Assembly: GCA_965285935.1 (NCBI GenBank)
Contig: OZ260662.1
Coordinates: 79,670,001-79,734,000 of the forward strand
Origin: Ophelia neglecta
Lineage: Eukaryota
Direction: 5' to 3'
Length of the DNA: 64,000 nucleotides
Shown: positions 1 to 64,000 of the stretch, piece by piece
How the letters are laid out: each line of letters begins with the position of its first letter
How positions within the stretch are numbered: position 1 is the first letter of the stretch
Notes under the pieces: model-generated
Databases searched by the model: none
What the model saw: only the letters and a program-made list of their open reading frames with translations
What the model was told of the DNA's origin: nothing
Position numbers and translations under genes: made by a program

Positions 1-886
1 TCACTAAAGCCAGGATCCATCCTCCGTAATGTACTGATGCGCCGTGTGGTCGAGAGAGACAACCGAGATAAAGCGTATGACGGCCCTATCTCGGCCATGA
101 TACATTCTTGCTATAAGTACGGTCTAGATCAGCTGCTGAGGGAATCCGTGTATGAAGGACGGACGCCGAGCAAACTCGTCTGGAAGAGAAGCGTCAAAAG
201 CACAGTGCACAACGTGGCCACTTAACATCTCAGACTGTCCTGCCTTCTCTATCCTAGCACGAAGACTTTCCGGGAGACAGTTAATTCACTAGAGCTGAGT
301 GGGTGGTGGAAGGTAGCACTATCCTCCCCGCAAACACTGCCCGCATGCCGTATCATCCTAAGAATTCTCCTGGATGATCTAGATCTGGAGGTAGTCAGGG
401 GACGACGTGATGGTGTTCCCCGATCGCAAAGACTGTGTAGACTGTGTGAGACTGATGTAGAGGACTCCACGCACTTCCTCTTCATATGCCCTACTTTGGA
501 GAGGATAAGGTGTGTGATACGCCAGATCATGGAGATACCAGCTATACAGTTCCCAGAAGCATTGCATCTTGTGCTTACAGCTTGCGAGAGGCCGGGTGGG
601 GTTGAGGTAGCTAGGGAAGTCCGGCCCTTATACTTAGCAAGGTTAGATGCTATTGTCTCCTCCATTGTGTGGTTCTAAACACCCCCCCCCCCCCAGTTTT
701 CATTTTTCTTTTTTTTTTCAATTTTCATTTTTCATTTTCATTTTCAATTTTGAACTTTATACTTCATTATTTATATAGAGTGGTTAATCGCTGAATTCTA
801 TGTTTGTAAATAGGTTATAATATATAAGGTTATAACATTGTATGTGTATACTCTCCAATCATGGAGGAATAAAGTTAATCAATCAC
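1..886 (+). mobile_element. 3' end of a non-LTR retrotransposon (RTEX-like), decayed ORF2 C-terminus plus tail
   Basis: Frame +1 reads ...KYGLDQLL...PSKLVWKRSVK...*...CRLCETDVEDSTHFLFICPTL... (C-terminal CxxC...HFLxxC Zn motif of LINE ORF2) with an in-frame stop at 223-225. Ends in ATGGAGGAATAAAG followed by an (AATC)n-like tail at ~860-886. Clade assignment is from motif recall only. Confidence 0.65.
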
Positions 887-1477
887 ATCAAGGAGATCTC
901 TGACCTTAAAGCCAATAATGCCTCCCTCACGATGTACGTCAAGTCACTTTAAAATGAGAATAAGATACTGAGAAGTAAGACGCGTGATCTGGAGTTGTAC
1001 ACAAGGAAAAATAATATAGAAATCAAAGGTATGCCCGAAATGGCTGGCGAAAATACTGAGAGTTTGGTAATACAACTGGGTCAAGTTATCGGGAAAACTA
1101 TTGCATCTACAGATATTGAGGCATGTCACCGTGTGAACGTTCCTCCATTGAGCAAGGAACTAAACAGGCCAATTGTTGTGAAATTTTTAAACAGAAAAGA
1201 CAAGTATGACATACTTAAATGCTTCAAAGCTAGACGGGGATCTGGCAACATAACCGCCGAAAAGGTCTCCAGCGACTTCCCTGCAGACGTTAGGGTATTC
1301 ATCAATGAGCACCTTACCCCAGAACTTAAGAGACTACTAGGCAAAACCAGGCAGAGGAAACGTGACAAAAAGTATAGTTACGTGTGGACCAAAGACGGCA
1401 AAATATTTGTGAGGAAAAAGGATGACTCTAGAGCAATTTGTATCCAAAGTGAGGAAGACCTGGAACTTATATGTTAG
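887..1477 (+). pseudogene. LINE ORF1 (coiled coil + L1-ORF1/FP-like RRM and C-terminal domain), 5'-interrupted
   Basis: IKEISDLKANNASL...DLELYTRKNNIEIKGMPE...IEACHRV...RPIVVKF...VFINEHLTP...YVWTKDGKIFVRK, typical of CR1/L2-group ORF1. One in-frame stop in the coiled coil. Confidence 0.8.
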
Positions 1478-1720
1478 ATCCACCTGTGTCAATATTTAGT
1501 CACTTGACACATAGTATGAACACGTATAGACTCTTAACTTAGGTCAATAGGGACCACCGATAAAGGTACGTCTAAATGTCAAAGCTTATTTAATGATGCG
1601 TTCATTCCCGATACAGCTAACTATGAGCCTAATCTTATCAATGACTCTCATTACTATTCTTGTAATATCGAAGACACAAGCTTTGGTTTAATATGCAAAA
1701 CTACTAGTGAAAGTAGCTCG

Positions 1721-4663
1721 TTGACCATACTCAATTTTAATGCCCAAAGCCTTGTAAGAAAGTACGATGAACTTCAAATCATGTTATTCAATTTTAAATC
1801 CGTGCATAATGTGGATATTGATATAATTTGTGTCTTAGAGACTTGGTTGTCAAGGGAAATTGAACAACTAGTCCAGATCCCTGGTTACGACTTAATATGT
1901 AGACACAAGCCTGTTGTAAAAGAGGGCGGTGGTATATGTGTATACGTCCGAGATTCTATCCAATATAAAGTACGAGAAAACCTTAAACTCTAGATAATTA
2001 CTATGACTGTCTTTTCATTGAGGTATCGTCTGTATCTACTATAAAACCATTGGTTATTGGGACAATGTACAGGTCTCCTAGAAGGAACAATATTAGCGAG
2101 TTTATTAGTTCTATTGAAGAACAAATCATTCAGATAGAACGTGAGCGTAAGAACTGTGTACTATGCGGTGATATGAATGTAGATTTATTAAAATGCTCTA
2201 GCAACAGAGAAGTAGGGCTCTATCTAGACATGCTTATCTCTAACTGTTATGTACCACTCATCACGCTCCCTACAAGGGTTACCCCGAATTCTGCCACCCT
2301 CATTGACCATTTATTTTTAAAACATAACCCTCATATTAAATACACTTGTGGTACTTTACTAACCCAGTTTTCAGACCACTTTACTAATTTTCTATTTATC
2401 CATGAAGTGAAACCGGCAGAACTAGTAAAACCTAAATATGTAACCTATAGACCACTGACAAGCACTAACGTCGACTTATTTAATAATAGGTTAAGGGAAG
2501 CTGATTGGAATCAAATCTTGAGTTCTGTTAAAGACAACCCGGACCGGGTATTATATGATACTTTTCTCAGTACATACAACGCAATATTGGACCGTATTAT
2601 TCCTGAAAAGTTCGTCCGCTTTAACAAGTACCGACACAAACAAAATGCATGAATTACTCACGGTATACTTAGGTCCACGCACACAAGAGATTATCTCGCA
2701 CATAAACGAGTCAAAATGAAAGATTCGCCTGATTTCCCTCTTATTAATTCTAATTATCTTCGTTATAGAAAGTTGCTCAACACTGTAATAAAAACTGCCC
2801 AAAGTTCTTACTGGCGGTCCAAATTTGAAGACGCTAAAAATAACATTAAGCAAATCTGGAATAGTATAGGTCTAGTAATGAATAAGAATGGATCTGCTAA
2901 TGTTCAGTCCATTTTCTTTGATGATGACAATAATAAAATTACTGATTCAGCCGAGATTGCAAATAAGTTTAATGAATTTTTCACAAACATCGGCCCGAAA
3001 TTAGCTGGAAACATTACCCCAACAACTAATTATAAATCATATTTGTCTGACCCTTTGACTAACTCTATATTTATGTCAGAGACCAATAGTGAAGAGATTA
3101 TAAAGATTGTTGATGGGATGAAGGCTAAAACTAGTTGTGGTTTTGACAATAATTCTCCTAAATTGCTAAAGTGGACAATACGACCTATATCAAATGTACT
3201 GGCAACTATATTTAATTGTATGCTGAGGGAGGGCACATTTCCTAGGTCTGCCAAAATAGCTAAGGTCATACCTGTGTCTAAGGGTGAAGACGACTCACTC
3301 TTCACGAACTATAGGCCAATCTCTTTACTCCCCGCCGTATCAAAAATCTTCGAGCGTTTATAAAAATAATATACTCTACTCATCCCAATATGGGTTTCGC
3401 ATGAACCATTCGACGGAGCATGCAGCAATTGAACTTGTAGATCATGTGGCTGAGGCCATTGACAAAAGAACTTTCGTGTCTAGTGTTTTTATCGACTTGT
3501 CTAAGGCGTTCGACACGCTGGACCACTCGGTACTAATGTATAAACTAGAACATTATGGTATTAGAGGTAATTGCAAGAAACTTTTAGAAAGCTATTTGTC
3601 AGATCGTTTCCAATTCGTGTCATATAATGGCAAAACTTCTATACCCCTGCCAATTAAGTGCGGCGTTCCCTAAGGGTCTATATTAGGCCCACTTTTATTC
3701 TTGATTTATGTGAACGACCTTTGTCACTCATCAACTTGCGCAAAAATGATACTATTCGCTGATGACACAAGTCTATTATTCGTAAATATTGATTTGATTG
3801 ATTTATTCTATGAAATGAACACAGAATTGGAAACAGTTCATCATTTGTTGAAAGCAAATAGACTATCTCTTAATGTAAAGAAAACGAAGTATATGCTTTT
3901 CCGCTCACGTAATTGCTATCTACCGTTCTATATCAATACGTTGTCCCTATGTTTTAATGGGCAGCAAATAGAAAAAGTTATAGAATTTAAATTCCTGGGC
4001 ATATGGCTGGACGAAAACCTAAACTGGAAGTATAACACTGATATTAAGTGTAAAAAGATAGCACAAGTTAACGGGATACTCAATAGATTGAAATATAAGT
4101 TACCTAGCTACGTACTGAAACTAATTTATTTTGGTCTCATCCATTCCCATATTACATACGGACTCCTGGTTTGGCATAATGATTGCAGTAAACAAAACAT
4201 TGACCGTATCTCTTTATTACAAAAACGCTCTATGCGAATAATTGGTAAAACAAGTTATCTGGCACATACTGAGCCGATCTTTAAAAGCTACGGTATCCTA
4301 AAAGTGGAAGACCTGTACCTCAATATGGGAGCTCGTTTGTACTCGAAAGCTGTTAAGAACAGATGTACTGATTATATTTCTAAAACGCTCTGTGCGAATA
4401 AGTTACCTCACCCTCATAATACGCGGCTTAAGAATAGGCCTAATATAAAACATTTTAAAATGAGGACAAATATTATGAAGCAAACAATTTTATACAAGAT
4501 TAGCAGCATTTATAAGGTTCTTAAAGGTCGCCTTAATATTGATCTTCTTACCTGTAAGGATGTAAAAAAAACTCTAACGTTACTCGAGAGATATCCTAGG
4601 GAATGTGTTGTAAGACGGTGCTACGTGTGTTCTCTTGGACATGACCCAGCTGGTACCAGTTAG
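1721..4663 (+). pseudogene. LINE ORF2: apurinic endonuclease + reverse transcriptase, disrupted
   Basis: APE motifs NAQSL, ETWL, GGGICVYV, GDMN, TLIDH, SDH. RT motifs NYRPISLLP, QYGFR, FIDLSKAFDTLDH, GVP*GSILGP, FADDT, FLGIWLD. Ends in C-x4-CYVC. Lesions: frameshift ~1990, TGA 2650, deletion/frameshift ~3360, TAA 3671. Confidence 0.9.
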
Positions 4664-5763
4664 TATCGTACAGGAACTGGCTGGTGCTATGTGGGCCTAC
4701 ATGTTGACACATTTTGTAAGACTTTTTGTGGCGAAAGCTTTACTCTTATTAATATTTAATCTTGGATTTCTATCAATTAATCAATATTATTCTGTATACA
4801 ATACAATACATACGATTTGTGGCGAAGCTTGACTAATTATGTATATTTATATGTGTTTGTGTCATTGGTGGCGAAGCTTATCAACTTCTATGTTTATTCA
4901 TATATGTATATATATATTTTTTTTCAATGTGTGGCGAAGCATGTATACATGTATGCTAACTGTAATTAATGCCAAAGCTTCACTATTTGTATATTCGACC
5001 AATTCATGTAGCCTGTGGCAAGGCTCTATGGCACGGCTTTATGGTGTACTAAATATCAATATTGTGACAAGACTTGAATATTTATGATTACAGCGTTAAG
5101 GTGTTACAACTTTGTTTTGCGTACTAACATTATATTTCCACATTATAAGGTGTATATATTTAGCCATATCAGTCCTGGTATAGGGATATGCCGGATTATT
5201 ATTATTGTACACTGCTATTTCACCTAGTTAAAACCCGCTATTTGCATGGTAATATTTTTAGCGCAACAGCACATATTACCTAATTTCTTTATTAATGCCG
5301 CTACCATGAAGAAACTATTGACTACTAATTTTCTTATTTATTGTGTTATTTTCAATTATCACATGTTCTTTAATAGTATGTAGTAAAATTTCAATGCCAT
5401 GGGGCGTCCAGTTCCGAACGGCGACCTAGCTATAACTGGCGTCCAGCAACGCATCACCTGTGTTATATAATACTGGTAAACAAGTCCATATTTTTGTATT
5501 TTGTGTTGCAAATAAACTAAACAAATCAAAATCAAATCAGCCCCTAATCGCATAATAAAGGTTTTCTCTGTGTATTTTTGACAACCCAAGATTTGGAGTG
5601 ATTATAATATCATCCATGTGACAGGCCTCTTTAAATCTTGCTTATAACTGCCCTTATCAGGAAAAAGCGTGGTTCAACATTGATGGAAAAAACACTTTAT
5701 TGAAATTCTTATTCTATAAGTAACTATTCTTGTATTGAAATAAAACAAAACACCAAGGTATTA

Positions 5764-5805
5764 ATGTCGAATTTTCGGCAGGCAAGCCTGCCTTCTTCTG
5801 GACTT
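5764..5805 (-). ncRNA. Second copy of the hammerhead-like motif (left arm)
   Basis: Exact reverse complement of 12187-12228. Confidence 0.65.
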
Positions 5806-6503
5806 TATTTAAAATGAAAGGTTTATATTGACTATACACAATGCCTTAGTGACCCTTCCCCTGTGACGATATACCGTGACGTCATACTCAACTATCGCTA
5901 CCTTAATCCACCGAGCAAACTTATCCCTGCCCCTACTTCATGCTCCCCATCACACGGTGGATTTATTATACGGGTCGCTGATAAGATACCCATTGGACCG
6001 GGCAGTCCTCCAGGCTATCCAACAGCGACCCCTAACTACCATTTCTAACTACAAATATCAAAATTTCACACCCTTTAAAAAAAACTTTAGACTAGTTATT
6101 AAGTACTGTAAGAATATCCTTTAGTGTTATTTATTATAGAACCCAATGTTGTCAGCGAGCTACCCAACCCTTAGTCCTCCTGGTATTGGTTATATAGGCA
6201 GGAGGGGGAGGTATGATTTCCTCATTGCTGGAACAACCAGAAGTTTACTCTTCTCGGGATCCATAGTATGGAATAATTAACCTGAGATTATATTTATATA
6301 AATTCATTGACACGGACACCACCTTTAGAATCTAAATCTAAATAGGAAACCGACCATGGATGATAATGCAATTTTAATAGTGAATGACTTTTACACTCTA
6401 ATTGTTAAAGAGCTACTAAAAGTTACAAAATACTATAGTTTGTGTCATACCATTTAATGTTATATTATATTATATTAAATCACGAGGGTAATAAAATCAA
6501 CAC

Positions 6504-9500
6504 TTATTTATTTTTATTTAACCCATTAGGCATTAGAGTTTGAAGTTTCACAATCCATTTACTCTCTGATATTTTTCTAAGCTGTTCTGGTTTTGTGCCC
6601 AAAGCCTCTAAACCCACCACCTTAAAATCCCCCAGGCCATGATCATGTGTGTTAAAATGAACAGCTACCTCGGAAGTATTACATTTTTGTACCCTTACAT
6701 TACTAATATGGTTGTTTAATCTTGTGTATAAATCTGTACCTGTTTCCCCTACATACACTATTTTTGGCACCTAGCACACCATATCCCATATACCGCGTTA
6801 TGCGTCTTACAGTGAATATCCCCAACTATCTGATATTTCTTATCCTTAATTTCAATAAACCGCAATGGAATCATTCTCTTACATAATACACAATGTTTAC
6901 TCCCACATGCCCGTGAACCCTCGTCTTTTCTATAGAACATTTTTTCATGTTTACTATGTACTAATATGTCCGCTATATTTCTATTTCTTTTAAATGACAC
7001 TAAAGGAGGCTTTTTAAAAACCTCCTTACATCTATCTGAATTTTGCAATAATGACATGTTTCTTCTTACAATACCATGAATATTTGGAAGCCAACTTGAA
7101 AAATTTATCACTAACGGAACCCTCACAGTATCATCCCTATTAAGTATTTTTCTGTATCTCAGAAGTTCTACTCTATCCGCACTATCCACCCCCTTAACTG
7201 ACATCCTGAGATGTTTCCCATCATAGCCTCTTTTTTTTCAAATTATTTATCATATTATCTCTATTTTGTCGGTACTTTCCCTCATCACTACAAATCCTTT
7301 TTATTCTTATTGCCTGTCCTTTAGCTAGCCCTTGCTTTACATGTTTAGGATGGTCAGAATCTTCGCGAATGTACAGGTGCCGATCCGTGGGTTTAACAAA
7401 TAAATCTGTCTCTATCTTTGAACCGTTTAAAGTTGTCTTGGTATCTAAAAATTCAACTGTTTCGCCATACCTTAACTCTATTTTAATATTAGGGTGAATA
7501 TCATTAGCCAACCTCCCAAACTCTTCCAGTTCTAACCTTGTCCCGCCCCATAATCCCCAAATGTCATCAACGAATCTATAGAACCCATTAGGCTTTACTT
7601 TCGCTCTTTCTAGTAGCTCTTTCTCCCATTGAATTAAGTAAGCAGAAGCATAATTTTTACCTAGTTTACTGCCTATTGCGGTCCCTACCTTTTGTCTGAA
7701 ATATTTCCCACCGAACTCAAAATAATTGTTTTCCAAAACCAAATCAATCATTTGTAATATTCTTTCTGTAGGTGTGTCTTTGCAACTTCGGCCTTCCAGT
7801 GCTACCTTGCATGCTTCCCTACCTTCCTTACGCGGCACACTAGGGTATAATTTATTTACATCCATACAAAATAATATTGCTTTCTCTGGGATTTCTTTTT
7901 TGTTAAGCTCCTCAATTTTTTGAATAAAGTGTGTCGTGTCTTTTATAAACGTATCTGACTGAACCACAAATTCCTCTAATTCTTTCTCGCAAAATTCTGC
8001 TATGGGGGTAGTTGGATGATTCACTGAACTTATTATTATTCTTAAAGGCTTTTCTGTTTTATGCATTTTTGGATTACCTTTTATTTTCCCATAGTTATAG
8101 TATTTTGGATTAAAATGGCTTTTACTTCCTCTACTGAACTCCTTATTACCAACCTCCCCGTCCAAAAGATTTCTGAGTTTTTTCTTTAGAGTTTTGTCAA
8201 AATTTACTTCCGCTTCTTCATATAAATCGGCATTGTCTAATTCCTCCCTGAGCTTCTGTTCATAATCTTTCCTATTTAATACACATATACCCGAACCTTT
8301 ATCAGCCGGTCTGATGACTATACTGTCATCTTTTAAAATCTCTTTTACTGCACTATGCTCCCGTTTAGTAAGATTGCTATCTATTCCTGACTTCAAATTA
8401 TTTAGGATATCATTTTTTACACTATCGATGTACGCATCTAACCATTTATCCCTGCCGTTCGGTGGTGTCCAAGCACTATTCTTTTTATTCCTAATTTTGA
8501 CATTTCTTCTCCTACTTACCTCTACCGACTCACCTGTTCCTTGCTCATTAACACCTTCATCATAAAAAAATTCTGATAATCTCATTCTCCGTTCCCACTC
8601 CTGTAACTGTTGTTTAATTTCGAAGATGTCCGGTCTGTCCCTACTTGGTATATATTTAAGACCTTTACCAATTACCGATTTTTGTTCATTGGTTAAAACT
8701 TTATCCGATAGGTTAAAAATTGTCGCGTCCTGTCCATTACTCTCTTCTGAACCCTTCCCCGTTTTAGCTCCCCGCACCCGCTTCAGTTTTTTTACTTTTC
8801 GAGCTCCCGCATTTCGCTTACCTTCTGGTTTCAATTCACTATCTTCATTTAAAATTGGATTTACATCATTTAAACTAAGAGCGTCATACCTATTTACATC
8901 TACAAAGTCTTTGGTTCCTGTCTTTATACGCCTTGTCCGTCCGTATCCATTTCGTCTGATTCCTACCAATGTCCACTTATTTATATCCTCTATGTCATTT
9001 GCGTGTTTTGCAGAATCTGTTGTCTTTACCGGTGTTAGAATATTAAAATGTTCATTCTTCAGTCTAAGGTTTATGTCTTTCTGGTTATCTTCTCTATGTC
9101 CGCCATTATATTTGATCCATCGTTTACTTGATTCGCAATACACTTTTATAACTATTCCTAACGAGTCCGCTGTTGCCCCGATCTCACAATCTGTTGCGTA
9201 TGACTCAGTTGATCCGTCCGTTTTCCGCATATCTTCCATATGTTTGGCATTATTACCTGTGAAAAATGATTGGTATGCTACATAATTTTGTTCCATATAA
9301 TCAACCGTTTTGTTCCTAAAATATTTGTGTTTTTCTTCAGTTCCCATCATACACTTACTGATACACCGGTTGCCGTCCCCTTTTACATCTACTATCTGCC
9401 AATCATTGTTATCAAACTTCATACAACCTGTACCTATGTAATCCTCGTTTGTTAAGATAACCTTATTGATCTCTTTGCGTTTTTTCGTTTTATCAACACT

Positions 9501-9844
9501 ATCTTTAACCACAGATCTAAATTTACTTAGCTTTTGGTCAATCTCTTTCGCTGTTAAATATCCGAGCTCATCTACCATACTCTGTCTTCTTTCTTTGATT
9601 TCTTTGCCCAACGTTTCTAGTTTTTCACAGCACGTCTTCACCGCTTCTTCCATTAATCCAATCGATGCCCCTACTAGTATTCTCCTGCATGCTTTTTCCC
9701 TGTCTTCACTCGCATCTAAACATAACCTCCATTTTAATTGAAATCCCCGTGGCACAATCTTTCTCCTAAGGCAATCCTTCAAGTATTCCAGATGGGATCC
9801 ATACTTCTCTTCTTTCGCAATAAAACCTTTCAGTCCGTTGTAAT
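6504..9844 (-). CDS. PLE polyprotein, left arm: N-terminal helical region - OTU-like domain - RT - GIY-YIG (5'-truncated, two homopolymer frameshifts)
   Basis: HLEYLKDCLRRKIVPRGFQLK (Neptune-like N-terminus), IFNLSDKVLT...KGLKYIP, IVIRPADKGSG, PLRIIISS, MDVNKLYPSVP, GTAIGS, FYRFVDDIW, VEFLD, LFVKPTD, CGSKHCVLC linker, VYGIWCARC..YVGETG...RLNNH...VAVHF...E..WI..L.T..PNGLN. Frameshifts at a T8 run (7231-7238) and a T5 run (6761-6765). Confidence 0.9.
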
Positions 9845-11482
9845 AGTTCAGTAGAGGAAGAAAAAGCCATTTTAATCCAAAATACTATAACTATGGGAAA
9901 ATAAAAGGTAATCCAAAAATGCATAAAACAGAAAAGCCTTTAAGAATAATAATAAGTTCAGTGAATCATCCAACTACCCCCATAGCAGAATTTTGCGAGA
10001 AAGAATTAGAGGAATTTGTGGTTGAGTCAGATACGTTTATAAAAGACACGACACACTTTATTCAAAAAATTGAGGAGCTTAACAAAAAAGAAATCCCAGA
10101 GAAAGCAATATTATTTTGTATGGATGTAAATAAATTATACCCTAGTGTGCCGCGTAAGGAAGGTAGGGAAGCATGCAAGGTAGCACTGGAAGGCCGAAGT
10201 TGCAAAGACACACCTACAGAAAGAATATTACAAATGATTGATTTGGTTTTGGAAAACAATTATTTTGAGTTCGGTGGGAAATATTTCAGACAAAAGGTAG
10301 GGACCGCAATAGGCAGTAAACTAGGTAAAAATTATGCTTCTGCTTACTTAATTCAATGGGAGAAAGAGCTACTAGAAAGAGCGAAAGTAAAGCCTAATGG
10401 GTTCTATAGATTCGTTGATGACATTTGGGGATTATGGGGCGGGACAAGGTTAGAACTGGAAGAGTTTGGGAGGTTGGCTAATGATATTCACCCTAATATT
10501 AAAATAGAGTTAAGGTATGGCGAAACAGTTGAATTTTTAGATACCAAGACAACTTTAAACGGTTCAAAGATAGAGACAGATTTATTTGTTAAACCCACGG
10601 ATCGGCACCTGTACATTCGCGAAGATTCTGACCATCCTAAACATGTAAAGCAAGGGCTAGCTAAAGGACAGGCAATAAGAATAAAAAGGATTTGTAGTGA
10701 TGAGGGAAAGTACCGACAAAATAGAGATAATATGATAAATAATTTGAAAAAAAAGAGGCTATGATGGGAAACATCTCAGGATGTCAGTTAAGGGGGTGGA
10801 TAGTGCGGATAGAGTAGAACTTCTGAGATACAGAAAAATACTTAATAGGGATGATACTGTGAGGGTTCCGTTAGTGATAAATTTTTCAAGTTGGCTTCCA
10901 AATATTCATGGTATTGTAAGAAGAAACATGTCATTATTGCAAAATTCAGATAGATGTAAGGAGGTTTTTAAAAAGCCTCCTTTAGTGTCATTTAAAAGAA
11001 ATAGAAATATAGCGGACATATTAGTACATAGTAAACATGAAAAAATGTTCTATAGAAAAGACGAGGGTTCACGGGCATGTGGGAGTAAACATTGTGTATT
11101 ATGTAAGAGAATGATTCCATTGCGGTTTATTGAAATTAAGGATAAGAAATATCAGATAGTTGGGGATATTCACTGTAAGACGCATAACGCGGTATATGGG
11201 ATATGGTGTGCTAGGTGCCAAAAAATAGTGTATGTAGGGGAAACAGGTACAGATTTATACACAAGATTAAACAACCATATTAGTAATGTAAGGGTACAAA
11301 AATGTAATACTTCCGAGGTAGCTGTTCATTTTAACACACATGATCATGGCCTGGGGGATTTTAAGGTGGTGGGTTTAGAGGCTTTGGGCACAAAACCAGA
11401 ACAGCTTAGAAAAATATCAGAGAGTAAATGGATTGTGAAACTTCAAACTCTAATGCCTAATGGGTTAAATAAAAATAAATAA
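9845..11482 (+). CDS. PLE polyprotein, right arm: 5'-truncated RT + GIY-YIG (one A8 frameshift)
   Basis: ORFs 9919-10764 and 10781-11482 are essentially identical to the left arm. Removing one A at 10747-10754 restores NLKKRGYDGKHL (conserved PLE RGY motif) and fuses RT with the endonuclease. Confidence 0.9.
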
Positions 11483-12186
11483 GTGTTGATTTTATTACCC
11501 TCGTGATTTAATATAATATAATATAACATTAAATGGTATGACACAAACTATAGTATTTTGTAACTTTTAGTAGCTCTTTAACAATTAGAGTGTAAAAGTC
11601 ATTCACTATTAAAATTGCATTATCATCCATGGTCGGTTTCCTATTTAAATTTAGATTCTAAAGGTGGTGTCCGTGTCAATGAATTTATATAAATATAATC
11701 TCAGGTTAATTATTCCATACTATGGATCCCGAGAAGAGTAAACTTCTGGTTGTTCCAGCACTGAGGAAATCATACCTCCCCCTCCTGCCTATATAACCAA
11801 TACCAGGAGGACTAAGGGTTGGGTAGCTCGCTGACAACATTGGGTTCTATAATAAATAACACTAAAGGATATTCTTACAGTACTTAATAACTAGTCTAAA
11901 GTTTTTTTTAAAGGGTGTGAAATTTTGATATTTGTAGTTAGAAATGGTAGTTAGGGGTCGCTGTTGGATAGCCTGGAGGACTGCCCGGTCCAATGGGTAT
12001 CTTATCAGCGACCCGTATAATAAATCCACCGTGTGATGGGGAGCATGAAGTAGGGGCAGGGATAAGTTTGCTCGGTGGATTAAGGTAGCGATAGTTGAGT
12101 ATGACGTCACGGTATATCGTCACAGGGGAAGGGTCACTAAGGCATTGTGTATCTATATAGTCAATATAAACCTTTCATTTTAAATA

Positions 12187-12228
12187 AAGTCCAGAAGAAG
12201 GCAGGCTTGCCTGCCGAAAATTCGACAT
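12187..12228 (+). ncRNA. Minimal type I hammerhead-ribozyme-like motif in PLE 3' repeat (non-canonical core)
   Basis: GTC-CAGAAGA-A-GGCAGG(CTTG)CCTGCC-GAAA-ATTC-GAC: stem I GTC/GAC, CUGANGA box read as CAGAAGA, 6-bp stem II, GAAA box, palindromic AATT mini-stem III, putative UUC cleavage triplet. Position at the PLE terminus matches known PLE hammerheads. Confidence 0.65.
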
Positions 12229-13576
12229 TAATACCTTGGTGTTTTGTTTTATTTTAATATTATATTGTTACGATTGATTCTAATTCTTGTATTGGATATA
12301 TAATTTGTAATATTGATACAGAATTATGATAATACTATACATTTCTATAGTAGGCCTATAATATAATTACTAATGCACGTGAAATACTATCGAATTATAT
12401 TAAAAATATAATAATAATAATTATACTATCATATTTCAAGTAGGCCCTATAATTTAATTGTAATTCTCTAAAATATATAACTAAAAGTATTTTAAATGTA
12501 ATATATTGAAACAATGAAAGCTAAGTACATGCATTGTAACAACTGGATATCTTTTTTTTGCTACTAATATTTAGAGGCCCTATAGAATTTTTCACTTTTC
12601 AAACTAATAACGATTTATAATACTCGTGATATAATATTTATTAGTCATACATGTTTATAGTATTATATTATAGATAAGATTTTGCATTAATTATAGTTTT
12701 ATAATGGTATCATAAATATCTTTTCAAATGTATTTCTAACCACTTTAGAATTAGGCCTATATAATCAGTAAAATGTTTGCATACTCATGAAAGTATCCAA
12801 TTGATACCATAGCAATAATTAGTATATTGAAAACCTTTTATTAGTACATGTATGATATTCTTTTATTACTTCTTATTGTCAAGCAGTTTATCAAATGCAC
12901 CATTATACGGACCTAGAACCAGAGCATGCCTCGATCTCTACCGAGTCATTTGAAGGGGGTGCATGGGGCACCTGTTTTGTGTTAATTCGCTGAGAGCGGT
13001 GAAGTAGAATTTTTTTAGCCTATATCGGTACAATAGGGGACAACAGGTCATTAGGGCAATATTTAACAGTTTTCTGAGAATTTTCGGTGAATTAAATTTA
13101 TTTATTTATTTGGTGACCGAAAATGGAGTGCGGCGATATATCTTTTTAATTTATTCTTAGGACGGAAGTAAAAAGGGGGTGCGTGGTTTCTCAATGGGTC
13201 CAAGCCCCCCCCCCCCCCCGCCCAACCCACCCACCCACCCCCAGAAACCGCCACTGAAATTTATTTATTGGCCTTTATATTACATAAATAGAGGGGCTTA
13301 CACCGTCTCGATCTGCACGAGATGGGTAATTTTACTGCTGGCTGTCACATTGGGGTTGAAGCAAGAACAGTTTACCTCATTTGCTTGTTTCCATGCCCTC
13401 CTATATTATCTCCAGCTCTGATAGGGCCTATTTTCCCAGTTTGTACTTCTTTTATTTTGCAAAATCACCTAAACCAGGGGCACCCCCCCCCCCATCGGGC
13501 ATATTTATGAACCTTCCCTAAAGCCCTTGTATTCACGTTAGGTGTCGCTGTACGCTGTTCCTGAGTAACTTCATAA

Positions 13577-16500
13577 ATGGAGAAAGCCAGTGCAGCAAAA
13601 ACTCTTTCTTTTTCCTCGAAACTTACACAGTCTCCTGTGATAAGTAGAGGCCAGGATGGGAAATTTATCTTCACAACCGAAGAAATAATTTATATAATTG
13701 TAAGTGGCCTGTCAGTTTTATATATTATTAATAATAGCGGGATACCTATATTATCGCTCACTTTTATGCTTCTCTTGTTCACAGGGATCAATGTTTTTAT
13801 ATGCTATGCTATTGTGCAATGATAATGTTAATATAGCATAGCATATTATGACACTGGTCCATGTGCTCCTGTTAATAAAATAGGGTAAGGGTTTGGGGTT
13901 AATAAGGTATTGTTATTAGGGTCTATGCGTTTAGGATTAGGGTCAGAGTGGTTAGTAGAGCAATGTCTACTCTATGGATTTTACTCTGTGAAGATCTTGG
14001 TTAAGGACTTTTTCTGTGGTTTCCCTGGAGATTTTTTTTTAAATGCTTTCCAAATTGATTGAAGGAAAATTTCCACCTTGTCATGAGGGGTTGGGGCAGG
14101 GCGTGGGGGATGGGTTGGGCAATACAATTGATGACTGCATAAAGCCAGGACAAAAGACGAAAAAAATCCTATCATTTTAAAGAAGTAGTGTGCGACTATC
14201 CATCAAACGTACATAGCACCAGACTGACAGAAACACAAAAGCACAAACCTCCTATAGAAAAATGAATAGGCTTGTATTGGAGCTATAATACTGACCATAC
14301 TATACATCAATAAGAGATCCATGTTTGTGCTAGTGTTCCTTTAGAGGTGAAAGGTGGTGTTTGCCATTACACTTTACATGGTATATTGGTGTAATGATGT
14401 ATGTTGTCAAAGAGGATTCATACACAATTTCTGTAAACCTGTGAAGTATGGGTAGCTGCTCAAGGGTGGCTGATTTTGGTCTAAACCTGTGCATGGATAG
14501 AAACCATGATAAACAAAATGCCCTGATGCAGGGGCCACAGGGCATGACATATTTTTTAAAGCCACTTGCCCAGAGACATAAAATTAAGGCCTTGTTGACA
14601 TACAACACTTGTAAATAAAGCTTCAATTCACTTGCCCGACTTACATTTTTACTTGCCTCGTCCAGGGGGGCAATGGCTTATGTCAGACCCTAAGCCAGTG
14701 TGAGTGTGTTTTGTTGACATTTGGGTTCGAGCAGGTTGGTCCAGAAGGTAGATGGCAGATGTCTGTAAAAGCTGCTGTCGACTTGGTTGCCATGCGATAA
14801 TCTCAGTCATGTCAGACAAGCACTTGTCATTCTGGTATTATTGTGAAACTATTTGTCAACAAACCTAGCTGCCCTTCTCTGGAAATTTCTCTTATGTAAT
14901 ATATTGCGTAATATATTATATATATGTGTAACTCAGATCTCTTTTTTTCAGTATTTTGATATTAAGCTAATGAAGAAACACAATGAGTTACCAATCATTT
15001 CAACAGAGATTGCCCTTCCAACTATACAGGTTGTCTTCGATGTCGGTATAACTTATGAAAAACTTGCAAAAAAGTGCACCACAGGTAGGCATGCAAACAA
15101 GTCAGTTTATTGATGGTAAATCAATCAAGATGCTGGTTTGAGGGGGGGGGGAGAGGGGAGGGGGGGGGGGGGGGGTAAGGGCTTGATATCTTATACAACC
15201 ACCCAGGTGAATAAATATGGTGGTACACATACCCAGATCATAGTTTAGTTACCCTTACAGTGTCAAGATGATTAATTGATTATTAATAATTCTTTTGCCC
15301 TCGGTTCGGGAGAATGCTTGCAAGCTCACCTGAAACGGCACTTGATAAGACTTCTGGGGGTGGCAAAGGACAAATTCCATTATACATGTATATTTCTCTT
15401 TTCTTTCATCAACTTAAGGTGGGGGGCAACAACCACAAACATTGCAGTGATTTTGTCTTATCAAACAAACAATATATATGTGACTGAATGGGTAAATAGC
15501 ATTAAATACATGAACAAGTTAATCATCTTCTTAGTCAATTCAGTATATTTCACTCAACCAACTGGGTATTTTACAAGCCACAGAGAAATGTTATAAGCTC
15601 CTGCAGAATAGGGTTGCTTTTTCAGGCCTTCAAATCTGTATAGATATCCTCCCGTTTTTGCCAATAAATTATTGCTATGAAATCCCCCATTCCTCAAAGA
15701 TTCTATGAAATAGTAAATTGACTTTTACATGTATATCAGTTCTGGGCTATGTGTTACTAGATTCTCATCTCTTAAACCCAAAACACTAAGACTAATATAT
15801 ATTTCTAATTATATATAAGTATCGTACATTTTTCAGTATTCAAGATATGGTGTAATAAGGCCCAAAGACGTAAGTTTTGAAGATGGGCAGAAAAAAAATG
15901 CTAGAGTAAGATGCTATTATGAAGTATATTAGATTTACATGTACTTTATAAAAACAGTAAGTCATATTTACATACTGCCATTGAGTGTTTTATTTTTATA
16001 ATATCACCAGATGAATGGAACACGTTGGTCTTGAAGCGACTGGTTCCTTCTCCTCAGCTGCCTGAAGATGCTTGGACTCAGAAGGGTTACAGGACTGCAG
16101 CCTTCTCACCTGCAAAGGTGGATTGCAATAACAGGTATTTACCTGAATAAAAAGCAAGAAACACCAACTGAAGATAATCTTTTATAATTTGCCGCATACT
16201 ATACATAGAATTTAAGTAAATGTACACTCAGAATTAAATTTTGCAGGGTAGGCATACATGTGTATACACTGAAGTTAAATTCTTGCAAAATTTGCATGCA
16301 GGGGCAGAGTTAAGCAAAAATGAATGGGAGGTCTTTTACTTGGAGACAGTAACTGTGAACGTCCTGTAGTTCCGAAAGGTTGGTGTTGTCATAGGATTGT
16401 ACACTGGCTAACATTACCATGTAGTAATCCTAAAATTTGGGTAAGGAATAACAAGTGGTTTATGATGCAATTCTACCTCCTGTTAAGGGAACTTCCCTGC

Positions 16501-19500
16501 CCTTTTTTTATGAAATTTGATTTATCAAATGTAATATTGTTAATTTGTTAGCCGTTTCTCAGTTTATAAAACCAGTCAGATGGGCTGGCTTCAGTACCAT
16601 ATAAAGCCAAATTTCATGCCTAATCAAATGGCCTTCACCAATTCCCCCACCTGACCTGATGAATGTAAGGCGAGTGGTTATTTAGATAAATGATAACATA
16701 ACCTAGTTGTAGGAGCTCCTACCACATCTGTGATACATGAGACTTTTTAGTTTGGTCTATTGTGGATTCAAAAATCAACTAAACCAATAAAAACCCGGGG
16801 AAGGGGGTGTTTTCGCCCATGCTACCAGCAGCACTGCTTTTGAAGGGTCGTCTTAAGACCATCATCTGCACCACTTGCTGCATAACCAATCAAAAATAAC
16901 TTCCTGGGTGATGAAACAAAGTGGCTTATTTTAAGCATTAATGGGGTTTTTTTTGTGGCCATCTGACTGAGTTCTTTAGTTCAGACGGCCATATTAGTAA
17001 ATAGGCGGGATCTCACAAGGCTTATGGTCAACAGCTTAAGATGGGAATTTTAACATGGCATCTGTACACTCGAGAAAGGTTTTTTGACACTGGTTTGTAG
17101 TATTCTCATAATGCAGTATCATGACAGCCCAAGTATTAGTAATCTGAAACCTGTATGTAGTTGTGGGTTTCATTTATACCACTTTCAATTAATGTATCCT
17201 TATTTACTGGTAAAAGCATGAATTTTTCCCAAGAAAGCCAGTTGACCTATATTATGCCCATGGTTGTAAGAGAGTTTGTTGAAACGTCCTGTTGTACTGA
17301 CTTAGTGACTTTTTTTGAAGATGTGTGCTAATCAAAAACACCAGTTACTTTACTTTGCCCCTGCCTTTTGGTATCACAACAACACTCTGCACAACACTAG
17401 ACTGAAGATAAATAAATTATATTGCTTCCCATAGATACATGTTCCTTCATGTAGAATGGAAAATATTGAAATGTTATTAAAGTGCAAACAGCCGTTTCTT
17501 TGAAATTATCCGTTGAATGCATCTAAAGTTAATGGCTTTATTTCCAAGATCCATGTTGGCAACCTTGACCTTAGATGGGAACCTAAGACTTCTTCAGAAA
17601 GGAAAGACAGTGCATCTCTGGAATGAGGTAATACCCACGGGGAATGTGGTAGATTTTGACCTAAGGAATGGGGTAGTTGTTTCTGCAAAGCTGCTGAAGG
17701 GTTAAAAATTATTATTCTACAGAATCTGATGAGTATTGTAGATGAAGGTGTGCTGATGAATTTACAATAACATTAAGTGGAAATGGGGTGTGGGTTTGAA
17801 CTGGTCTAAACCCTTAACCTCTGCCTCCAATAAAATTTTGTTTCCATATCCCCTGCACAACACTAAGTCAACAAACATGTAGAGAAAAACCAAACAGCCA
17901 GATGCAACACCACACAACCTCTCACCCCACATAGTTTCCAAAGAAATAGTATTTAAATATACAGTCATATTCTTACAGGCTTACCAGAATTGATATTCAG
18001 GGTTTGATAGTAATTGAGGGTTTAAATTTCAGATTGCAAACCTTTCGGAAATGTGGTACACACATGTAAGGAAAAATGATTACAGTCTGCTGGATGGTAG
18101 GCTGATCAGTCAGGACAAAAACAGCACAGAATACGAAAAATATGTAGCCCGACAGAATAGTCTCTCCTCAATTGGCAAGTCTTACTTCAGTTAGAAAACT
18201 AATGATGTAATGTAAGTGTTAGTAAATAATTAAAGTTATAGCCCTTACGCCACCTGTTTTTTTCCATGCCACTTACTTCTTTGAGAAGATATATGTACTA
18301 GTGAATATAATCTTACAAATATCTACATATGACCAAGGATTGTTTAACTAAATGTAACAGACATTTATTTAATGTGTACTTTTCTGAGCTTAGTCTTTTT
18401 TTTATTAAACTTCTATCTCTTCCAGCCCTAGCTTGGTCTACAGTATTAGACCCAAGCAGAAAAGATCTCAACAAATTTGTCATTCTGGCATCAGCCATGA
18501 AGTCTGGGCATGTGGTGTTGTGGAAAGTGAATGTACCATATACAACAATACAGTAAGTTGGTTTTGATAGTTTGAGGTTAAAGGTGAACAGAATGATATT
18601 ATGGTTAAAGGAAGAGCCTTGCATAGGAGCTGGATTCAATGTGTTGTGTTGTCAAATACCTGAGTATGTCATAAAACACCAAAAGTAGAGTAAATAGGTG
18701 GTTTATGATGTTGTAATAAAGTGAAACTATGGTGACACAAAAAACTTTATTAAGGGCCTCCATCGTGATCCTCTTAGCCTGTATACCCTTGTGAAGTGCA
18801 AATCATCGCTTATACACATTCAAGAAATCTAAAGAACCAGAAGCAGAAAAAATAATTTTCTCAAGGGGTCAGATATTCATTTAATATTTACATTCACAAT
18901 AGAAACTAATACAAATGATAAACAGCGTATGTGACTCATTATTTCATACCATTCCAATACTGTATGTTACACAAACCCCTACTGTGTAAATCCTTCATAT
19001 TGTGTGTTATTTTATCAGGAATATCAGTCTATTGGATGTGATAGATACAGAAATGGGATATCCATCAAAAATGTGCTTCTGTCATCTGAGCACCCAAACA
19101 GGTAACCATGTTAAAAGCTTGTCTCTTATTTTAAGCACCATTTATAATTTTTTGGTCTCGTAAGAGACAGTAATACTTTTTGAATGAAGGAAGTTCTTTG
19201 TTAATAACATACAAATATGTTATTATCTAATATCCAACATGTCTTTTGTCAGTAATTCACCTTTTTAGTTATGAAATACCAAGTTGATTTTGAATGAGCT
19301 ATTCCATTTAATAATATTGGGAGGGGGGAGGAACAAGGCTGGGATGCCTTCAGATGTTTTAGTGCGTAATCAAACGTTATACATCCTAGGTAAGTTTAAA
19401 ACCATGTAAGCTCTTTAACACTGGACATAGCAAGGAGAGTTACATCAAATCCGGTGAGTCATGGAAATGGACCCATGTACACCCACAGCAAGATGACTAG

Positions 19501-22500
19501 AGTTTTTATTGCTATTTGGTCGTAAGTGCAATGATGGACACTGGGTACACAATATTTATGCATGAAAATCTTAAGTGTGGCAATAGAAAATAATAAATCT
19601 TATGTAACTGATACCTTTTGTAAAAAAACATTTTAATTGTTTTTAATAAAAAAAATATTTATAAAATTCGCGCATGACACAACCAACTAACAGTTGAAGG
19701 AGATAATGGCAGCCTGATTTTCTGGCCTACCAAAGTATCCCAGCTTGCAATATGGTCTTCCATTTCTTGCCAGATGGCACATTCATAAAAAAAATTGGTC
19801 CTGCATATCCCTATTGTTCCATTTAGCCGTATACATTGTACTCTCTTGAGATGCATACAATATGAGAATATCAGAAAAAAATGAAAATGTATGCTATTTT
19901 TGTTTCAGTTCTTTGTGTTGGCTTCGGAAATGGCTCAGTGCAATCTTATGTACTGGAAGGCATCAGCAGCAACCTTTTAACTATAACCAGTTCTCCCATC
20001 TGGTCTGATTGTGACCTCATAACAGTGTCTGATATGGTGTGGTGTGAAAAGGTGGATTTTTTATATTCTTAATAGAAAAAGAGAACATATTTGTTGAATG
20101 CTTGTATTCTAATACAATCATGTACAGGCCAATGTAGCTTGCACATCTACTCAATTAAAAAGCAAGAAAATGATTTGTTAAAAACAAACTTAGTTGATAT
20201 ACATTATTATATAATTATCATCCTATTTCAGGAACAGACTCTGGCTATTTCTAAAGGTCCATATCTGGTCTTAGCTAGGCTTACAGCATCAAAGGAAGCA
20301 GTCCAAGTCGAAATCAAACATCACAAAATTGGGAACCGAAGTACAATATCAGGTATTAGAATAATCAGATAAAAGTACGGTTGTTATTAGGATCAACTTA
20401 TAATTTCCACAAATATTGACCTGTTCATAAAAATATATTCTAAAAATTTACTTTAATCTTTGTAATAAATGATACCTGCTTTTTTTGTTAGTATACAAAT
20501 TTATATTAGAACACAAATTTATGGCTCTCTATAGTCCTGTTTACTTTAGATGTAAACTGTGAGCTGGCTTGTCCTTACATCTAAGCGGGCTATGTATTGT
20601 CAGTATATATAAAATACAGTATGCATGCTGATATTAAGGTGTGTATATTGCACATTGCCTCTCTAAACCACTATCCAGTCAATTCTGAATCTGAAGTTTT
20701 ATTTGAATTTTATTATTAAACCAAGTGATTTGATTTGTAAATGTATTTCAATTGCTAGGACTGTGGTACTCCAAAGAGGTTCTTTTTGCCAGCCTCTCAG
20801 ACTGCACCATATATACAGGCTCCTTAGACATGGGTGGTAGAGGTTTGTATACCTTGTGAGAAGCACTGCATCTAGTGATTAATACACATTAAATGCATTT
20901 TGGCAGGGAGAAATACACATGGTATCCTGATGGTTCTGAAAAATATGCCAAGAAATACACTAAATTAAATATTTGTGGGCGAGATGTATCTAAAGTTGCA
21001 TATTTTCATGCATATTCTTCAGAATCAGCTGGATTTTCTTAAATGTTCATCCATGCTGAAACATCTCAAACAACTATGTTTCATGTTTAAATATTTCTAA
21101 TTTTAGAAATAGGTTTGTTTCCTTAAATGATTACAAGCCATTTTCCTAATATTTTGATTGGTTAGGTTAAGATTATTTCATTATTTCATCATCATTATTA
21201 TTTTTCATTATACTCATGCAACTAAAATGTTACTCACTGGTCTTATTGGAAACTGAACTACCCGGTACTCATGAAAATCACTAAATGCTGTGTTGATGAT
21301 GTCTACTTTAACTAATGATATCTGCTAACTGATTGAATAACACTGCTATTCATGCCAAGTTATATTATACTATTTTTCTAATATATATTGTTTGACATGT
21401 TTGCATTTGTTTCTCGGCTGTTTTTCTCTTGTTTTTTTTTCTCTCTTAATTTGCACAAGTAACTCTGCACTTAGGGCGACCTGTAACTACAGTTTCGGCC
21501 ATTACTGGCGTCCTGGCAATTGTACAAATTGTGTACCTTATATCTTGTATTTTTTACTCTGCTTATAATAACATGACACATTTATATGATCCATAATTCA
21601 GTGACCCAGGTCATCATGATTAACAAGATCATCATGATTAACGATCACATCGTAAATAAATTTTTGGTGTGTAATGATAGATTTCAATATGGCACAATGC
21701 TACACACATGACAGTAATAAACAGCTTTGTAGATTATTCAATTTTTACACTGCCACTTGATCAATTAAAAGTTACTGCATGGGAGATCATCTGTTCATGA
21801 CAGAATATAAACAAGGTGTACGTTGTTACAACATGTGAAGTGGTATATTACAGGTTATTTGTATCAGGCTCTGAGCCAGCTTAGCAGTCCAGGTGCTTGG
21901 CAGTCACATGGTATATGTACCTCAGCCAATGATGCTTTTGTATTAACAGTTCAGAGGTAGGTCTGGGAACACAGCTCAATGCATCTTTCAATAAGTTTGC
22001 TCTGCACAACATGCCATATCACATGGTCTCAAAAAGAAATTTGTCATAATCAATAAATAAATAATTGATAACTGTATGATATAGCTCCCCAAGTCTGGAA
22101 GAAGGGGTTTGTTAAACCTTGTTTTAATAGTAAGAAGAGTAAGTGAGCCTGATTTGTGATTATTTTTATGTACACTGTATAATATGACCTTGACATTATT
22201 AATATAGTGGTACTATCAGAAACTTTTTTTTCCTTCAGTCCATGTGTTTTCTATGATCATCTTTCCCTCAAGGAACCAGTTCAGGTAAATACTCCTATTC
22301 TGTTCTAAAAGACTATAATTTTATTTTGCCTAGTTGCATGTATTCAAATTGTTTGTTACTTTAAGAGAGCCCTAAATTCTTGTCAGTGCACGCATCAGTG
22401 TTTGAGGTGCACTACAAGTTTTTCTGAGTTGTTGCCCACATTGCTGAAGACTGCCAGTTTTTTGAGCATTTCAGTGAACCGTTAGATGGTCACATTTAGT

Positions 22501-25500
22501 GCCATGGTCTATGAATAAAGGACCGGTTATCTCCGCTTTCTCTGGTTATACTTTGCCTTTTATCATTGAATAAAAGCTAAAACAGTGAGGCCCATTACAA
22601 TTTAGTTCACTATAATAATAGTCATGTGATCACAAGCATGTTTGTTATGGCACAGCTTGTTCACTGGTAGTATTCACGCTTCACTATTTTTTCATAGAAA
22701 AACATTTTAAAATCAATGAAATGGAATGACTGCTAGTGGCAGATTATGATATTATGTACACCATGGCCGCTATTGACACCAATCAAAAGTCAGATAGATG
22801 ATTGTGACACCCAAACACTCACCCGAATCATGCCCCATAATCCAGCTTCCAAGCTGTGTTCTCTCGCAACCAGTAAACCAACCATTATTTGTAAATACCA
22901 GTGCTAGGCCATGGTGAACAGTAGTTGGAAAGTAATGCTAATACTGTCATGGTAAAATGTTGGGACTAGTTTAAATGTGCAAATATTGCGAAGCAGAACT
23001 CAATCACAAAAATTAACCAAATGTGAATATTGTATTTGCATGTATATAATTATTAATAGGGCCTACATATCTTTGGGATGCAATAAAAACCCGGTTAAGA
23101 GTCAATTTTTGCAAAACTGCATGCAATTTTTTACCCTTACAGTAATTGAAACATTAGGGCATATCTTTCTGACATTGTAGCATTGCTACCAGAAAATTAT
23201 TTGGTTCATTGTGATCCACTCCTTGTCACTAAACAGCACATTTAATCCAGGCCTATGGTTATTAGTCTGTCATTTTCCAGTAACAAAAAGGTAGTTTTTT
23301 ATTAGCTACTTGTAAAGTATGTCTTTCTCTCCAGTTAAAGGTATCCTATTACAAATCCATGGCGGAGGTTGCCTCAGATTTGGTGCAAAATGATGGAACA
23401 AGTAAGCACACGTTTAATCTTTAGATTACCAATATTAAAAAATTCATTATTTCCAATTTTATAAGGGTCACTTATTGGGATAAGGAGTAGACTGACGGCA
23501 GCAAGATATTTGATCTGTTGAGGGATTTAATGTGACAGTGAGTGTCTTTGTGCTTTTTTGTTTTCAGCTGACTTGTCTCAGTTCAGTGACCATCTGATGT
23601 GTTTGACCTGTGCCCAGATTCAAGGTCAGCCATGGCCCCCCTTACTTGACGAACTCTTTGGATCAGCCAACAACATAGCCACCCTCCCTGTGTTCTCTTT
23701 GAAGTTATTCAGGCAAGTACCAGAATATTATTCTTCTTTTTCCCATGACTACACTAGTCACAACATTCGTGGCACTTGTCAGTTGATTAGTAATCTCCTC
23801 AGATGCTCAATATTACAGAATTCTATACCAAATGAAGCTGACATACGTTTCTGACCCAGCTTTTGCACTCACATTGAATCAAGATTTAGATGACGTTCAA
23901 AAGGTAAATTCAGTTATTTTTTCTGATCACATTGATGTTAAAAAGAGCAGATATCATTGACTTAATAAGTAAAATGATATTGACTATTTTAATGATATTA
24001 TCACAATTAAATGTTTTTGTTTCACCAAGTTTACATGCACTGCACCCATTCTGTTTTTCATAAATATTTTCGTCTTGGAGGCACATAAGCTCTGGCTTCT
24101 TGCCTCTGGTTGACACCTAGTGTTTAATTTTCTTTGTATTGATTTCTTTTGCTACAAGTCTACTACTCACTATTGTTTTACCAATTATAATGTTTCTGTT
24201 ATATTTATTTAGCTTGTCTTATATTGTTATCCTTCTTTTGTTCTCTTTGGTTGGCCTTACATGTAACACGTTTTTATCTTGGTGTCTATAAACTTTTTTG
24301 AATTGAATTGAAGTTATTTCACATTCCATTTGATATTCATACAAATGCTGCCACTACATCAAAGCATTGTTTTATGAATTAAGAAACACATTTGTAACCA
24401 ACTGACACATGAGCATTCTTTAATGTTTAGAAGTTAATAGCCTCCAGTATCAAGTCCCTGGGTACAGAGATCATGAAGAGACACCTGACACAGTTTATCA
24501 CAGGCTGTTCACAGCATCAGCTCACTGATATTGGTAGGTTTCTCTTCTTTCTTGAGTGTAAAGGTGGATAGCAGTGTTTAGGCATCAATTATATCAAAGA
24601 CTTAGTAGCTCATGAACTAAGGAAACTAAAAATGTGCTTGAAAAAATAATTGTCTCTTTCCATACCTGCCTCTTTTTTGTTTCATCCATTTTCAGATTTC
24701 AGGAAATTTTCAATGCTATGCACAAAGTACAATAGTCCAATTAGATAGGATTAGAATCTGTTTCTAAAAGTCGTTTTTTATGTGCCTCAGGAATTTTAGA
24801 AATTAAAATGCCTGAGAATACTTTTATTTATTTATTTTGTATAGACTAATTGGGTAAAGAAAAGCTGTGCTGACTTTTAAGAGTGACTAATTGAAAAACT
24901 CTTAATTGGATAAAAGTAAAAAAGGGAAAGAGAGCTTATTTTAGTGATATGTGTAGAGGTGAATATTATATAATATATCAGTAAAAAACATATATACTAT
25001 ATAATATAAATGCATTGTATTCACCTGCATACATGTACAAGTACACCAGTAACACATTGTCTATGGCCCGTTTATCCACAGATAAGCAGCGGTTGAGCCT
25101 TGCAAAAAAGTTCTATCTTCAGATAGCTCAGTGCTCACCATACGGAAAAGACAATCCAGTATTTTCCAGTGCTGAAGCCATCCCAGAAATCTGCAAACTT
25201 TGCAAATCAGGCAAGTAGCAAAACTGAAATACCGGGTAAAGGCCACCTTAATGTTAATAGTCTAGCCAGGAAATTAGATGCATGCATGAACTGGAGTTCA
25301 TGCCAAAGACATGTGTTTGACTTATTCTCAAGGATGTCGCTCTATAGAGTGGGGTGTGGGACATTATTGGAGCCTCCTAGTATATGGGTGGGGTGGGGGT
25401 GGGGGGGGGGGGGGTAGAGTTTTATTTGACCACATTAACCGTTGAGATTTTTGCAGAATGTATGATTGTTTTGGGATATGTATTTATTTGGTTTTATTGA

Positions 25501-27996
25501 ACTGAAAATTGGGCAAGTTAAGGTTTGCCTATGGAGTTTGCTTACCAAGCTTTGTGATCTCGCAATTCCATTTGGCTATGTTTTTTGGGAGGAGGGAACC
25601 GACTCCCTTTACTATGCCCGAAAATTTTACAAATCGTGACGTCACCTGGATCGGAGTGGCCGGTAAAATTGATTATGGCACTTGTCTTGTAGCCACATTG
25701 TGGTGTAAAGGGTTTAAAGCCGTCAGTTCACAGCATAATACAACACATGCAATGGTAATTTGCTAATATAACCGGTCATATTCTTGGAGAAAAGAGTTTA
25801 AACATTTGGGCCCCCTGCTGGGAAATCGCCGTGTATCCAGAGAAAGTCCGGCTGCATGGGATGGGTGAGTAAGTAGCGCCGAGGCCAGTTTGGAGGCGGT
25901 GGTTTCGTGATTAACCTGCGTCACGTGAGCTGTGCGTAGATGCCATGTTTTGGTTTTGGTCATGTTATTTGTGTAGCCTTGTGTAGTACATGGCTGTAAT
26001 ACAATGTCAATAATAATTGTGAGAAAACCATGGCAATACCGCAATTAAGCGCTGTAACTGTCCGCAGAAATGAATTCCACTGCGGCAGATCACTGCAGCG
26101 GCCGTGATCTTAAAACATCCAGGCTCTAATATTGTAACTAACCCAACACAGCGTGTGGGGGAATCCCCATTCTCAACATCCGGGGCCTTTATGCTTCTCA
26201 TTAACATATTTAAATATAGTAAGCCGGGAAGCGAGGTTTTGGATTTGGCGGGAAATTTATATGCCACAAGAAAACAAATATGGCGTCTTCGTCGGACTCT
26301 GGAGTTTTCCTCTGACGACAATTACATGATCAACTTGACTTTAGCATCGTGTTATCTGACGAACAAAGGCGGGCATTTATCGGACTTTATTTCAATAATT
26401 CTGACAGAGGATGAGTTGACGGTTTGAGTTGTACAGACTTTAGGCCACCGGCATCGATGACATGGGCGAAAGGCGAGCACTTTCACCAAGGCCAAGTGAA
26501 AAGATTTAATAAGGCATTTGTTTTTGTAGCCAAATTCAGGGTTATAGGGCTTAAACAAAGTTAGGTCATTTCCGACTCCCAATGTTGAGGCTCTTAGCCC
26601 TTGTTTGACATTCTCTGTTAGTCAGCCATTTTATATTTATTCTTCACATACCAGTAATTGCATAGAACTCCCAATCTATCAGTAGTTTCTTCAATAAGCT
26701 TTGACAATGATGGCAGGAAAAGCAGTCCCCTCCCTCCCCCCCCCCCCCCCCCCCCGAAAGTTTGAAAGAATCCTTTAATACACTAGTATGCTTGTAGGAC
26801 TAACTTGAGGTATCTTGGATACTAAGATTAGATTGTGCCTTGAATCAACCTTAAACTAAAACACCCATAATCAATTATGCAGAATAAAATGAATGTCCAT
26901 CCTTTCAGAGGTGAACCCTCGTCAATGTTCATAATCGGTTTCTTCTTGTTTGGTTGTAGAATTCCCTTTTACTAGTGATGTGGAAGAGACTTGTCCCAAC
27001 GGTCACAAATTTGGTGAGTTCTCTTTATGGATGGAACATATTAAAAACATGGAAATATATACATTGAGTTTCATCTGAAAAGTTCTTAATGTACCTTAAT
27101 AACATAATTACATTCATCAAATCATTATTGGATTCATGGCCGTAATGTTTGTTGTTTCAGAGAATAAGATATTTTGCCGTCTTTTTTTTGTGGTAAAGAG
27201 GCTTCCTCAATACATTGTAGTTCCTCTATGGGTCTTAAACTTTCAAGATTCTTTTAAGTGACTCACAGGTTGCATTTGGCATAGCATAATACACCTTTTT
27301 TAAACATGTTGTTTAGAGATGTCTTAATACTGTTATCAAAGAACCCACATCATTGTTAATTATCTAATAATCAAATGTGCACTCTTTATTAGTTTTACCA
27401 GTAATCATCCACTGTATCGTAACATAACTTATTTTATTTTGTTGGCATTTCAGCTCGCTGTTGTCAGACATTACTGCTGTGTCAAACTACTACTTACCGT
27501 GTGTGCTCTGTGTGTAACTGTCTGGCCATGGCTAAAGATATCAGTGGTGGGCTCATACTACTTTCTATGTTTCGTCACTACTTGTATAGAATAGTAACTG
27601 TGTGACGTGAATTATTATTTATTGCATATAAATAGAAACAAACTGTGATGATATACATTTGTCCCAGTTTTACATAGATCTATGAGAACAAAGCTGTCGT
27701 CTGCAGCAGCATTGCATATCAGGGTCAGATGTGGGCCTGGCTCTCTAGTTTTATTTATTTCAATAGTACAGTCATATTCATCTCTATCATATCTTGTCAA
27801 AGCCTTTATGACAAAATGTGTCTGCACCAATTTAAACCAATATACAGCAGTGAATGTATTAACAGCCAGCAGTCTGTCGCGACAAAAAATGTGTACAGGT
27901 AGAATGTACAGGTCGAGTGCAAGTGCTGACATGCTGCGGTCTGATCCAACAACAAATTGTCCAGGGCAGTGTGCATTAATATGCTTCATTAGGTAG
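13577..27996 (+). CDS. GTF3C4: General transcription factor IIIC subunit 4 (TFIIIC90), multi-exon
   Basis: Phase-consistent exons: 13577-13699, 14952-15084, 16011-16134, 17549-17627, 18033-18174, 18426-18552, 19019-19101, 19909-20051, 20232-20352, 20759-20842, 21854-21956, 22239-22284; then ~23336-23401, ~23568-23712, ~24431-24533, ~25122-25210, 26960-27013, 27454-27545, last ~27767-27996 (middle and last exons less certain). Motifs GYRTAAFSPAKVDCNNRSMLATLTLD, SHGICTSAND and C-terminal CKLC..FPF...CPNGHKFARCCQTLLLCQ...YRVCSVC match the TFIIIC90 beta-propeller and Zn finger. AATAAA near 28098. Confidence 0.85.
14538..14692. mobile_element. Small MITE (hAT-like ends) in GTF3C4 intron 1
   Basis: Left end CAGGGCATGACATA versus right end TATGTCAGACCCT; internal CTTGCCC repeats. 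Confidence 0.5.
21150..21560 (+). mobile_element. Intronic LINE 3'UTR remnant related to the Crack-like element
   Basis: GGCGACCT...ACTGGCGTCC(T/A)GCAA at ~21475-21520 resembles 5420-5450 in the Crack-like 3' end; T-rich flanks. Confidence 0.4.
23730..24311 (+). mobile_element. Intronic CR1-group LINE 3' remnant
   Basis: Decayed ...SHNIRG... coding-like stretch, T-rich UTR, ends ATAAAC...GAATTGAATTGAA. Confidence 0.4.
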
Positions 27997-28595
27997 TAAT
28001 GAGGAAATGCATGCCAGGACTTTGATAGTGATGTAGATTAAATTAAGTAATTATCACTTTCAAATGCCCTGCCATTAAATAATATTAAATAATGTAAAAA
28101 TAAAAGATATACTTGATTCTGTTTTATTGTTTGATATAAAATAATAGGGACAAATGGTAAGACTGCATACAACAAATAACATATTAAACATTTTCTGTAA
28201 ATGGTATGTGGTGGCGCTGGGGGGGGGGGGGGAGGAGGCAGGGGTTAACATTTTGTATGTCTGTGACTTAGGGATGCCACCTCCAATTTACTTTGGACTG
28301 GCTACTCAAAGTGTTATTGTGAGGGCTGTATACAGTGTATTTTAGGTTTGTAATAATGGCATGCATCTATAATGTATAGTAGTTAATGTAGCAGTTATTT
28401 CATTGTGTTCTGATACATTTTTCAGGATCTTCACCATGGGCCCTTTCTTCACTAGAAGAGTGCACATATTGTGATGGGGAATTATTGTGACATCTATATT
28501 CAGGAGAAAAATATGAGGAGCCCATGTACTCTTTAAGACAACCTCCATGACTCAATTCCCAAACTCAAGTTTTAAACTCGTGGGCACCATGTATA

Positions 28596-31500
28596 GAGGC
28601 AACCCGGGGAAGTTCGGACACCGGGGATGTTCGGACACTTATCTTTTATGTAGTAGAACTTTGTGGGTGTTGGAATAAATCCTTTGCCGTGACCACATGA
28701 CTATTCTTGAGTTGTTTATTTATATTAGGGATTCCCCAACAATGAACTATCTGATTTGGTACGGGTTATGTCATTGGCTAAATTTGGATTGCGTCACAGG
28801 AGATGCCAGTCTCTGAAATCTGGCGGGATTCCCTGCCCCAGTTCTTGTAGGAGGTCACCAGTCATAAGCGGGTCATGATTAATACATGGCAAACATAGGA
28901 ATTTTTACTGATGTAATTAATTTATACAAATAGATAGGGCTCACATATTTCGTAAAGCGGAGACATTCAAGTTACAGTTACTTCAGGTATATTGAAAATA
29001 AAAAGTGTACATGGGTAAATTCGGACAAGATGGAATTTACAGGTTGTAATAGGCAGGAAGCAATTGTATATCCTCACCTAAGGGACATTTAGTGTCTATA
29101 TGAGCATTCCTGGGCAATATCGATAGATTTGATATTTAAATTCCTGCCGATGATTACGGAGAATCATCGAAATCCTATACTCAATCGCCAAGGGAGAGCC
29201 GCATTATGGTCATGTACTGATGTATTTTCAGGTCCAATATTCCACTTTTACTATCAGAGTCATCAAAAATTCCAGATCCCCCGTATTCCTACGTTCTGAA
29301 CTTGGCTCAGCATGGCAAAATAAGCATGCTGCTAGAAGATAATACCTTCTTGTTTAAGTTAAGGAACTACAAGAAAACAATATAGGCCTATATGTTTCCT
29401 TTGGGAGGTTGAAATCCTAAATAATTGTGTGAATTTCTGAAAGAATCCAATCATCACAAAGGGAATTTTCCCCTTTGTCCCACTGATCGATGGCGGGTTA
29501 AAATTAACCGGCGCATAATCGAACTCAACATTTCAATGTAAATATATGAGTTAAATTTCTGCAGGCTTTTATCTCGATAGAAACTACAAACTTAATTATT
29601 GGATAGGAGAATTATTTATTTCCATTAGATCATCATGGGGAGAAAGTCGAAGGACGTTTATCAACAATACGAAAGGAAAACGTTGAAAATGCTACCGCTG
29701 CTGTGCGCGGAGGGTTATCCCTCAGAAAGGCTGTGCACAGCTCAATTTGGGGTGCCGAAATCAACATTGAGTGACAGGGTCAGCGGGAAGAGCAATGAAG
29801 GGACGAAAATGGGGAGGCCAACAGTTTTCTCCAAAGATATAGAAGACCGAATTGCTAAAAATGTTAAAGAGGCTGCTGAAAGTGGTTTTGGACTAAGCCG
29901 GCAACAACTCGCTTGCAAGGCTAGCCAAATTGCCACCAATTTTAAAATAAAAACATTTAAAAATGGTATTCCAGGTGATGAATGGCTGTCTCGCTTCAAA
30001 AGGGACCACAACTTGTCCACCAAAAAGCCTCTAGGCCTTAGTGGTACCAGGGCCAGGATGATGAACCAGGTTGTAGTGGGGAAGTACTTCGATGATTTAG
30101 AAGGCATCCTTGATAGCTTGAACCTTAAAGGCAAACCGCACTTAGTGTGGAACATGGATGAAACTAATGTCTCTTTAACACATAAAAGTTCGAAGGGGAT
30201 TGCCGAAAGAGGGACAAAAAACATACCAGCACGCACCGGAAATTGTCGGGAAAACATCACTGTGTTGGTGAACATAAACGCTGCAGGCCGGTCAATACCG
30301 CCAATGTCTATTGTGAAGGGCAGCACTGTACAAAGTCTGAGGGCTCATAACACATCTGAGGCACCAAATGGGACGGTGTTCACCTACCAGAAAAAAACAT
30401 GGATGGAAAGCCTTCTATGTGAGTTGTGGTTCGAAGACCACTTCCTCAAAAACTGTGGTCCAGAGCGCCCGCAGCTCATCTTGTTGGATTCTCATATTTC
30501 CCATGAAACTATCGGCCTGATTGGGAAGGCCAGAGACAATGGAATTCACCTTCTCACATTTCCCCCTCACACAACTACTGGCTTTGTCCACTGGACAAAA
30601 CTATTTTCTCAGCCCTAGACGCTGCATACAACAGAGTATGCAGTGAGTTCATGGCAAGTAGCCCAAACAATCTTAATTGTCGCAAAATGGTTTTGGCCGG
30701 GTTTATTCCGTGAGGCATACGCAAGGGCTGTTACCCCCGATAACATAATCTCTGGGTTCAAGAAATGTGGTATTTTCCCCCTAGATATGGATGCCATACC
30801 TAAGCAAGCTTTTTGTCCATCGCTAATGTATGATCTACCTGATCCCACTTCCACATCTTCCGTTGACATGGTTATCCAGCAAGCGACAGCGCCCACACCC
30901 ACTGCCAGAAGTCAGTACCCCACCACTGCTGTTCATCACGCTTCACCACCAGCTGCTAGCCCTGCTGCACTTCGCCTCACCTCTACAGCGTCTTCAAGCG
31001 CCGGTGTTCCTCTCACCCCTGATCCACCGTCTGCTTCAGCTTCAGCCAAGGCCCATCTTCCCCTCACTATTGCTGTTACTCCATCCTGTGTCTCTAGACC
31101 AGCACAACCTTTCTTCTCAAGCACACCTTCGGGCTCAGCTACTATCTCTGCCTCTTCTCCGTCCACCATATCTGCATCTCTGGGTTCTCCACCTAGTGCA
31201 GACACTGCATCAGCTGTTCCTGGTATTTCACAACACCCTCCTGAATGCCTTTTCGATATAGGAGATGTTAGGCAGGATATAGAATTTCAAACAGATCCTT
31301 TCCTTCCACCCTCCACAATGAATGACACTGCTTTGGAGGAACTTTTAAATGTGGACCTGGCTCAGTAAGAGAAAAGCAACGTCTCATTATCCAATGTCGC
31401 AGGAGATGCCCATATTTTCACGGCTGATTTACTCTTGCGCGCCCTATCAGAGGGTGACAAAATCACTTTACATCCCGTGACCGATGGTGTTAACACAGTT

Positions 31501-33325
31501 GAAATTTTACACCATGCAGACATTCAACCTCTCCAACGCGCATTAGTGAGTGTAAAGCCATCAAATTCTCCCACTTTTCCAGCACCTCCATGCCCCGTGT
31601 TCCCCCGAGGCATTGTTGACGGTGCATTTCTGGTCCCTAAATATGAACCAAAAGCATCCTCAAAACCTAGGTCTAAACAGCTCACTAGTCATAGATTGCT
31701 TACCAGTGATGGGATTTAGGCCTATCAGCAAAAACTAGACGAAGATGCAGTCAAAAAGCAAAAAGTTGCTGATATGCAGCAGAGAAAAGTTGAACGTCAG
31801 TTTAAAAAGGAGAAGAAAGCACGTGAACAAAATGCCAAACTTTTAAAAGCAATGAAAAAAAAGAATTCCAAGTCAGGGAAAAAGGCCGGGCCAGAAAGAC
31901 ATTTCCTGGATGCTATGCAAACCTAACTTAACTTCTATTACGATGGTTCTTATAAATGTTTAAGGTTTTATCTCTAACCTGTTTAAATTGTTTTAAGAAT
32001 GTCTCTTCTTGTGGGAGCTGCTGTAAAACAAAAGGACAGTTCACAATTTTAATGTTATGTATTTCCCTGTTGATTTTGATTTACTGTTTCAGGTATAGAA
32101 ATAATGGCAATGTTGAGAAATGGCATGTGACCTCCCCGATAGAACAAGTTGTTGTCTCTACACGTGATCCACTAATTTGCATATGTCGACATCTACTATA
32201 GCAGTTGGACTGTCGACGTCTTTACCATTCTGTCAAACAATAACATCTATCGGGGTTGGGAAATTGGTGAATGGGGTTAGATCACTTAGACAAGAATAAG
32301 TAAATTTATGCATTAATTCATAAACATGTTTCATGGTAGCCTTGCTGAATCATTCGGCCAATCACCGTGATTCTGTACAGGCCCTAGCATTGATTTCCAC
32401 ATGCACGCTTGATTGCTACAAAGCACACTTCTACGCCACAAATTTGATGAACTAATCTGCTTAGTATTTGCACTAGGCCTGGCTCTTGGCTTCAATTCTG
32501 ACTGCCTTCGGCTCTCCCTGTACTATTATAATTCTAGAAAAACTACCCCTTCCAGTTTCTATGGCTTTTTCGAGCTTTATTAAACCATGCACAGATTCAA
32601 GACACTACTTTCTCGTCTACTTCTGCACATTGACAAAAATATGCCGGGTACTGAAAGTACTATGGCCATACGGTCAAGTGTCCTCTCTTAATACGGCTCT
32701 CGAAAATTAAATACTAATCAAACCAAAAAATCTGAATTATATATAATCTAAATTTGAAGTCCTGCCGCTCCATTTTCCTTAGTGAGGAAAGTCCGGGACG
32801 CATAACAATCCAGTTACCTTACCCTTCACAATGGATCCACTCATTGGCGGCACTGACCGGCAAGGTTTTCCACCTTCATTTAAATACGTTTTTTTTTTGC
32901 TATCAAGGGATACTAATAATCTGCTGTCTGCGCCCTTCGATTTGTGTCTATTGGAAGTATCTTCTACAATCCGTCTTTATTTGTTGTAAAAATGAAAATA
33001 TATAGTCTACCATTAGTTCCAAATCCGACATATTATTTCTGTTTGAGTCGATTATAATCAACAATGCTCATGTCTAGTGAGTGCTTCTCCAAATACAGAG
33101 TGTCCGAACTTCCCCTGTCATTGTCCGAACTTTCACTGACCATAGTTGAACAGCTTAATTCAATGTGAGGCTTTTGTCTAAAGAAAAAATTCTAAAAGCT
33201 GTATTTGGTACACTACTTATGATATTGCTTAAGACATAAATGTTACATTGGTGTGGCTTTCTTTTACACCAGTGAGCAGAATGGGAGTTCTAATGCAGAG
33301 TGTCCGAATTTACCCGGGTTGCCTC
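28596..33325 (+). mobile_element. pogo/Fot1-type Tc1-mariner DNA transposon, decayed
   Basis: TIRs GAGGCAACCCGGGGAAGTTCGGACAC (28596) and GTGTCCGAATTTACCCGGGTTGCCTC (33300-33325). Subterminal TTCGGACA repeats at ~28613, 28630, 29019 and inverted at ~33101, 33122. TA adjacent to the left end. Confidence 0.85.
29635..31927 (+). pseudogene. pogo-type DDE transposase (HTH_psq + CENP-B HTH + DDE_1), frameshifted
   Basis: FGVPKSTLSDRVSG, GIPGDEWLSRFKRDH, VWNMDET, WME...WF, LLDSHISH, FPPHTT/(shift)WLCPLDK, NIISGFKKCGIFP, then an S/P/A-rich linker and a K/E-rich tail. Several frameshifts and stops. Confidence 0.88.
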
Positions 33326-33574
33326 CTGCTAGATCATAACAGTTTTATGTATAAAAGTGAGATAAGAAGTATTTCAAGCATTTATTACATTTGGTATTTA
33401 TATATATATAAGATAAGATGCAACTGTGTATACAACTCAAAATAAAAAAACTATGTAAAAAATATGTCTAATGCCTATGATTGTGCCTTCCAATAAACCT
33501 GTCACGTGATAACTAGAACTTACAGAAACAATCAAAGTAGCAAATAGATCAGGACCTTAAATAAATAAAGCTGT

Positions 33575-33645
33575 AAGAAAAGTCAGAACAGTCGATGTAA
33601 AAATAGTCAAAACAGTTGATGTAAGAATAGTCCAAACATTCGAGA
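33575..33645. repeat. Short ~24-bp tandem repeat (about 3 copies) just after the SLC5 stop codon
   Basis: AGTCAGAACAGTCGATGTAAAAAT / AGTCAAAACAGTTGATGTAAGAAT / AGTCCAAACATTCGA. Confidence 0.6.
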
Positions 33646-33649
33646 GTCC

Positions 33650-36600
33650 TCAAATGCTCGATTCATACTGAACTATGACTGGATAGGAGACATCAATATA
33701 TTTTTCAGCAGCAGGATTCAGGTAGCCGATGTCTAAACTATCTTTACTGACTTTCATTTTCTCTCCGTCCTCCTCGATCTAAAACACAAACGGCATCATC
33801 TGGTAGCAATGTAATTTTAGTAAAGCCCTTAAAATTGGTTAATGCTTGATTTGAGTTTTCGAGATTTTTGCTTCTTCATTTACACTAAGATATAGGTCTA
33901 TCATAACTTCATCCTTTCTTTGCTTTGGATACATTTAAAGTAACTTACCTCTAAGACATTACATCTTAGCTTTTGTCTCATGGTGGTTGGAAGACAACAA
34001 CACATGTTGTACAGGAGAGGGTTGATCAGCCTGGGATCCACTTCACTTGGGACATTGGCACCTTTATAAATAGATAAATGTATATTTACTTAAAAGAATA
34101 GGCGTGTTCATTATAAGCTATCTCAATAAAGATATATGCAATACAACTTTAAAATATACCATAATTTTAATTTTTCATTGTTCTTTTTAATTTAATAGTA
34201 GGTATGTTAAATTTTAAGCCGCCACAGAGCGATTTCGCGTTTAAAATACTTCAATTAGTACAAGCTGCATGTAGCAGACGCACCCACAAACGATAAATTA
34301 AATTGATTGGTCAAGTTTTGAAGCGTGTTTCGTGCTCTCGTAACTGGTCAGGGATACGTGTACCCCTGTGGTGCTAATTAACTATTTTGTCTTACGAAAA
34401 GTTCATGCAATCCACCGATAGCCGCTTGGAAACTAACTCAGGGTTTTGATGCTGAAGTGTTATTTTACTTCTAGTGTAGATTTCACTATATAAGAAACTG
34501 TTAGTACACCATAAAGCATCAGCTTATAAAGAGATGCTGGATTTACTTTTTCATCCACACGGACCCCAAATAAAAACAAGAGCGATATCAAGATTGGCCG
34601 GTTGATATTTTCAAATAGGAAAAGGTATACATCTAATTTCGAATTATTTTTAAGAATCACAAACCTCGACATGTCTAAATGTCATAAACTAGAAAGATAC
34701 ATGTGGAAATAAAAGGAAAACTATTTTTACGATCTCGAGAGCAGAGAAACGTTTTTAATTCCGACCGAGATCAAGATGCATATCTTAGACTTAGGTTCAT
34801 ATGAAGAATTTACCTCAAATTTATTTTATCATATGTCCACAGATCCATCAAAGAGAATCAAATTTGACAATTTTATAGAATTCTCTCGAATATTGCGTTA
34901 TTTTCTATGAATGCGTGAAGGCAGTAGATATCCAAAAATAAATGAAAATGAACTGGTGAGCGACCAAGGGACTTTGGATGTGTATATCTATATCAAGAAA
35001 TACTCGAGCAAACCTGTGGCGAAACTGACGATTAAACCCACAACAATAACTGTGGTTAGAGCTATAGACGAGTACCACATATAGGACGTCTCATAAACCT
35101 TTAAGTAGCCTGGCCTGAAAGAAAATCAAAAATAGTATATCTTTTTTGTAAAAAGGTTGTGAATAATTAAATAGCTTGTCGAAATATAATATATAGTCGG
35201 TTCAGTTTTAAGAGTAACAACTAGCCGGAGGCGACATGAAGCGGCATGTACATTTGCATGCCGGAAGCAAGAACCATGCAGAGCCTAGGGCCACAGACCG
35301 AAGGCGACATCGCATGCTCTACTAGATGGAATATAAAGATTGTTTCGCCTCCAGTCAAACTCGATATTCATTAGTTTTATTCAGTTTAGTCACGTGACTG
35401 ACTGGTGTGGATCCGATGGGACGGTGTTGTTTTGATACACAGGTGATATCAGAGAATCTTCGAATGTGAGGTTCACACAGCCATCAACCGATATGGGAGG
35501 TTTGTAGACCGAAGGTTTGAATACCTGCGCGCCAATACCAAGCCATAGTGTTAGCAGTAAACCCGTTAGCAAGCCCACATAACCTCCCTTGAAAACAATT
35601 AGTGTTTAAAATCAACAAAATATATTTATATGACCAGTGACCAATTTGAAAGGAGGAGCATTGCAAACGTTGTTTAACGTCAGAAAATACCTAGGAATTA
35701 TCACAAATATGTTACACTGTAATATGAATTATTAGTTTCCAATCTAAACCTTGTAGTTTGACCATGGAAAAAGAATTCCTAGAGTGTACAATCCTAACAG
35801 CGGTCCCCCTATCATGCCGAACAATCCTAATGCTGCCTTAATAAAGTGCGTAAATGAATTGTGACTGAACAATGCAATATATAATGTATAAATTAAAAAC
35901 GTAAAGTTCACAATTATCATTAAAAAGTAATATATTATTTGAATTATCTCTGCCCTGTGCACAGTGGTAATAGTTACGCTCCTCACTAACAAATAACTTG
36001 GGAGTTATTGTTACTGTGGGCAGGGCATGTATCTCCTGCACCTCTACGTCTATTTCACTCATATTTTAAAACATGTAAGATACAGTTTGTTAAATAATAC
36101 AATCACTTTCCTCTTACCTGTAAAACCCCACCCAACTGAGACGCCACAAAAGTCAATGCGATCATTATAACACCATACAAAATTGCTAGAATTTGAAGTG
36201 ATGATTATTAGCCAAGTCATACATAAAGCCTTAATAAGCCTAGTTGACAGACAAAATATGATCTAGATCATTAACAAAACGTTACCAGGCTGGTGACCCC
36301 TGGTGAGATATATTTTCAATAGATCTCTATAGGTTTTAATGTTAGTGTGTCGTTTGTAGTATTCTATCTATTGCATTATTTTGCTCTGTGAGAATGTTTG
36401 TGTTCTTTTTATGCAACACCATGTCTATAAAAAACGGAAATACCACTAAACAAATTTAAAGTATCTCACCTAAAAGTTTCCCAACTAATGTGGCTCGCGA
36501 CTCCGACATATTTTTAAACCAAATCCCCCTGACTAGATCCTGGAGAGTAACGGCTGAGAGAGAATTCAACCCCGACGAAATTGTGCTGAAAAAGAGTTTG

Positions 36601-39600
36601 TCCTCTTCAGATAGGCCTATTGTTATTATTATAAATTATTCCAGACTAAAAAATAGTACTACGGGGAAGTTTCGAGAAGTGCTTTTATTTGGTTCCCTGC
36701 TCTCTTCAAGACACATGGTCAACATGAACCAAAAATAAATAAGATAATGCACCCTGACATTGGTCTAGGCTAGCCGGTTTGTTTCAGCCAGAGGGTTTCA
36801 ATGGAGTCTAACTACTAAACATGTATAACTATGTATCATAGCGTTACCATTGAATTGACCAAAAATTGATCAAACTTTTCTGTAGCTGTCTACTGGCAAG
36901 TATGTTTTAATTACAAAGCTGTCTACAAATAACTTAACTATATTCGTCTTGTTAGTATATAATTCAAACAAATAAAACAGTGTCGTAATTATCTGCAAGG
37001 ATTTCATTATTTATCAAGTCATCTAGGCCTACTCTTAATGTCTCATCTCTCGTGTCTTCCTCTTCGTAATAAGAAAGGTGTAAATATGTTTTACCTGAGA
37101 GCCCCGCTGAATAAACAAGCCGTGAACAAGCCCGGCACCCCAGGGACCGCCAGCCTGTCCATCACATACAGGGGTAAGAGCTGAAAAGATCAAATGTAAT
37201 TTCCAACTGACACTTAAAACCTATAAACCCCTTATACCATTATAAAACCGCTACTTATCTCAAGGAACATTACTGGTATTATTTTCAGGTTGCTAATTAT
37301 TTACAGATCTGTGCTTTTAAGGGAGGTAACATCTTACCAATGCAAGAAAAAATCAGAAAATTCTAAAGATGCTTTCTTACAAATCCCCAGTCACTAAAAA
37401 AGGTTGTTAAACTCATCGTTATTTTTAACCTGCACATGCATGTCATCTCAATAAGCTTATTTTTTGTAAGGGGCATTTCCGGAAAGAAATTGACGCACCT
37501 GGTCCATGGCAGCGATTCGATCAGATTTGATGGGATCACAGTCTCTATACTCGGCATACACCACCATACCACATAGACTACATATGGTCAGCAAGGCAGT
37601 TAGACCCAACAAATTGACCCAATAGGCTCTGAAGAGAAAATATTAAAACTCTGGGCAAATCGGTTCAAAACTGAATATCATTCCCTGCCATAGGCTCACT
37701 GTGCAACAACAATAACAATGTTTTTCTGGTAAAGTTTTTTTTAGAAATCGGCCAACTCATTCACCTGTTTCTTTATTTTACGTCCTATGGCAAATATTTA
37801 TACATAAGTATGATATTTTATTTGGGACACAATCGCTCTACATATAATATGCGTACGTACATCTGTGCTTCCCTGAGCGTGCGGACACAGAGAGCCCTCT
37901 GTACCTGTGCCTGGTTTGTGCCATAGGTAGACAACCAGGTAAAACAGCCTCCAAAAACCAGAGACCAGATAGTGTGACGAGTAAATGGACTAGGGTCAAA
38001 GCTGGAAGGCCACATGTCATATTGATTTACAAGGCATATTTAGATACATATCATCATAAAAATACATTTGAAATACGCAACATACTCGGTTCTTAAGTTT
38101 GAAATACGATATATTGTCGGTCTTAAACGCTGAGTACCGAGAAATATTGCTTTTGTTTGCTCTCTCATATATATGCATTATGGGAAATTATAAAGTCGGA
38201 GAACGTTTCGTTACATTCGTCCTCCTAACATTACGAACTCAAAATTAAAATCGCAGTTCAGTATCCAATATTTTGACCCCCTTAAAACAATTATTCCTCT
38301 CCTTAAAATAATATCAGTTTCAACCTTATTTATAACTAGTTCCAATACATTAATCATTATATTATTTCAACAAAAACAAGAATAAAGATAACGACATCTC
38401 ATAGGTGAGTGTGTTAATCCCCCAAACTACATAAACTTTTCATGACCGATATTCATAAAGCCTACTTTGAACCTGCCCTGCTCACAGTGGTAATAGTTAA
38501 GTTGCTCACTTACCAATAACTTAGGGTTTATTGACACATTGAGCAAGGTACTTTGAACCACGATGCTGTTACAATTCCGAACGTATACTGTCTATATCGG
38601 TTTATAACAACCCTTAAATTCGGAAGATCAAAGAAGATTTATTTTCGAAAGGAATTTACTCATTTATATGCCTACTTAAAGAATTCTATTCTTTCCCCCT
38701 CTTCCATGTACTGCCATATTCCTGAGAAGCCTTCCTGATCGAGAGAGCCTTGAATGAGAACAGCAAACAGACCCGCAAACATCAAGACAATTTGGAAAAC
38801 GTCTGTCCACATTACAGCTTTCATACCGCCCTACAGTAGAGAACAACACTATCAAATAGCATTACGTTAAGCCAAACCTGATTTGTTTTCGAACTTCAAC
38901 ACATTTACGGTCGTTTCATGCTTAAAGCAGCATGGGGGTCAATTTTTAGGCCCGTTTTTTGTTAGTTTTGAATATGCATATAGACATATTGATGTAAGAA
39001 AATAGGATTAGTGTCAAATAGGCCTATATTGTTTTTTTTTTCCAAATTCAGTATTGACAGAATAAAATCTTACTAATGCAGTGTAAAATGTGCAGACCAG
39101 TCCGACGGAAAACACCGACGCCCAAACATTGAGGCCAGTAACTGCCGGAAAAACAAATAGGTCATGACAAAGTATATTAGGCTACTTGGTGCGTTAAACA
39201 GAACTAACTTTACTGGCCTTACTTTATAAAACCTAACTTATGAGTATGAGTTAAGACTTTAATTATAGTTTAGGTTGTCGCTTCTGATTATCATTTCACC
39301 TCTTATTAATGTTTTTTAACAACTGGGGGCGATAGACCTACACGCAGTCAACATTACCGGAAAAATGATGGAATACAGTATATATACTGCAGCAAATCTT
39401 TAATAGAGTGGTGAAACATTAGAGGAATTTCCTAAATAATGTGTACAACGCAATTATTTTAACAATCACAGACATAGTCATCGTTGAAATAAAACCGACC
39501 GCTCGCATCACTGATAGAAAACAGTTAGGATAAGAGGCTAAACCGTAAAGCCTAAATTATGAGTAATGAGTGTGGGAAGACAATACTTTAAAGTTATAGC

Positions 39601-41130
39601 CTATACTTACCAACATTGAGCGCAAGGGAGGGAGTGTATAAAACTATCGCCATGTAGAGAATCTACCAAATAAACTTAACAATTATTAGTTCTGTTTTTA
39701 TTCAAGTTATTCAATTACAAGGGAAATGCTTGATTCTTATCAAAATGAAGGTGATGAATACTGATGGATATTTCCGGAACAAAAACAAGCGTGAAAAGGG
39801 GAAAACATACTGACCATCTGGATAATATAGACGACGGAGGCAATCGTTCTCACACCTTTACTAAATCTTAGTTCCAGATACTGTCACAAAATATTCATAA
39901 GTTAATCAGTTCTAGGCCGCAATAAACTTGTCTATAATCGGGGACATTTTCTTGTTTCAAACAATACCATTAACTTTATATTTATATTATAGTACTTGTT
40001 CGAGATGAAAACTTCGAAGTCGTGCAATGTCCTTGACTTTAATTTGACCTACCTCGAAGACGCTTATGATTTTCAGCTTGAAGAAAACGGGCAAAAAGAC
40101 ATGTGCGGCTAAAGGTATCATGATACAGTAACCAAGCCAAATCATCCAGTACTGTGTCCCGTAGACGTAAATCTCCGCCGGGGTCCCTAACAGGGTAATG
40201 GCGGACATAAAAGAGGCGAGCATGGACAAGGAAACGGGAAAGATACTCATCTGACGGTCAGCCATCAGAAACTCTGAGGTCGTCTTCTGTCGGCCACCTG
40301 ACAGGGGAGATCATAAATGTAGATCTATATAGATGTGAAATTATACCATCTATACAACACTTTAAATTGCTTTATATACCGTATACCATTTTAGAGGTCA
40401 TTTTATAAGCTGATCCTTTTTTTTATACCAGCCAAATAAAGTCTGGAGACTTTCCTTTTTAAGACACTGACAAACCCTGTTTAAGGCCTCAAACAAAATA
40501 CCATTCTATAAGAAAACTACATTTAAAATTAGTGGTGTTACCAATGAAATAAAACAAATCGAACAAATATAGAAATTAGCGAATTATATTGCTCGTCAGA
40601 GTACTAGCTGTATATTTAGATTTATAAGGGAGTATAGAGAGAGTTTGCCATCTTTGCATTCTTATCACTATTGAGGATTAAAAAAGTGTTACTTTAATTC
40701 TGAACTCTACGTGGACAATTGAAATAATAAACTGGCGACGTGCTTAACTCTTTTATCGCCAATTATTGATCCTCAATAATTATTTATGTAGGGAACGCTA
40801 GGTTTATCCCGAGTTCATATTTGCATAAAATAGAAGTCATTGTAATGTTCATAGAAATTTCAAAACTAATTAAGTCACATCATGGAGTCAGTTTCCAAAC
40901 TTTATTATTACTTTGGTGACAACTAGGCCCACTGGGCCGAGTGCCATTTTTAACGCCTTGGAAATATATTTTTTTATGACTGTACATGTCACAACAATAA
41001 ATAATTGATTTACTAACTTATTTTACTTACCCGTGCATCCGTAGAATACGCCTATCCCTGCGGATATGACTAAGGACAGAGTAAACACTACGTAATCCCA
41101 GGGGCTGAATCTGTTCGTCGAAACTGCCAT
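33650..41130 (-). CDS. Sodium:solute symporter, SLC5A6/A8/A12 (SMVT/SMCT) clade, ~16 exons
   Basis: ATG 41130 [16 protein letters not shown]; [17 protein letters not shown]...[26 protein letters not shown]; [11 protein letters not shown]; [14 protein letters not shown]; [13 protein letters not shown]; [13 protein letters not shown]...[10 protein letters not shown]; [29 protein letters not shown]; [19 protein letters not shown]; stop TGA at 33650-33652. Approximate exons: 41032-41130, 40050-40300, 39814-39881, 39611-39663, 39074-39143, 38675-38831, 37859-38002, 37500-37629, 37095-37181, 36471-36586, 36118-36186, 35751-35837, 35395-35587, 35033-35115, 33949-34063, 33650-33778. Confidence 0.9.
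35951..36027. mobile_element. ~77-bp palindromic MITE, copy 1 (SLC5 intron)
   Basis: TGCCCTGTGCACAGTGGTAATA...TATTGTTACTGTGGGCAGGGCA; homologous copy at 38474-38550. Confidence 0.65.
38474..38550. mobile_element. ~77-bp palindromic MITE, copy 2 (SLC5 intron)
   Basis: TGCCCTGCTCACAGTGGTAATAGTTA...CTCACT.AC.AATAACTT.GG..TTATTG...TGAGCAAGGTA, colinear with copy 1. Confidence 0.65.
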
Positions 41131-44100
41131 GTTTAACACGGGTGTACAGCGAAGCCTAGCAAGTTACAGATGGTGGATTTATATCTGATGGTACTCAGTC
41201 CATATTTGTAGTGTAGCCATTTTACTTTAGTGCTATATCAAAGACAAGAGCCTGAAACACAGCATTTGTGATAAATTAGGTAGATCTACGTATTATAAAC
41301 CTCCTAAAGTTGCTATTAATATTGTATCCGCATTTCCTTCTGGGCTTATTGTGATTTAGCGAATTAGTTTTGCATGAAAAAAAAATAATGTGAGTTGTCT
41401 CGTCATGTTAAACTACGCAGAGAATGACAATGAACGGGGCACCCAACAATAAACCGCTGTGGTCATTTTAGTTGACCAAAAATACCATGAGTTGCAGATA
41501 TGCATATAATGCATGGGATTAGAAAACACGCCTGTTTAAAAATTGCCTGTTCTTCTGTGCCAGACAGCTATTTTCTATTTTCCCTGCAGCGCACACTGTA
41601 TGTTTATAATAATGTTATTAAAAATATAGGCATATGCATTTTTATAATAATTGAAAAGGTTACTTCATATATAGGCAAATAACTTCGTGATATAGGTCAG
41701 AATTGGCGTAAGGTATAATCATGTTTATACTTTTATATGAATTTATATGCATATATATAGCAAGGCCTACGTCTTTATTGTTGATATATTGAGAACCAAC
41801 CAAGAATGCTAACTAACGTTATTGCTCTTGTAGAATTATTTTGCCAGCAAGCTATACTAAAAGTGACACTGGAGCAGATGTCCGTTAGATGTGTTTAGAT
41901 AGCAAGGGTGCCTTCTAAATATTCACCACTTTTACAATATTTAGATCGAAAGTTAAAAGGTAGCAAGCCGGATAGCATTGGACAATAATTAGGTCGATAC
42001 ACCGAATGTATTTTTCACAGCTACAATGTATACATGCCGGGAGAACTCATAGTATTCAGGTGCCATAGAAACGGAATGGTCACGAGCCAATATTGATAAC
42101 ATATTTAGATTAATTATTCTGTACGTGTATACTGGTATTGAGGCCTATTGCACAAGACAAGTGATCGTGATTTTAAGTACGGTGTTCTTGTCGGTTCGCA
42201 CAGGTATGATCGGACATTCGTACATATAAAACCACGTTATTTAATATTTGTTAAACACGCAGTTAATGCTGCACTCACTTTATTTATTTTGTTGCCTGTT
42301 TCTGTCAGTTACCTATCCCAAGAACACACGACATGGTAGCATATCTCCACAAAATCATTTAACCAGCAAAACAACAAATAATGCAAATCAATGCAATCCG
42401 TTTCTGGAATACTACAGTATTCAAATTGTCATGACTGTTGCAGCGTAAGAAGACGGTGAATGTATGTCACCTTCTTTTGTGCGACTTGTATTGCCCTGAC
42501 TCGACCCAGATTATAGAATTCTGTTCCTATATAGAGAACGCGTCTCTGGGCAAATGTATTAAGTAACGTTAGCAAAATTCGTGGTGTTCTGCATGGATGA
42601 ATTCCACTGTTTTCACGATGAGAGACTGGTTCATGTTGCTTAGCTGTACACTCTTTCAATTCTTTACATGTAAGATCTTAAAGATAGCCTATATTAAGCT
42701 TAATTGCACGATATTTTGGCTAGGCGGCAATGTGTGAACATAAGGTACAACCAGAAATAGCAAACTCACCAAACTGTCCTCATAATATGAACGTTTTAAA
42801 AAGAGAATTAACAGCTCACGGGAAGTTATTAAAACGAATTGAACTTGCAGCATTCAGAAATTATTAATATGCTTCATTACAGCACATGTCATGATAATAT
42901 ATCTAGCTGAATATATAAATCCGCTATTCGTACAAGCTCTAATCTTCTACATTTGAACCTTTTGGACTTAGAAGAAAGTGAAGGATTTTTACATGTGCAC
43001 AAGTTAAGGTCGCATTCAATACTTTTTGACGGATTATATTGCGAGGTAAAGAATTCCCAGAGCACAATGCAGGTACTAACCTATCTAATTCTGCACACAT
43101 ATAAATGCAGGTTAGCAGATGAAGTCTTTAAATTCACATAATATTAGTTTAAAGTTACCGTATTTACAGGATCCTTATTTTTCAAATGAAAAAACCCATG
43201 GATGGTATTGATAGGAAACGTTAAAAAACAGCTGTTCAAGCCAGTTACATCTGATACTTTTAAATGTGTCGTATCCTGGTCATAAGCCATATAGAAATGA
43301 TTTATCGAACATGCCTTGTTAGTCTCTTAAACCTATGATCTTTTTTTGCAGGGGAAGGGTTATATTTTCGTCTATGAATGAATTTTGTACCAGAAGTCTC
43401 CATAAGTGACAGTCCGCAAACAAAATACGACGTTATTTCGTGGGCCTAACTATGGATACCGTTAAATCAACATTAGTGTATACCATTCATACATATATGC
43501 TATCAATAGTGCCATGAATTTTAAAACCATGTAAGGCTGCAGAGAAAAAAAGATTTGAACATTTGTAAGTCATTACTTCAAAGTAGTTTTTCACTGACCT
43601 TCTTTTGTTGAAAAAAATGTGAGCAAATGAAACAAATCGACCAGCTAGAAAAAAATGCAGATAGGTAGTTACTTCTCACTAGAAACATTTCCAAATTAGA
43701 TTTAAAATGGTTTATATCAATACCCTTATTAATTAAAAGAAAGATTTTATATCTGACATACCATTCTCTTACCATATACTTGTACATCCGACAGAAAATA
43801 AAACCCTCAAAATGAGCTAATGTAGGACAAACACACCTCACAAATAAAACCGAAAATAAAATTATGAAGACATAAATAACATCAGGCATCTCTTCTTATT
43901 CAAAATTCCAGGACATTTTACATAGATAAAGTCACAAGAGCAAAATGTCCCTTAAAGACAACGTTATTCAAACATGAATTAAAGTACCATTTCAACAGTT
44001 ATTAATATATTTTTATTGAAATATAGCACTAAATAAATTACCATAGACAAGAATTATCCTTTTCCCCAGTACCCTTGTATATATATATGTTAAACTTCAT

Positions 44101-47100
44101 AGGTCAAAATGTCAATAAAAAAAAGTAGGTCATTCGTTAAATGGACGGGTATTGATTGAACTTGTTTTGACGACGCCATATATGGCTACTGCAGTTGGTT
44201 AATTTGGCTTATTTTGCTCATTGTCTAATTTTGCTCAAAATTTTGTTTCATTAATAACTTAAAATTCAAAGGCTTATACGCTATTCTTTAGGGTTTCTTT
44301 TTTAAATATACTAATATCACTTGGCCTAAAAGGCTTTTTCAACATCAGCTAACATGAAACTCCTTTAACAGGTAGGTTATAATTATGGTACATATATAAA
44401 ACACCAGAGGGAGACAAAAAAAGGTCGGAGAAAGAAGAATAAATTGCTAATAAAATGAAACTTGTCTCATTAATTTGCTTTAATACTGATCTATACAGAG
44501 CTTATGGTGCATCTGTCCAAAACAACTAACAAAGTCAACTATTTTAGATAGAATCGAGAACTTGTGAACATTATGTCCATTGCTTAAATGTGTTCATTCC
44601 AAGATGGCCGATGTTAAATGGGTTAATCGGATAAAAATGTCTTTAGAATTCAAAAAGGAGCGACCTGAAGTTTTGTCTAAGCCAATAAATAGGGCATATA
44701 TTTATATATACACCTATATTGTTTTTTAAAAGCCCCTTATGGGGATCTCGGCACATCTTTAGACCTATGTGCCCCTTCATGGGCCAAATATGAAATTGTT
44801 ACTATGGTGTGCGACCCTAAGGTTATATATCCCCTCGATAAAGACAATTATCGTATGTCTCCTGGCTAAATTGGATTTGTTTAATGGAATAAACTACAGG
44901 CAGTCCTTGCACACAATGTTATCGACCGACTTTATGTAGGTAACCTAGACCGTTGATTATACGGTTCTCTAGATAAAAGTGAAGGAATGTTGTCATTAAC
45001 GCTATGTAGCCATAATGATATGTATAAAGATGGATAAAAATTAAGGTTAATCTTATGCCGTGGACTTTTTTATCCGATCAATACCAATGCAAATTGAGTT
45101 TATGATGTATAAGCACGAAATGTAATGTAATGTGTAAATATATGCTACCAATGGCGAGAAAAAATCTAGAATATTTATTCTAATTTTAATTGCATCTGAT
45201 TTGATCGTGATTATCGATCAAAGATGATGCCAGCAGACGTTCTAATCAGCTTCGTCCTAGAAGGTATACTACCCTGAAATTGACACTACGACTGGTAGCG
45301 GAGTGATGATTACTTTAGATTTTTCATCGCGTGCCAGTCCCGGCACATGTGTTGTTTTGCCAATTCTGTAATGTTTCCGTTCCAGCCCTGGTTGCGGATG
45401 GGTTTACATTGTAATCTTGAAATTATACGCGGTACAGGCTGACATCTCCAAACCTTCTACAGGCTGATGGACGCTAGCAAATTGGCGCCGTGGAAAAAGC
45501 GATCGTACACTATTATTTTTGGAGAAATTCGCACTCAGTCTCAGCTTTTTCTCTACAAGTAGGCTAGTCTAGTAACCTACTTGCCTATTTTGGATTCATG
45601 GCGGTTTTCTTGAACATATGTCATCTAACGTTGGCATGTGTTATACAGCCTGAGGGTACTATTGAAGGCTTTTGATCTTTATCATTCGGCTGGCATAAGA
45701 ATCAAAAGGCTAATCGAGAGTTTTGATACGAGCTTTTGTGAGAAAAATACAATATGTACAGAGATATACGAAATATAAAGTGGGTTTGGAAAGGGCAGGG
45801 TAGAGGAATATGGACCATGGTAAGACCCCAGCATGCCCATACAGATGGGCCTTTCTCGTGCCGACCACGGTTAAAGTCTACGGCAATGAGGCCTCGTCGC
45901 GTTCAAATATTTGAGCTCGAGTTTCGACGTTCGGCTATTACAATCATTGAAAACACGTTTAAAAATCGACGTTAAAAATCGAGAGCTGTAGTAAAATCAT
46001 ATCAAGCGAAGCACGGAGGCTCCCCTATTTCAGGAGACACATGTGTACCCCACTTTCTTGTCGAAGTTCACGAACCTATAGAAGTAAGCAGGCTGTGCGG
46101 AGTCTTGGGTATCACACCTGGATCGAAGCGCGGGCAAGGCGCTGAGACCAACCTGAACGGGGGTGTGCCAAGCCGCACGTCTCAAAACCCTGCCCCAAAG
46201 TGCAAATTACAAGGGCATATATTTTGACACTGCGCGTCGTTGAGAGGCTGTTTCGGACTCATCACAAAATGGGACCCACATTTATACAATATCAAGATTA
46301 TCTTAGCGTTACATTTCCAAATATGCAGACATCTCGGAAAAATGTACCCTTACCTTAGACTATTGGATCTTTCTGCGACTAAGACAAGTATCTACAGAGA
46401 AAATGTTTCACAAAATTACCGTTTCTGGAGACATAAGTCCGTTATGCCCCTTACATCCCCATACACACACACACACATACCCAGTATTGATGAAAATGGC
46501 AGGGCCCAAGATTGATTGATTCACCGTTGGAATAGTCTCTTTGTTGATTACCTCATCTCTCATATCGCATCCGACAAATCAATTATATAGTCCTTTGTTC
46601 AGCTAATATACTTGTTCATGCATGGGTGGAGTATTTCTATCCGCGTTTCGGTCGAATCATCCAATGTTTTATTTCTATTCCAAAAAATTAATTATTCATT
46701 TTCCCTGAACATGTATAGGAATAATTTGTACTGATACAATTTAGATAGGCCTATTTAAATTACACTAACGAATATTTCAATGCTAATCAATTTAATCAAG
46801 AGCTAGAAGTTTATATTACCGATTATTTTGTGCAATACTTTCTGCTAGAACTTTCACTGGAACTCACGACATCTTCAAAAAGTCGTCTCTCAATCATTAA
46901 GAAAGATATTACATCGGGCTACCTTATAAGTGTATATGTATAATATTATATAATGTGACCGGCACAACACGATTGTTTCGGGGACTGCCCTCCAGGTAAA
47001 AGCGGACATAATTATGATAGTTAACAAAAAGTAAAAGTTCCCTTTTTCTAATGGTTTCTGGTAAAAAAAAAATCACCCCCTTTTTTCGGGATAACGCTAA

Positions 47101-47436
47101 TTATTCAACTTTAAAAAGACGCCTTTTTTCAAAGACAATGACTTTTCCAACAGTTACTCATTAAGGTGAGGGAAGGCAAATGCTTAATAATTCATTGAGA
47201 CCTAGTGACTCGATTAGACAAAAAAAACATTAACATTCTGAAAACAACCATCATGGACACCTTCTGGCCCCCGATTGCCTGTTGGAATCAGGAGCCTTTG
47301 TCGACTTGCGAAATGGACGAAAAAATACCAATTTTCACGAAATTGGAAACAATCATGCATACCAATTTGCTCAGGAAGCGCACAGCCAAGGACGACACAC
47401 ACAAATAGGGCCATTTACTTGGTACTTTGATCATAC

Positions 47437-47449
47437 CCCCCCCCCCCCC

Positions 47450-47511
<62 letters not shown>
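47437..47511. repeat. poly-C followed by (CT)n microsatellite
   Basis: Directly visible; it explains the spurious SLSL/RERE ORFs. Confidence 0.95.
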
Positions 47512-47514
<3 letters not shown>

Positions 47515-48791
47515 CATTGAGCCATCTACTCTCGTTATCCATCAAGGACGTAAGCCGACGAAACCACGCTGCCACCTCATCGATTTTCAAGGCTTTTTGT
47601 GCTTCCACCAGCAATACAGTAATTTCGTTCTGCCTCAAGCCAACAGCCCGAGCTTTGTTGGAACAGTGTCGTCTGCATTCGAGGAGATCATATACTTTAC
47701 TCAATAGGAGGGAATTGTCGACATTCGAAATACTATCGGTGCTCGATTAAAATTGATTCTAGCATATTATTTGATAACGTTACATGAGCATATACATTGT
47801 ATCACAGACTCCTGTGCACATGGCCACTGCTACTTGTTCACGCACACGTTCAGTCCTTGATACGGTATACACAATGTTACGCTATTCTTCAATTCTTCAA
47901 GCAAAACAGCTTCTCTCGTTTGATGAGACGGAGTCGTTGTAACGCTAGGACACCACATCATGGTAAGATCGATTTTACAATTTGATTTTACTGGTCTCCA
48001 ATAATCATTTTGTCCCGTGCGCCTAAGGCAATTTGTGAAATTGCATCTCAAAACGTATCGGCTCTTAATTATATTACAGGTGGTCAAATCGAATATTTTC
48101 AATGGACTATATAATTATAGCGTTACGTTTTCAGCCAGTTAATAATATGTAACTACATGTTTAGCATGTGGCCACCATTTCTCGGAGTTTGTTTTGGGAC
48201 TCAAGAAAATATTATCGCATCTTGATTGGAACGTTTGGCAGATCTCTTGAACGACTCATATTCTTTAAACTTGAGAGAGTTTTTCGAATCCAAGGCTGAA
48301 TTTGATTAAAAAAAATACCAGAAATTGTCCTCGGGGTGGGATGGGTGGGTGGGGTCGGGGTGGTTACTTACCCCAAGAAGATTTTTAACCCATTTTACGC
48401 TACATTATATCTCTCCAGTGTAATGGCCAATGTCTAAAGCTGAAACACTGGGTACACTGGCAGGTATTTGAGTCATAACTCACGTGCTTTTTTGTCTTAT
48501 GTATAATTCAATATGGAATGACTTTTTATGTATGGTTGAAGACATAATGGCAGCTTTTTGGATATATATAAACATGTATTCGACCTCCGACCTATAATAT
48601 GTGTGTGCAAATTATCAATAAACCAAATATCGATAACTATGAGTTGGATCTACGAGAATTTAATTTCGTGTTCCTTGGGAGCTTTCTAATTGGTCACCGA
48701 TGAACCATTGGTAATGTGAATACTTCCCAGTAGGTCCTTTACTCGAGTATAAGCGTGTCAACTGAACCTGCTGGTTTTCTATTCTCTGCAG

Positions 48792-49949
48792 ATGATGAGT
48801 ACGACCAGATGGAGAATGGCGATAAACAGACTTGCCACCTGCGATCTCCAGCGTTATTTTAACATCATCGCTTTCATTCAATTGGTTGGTCTGATATTCT
48901 CAATCATTCGAATAAACAATGGCCTGGCGACGGTTTCCAATCAGTCCAAGGGCAGGGGGAATTTCTCGCAGCGACCGCTGAACCTACACCCGCTGAAAGC
49001 TTGTGAATGGTCTGACAAAATCACTGACCCTGTCTACGCGGGTCCCCCTAAGTCTACATATCCATGGGTCTCTTCTCACAAACTGCCAAGAACCCTCACT
49101 AATGGCGAGTACGAACAATACATTAATTTGTTGGGAGCTACGGCTATTATTCTCAGTCAAGCCAATGTAACGTATGTGATGGGATATGGCACTTTGATGG
49201 GATCTTACGTCATGCACGACCTGGTACCCTGGGGCGATGATGCCGCCATCATGATCAAAACAACGGATGTGCTGAAAGTGATTAACGTGTTTAAAAACGA
49301 ATCTCTACGTAAACGATTTAATATCACGGGGTTTTATAATCCTACAGATACTTTCACAAAAGCAGCGCTTAAAAGTTCGACCGATGGAATGAACTTAGCA
49401 AATGAATGGAGAAAGATAAAAAAGACCATGCAAGAAACAAGTTTAGCGGAATTGTCAGATTTAGATTACTTTCTGAACTTCAAAATATGTTTCGTTGAAG
49501 GTGGAAAACACATTGGTAAGAAGTCTTTGAAATGGCCGGTTATCGGTGTAAATTACTTCTTAGAAAATGATTCGCATGTTTGGTACTTGGATTCTCGCGC
49601 CAAATTGATCACTTTTACTCGAGATTCGTTCTACCCTGTGTACTATCGTCCTTTGGGTCGACTCCGACTGCCGGCTCCGTATGATACTGCCTCTGTCTTA
49701 CGCCAGGAATACGGGAGGTTCCATTGCCAGACATCGCGCTGGAACAACAGGCTGGAAGTAGGGAGGCGGAAATCGTCAGCGAAGTGTTCGTCATTGAGAA
49801 ATGTCTACCCGTTTGTCCGAAGACAAATGATTGATAACAATATTATTGTGGAAAGGAAAATGATTGGTCTAAAATCCTATAGTACTTTCTGTCGAAAGAG
49901 GGGGTCTTTCACGTCTAAAACGTCATCTGAACCGCAATGGGGATTTTAA
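48792..49949 (+). CDS. LicD/fukutin-family nucleotidyltransferase-fold protein, type II membrane anchor, single exon
   Basis: 385-aa ORF; N-terminal hydrophobic anchor YFNIIAFIQLVGLIFSII; YVMGYGTLMGSYVMHDLVPWGDD resembles LicD GTLLG...IPWDDDxD; KWPVIGVNYF; FYPVYYRPLGRLRLPAP...L..EYG...C; C..L...YPFV. Confidence 0.8.
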   Translation: MMSTTRWRMAINRLATCDLQRYFNIIAFIQLVGLIFSIIRINNGLATVSNQSKGRGNFSQRPLNLHPLKACEWSDKITDPVYAGPPKSTYPWVSSHKLPRTLTNGEYEQYINLLGATAIILSQANVTYVMGYGTLMGSYVMHDLVPWGDDAAIMIKTTDVLKVINVFKNESLRKRFNITGFYNPTDTFTKAALKSSTDGMNLANEWRKIKKTMQETSLAELSDLDYFLNFKICFVEGGKHIGKKSLKWPVIGVNYFLENDSHVWYLDSRAKLITFTRDSFYPVYYRPLGRLRLPAPYDTASVLRQEYGRFHCQTSRWNNRLEVGRRKSSAKCSSLRNVYPFVRRQMIDNNIIVERKMIGLKSYSTFCRKRGSFTSKTSSEPQWGF

Positions 49950-50340
49950 ATAGGGTGACAAACAAGTCTACAAGGCATCTGAATAGGAATGGGGATGTTA
50001 CATAAGGTGCCGAACACGCCAAACACATTATCCTAACTGGTAGGGAGTTTGAATAGGCTGTCTAGCTCGTCCAACACAGTCATCATCTGAACCGAACCTG
50101 GTTTTTAATAGCATGTCTAACACACCTTACACATCATCTAAACCGGACTGAGTTTTTTAATACGGTGTCTAAATACCTCTAACACAGCATCTAAACAAGA
50201 ATGAGGATTTTTTTTAAATAGTTGTCTAACACGTCTTACACTTACAAACCAGGATGTCTGGCAAGTCTAAAGCATCTTGTGAACCGCGATGGGGGCTTTA
50301 AATAGGGTGTCTAGCAAACTTAACTCACCATCTCAACCTG
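49909..50340 (+). repeat. Diverged ~50-bp minisatellite, about 8 units, overlapping the LicD stop codon
   Basis: Recurrent GTCTAACAC...CATCTGAACCG.AATGGGGATTTTAAATAGGGT-like units. Confidence 0.75.
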
Positions 50341-52009
50341 CAAACAGGTCAAATCGGAATTTGACGACAGAATGCATTTATATCTAATTTGTCATAAAAT
50401 TTATGTATGATGGGACAGTTGTCAGTCAAAAACGTATCTCGTACGAATTTGGTCATGTCAACAAAGGTCATTGGCCAGTTGAGCCCTTGAAAATATTACA
50501 GTTTGATTTACATTTTGCCACCAAATGTGTTCATTGTGTACATAATTGCTTCCTATTTTTTTTAAACACATATACCTTCTTTGCCTCATCATTAAAAAAA
50601 GACCTCACAAATTCCATCCCTGCCGCTAGGGGACACGACAGAAACTGGTTAATTCTGAATAATCTAGATGGATATGGTGGATCAAAACTTTTGTTTATCT
50701 AAAATGGGAACATTATTAAAACTGTCTATAAAGTGAGTAAGCGGCATTAGGCTATAAATTATTTTATCACCCAAAAGTCTATGATGTCGCTCATGGCAAA
50801 ACTAATTGTTCTGTCATCCCTGTATGTCATAAGTTACTGAATTGGTTATTGTCATCTCGACAGATGGTACATTACATATATGCATATATTACAATTATTG
50901 TCGAAATTAATTCAAGTTCAAGTAGTAGTTGTATGGCGCACCATACCATTAAAATGGGAGTGAAATGAGAATGAAGCTGTTTTAACAGAAGGCTTGCACT
51001 GCTTATTTGAATGCCGAGTTAAACATAAACAAATACATGTTTCCTTCAGATATACCCGCACTAGGCAAATGTATTGGTAAAAATTAATCACTTCATAATG
51101 TAAGGTAAACTTAAGGTTAAGGGGAAATAAAAAAAGGTACACGAAATCGGAACAAGAAAATAATTTATCTAGTCAGTAGAATCGGTTTGAAGATTGCTTT
51201 TAAACAAGGAAAGCGGACAGTTATAATGAAGACTATAGAGGTCAAGGCATCGATGAACTAACTTCTTGCTCTTCGTTGTCTCAAAGCAATAATCAATGAG
51301 TAGGCCTATAGACATAATAAAACCTATATCAGAGCTGAAAGTTAATGGAGCATATGTAGTGATGCGTTCTTCCAGTGGGTTTGGCATTGTATTCCCGTGG
51401 AAGTAAAAAAAAACTTTCATGCATGGTTTATACGGTAGTTGAATCACTCGTTCTACATATCCTAACATTGTTATTTATTATTGTCGCCAATTTATGCGTT
51501 TCTGCTATAGCCTGGTTTGTAAATAAAAAAAGACCACACATGTATATATTATGATGAGACCCATGTAAACAAAGCACGCATATTACAATTGATGTATAGG
51601 GCTAGATAATGATATCAAGTTCCGGAATGAGCCTAAGTACTCAAAGCAATAAAACTATAGTTACGTACTGGTCACTATCTCTGAGGGAAAACCATATTTA
51701 CCCTGTGTTCGATGTAAACTATACATCATAGTATGATGTGACACGTTCAATATACGAGCGGCCTTTACAGCTCCCTTCAGAAGTTATTTATAAATAATGT
51801 GCCATTAAGAAGTACTTAACTGGGGGCAGGAACCAATAACCAAATACGAGCTTGTAACTGACCGTGCCTGTATATAGCTTATCAGTTGGTAACTGGCACC
51901 ATATACATAGTATAATGGTCAAATAGTGACATTTAGTTATACTGTTGCAAAAGACATATATCGTCACATATATTTGCTATGATCAAGTCCATGTAAATGA
52001 TTATGGACA

Positions 52010-52175
52010 TACAGAGACCCATGTTTCTACAGTTAGACCACCTGCCAATAAGGGTCACTTATATAATAGCTATAATGTACACTTTCAATGTAAAGTAACC
52101 TGCCTAAACAGACCGCCTTCATAATCAGTCCTGTAGCTTCCAGTTCCTGGGGTCGTCTACAAGTATGACGCTGTA
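52010..52175. mobile_element. Degenerate Tc1/pogo-derived MITE
   Basis: TA-CAG...CTG-TA ends with internal GACCACCTGCC / AACCTGCCTAAACAGACCGCC repeats. Confidence 0.4.
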
Positions 52176-55100
52176 CGTCAGCAGAAGAGATATTTTCTTA
52201 GTTTCAGTAGGCGTCAATTGAGTGTGCCAGAAGTTGGCAGAAACGGATGTTTAATTGTGCTCACACAAAGTGTCAACCATCAAGAATTTGTCAATTAAAC
52301 TAATCGACCATGGGAACATTTTCACAGAGGAAGTTGATTTTATGTTTAATTCTTAACACGTAGCATATATATACCCTATACTATAGTTAATGCTTCTCAA
52401 TAAGATGGTTACAATTAATCATAGCAAATCAACCAAGAATGTAACTATTTTACCATTTCTTGCAGCTTCATTTATGTGGCTTTTATAGTAAAAAAAACTA
52501 CCTATTAATAGACACATAATGTCGTTCAGCAATTCTTGTATGCATGGTATTTAGTGTTGTTCAATGCTTAATGTCGGAATTCCGGAGACCAAGTCTTTAA
52601 CTTATTTATAAGCCCCGTGTTAGCACATCCCTTCGTTTTACATGTAATATCATATGAATGCCCAAGCATCGAGATGAACAAAACACACTTGAAATAGACA
52701 AACTGCCTGTATATCGGCGTCTTATGCCATAATAAAGTGTGTTTTTTTAAACATGGCACCTTTGGCATTTGTACAAGTATGTGTATGTTAAAAATGTTTT
52801 GCATAAAAATGCACAAAATGGATATAATCACCAACAATAATTAATACAACGGAGCACCTCCCCTACCCAACACATACGTCTTCCACCCTCGCGTTCATAT
52901 ACATAGGCCTACATGTATATGGATCACAATTGCTATGTGACCCCCCCCCCCCCCCCCCCCCGACATCGTCTATTATGAAACTATAAATTCACAAGTTGCA
53001 GGTACGTATAGACAATTAGGTGCTATTGTAAAACTCGAGAATCTGAATTGCATAAATTTACGCACGAGATTCATGAATATGAAGTACGGAAGGCCTACGA
53101 CCAACGAAGATGAAATATTAAAGAAATAATTACCATAATTTGAACATTAATTTTGTTCTGAGAACAGCTGGAAGTCGTTTGCATGTCGCTTTAAATGTAG
53201 TCTCCGTGGTAGTATCAGGAGATGAGACACATGTTTCTTGAACACATTACTGAGAGAGAAGGCCATAAATCAGAGTCAATATTCAAATACTCAAATACTC
53301 AAATTGTTACGCATACAATGTGCAATCTCACGTGTACAAGGCTTTACCATTTCAAGCGTTGGAACGTAGCAAATGTCACAATAAAACCAAGAAATAGTAA
53401 TGAAAACATGATGTTCTTTGGGCCTCGTTTTAGAAAACATGCATTCGTATCATGTATCAGTCTATAGCAAATGCAATATTTCTTTGAACAATGAAATAAT
53501 AAAGTTATAATAATAAATTTAGAATAAATGATTACTTAATCATATAATTACAAATGAGAGAGGATATCATTCGAAAATAAATTAGAAACTAAGTTGATCA
53601 TTACCATTATCACATTGTTGGGTGTTTTGAACATTCATAATGTGGAAAAACTTTTAGTGGTTGGATTTAAAGAACATGTTAAGTGAATGTTGTTAACGTA
53701 AAGTATTGGAGGACGAAAATGCTATTATAAATTTTCTTAATACGAGTTCATGTAATTACTTAAATCATCATCACTATAGTCTACTCCTTAATATATAGGA
53801 GTTATACCATGGAAATCGCCAAAATCAATCTAAGACTTAAGACTATCCTCATTATTGCCCAGACGGATTCCGAACGAGCATATTTCGTCTTATTTCCAAG
53901 TTTAGTAGATCAATATTTCTATATGTGAACAGAATCTTACTAGCTATGATATTCGATTCATTTCATTCAAGTAACGTTTTAACTCATAGCTAGCAGGCGA
54001 AATGTAACGGTACATACTCCTTCACTCTTGTTTGTCAGATTTTTTTAAGCTACTGTAGATTCATATGACACTCAGACAGCTATCGTTTTGTTTGTATTCA
54101 TACATGTTGATTAATTGACGGCCGGATATTGGCTCAATTATTCAGAGTAATTAGTCCCCTGTCATTAGCGGCGACGGGAAAGCCTTTATTGGTATATATC
54201 ACAATGTCTTTCTGTATAAATCACCAAACACCTCGTTTATGATATCAATGGACCTTCATTGAAAACTTAAATTGCCAGTGTGTTTTTTATTGCAATATAT
54301 AAGCTTTTAATTGGTAGAATGTATTATATTTTTTCTCGCCTTTAAAGTATGAATTGGCTAACGGCCTATGGTTAAAGGTTTGCATTGTTAAATTATATAT
54401 TTTTTTTACACATTTTCTAGGAATTTTATAGGATAATGGCCTTGAGCTCTCTACAAAAAATAAAAAGCCAGTGAAACTGTCTAAAATTTAACACGTAACG
54501 GTACAGGGTTCTACCATTTAACGAAACACCGAGTGGCTATTAAATTGTCATATGCCTGATATAATTTCTTACCAGCAAAAGGACGCACGTTATTTCTTTG
54601 AGGTCAAATCTAAATTATACGTGCATGTTTATCTTTATCGCCAAAATTCGTTATTATTTTTGTGTTGAATTATCTAGTCCAAGTCATAGTTCAATACTTT
54701 ACATAAATTCATTATATATTTGTATTTAATATCTGCCTGCAGCAAATTGGCAAGGACATTTTGTTGAGCGTATGATCAATACATATTTTTCCGATCTGCC
54801 TATGATGATTAATTTGCATACAATGTTTAAACTATTTGTAATGCGCTGTAAAACATTCATGATTTTAGTGCATTATAAAATTCAATTTGAATATAAATGA
54901 ATCAAATGAAAACTTCTTCCTGTTTTTCGCTGATTTACTCATTCCTCCATCGAGTAAGATCGTCTGTGTGGTTTCTCTACTAATATAGGCTTAAGGCAAT
55001 GGATGTAGTTTCGTAACAACATCCATTTTAAGACGTTCCTCCCGTCTGGGTCTATTGTTATAAAGTATACAGATGACAACAGGGCGTATTAACCTTTACC

Positions 55101-55834
55101 ATGCCAATTATATTTACACCTTCATGTCGGCTTTTTACATAAAAAAAAACCTTGTATAACACGGGGAAACAATAAATCGTTGGAATAAAATGCAGTTTTC
55201 TAAGGTAATACGACATATTGCCCAGCGAGTTTCGTTTCGACGGTTAAATTCGAAAACCATCTTCAGCTAGCTAAACTATAATGTTTTTTATACAATTTTA
55301 TTTGTACGGACTCTACAACGAATTCCCCCACATGTGTTTCCCACTTATTGAAATGAACCTAGGCCTCCATTATGTGCCCTTCGTTGCAGAGCACACAGCA
55401 CCGCGCTCTCATGCGAATAGCATTAACATCTCCTACGAAGGATATCCATCATGTTGAACTACTACATCTTATAATTCATTGGATATATTTTCAAACTTAT
55501 ATTTGGTGTGGTCGAATTTATTTGCCAGCGTTATTTTTTGCTCACTCACTGAAACGAAACAATAGAAGTACACCGGTTTTATTGATACACACGCCGGCAT
55601 CCATTATTCTAAGCACTAGGTAGAAGCTTGAAGACCCCTTTGGTCGCCATTAATATGCAGCATGCTAACATATTTGACTTTAATACCCATCACTCATATT
55701 CGACTCAGACATATATGGTTTAAATTAGAATTGCATATAAGTATTCATTAATGTCTGGTATTCTACTCTTCCTCTTGACATTTTGACCCTGACGTTTGCC
55801 CTCGGGGGCATTACTGAACGCCGTCCCAGGCTGC

Positions 55835-55866
55835 TATAAAAGCACCATCAGGATAGAAGCAGTCAT
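55835..55866 (+). promoter_or_regulatory. TATA box and initiator-like element of the secreted repeat-protein gene
   Basis: TATAAAA at 55835-55841, GCAGTC about 25 nt downstream, ATG at 55894. Confidence 0.65.
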
Positions 55867-55893
55867 TTTCGGACAGGAAACTAAACACCAAAG

Positions 55894-57788
55894 ATGAAGT
55901 GTGTTATCGCGCTTTTGTTGTGCATTGGGGCTTCGTTTGCCAGCTTCCAGCCACATGGTTCCTCAAGTGGCAACACCTACAGCCACTCTCAGAGCTCCTA
56001 TAGTTCGTACTCACCTGGATACAGAGGCAGCCATCAGCGAGGTGGTAGCCGAAGCCAGGGGTATGGAAACAGTCACAGCCAGGGGTATGGAAACAGTCAC
56101 AGCCAGGGGTATGGAAATAGCCATAGTCAAGGATATGGAAACACCCAAAGTCAAGGATATGGAAACAGCCACAGCCAGGGATATGGAAACAGCCACAGCC
56201 AGGGATCTAGAGTGAGCCATAGCCAGGGATATGGTGACAGCCACAGCCAGGGATCCAGAGTCAGCCATAGCCATGGATATGGTGACAGCCACAGCCAGGG
56301 ATCTAGAGTCAGCCATAGCCAGGGATATGGTGACAGTCACAGTCAGGGATACGGAGACAGCCACAGCCAGGGATATGGCCATCAACCAAGCTACAAAGGT
56401 AAGTTACAACTAGACCTATAGTTCGCTACCGTTCTAAGTAATGCAAAAATGATTTGGACGTATGATTCATATTATATCAAAGAAATAATGGGTTGTATAT
56501 TTCAACACAAGAACACGAGGGTTATCTCAATTACTGAAAAAGTATAAAAGGAATAAACCTGCACGTTTATATTTCTTATTACATTTCTAATGTTTTCGTA
56601 CTTATGAATGAAAACAAAGAAAAATTAAATTAATTTGGCCACTACTATTTATAAATTTAAGCCCATCTGGTGGTAAGAATTCCATGGCAATTACTTTTTA
56701 TTAGAGATCGAGAATCACAATCTATGTCCAAAAGACTTTTATACGATCAACTAGTCCTGAACATTATTGATGTTCATATTTACATGCCTCTAGGCTAGAT
56801 GTGTGAGTGAACAGGTAGAAAGCGTCCAGTCAAAGTTGTTAAACATAATTTGGGAGATCGTTTATATTTATTTATATGTAATGAACGTTTTATGTGATTT
56901 GTTTTCGAACAACATGTCAAATAAATCAATATGCTGTCTTCAATTTTAAGGGTGATAAATCACAAATTTCTAAGGAGCTGTTAGGTTTATCACGACATAA
57001 TGTTAACTTGGGGTTGAGACTCACAGTTAGAAATTTATCAAATTAATTCAATAAAAAACAAATTCGAAAATATAAGTTTTACTTTCCAGCCAAGCAGTGC
57101 TACCAATGCTCTTACTCTCCACCTAAGACCTACTACGACCAGAAAGTTGTGTATGAGAAACACAGCTACGGAAACCAGCAACATGGCCACAACACTAGAG
57201 GAAACCGAGGCGGTTACGGTAATAACCAGGGTTATGGACAGAAGGGTAATAGTTACGGCAGCTACGAGAAGAAGTCATACGTGCCCGTTCCGTACACAGT
57301 GAACGGAGGCTGGGACAAGTGTATGGGACCCTTCAGCCACTACCAGGCTAAGGACTTCGGCGTCGATGTATGGGACTGCCACAGTAACTGCTACACCCGC
57401 CAGGACAAGAACGGAGGTAAGTTATCAGCCATTCAATCCGGTAAATCGATCATAAAATTAAGATAGAATGTTCTCGGGCTTTGGATATTATTAAAGATTA
57501 CAAACATCAAAAACACCTAATTCTAGTGGAGGTTCTTGCTAACTTCCAGAAAACACATTCTGCTATTTTCTTCAGGAAATAATGCAATTAAAACAGAACA
57601 TGTCTAAGATTTTCCTCTTTTGGTCTTTGGGTAAATTTTTTTCCGGTCTTTTAACAGATATTTTCCGAGGTTGCTACAAGGGAGAGTACGGCGTCAACCC
57701 AAAAAAGATTGGCTGTAGCACACAAGCCGGCTCCACCTGGTGCTTCTGCGAGGGGGAAAAATGCAACAACGGCCCCGCTTCCTATTAA
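55894..57788 (+). CDS. Secreted Gly/Tyr/His/Ser-rich octapeptide-repeat protein with C-terminal 10-Cys Ly6/uPAR (three-finger, quiver-like) domain; 3 exons
   Basis: Signal peptide MKCVIALLLCIGASFA. Exons 55894-56398, 57090-57416, 57658-57788 with GT-AG phase-1 introns. C-terminus KQCYQC...DKC...WDCHSNCY...FRGCY...IGC...WCFCEGEKCN (10 Cys, terminal CN). AATAAA at ~58090. Confidence 0.85.
56053..56382 (+). repeat. Coding 24-bp tandem repeat, ~14 units (SQGYGNSH / SQGYGDSH / SQGSRVSH)
   Basis: AGCCAGGGGTATGGAAACAGTCAC-type units directly visible. Confidence 0.95.
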
Positions 57789-58290
57789 ACGAATAATTAA
57801 TACATTCTTTTTAAAACATGTAAATTTTAATATCTGCCTGTTGGCATTTTCATCTTCCAATTCATCAACTCGGGCATTTTAGTAAAACGTGCAGTCGAAG
57901 ACGTCAGTATGCCAAGGAATGTGTGATCAATAACGTTAAATGGCGTCAGTCAGTGTTATACCATTCTCACCAACAGGTGGCCTAGTGTATCTGACTTCAG
58001 ATATAAGAGCGCCGTCTGGGGGCAATAGTGGTGTCACGCGGCAAATTGTCTTCCGACAAAGTCAAAGTTAAGTTTTTGTTTCCCTCAAGAATAAAACAAA
58101 TACAATCATATTAAAACTGGTCGTTTACTTTATTTCTTAAATATTAGCCTACTAATTAATGGAGTTCAAACATCAATAGAACAAAGTCATACTTAAATTT
58201 AATCCATAATCAAAATACAATGTATAGGTATTTTATTACTGTATGGTTATTACAACCATGTCAGACTGAAAGTCTAACGTTAGTAGCATA

Positions 58291-58582
58291 TACTGACCCA
58301 GTGCTGGGCCAGTTAATTAAACTGTTACTGGGCCAATTCACTGCCGCTATGCAATAATAGCATGGGCAAATACAGACTGTTGGTATTGGGCCAGTAAAAT
58401 ATAGCCATATTGGTCCAGCATCGGGCCAATACTGACCCAGTAATTGGCCAGTTAATTAAACTGGCACTGTGGCAACTCGCCGCCAATGAGCAAGATTGGG
58501 CTAATACTGGCTGTAGGTATTTGGCCAGTAAAGTGTGGTTTATGAGCCCCGCACTGGGTCAGTAATGCCCTGTTTATTGGGT
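58291..58582. mobile_element. MITE-like foldback element with ~140-bp internal tandem duplication
   Basis: TACTGACCCAGT...CCAGTTAATTAAACTG at 58291 and 58430; inverted GCACTGGGTCAGTA at 58551-58564; many TGGGCC/GGCCCA half-sites; ends TGTTTATTGGG. Confidence 0.6.
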
Positions 58583-60869
58583 CTTTGAAGCAAACAATTA
58601 ACAATATCCATTATTTTCGTTTCAATTTGAATTTGTATCCTGTAAAGTCATATTTCGGATGCAATTACAGTGTATATCTGGCGGCCATTTGAATTCATAC
58701 TAATTTGCGCCTAACTCTGAAAATGCACTGTTTGGCACTTATTCATTAAACTAATTTAAATGGACATTCAGGTGACGGTCAATGAAAATACTGCATCCCG
58801 AATCACGGGAAAAAATGTCGCATCCCAAATCCCGAAAATTAGTCTTAATTTCCCGGTTAACGGGTTTGATTTAAAAGACGGATCCCGAGCCAGTGGCGGA
58901 AATATATCTAACATCCATGCCTATGTAACTATAGCTATATATAGGGCCCTGCGCCAAACAGAAACAGAATTAAAAATAACAAGGAAATCCTGAACGTTTC
59001 TGAAAAGCCGTATTTGTATGTACACTACATGTCGCAGTCATTGAAGGCTTACTACTTGGATTTGAATAATGTCGATAGTAGTTGGGCGTTAGTTTGTACA
59101 GACCAGTACATCGCAAAACTCCATCTTGCTTATTGCAAATTGACACGATTCTTTGCATGCTAAATCTCAAATGTAATTTATCTGAGCAATTGTTTCAAAA
59201 ATTTCCGATACGGAAAATATTGTTCAGTATACAGTCAGTGTACCGAAAGCCGACCAACAATTCCCTACTCAGTGCCAACCTGAAAGAACGCTATTATTGA
59301 GCAAGGGATAGGGGCGTTATATACAACGCCTACCTAGTAGCCCTGACAAAAAGTTGAAAAACATGATGGCATTTCATAATCTACCTGGGATATCTGATAA
59401 TAGGAATTCATCCTATTCCCATGGAAAATAGACATGCTAATAATGTACTTTATCGTGGCATTTCACGAGAGTCATTTCGAAGTCAGATTCAGACTTCCTA
59501 ATTATGGTGCATACCAATGAACATTTTACCTTGGGGTCCAATGAAAATAGCTATCATTCCTAAACCATGGGATTTCTATTGCCAACCGATACCGGGAATA
59601 ACAATTACAGTGTAATCTCACCTCTAATATGCTCTCTTTGCTCATAACCTGGGCAGGTAGGCGCCATGCATCTAGAGAGCTAGCATTTGGGAGATTACAC
59701 CTCGTCAAGCTTGGCATTTTGGCCACACGTAATCAAACAAAAATCTCGCCACGCCTCCTTTTTATACATGCCGAACGGCTCAAACGGCCACGATTTAACA
59801 ATGTACACAAATTGAAATCCGTAAATGAACTGCCTCTGATTTGCTTTGTATTTTGCATTTCATACTTTTGAACTAGTTCCATAACAGCCATTTAAATTTG
59901 ACATAAGTTTCCTTTTGACGTTTCATTGATTGACCAGACATTGTTAAATGTTCATATTGTTGCAGGATCATCTATATGTAAGCAGGGACTAAAATCTGAT
60001 ATGAACCGGGCTGATCTAAAATATCATATCCTCATCTAACTTTTCAGTAAACACATAAATGGTCGGTCAAGGTAAATGAGATTCCCCATAATGCTTTCGC
60101 ATTGAATTATGGGTTAAAGTAAATTGCTCGGTAAATTAATGATCAATAGGAACAGAATGCACCATTCCATGAGCATTCTTGAAACAATAATCACTGCGCA
60201 GTACTTTGAAACAATAAACACATGCCACTTACCATCAAATTAAACGGATTCTTTCCAATAAAGGAAAATATTTCCAGATTTAATGATAATTACCTTTCAT
60301 TTTGTGTTCCGGGTACTTTGTGTTTATTTTTCTGATCACATTTTCTGAGGTGAACTGACTTGTTGATTCAGTTTAAGTCTTAGTTTATTTATTGTTCCGG
60401 ACCATAATGTAAAAATTCTTTTGGTGTGCTACGATTATGAAGATTAATTTACTGCTAATAATTGCTCTGATGTGTTCTAAATGAGTTTTGAAATAAACAG
60501 TTAATTTAATGCCTTCCCAATTTAAATATGTGTCGCTAATTATATATTCGTATGCGGCAGGTGTTAGCATATAGGTCTATTTTATTGCAGTTCTTGTCTG
60601 CTGAAAGACCTTGAAAGAGACAAAAACCAAGAGTTCTCAACGCAACGGCGTATGTCCACAGTTATATAATATCAGAAGGGATAGTCCCTTTGTCTTTACT
60701 ATACACAATGGCATACAAAACATTTCCATGAACAACACAAATCATACCGTCCTGGCACAGTAGCCAGGTTCTAGATTAGCTACAATAGGCCAGTCTTAAA
60801 ATGGTGGAAACTGTACGTTTTCAATGGAAAAGATGAGTTGTTAGTATGGATCAATTCTTGAACGCATGT

Positions 60870-61195
60870 GTATAAATGGTAATTTAAGCCTACACCTGTC
60901 CCTGAGCTTGTGAGACGGCAGCATGACAAGTTTCCGGGGTGAGTTGTGATTCAATACTTTGTACAGTTCATTTAGTAGGGAGCCCACTGCACGGGCTTTC
61001 TATACCCAAGTCCCCAGGATCGCCAATAATTTCAAACATAATATATTATAATTTAGCTTCTGACTCAATTTTGAATTTTGTCAGCACAATATTAAAGTAT
61101 GAAACAATAATAACTTCGTGTCCTGGCTTATAAGTTTTCATTGTTTTTCATGTATTGTATCAGAGCTTCAGCCAAATAAACATAATTGAATTGAG
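60870..61195 (+). mobile_element. Possible LINE/SINE 3' remnant
   Basis: GC-richer core followed by AAATAAACATAATTGAATTGAG tail. Confidence 0.3.
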
Positions 61196-62458
61196 TTATT
61201 ATATCGACAAAACAAACTCATTGCACAAGTCGACTAGGTTTTATCAGGTCTGTGTATGATTGTTACCATTTGCGTGTACTCGTATCAGGTGTTACTTTTT
61301 CGTATCAGGTATGAATTAATGTTAAAAGTTTATGATTTATAAGATGATTATATGTAATTGGTTATGTTATGAGTAATATCTTGTTGAATTTTGTTTGTAT
61401 TCGGAAAGCGTTGCCTGTGGAGAGTTATTCATATGTCTATGGCATGGTGTGCTAACTAAACACAAGCCAACATATGTATCCATAAGAGATTAGCGATGCC
61501 TACATTATAGCCGTTGTGGCTGACAAGATTTTCACACTAATAAACATCTTCAGCACACAAATTTACAAACAATCCTTGCAGTTTTAAACGAAATTTCAGC
61601 TGTATTAATTTTTTGCAAATATTGTTAATGAAGAGTTGGTAAAACAGACCTCCGTCTAATTTTCAAACACTAATGAACACATTCATAACCAAACACTTTA
61701 AATCTGATTGATGGGTTAATTTATTATCTAATAAATTTTACAAATAATAAAACAAATACAAATTCATAAAAAAAAAAAATACTATGATAAATGAGACCTC
61801 GGCCTATAAATTTATTAAAAGGAAAAAACTTTTGGATTTGAATGTTTGGCGAACGTTGTGGAGAAAGCAGCATTTGCAGCAACTGATTGTACTATTTATG
61901 TCCTTTAATAGAGACCAATATACTTCTTTCGTCACAGCTTGCGCAGTTTCACAAAGCCATCCATGACATTAAATTAAATAATACAAGAAATTCAACCTTT
62001 TTGCAGGACACTTTAATGGACAGTTAGAAAGAGGTCCACAGAAAAATTAAATGTAGTTGTATTATACTTGATTTGCACCATAACGAAAATTCCCTTTTTG
62101 AAAAGTTTCCATATTTTCATTGAGTTTTCTATAATGATTAAAGATAATTTGTCAGGATATAGATAATAAAAACATTTTTCGGTTTTCTTGTACCTATGGC
62201 TTCATACATATATTATAAACATTATATAACTAACTTCTGGCTAAAATAGAATACCCCTTAAGTAGAAGGCCAAAAGCGTCATACTTTAGTTTGACGTGAA
62301 TAACAAGAGTAAAGACAGATCATAGGAGAGAGAATATTTGTTTTTTCTTCAAGTAAAGTATACAATCATGGTATTTTGGTATGCTGTCTGGAAAAAGTTT
62401 AAACTCAAATGCTACTAGTTATTGTGTTAAGTATACTCTATTCATCCTTGTTTTTCAG

Positions 62459-63996
62459 TGATTCGACATCCATCCCGTATTATATTGGGTGTGATCGTGC
62501 CTTTTCTCCTGACGACAGCGCTATTGCCTTCCCGCCGGTTTCAGAACACCATTACAGAAATGGAAATGGTCAATGTCCAATATGGGAGACCAGGGTGGAT
62601 GAAAATACAAACAGAGGGCTCCAGGCTACAATCGAACGGACAGGCCTTTTTTCTGGATTCGTCCAGGAACATCAAATTCACAGATGGCCGTACCAACTTT
62701 GCCAACTTCCAAGAAGCCCTAGAGGCCAGATCAGACCCACACAAGGTCATTATAATGGCCCTTATAGACATGGGAGCTCTCGCGATGGGTCTGAATTTCT
62801 GGGAGACTTCTTTGGTACCAAATAACATCCAAACCTATTTATTTATTTCCTCGAGCACAGAGGCGTGCCAGCATCTTTATCGAAAGATGATTCCTTGTTT
62901 CGTGTACATGGAAGATGAGGCAGGAGGGAGTAAGTCGCTGTACAAGAGTGCTGAGTTCCTGAGGAAGATGAATATCAGATCGTATATGATTCTGAACGCT
63001 CTCAAGTTGGGGTATACAGTGTTACACACTGATGTTGACGTTGTTTGGTTTAAAAACCCCTTTCATTACATTCCATGCAATCAGTGCGATGTGGCCGCCC
63101 TGTGGGACTGTGGTGCATGGAATGCAGGCTTTATCTTCGTTCGACCTACACCAGGTGGGATGAGTATATACCAAAAAATGGTGACTATTGCAGAAAAAAC
63201 TACAATAGACGACCAAAAAGCGCTTAATATTGCCGTGCAGGCTGCCAAAAGAAATAGCTCATTTGATCTTGTCAAACTACCCCCAAGGCTGTTTCAATGT
63301 GGTTTTGATTATTTTGAGAAAGGGAAAAGGGATTTTGCCGGTGAGGTGCCGTGTGAACAATGTGTCGTTGTTCACAACAACTGGATTGTAAGCATGGAAG
63401 CGAAAATCTACCGTTCTAGGGAACTGCATCATTGGATGTATGATGATGATGCTTACTACAGTGATTTGAGTAGAAAATACATCGTTTTTAACAATTCTGC
63501 CATCGGGAAGAATATTTCCGAGACAAAAAATCTTGAGAAAAGCAGCCTTCGAAGTGCCCTGGCTATTGGACATATACTAAATAGAACAGTTATATTGCCA
63601 GTATTCCACCTTACTCAGAAGAGAAAAGGGTCCTTGTTACACCACCTGAAAATAAGGGAACTAGACTCGCAGTTTTTCGGAAAGTATAGAGAACACACAT
63701 TTTTGTCCAATAGAAAAGTACCTCTCGCGGTACAAAACAATCGCACCAAGGCTTTTCGCATCAATAGCAAAATTAGCCACCAGGGTTCACATGCTGATTT
63801 TCATTTCAACCCACGAGACCACAAGGGAGCTTCTGATAGTGAAATTAAACAATGGTTCGGAGGCATGACTGAGTCCATTCTTGTATTCCAATCCCTGTAT
63901 CAAGCCTTCTCGACTTTTGTAGATTTACAAATGCAGGAAGAGTTTGAACAGAAAATCGCAAAGGGTTTGCGACCGGCGAAATACCGCCAATTTTAA
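62459..63996 (+). CDS. Nucleotide-diphospho-sugar transferase (PF03407/GT77, XEG113-like architecture), large terminal exon
   Basis: Splice acceptor TTTTTCAG at 62458, so the true start probably lies in an upstream exon that I could not locate. TM anchor IILGVIVPFLLTTALL; LGYTVLHTDVDVVWFKNP (DxD), NAGFIFVRPT, DDQKALN, VVVHNNW..KIYR.RE..HWMYD, then ALAIGHILNRTVILP. Confidence 0.88.
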
Positions 63997-64000
63997 TATG

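What the first reader, a model, noticed from the sequence alone, without database searches (positions are those of the whole stretch)
9030..9405. Penelope-like retroelement with an OTU deubiquitinase-like domain inside its RT-endonuclease ORF
Seen: between the Neptune-like N-terminal helical region and the canonical NLS..L..KGL.Y.P motif, the open frame contains WQIVDVKGDGNRCISKCM...HKYFRNKTVDYM...YQSF...MRKTDG...YATDCEIGATADSLGIVIKVY...INLRLKNEHFNIL. Established: this follows the OTU cysteine-protease pattern (GDGNC box, central W/Y-x4-E helix, terminal L-x4-H-F/Y). Viral OTUs counter ubiquitin-based defence, and PLE ORFs are normally described as RT + GIY-YIG only. Inference: this PLE lineage captured an OTU module, possibly to shield its RNP from ubiquitin-dependent restriction or to process its polyprotein. 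I do not recall OTU being a described PLE feature, but could not check the literature.
Basis: partly seen in the sequence, partly recalled or inferred. Interest (0 to 1): 0.8.

Follow-up and report, generated by a model that had tools for sequence, protein, structure and literature searches.

The report
OTU protease domain in Penelope retroelements
A group of Penelope-like jumping genes in this animal genome, and in other genomes, carries a ubiquitin-removing (OTU) protease fused in front of its reverse transcriptase, an accessory domain I could not find described for this class; the copy in this window is a dead one that has lost the catalytic cysteine.

Summary
The ORF (7221-9782) is on the minus strand. 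It matches Pfam OTU above the curated cut-off; the domain spans about 8991-9431. "GDGNRC" is not an intact GDGNC box: this copy alone has a 9-nt deletion that removes Cys-Phe-Phe, including the catalytic Cys. It is also 5'-truncated, frameshifted twice, and joined head-to-head to an inverted partial copy.

The domain is not a one-off. Sixteen of 17 full-length OTU segments fetched from this genome keep the DGNC and His boxes. Two sister copies have uninterrupted 1123-codon frames. At least three further families here (33-47% OTU identity, synonymous sites saturated) share the same layout: helical N-terminus, OTU, disordered basic linker, RT, Cys-rich linker, GIY-YIG. So do proteins from other samples, including a 53-member cluster from an Acipenser sinensis assembly. 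Asp, Cys and His are invariant across them.

The AF2 model matches OTUD5, OTUD1, OTUD3 and viral OTUs (TM 0.71-0.75).

Full-text searches found no paper linking OTU to Penelope-like elements. OTU is known in Helentrons and Ginger1, and Josephin-like proteases in Dualen and one Chlamys PLE. I therefore rate it a new variant of a known kind. Function is untested.

Another first-stage note (s1-743260) flagged the same kind of element elsewhere in this genome.

The parts
5733..9845 (-). Near-full-length but defective copy of the OTU-bearing Penelope-like element (family A). It maps to nt 22-3369 of the sister ORF plus the 3' UTR, so the first 7 codons (including the ATG) and everything upstream are missing.
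9432..9845 (-). N-terminal helical region. In the full-length sister model this is three long helices, aa 6-137.
8991..9431 (-). OTU cysteine-protease domain. The His box NEHFN is present; the Cys box is damaged.
   Evidence: Pfam; family profile; PDB profile; fold
9369..9370 (-). Site of the 9-nt in-frame deletion that removes Cys-Phe-Phe (the catalytic Cys). It is private to this copy.
8718..8990 (-). Variable, Lys/Arg-rich linker between OTU and RT. It is NLS-like in composition and predicted disordered (pLDDT about 25 in the sister model).
7224..8717 (-). PLE N-terminal motifs (FNLS...KGLKYIP), the reverse transcriptase (RPADKGSG, FVDD) and the thumb.
7238..7238 (-). Extra A in an A-run relative to the sister copies. 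It shifts the frame between RT and the endonuclease part and is shared by both arms of the inverted repeat.
6504..7204 (-). Cys-rich linker (C-x4-C-x2-C) and the GIY-YIG endonuclease. The region is split into two frames by a missing A at about 6766, in this arm only.
5733..6503 (-). 3' UTR / pseudo-LTR part. It has 99 nt (6400-6498) that the sister copies lack.
5773..5800 (-). Hammerhead-like motif near the 3' end. This subfamily reads CAGAAGA...GAAAAUUC; the sisters read CUGAAGA...GAAAUUUC.
   Evidence: no Rfam match
9845..12259 (+). Inverted, 5'-truncated second copy (sister ORF nt 1736 to the end, plus the 3' UTR). It abuts the first copy head-to-head with no spacer. The arms are about 100% identical apart from a 1-nt and a 6-nt indel.
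12192..12219 (+). The same hammerhead-like motif in the inverted arm.

Best explanation
Window 5733-12259 holds a head-to-head pair of copies of a Penelope-like retroelement (PLE). The single ORF of this family reads: a three-helix N-terminal region, an OTU-family cysteine isopeptidase domain, a roughly 100-aa disordered Lys/Arg-rich linker, the PLE reverse transcriptase, a Cys-rich C-x4-C-x2-C linker, and a GIY-YIG endonuclease. The OTU module is an old, inherited part of this PLE lineage and not a recent capture. It is kept under selection in several families and in other genomes. Most likely mechanism (inferred, about 0.5-0.6): the domain is an active deubiquitinase or ubiquitin-like hydrolase of the OTUD type. 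Translated in cis with RT-EN, it would strip ubiquitin or a ubiquitin-like modifier from the element's own protein/RNP, or from nearby host factors. That would protect the element from proteasomal turnover or ubiquitin-dependent restriction during target-primed reverse transcription. This parallels viral OTUs and the roles proposed for the OTU, Ulp1 and Josephin domains of Helentron, Ginger1, Mutator and Dualen elements. The copy in the window is dead: it is 5'-truncated, lacks the catalytic Cys, and has two frameshifts.
For: Shown:
- Domain identity. Pfam OTU scores above the cut-off in the window copy and more strongly in sister copies (E 5e-11 to 2e-10). A profile of PLE OTU domains hits OTUD5 (E 6e-13), OTUD1, OTUD3 and nairovirus L OTU over the whole domain. 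The AF2 model (pLDDT 79.9) matches OTUD5, OTUD1 and OTUD3 at TM 0.71-0.75 and probability 1.00.
- Copies in this genome. 37 OTU-region matches. Of 28 OTU segments found in the fetched loci, 17 are full-length OTU segments without stops, and 16 of those keep the DGNC and His boxes. Two copies have uninterrupted 1123-codon frames, and a 3748-bp tandem array holds 1197-aa open frames (1195-aa ORF).
- Other samples. Full-length relatives at 34-43% identity with the same architecture come from Logan, ENA and JGI samples. A 53-member NCBI cluster is labelled Acipenser sinensis; its 1123-aa member P0015 is 37% identical end to end.
- Conservation. Asp164, Cys167 and His276 are invariant across 11 sequences.
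- Constraint. Between families, synonymous sites are saturated (pS 0.78-0.85) while OTU pN is 0.33-0.48.
- Modularity. In the full-length model OTU is a discrete globular module between low-confidence linkers.
- Extent of the extension. An OTU-less PLE protein (P0009) aligns from aa 381 onward, so the helical region, OTU and linker form an extension of about 380 aa.
From the literature: ubiquitin-pathway proteases are recurrent TE accessory domains (PMC2836005; PMC6431247; PMC8557442).
Against: Within family A the OTU domain has too few variable sites for a selection test (5 shared and 6 singleton changes, p = 0.25-0.32), so the evidence for constraint rests on the between-family comparison. 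The substrate (ubiquitin, ISG15-, NEDD8- or SUMO-like modifier, or the element's own polyprotein) cannot be read from sequence. PLE RT matches with about 878-aa open frames, which have no OTU hit, appear to coexist in this genome (not fetched), so OTU is not needed by PLEs in general.
Confidence: 0.55

Rival explanations
1. The OTU domain is mainly a cis- or trans-acting processing protease. It would cut the single polyprotein in the flexible linkers, releasing the N-terminal helical (ORF1-like) part from RT-EN, as arterivirus PLP2 and tymovirus PRO do for their polyproteins. This does not exclude deubiquitinase activity.
For: The domain sits exactly between a helical N-terminal module and RT, flanked by long low-confidence linkers (aa 130-151 and 284-383). 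According to the Fig. 1 legend of PMC8557442, other PLEs can have ORF1 separated by a frameshift, so separating the two parts is a known need. That some viral OTU-fold proteases do both jobs is established knowledge, not tested here.
Against: No conserved Gly-Gly or other cleavage-like motif is visible in either linker across 11 sequences; both linkers are highly variable in length and sequence. The closest solved relatives are dedicated deubiquitinases (OTUD5, OTUD1, OTUD3).
Confidence: 0.25
2. The domain is a non-catalytic relic or ubiquitin-binding module. It would be kept only for folding or binding, or simply not yet decayed.
For: The window copy shows that the catalytic box can be lost. 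The within-family selection test on OTU is not significant.
Against: Asp, Cys and His are invariant across families whose synonymous sites are saturated, and across genomes. Sixteen of 17 full-length OTU segments keep both boxes. The only copy without the Cys is otherwise broken.
Confidence: 0.07
3. The fusion is an artefact: a fragment of another OTU-bearing transposon (Ginger1 or Helitron type) or of a host OTU gene happened to insert into this one PLE copy, or the region was misassembled.
For: The genome is full of other repeated OTU-bearing ORFs: 111 Pfam OTU matches, including identical 1090-aa frames and a 2214-aa array.
Against: The same in-frame architecture occurs in many copies on several chromosomes, in at least four divergent families, and in unrelated samples. 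A search with the family-A OTU recovers PLE-linked copies and not the other OTU families seen with Pfam.
Confidence: 0.02

Closest known systems
Neptune-type Penelope-like elements (C-terminal EN+ PLEs; Arkhipova 2006, cited from Craig et al. 2021, PMC8557442)
   Same: Single ORF with PLE N-terminal motifs. RT carries the DKG-type motif (RPADKGSG). A C-x(2-5)-C-x2-C linker lies upstream of a C-terminal GIY-YIG endonuclease that has two Cys between GIY and YIG. Partial tandem (pseudo-LTR) and inverted insertions occur, 5' truncation is frequent, and a minimal hammerhead-like motif sits near the 3' end.
   Different: It has an extra N-terminal extension of about 380 aa containing an OTU protease domain. 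Neither the text nor the Fig. 1 legend of the 2021 survey of PLE architectures mentions such a domain. Clade placement here rests on motifs only, not on an RT tree.
OTU accessory domains of Helentron/Helitron2 and Ginger1 DNA transposons (PMC6431247; PMC2836005)
   Same: A Pfam PF02338 OTU cysteine-protease domain is fused to the transposition protein of a mobile element in aquatic invertebrates. Its role is unknown but presumed to involve the ubiquitin pathway.
   Different: Those are DNA transposons (Rep/helicase or DDE integrase-like). Here the carrier is a retroelement, with OTU N-terminal to an RT. The family-A OTU query did not retrieve the genome's other OTU families.
Josephin-like cysteine protease in Dualen non-LTR elements and in Chlamys-1_cBra PLE (PMC8557442)
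   Same: A deubiquitinase-class cysteine protease serves as an accessory domain of a retroelement, one of them a PLE. The proposed role is interference with protein degradation.
   Different: It is a different protease family (Josephin, not OTU), at a different position (a C-terminal extension in Chlamys), in a different PLE clade (N-terminal EN, in the plant Chara) and with only weak homology.
Cellular OTUD5/DUBA, OTUD1 and OTUD3, and viral OTUs (nairovirus L, iridovirus 232R, baculovirus VP80 N-terminus)
   Same: The fold is shared (TM 0.7-0.75), as are the Asp-Gly-Asn-Cys box at the start of the first helix and the C-terminal His-aromatic-Asn box.
   Different: Sequence identity is only about 20%. 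The domain is embedded in a retrotransposon polyprotein, and there are no UIM or other ubiquitin-binding accessory motifs.

Membership tests
OTU cysteine proteases (Pfam PF02338 / MEROPS C85) | Sequence match above the curated Pfam threshold | tested here: met
   Window copy 26.9 bits against a 23.3-bit cut-off. Sister copies 42-44 bits and family B 41.9 bits. External relatives 30-42 bits.
OTU cysteine proteases (Pfam PF02338 / MEROPS C85) | Catalytic Cys in the D-G-N-C box at the N-terminus of helix 1 | tested here: met
   Met for the lineage: it is invariant in 11 sequences and in 16 of 17 full-length OTU segments. NOT met for the window copy, where a 9-nt deletion removes Cys-Phe-Phe.
OTU cysteine proteases (Pfam PF02338 / MEROPS C85) | Catalytic His in the C-terminal strand (H-F/Y-N/D/S box) | tested here: met
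   His276 is invariant. The box reads NEHFN in the window copy.
OTU cysteine proteases (Pfam PF02338 / MEROPS C85) | OTU fold | tested here: met
   The AF2 model has pLDDT 79.9. Foldseek finds OTUD5, OTUD1 and OTUD3 at E about 4e-9 and TM 0.71-0.75.
OTU cysteine proteases (Pfam PF02338 / MEROPS C85) | Isopeptidase activity on ubiquitin or ubiquitin-like modifiers | not testable with these tools
   This needs biochemistry.
Penelope-like elements, EN+ with C-terminal GIY-YIG | PLE-type RT with N-terminal motifs and a DKG motif | tested here: met
   FNLS...KGLKYIP, WERRMRL and RPADKGSG are conserved. The protein is 26% identical over 785 aligned columns (aa 381-1120 of the sister protein) to the OTU-less RT + GIY-YIG protein P0009. 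Precomputed Pfam families DUF8422 and HTH_animal are shared with it.
Penelope-like elements, EN+ with C-terminal GIY-YIG | C-terminal GIY-YIG endonuclease with two Cys between GIY and YIG (CCHH type) | tested here: met
   Pfam GIY-YIG scores 24.5-26.9 bits against a 22.6-bit cut-off. The sequence reads VYGIWCARCQKIVYVGET followed by His residues.
Penelope-like elements, EN+ with C-terminal GIY-YIG | Pseudo-LTR, partial tandem or inverted insertion structure, and 5' truncation | tested here: met
   The window has an inverted pair. Tandem units are 4077 bp (L021), 3748 bp (L023) and 4485 bp (L027, another sample). The criterion comes from PMC8557442.
Penelope-like elements, EN+ with C-terminal GIY-YIG | Hammerhead ribozyme motif in the pseudo-LTR | tested here: inconclusive
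   Sister copies carry GUC-CUGAAGA-A-(6-bp helix II)-GAAA-UUUC-GAC about 70 nt upstream of the ATG and again near the 3' end. [quoted passage not shown] However, no Rfam model scores it, the window subfamily has A at core position 4, and I found it only in family A.
Neptune clade of PLEs | C-x(2-5)-C-x2-C Zn-finger-like linker between RT and EN | tested here: met
   CGSKHCVLC is present in families A and B and in the external relatives. The criterion is from PMC8557442. It is shared with the Nematis and Naiad clades, so it is not sufficient alone.
Neptune clade of PLEs | Placement within Neptune in an RT phylogeny with reference elements | not tested

The most novel reading that the evidence does not exclude
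OTU-bearing PLEs form one old clade that spans distant animal groups, from this invertebrate-like genome to a fish assembly. Their deubiquitinase activity would be required for retrotransposition because it counters a ubiquitin-dependent host restriction of the RT-EN protein or RNP. That would make them retrotransposons encoding their own anti-ubiquitin counter-defence, analogous to viral OTUs.
Probability: 0.3. Interest if true: 0.75.

Novelty: new variant of a known kind. Interest (0 to 1): 0.55.

Why it matters
PLEs are usually drawn as RT plus GIY-YIG, with little known about how they deal with the host cell. A conserved, catalytically intact deubiquitinase-type domain in a multi-family, multi-genome PLE lineage would add PLEs to the mobile elements that carry ubiquitin-pathway proteases (Helentrons, Ginger1, Mutator and Dualen). 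It would also strengthen the idea that ubiquitin-dependent control is a general pressure on transposition. It gives a compact, testable domain of about 140 aa for asking what such proteases do for a transposon. For annotation, it warns that OTU hits in invertebrate and fish gene sets can be retroelement ORFs; one cluster is deposited as hypothetical proteins of a sturgeon assembly.

Tried and rejected
- A word search restricted to the OTU region of the 1123-aa protein gave nothing. The whole-protein search then found the relatives, and a profile search added little.
- Pfam PF28514 and PF26215 are not in the local library for genome search.
The roughly 878-aa presumed OTU-less PLE copies and the other repeated OTU ORFs (1090-aa and 2214-aa frames) could not be fetched, so I could build no RT tree testing whether OTU+ elements form one clade.
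- The ESM Atlas fold library was not available.
- Rfam gave no hammerhead hit, even on a 171-nt slice.
- The within-family synonymous/non-synonymous test on OTU is under-powered. Between-family dN/dS cannot be computed because dS is saturated, so only pN against pS is reported.
- I did not run the exhaustive protein-representative search.
- Arkhipova 2006 (Syst Biol) is not held in the library, so I could not check whether it mentions OTU.
Full report
**What is in the window**

The plus-strand translation of 9030-9405 is full of stops. Pfam finds an OTU-like cysteine protease domain (PF02338) at aa 139-221 of this ORF, with E 7.5e-6 and 26.9 bits against a curated cut-off of 23.3. It finds a GIY-YIG domain in the downstream ORF fragments.

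**Anatomy of the locus**

Window 5733-8140 and 9845-12259 are inverted repeats at about 100% identity.
- The minus-strand copy maps to nt 22-3369 of the sister ORF plus the 3' UTR.
- The plus-strand copy is 5'-truncated at ORF nt 1736 and abuts the first copy head-to-head without a spacer.
- Complex tandem and inverted insertions are a described property of PLEs (PMC8557442). An earlier follow-up in this scan reached the same view for another locus of this genome (s1-735129).

**The window copy is broken**

Compared with two sister copies elsewhere in the genome (about 97.9% identical), it has five differences:
- It lacks the ATG, the first 7 codons and everything upstream.
- It has a 9-nt in-frame deletion between bases 9370 and 9369, turning GDGNCFFRCISKC into GDGN-RCISKC. 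This deletes the catalytic Cys.
- It has an extra A at 7238, shared by both arms, that separates RT from the endonuclease frame.
- It lacks an A at about 6766, in the minus arm only, which splits the GIY-YIG region.
- It carries 99 extra nt in the 3' UTR.

The deletion is private to this copy. Another copy of the same subfamily (L002) and all other full-length OTU segments keep DGNC.

**The domain is not a one-off**

A search of the whole genome (762 Mb, 223 contigs) with the OTU region gave 37 matches.
- Family A, the window's family, has copies on at least five chromosome-size contigs. Two of them have uninterrupted 1123-codon frames running from the N-terminus through OTU, RT, the Cys-rich linker and GIY-YIG.
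- Family B, 42-43% identical over the whole protein, forms a tandem array of 3748-bp units with a 1195-aa ORF (1197-aa open frame). Families C and D are further divergent versions.
- In the loci I fetched there are 28 distinct OTU segments. Seventeen are full-length OTU segments without stops, and 16 of those have both the DGNC box and the His box.

**Relatives outside this genome**

The word-index protein search found full-length relatives at 34-43% identity, plus shorter fragments, whose precomputed Pfam architecture is OTU + DUF8422 + HTH_animal. They come from Logan runs SRR5028119 and SRR28400133, several ENA assemblies, a JGI metagenome, and NCBI.
- The NCBI cluster has 53 members. Every named member listed is labelled [quoted passage not shown], on contigs up to 4.4 Mb.
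- Its 1123-aa member P0015 is 37% identical to the family-A protein from end to end. It includes DGNCFFRC, the His box, the RT, the C-x-C-x2-C linker and GIY-YIG.
- One external contig shows the PLE-type tandem frame, with direct repeats 4485 bp apart around the ORF.

**Is the OTU domain functional in the lineage?**

Across 11 sequences the invariant columns include Asp164, Gly165, Asn166, Cys167, Arg170, Cys171 and His276, in family-A numbering.
- A profile of the PLE OTU domains hits solved OTUD5 (E 5.8e-13), OTUD1, OTUD3 and nairovirus L-protein OTUs over the full domain, aligning the Cys and His boxes.
- An AF2 model of the sister domain (mean pLDDT 79.9, pTM 0.76) matches OTUD5/DUBA, OTUD1, OTUD3, viral OTUs and yeast Otu1 by Foldseek, at probability 1.00 and TM 0.7-0.75. 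Predicted viral OTU folds match at similar levels.
- Between families, synonymous sites are saturated (pS 0.78-0.85) while non-synonymous divergence in OTU is 0.33-0.48. For RT, pS is 0.84-0.89 and non-synonymous divergence is 0.22-0.33. OTU is therefore constrained, though less so than RT.
- Within family A the whole-ORF pN/pS between the window subfamily and the sisters is 0.15. Shared substitutions in RT are strongly biased to synonymous (16 against 7, p = 3e-7). The OTU segment has only 11 variable sites, and the test is not significant. I report that as under-powered, not as support.

**Architecture**

An OTU-less PLE protein (P0009, RT + GIY-YIG, 767 aa) aligns with the family-A protein from aa 381 onward, starting just before the FNLS...KGLKYIP motif. 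The OTU lineage therefore has an N-terminal extension of about 380 aa. The full-length AF2 model is only moderately confident overall (mean pLDDT 66). It shows:
- three long helices (aa 6-137);
- a low-confidence hinge;
- a compact OTU module (about aa 156-282);
- a roughly 100-aa stretch at pLDDT about 25 (aa 284-383) that is Lys/Arg-rich and highly variable between families;
- then RT and the endonuclease.

OTU is thus a discrete module on flexible tethers.

**Clade**

The C-x4-C-x2-C linker and the two Cys between GIY and YIG fit the Neptune/Nematis type. They do not fit Penelope/Poseidon, which lacks the linker finger, or Hydra, which lacks CCHH, by the criteria in PMC8557442. I could not run an RT phylogeny with reference elements, so "Neptune-like" rests on motifs only.

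The RT profile search of the genome shows a second tier of matches at about 300 bits. These have 878-aa open frames at places with no OTU match in either OTU search. OTU-less PLEs therefore probably coexist here, but I could not fetch them.

**Mechanism**

Shown: the lineage encodes an OTU-fold domain with an intact, conserved Asp/Cys/His set, translated in one frame with RT-EN.

Inferred: it is an active isopeptidase. Its nearest solved relatives are dedicated deubiquitinases, so I rate deubiquitination (or removal of a ubiquitin-like modifier) from the element's own protein/RNP or neighbouring host factors as the most likely role, at about 0.55. This is the same kind of role proposed for OTU and Ulp1 in Ginger1 and Mutator, and for Josephin in Dualen (PMC2836005; PMC8557442).

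The main rival, at about 0.25 and not exclusive, is polyprotein processing in the flanking linkers. The position between a helical ORF1-like part and RT favours it. The absence of any conserved cleavage-like motif in those linkers argues against it. A relic or non-catalytic role, and an artefactual fusion, are both poorly compatible with the conservation and copy data.

**Novelty**

Eight full-text searches found no paper linking OTU to Penelope-like elements.
- The 2021 survey of PLE architectures never mentions OTU, and its Fig. 1 legend lists no such domain.
- That survey does report other accessory domains in PLEs: PHD, SAP, and a weak Josephin-like cysteine protease motif in a Chara Chlamys element.
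- OTU domains are established accessories of Helentrons and Ginger1 transposons.
- Arkhipova 2006 and Repbase could not be checked.

I therefore rate this as a new variant of a known kind, with perhaps 0.6-0.7 probability that it is undescribed. Another first-stage note of this scan (s1-743260) flagged a PLE with an OTU domain on another piece of the same genome, consistent with the copies I found.

**Limits**

There is also no RT tree and no biochemistry.

Noticed in passing
L021:5216-5243 and L021:9293-9320; window 5773-5800 (-) and 12192-12219 (+): A hammerhead-like motif lies in the pseudo-LTR of family A: GUC-CUGAAGA-A-GGCAGG-CUUG-CCUGCC-GAAA-UUUC-GAC. The window's subfamily (also L002 and L016) instead reads CAGAAGA (A at core position 4) and GAAAAUUC, which makes positions 15.1-16.1 the palindrome AAUU. 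No Rfam model scores either form.
   Followed up: partly
G000 C2:79501066, C2:91332046, C9:58530355, C12:29646394 (1090-aa open frames); C19 array of about 2214-aa frames: The genome holds many other repeated ORFs with a Pfam OTU domain (111 matches in all). The family-A PLE OTU query did not retrieve them, so they are probably other OTU-bearing mobile elements or gene families.
   Followed up: no
G000 C8:83079927-83084019, C7:33177443, C2:88474188, C9:10040005: PLE RT matches at about 300 bits with roughly 878-aa open frames and no OTU hit nearby. These are probably OTU-less PLE families coexisting with the OTU-bearing ones.
   Followed up: no
G000 C8:12038051-12051688 (L023, L017-L020, L036-L039): At least four head-to-tail units of a second OTU-PLE family form a tandem array with a 3748-bp period. 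Several units have uninterrupted open frames of about 1197 aa.
   Followed up: partly
window 3701-4663 (+): A 320-aa ORF has a weak RVT_1 match below the Pfam cut-off (21.2 bits against 29.6). It is probably a fragment of another retroelement just upstream of the PLE pair.
   Followed up: no
window 29635-30618 (+): A 327-aa ORF carries the Tc5 transposase HTH and DDE_1 domains, marking it as a pogo/Tc5-type DNA transposon remnant.
   Followed up: no
window 48792-49949 (+) and 62458-63996 (+): Two ORFs match sugar-transferase families: LicD (24.1 bits) and nucleotide-diphospho-sugar transferase (PF03407, E 9e-26). The second runs to within a few bases of the window's end.
   Followed up: no
window 5700-5745 (-) versus 12260-12300 (+): Just outside the two arms, the flank of the minus copy (caatacaagaat) is the reverse complement of a stretch about 26 nt further out on the plus-copy flank. 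The plus arm also continues about 25 nt further into pseudo-LTR sequence than the minus arm. The exact outer ends and any target-site duplication were not resolved.
   Followed up: no
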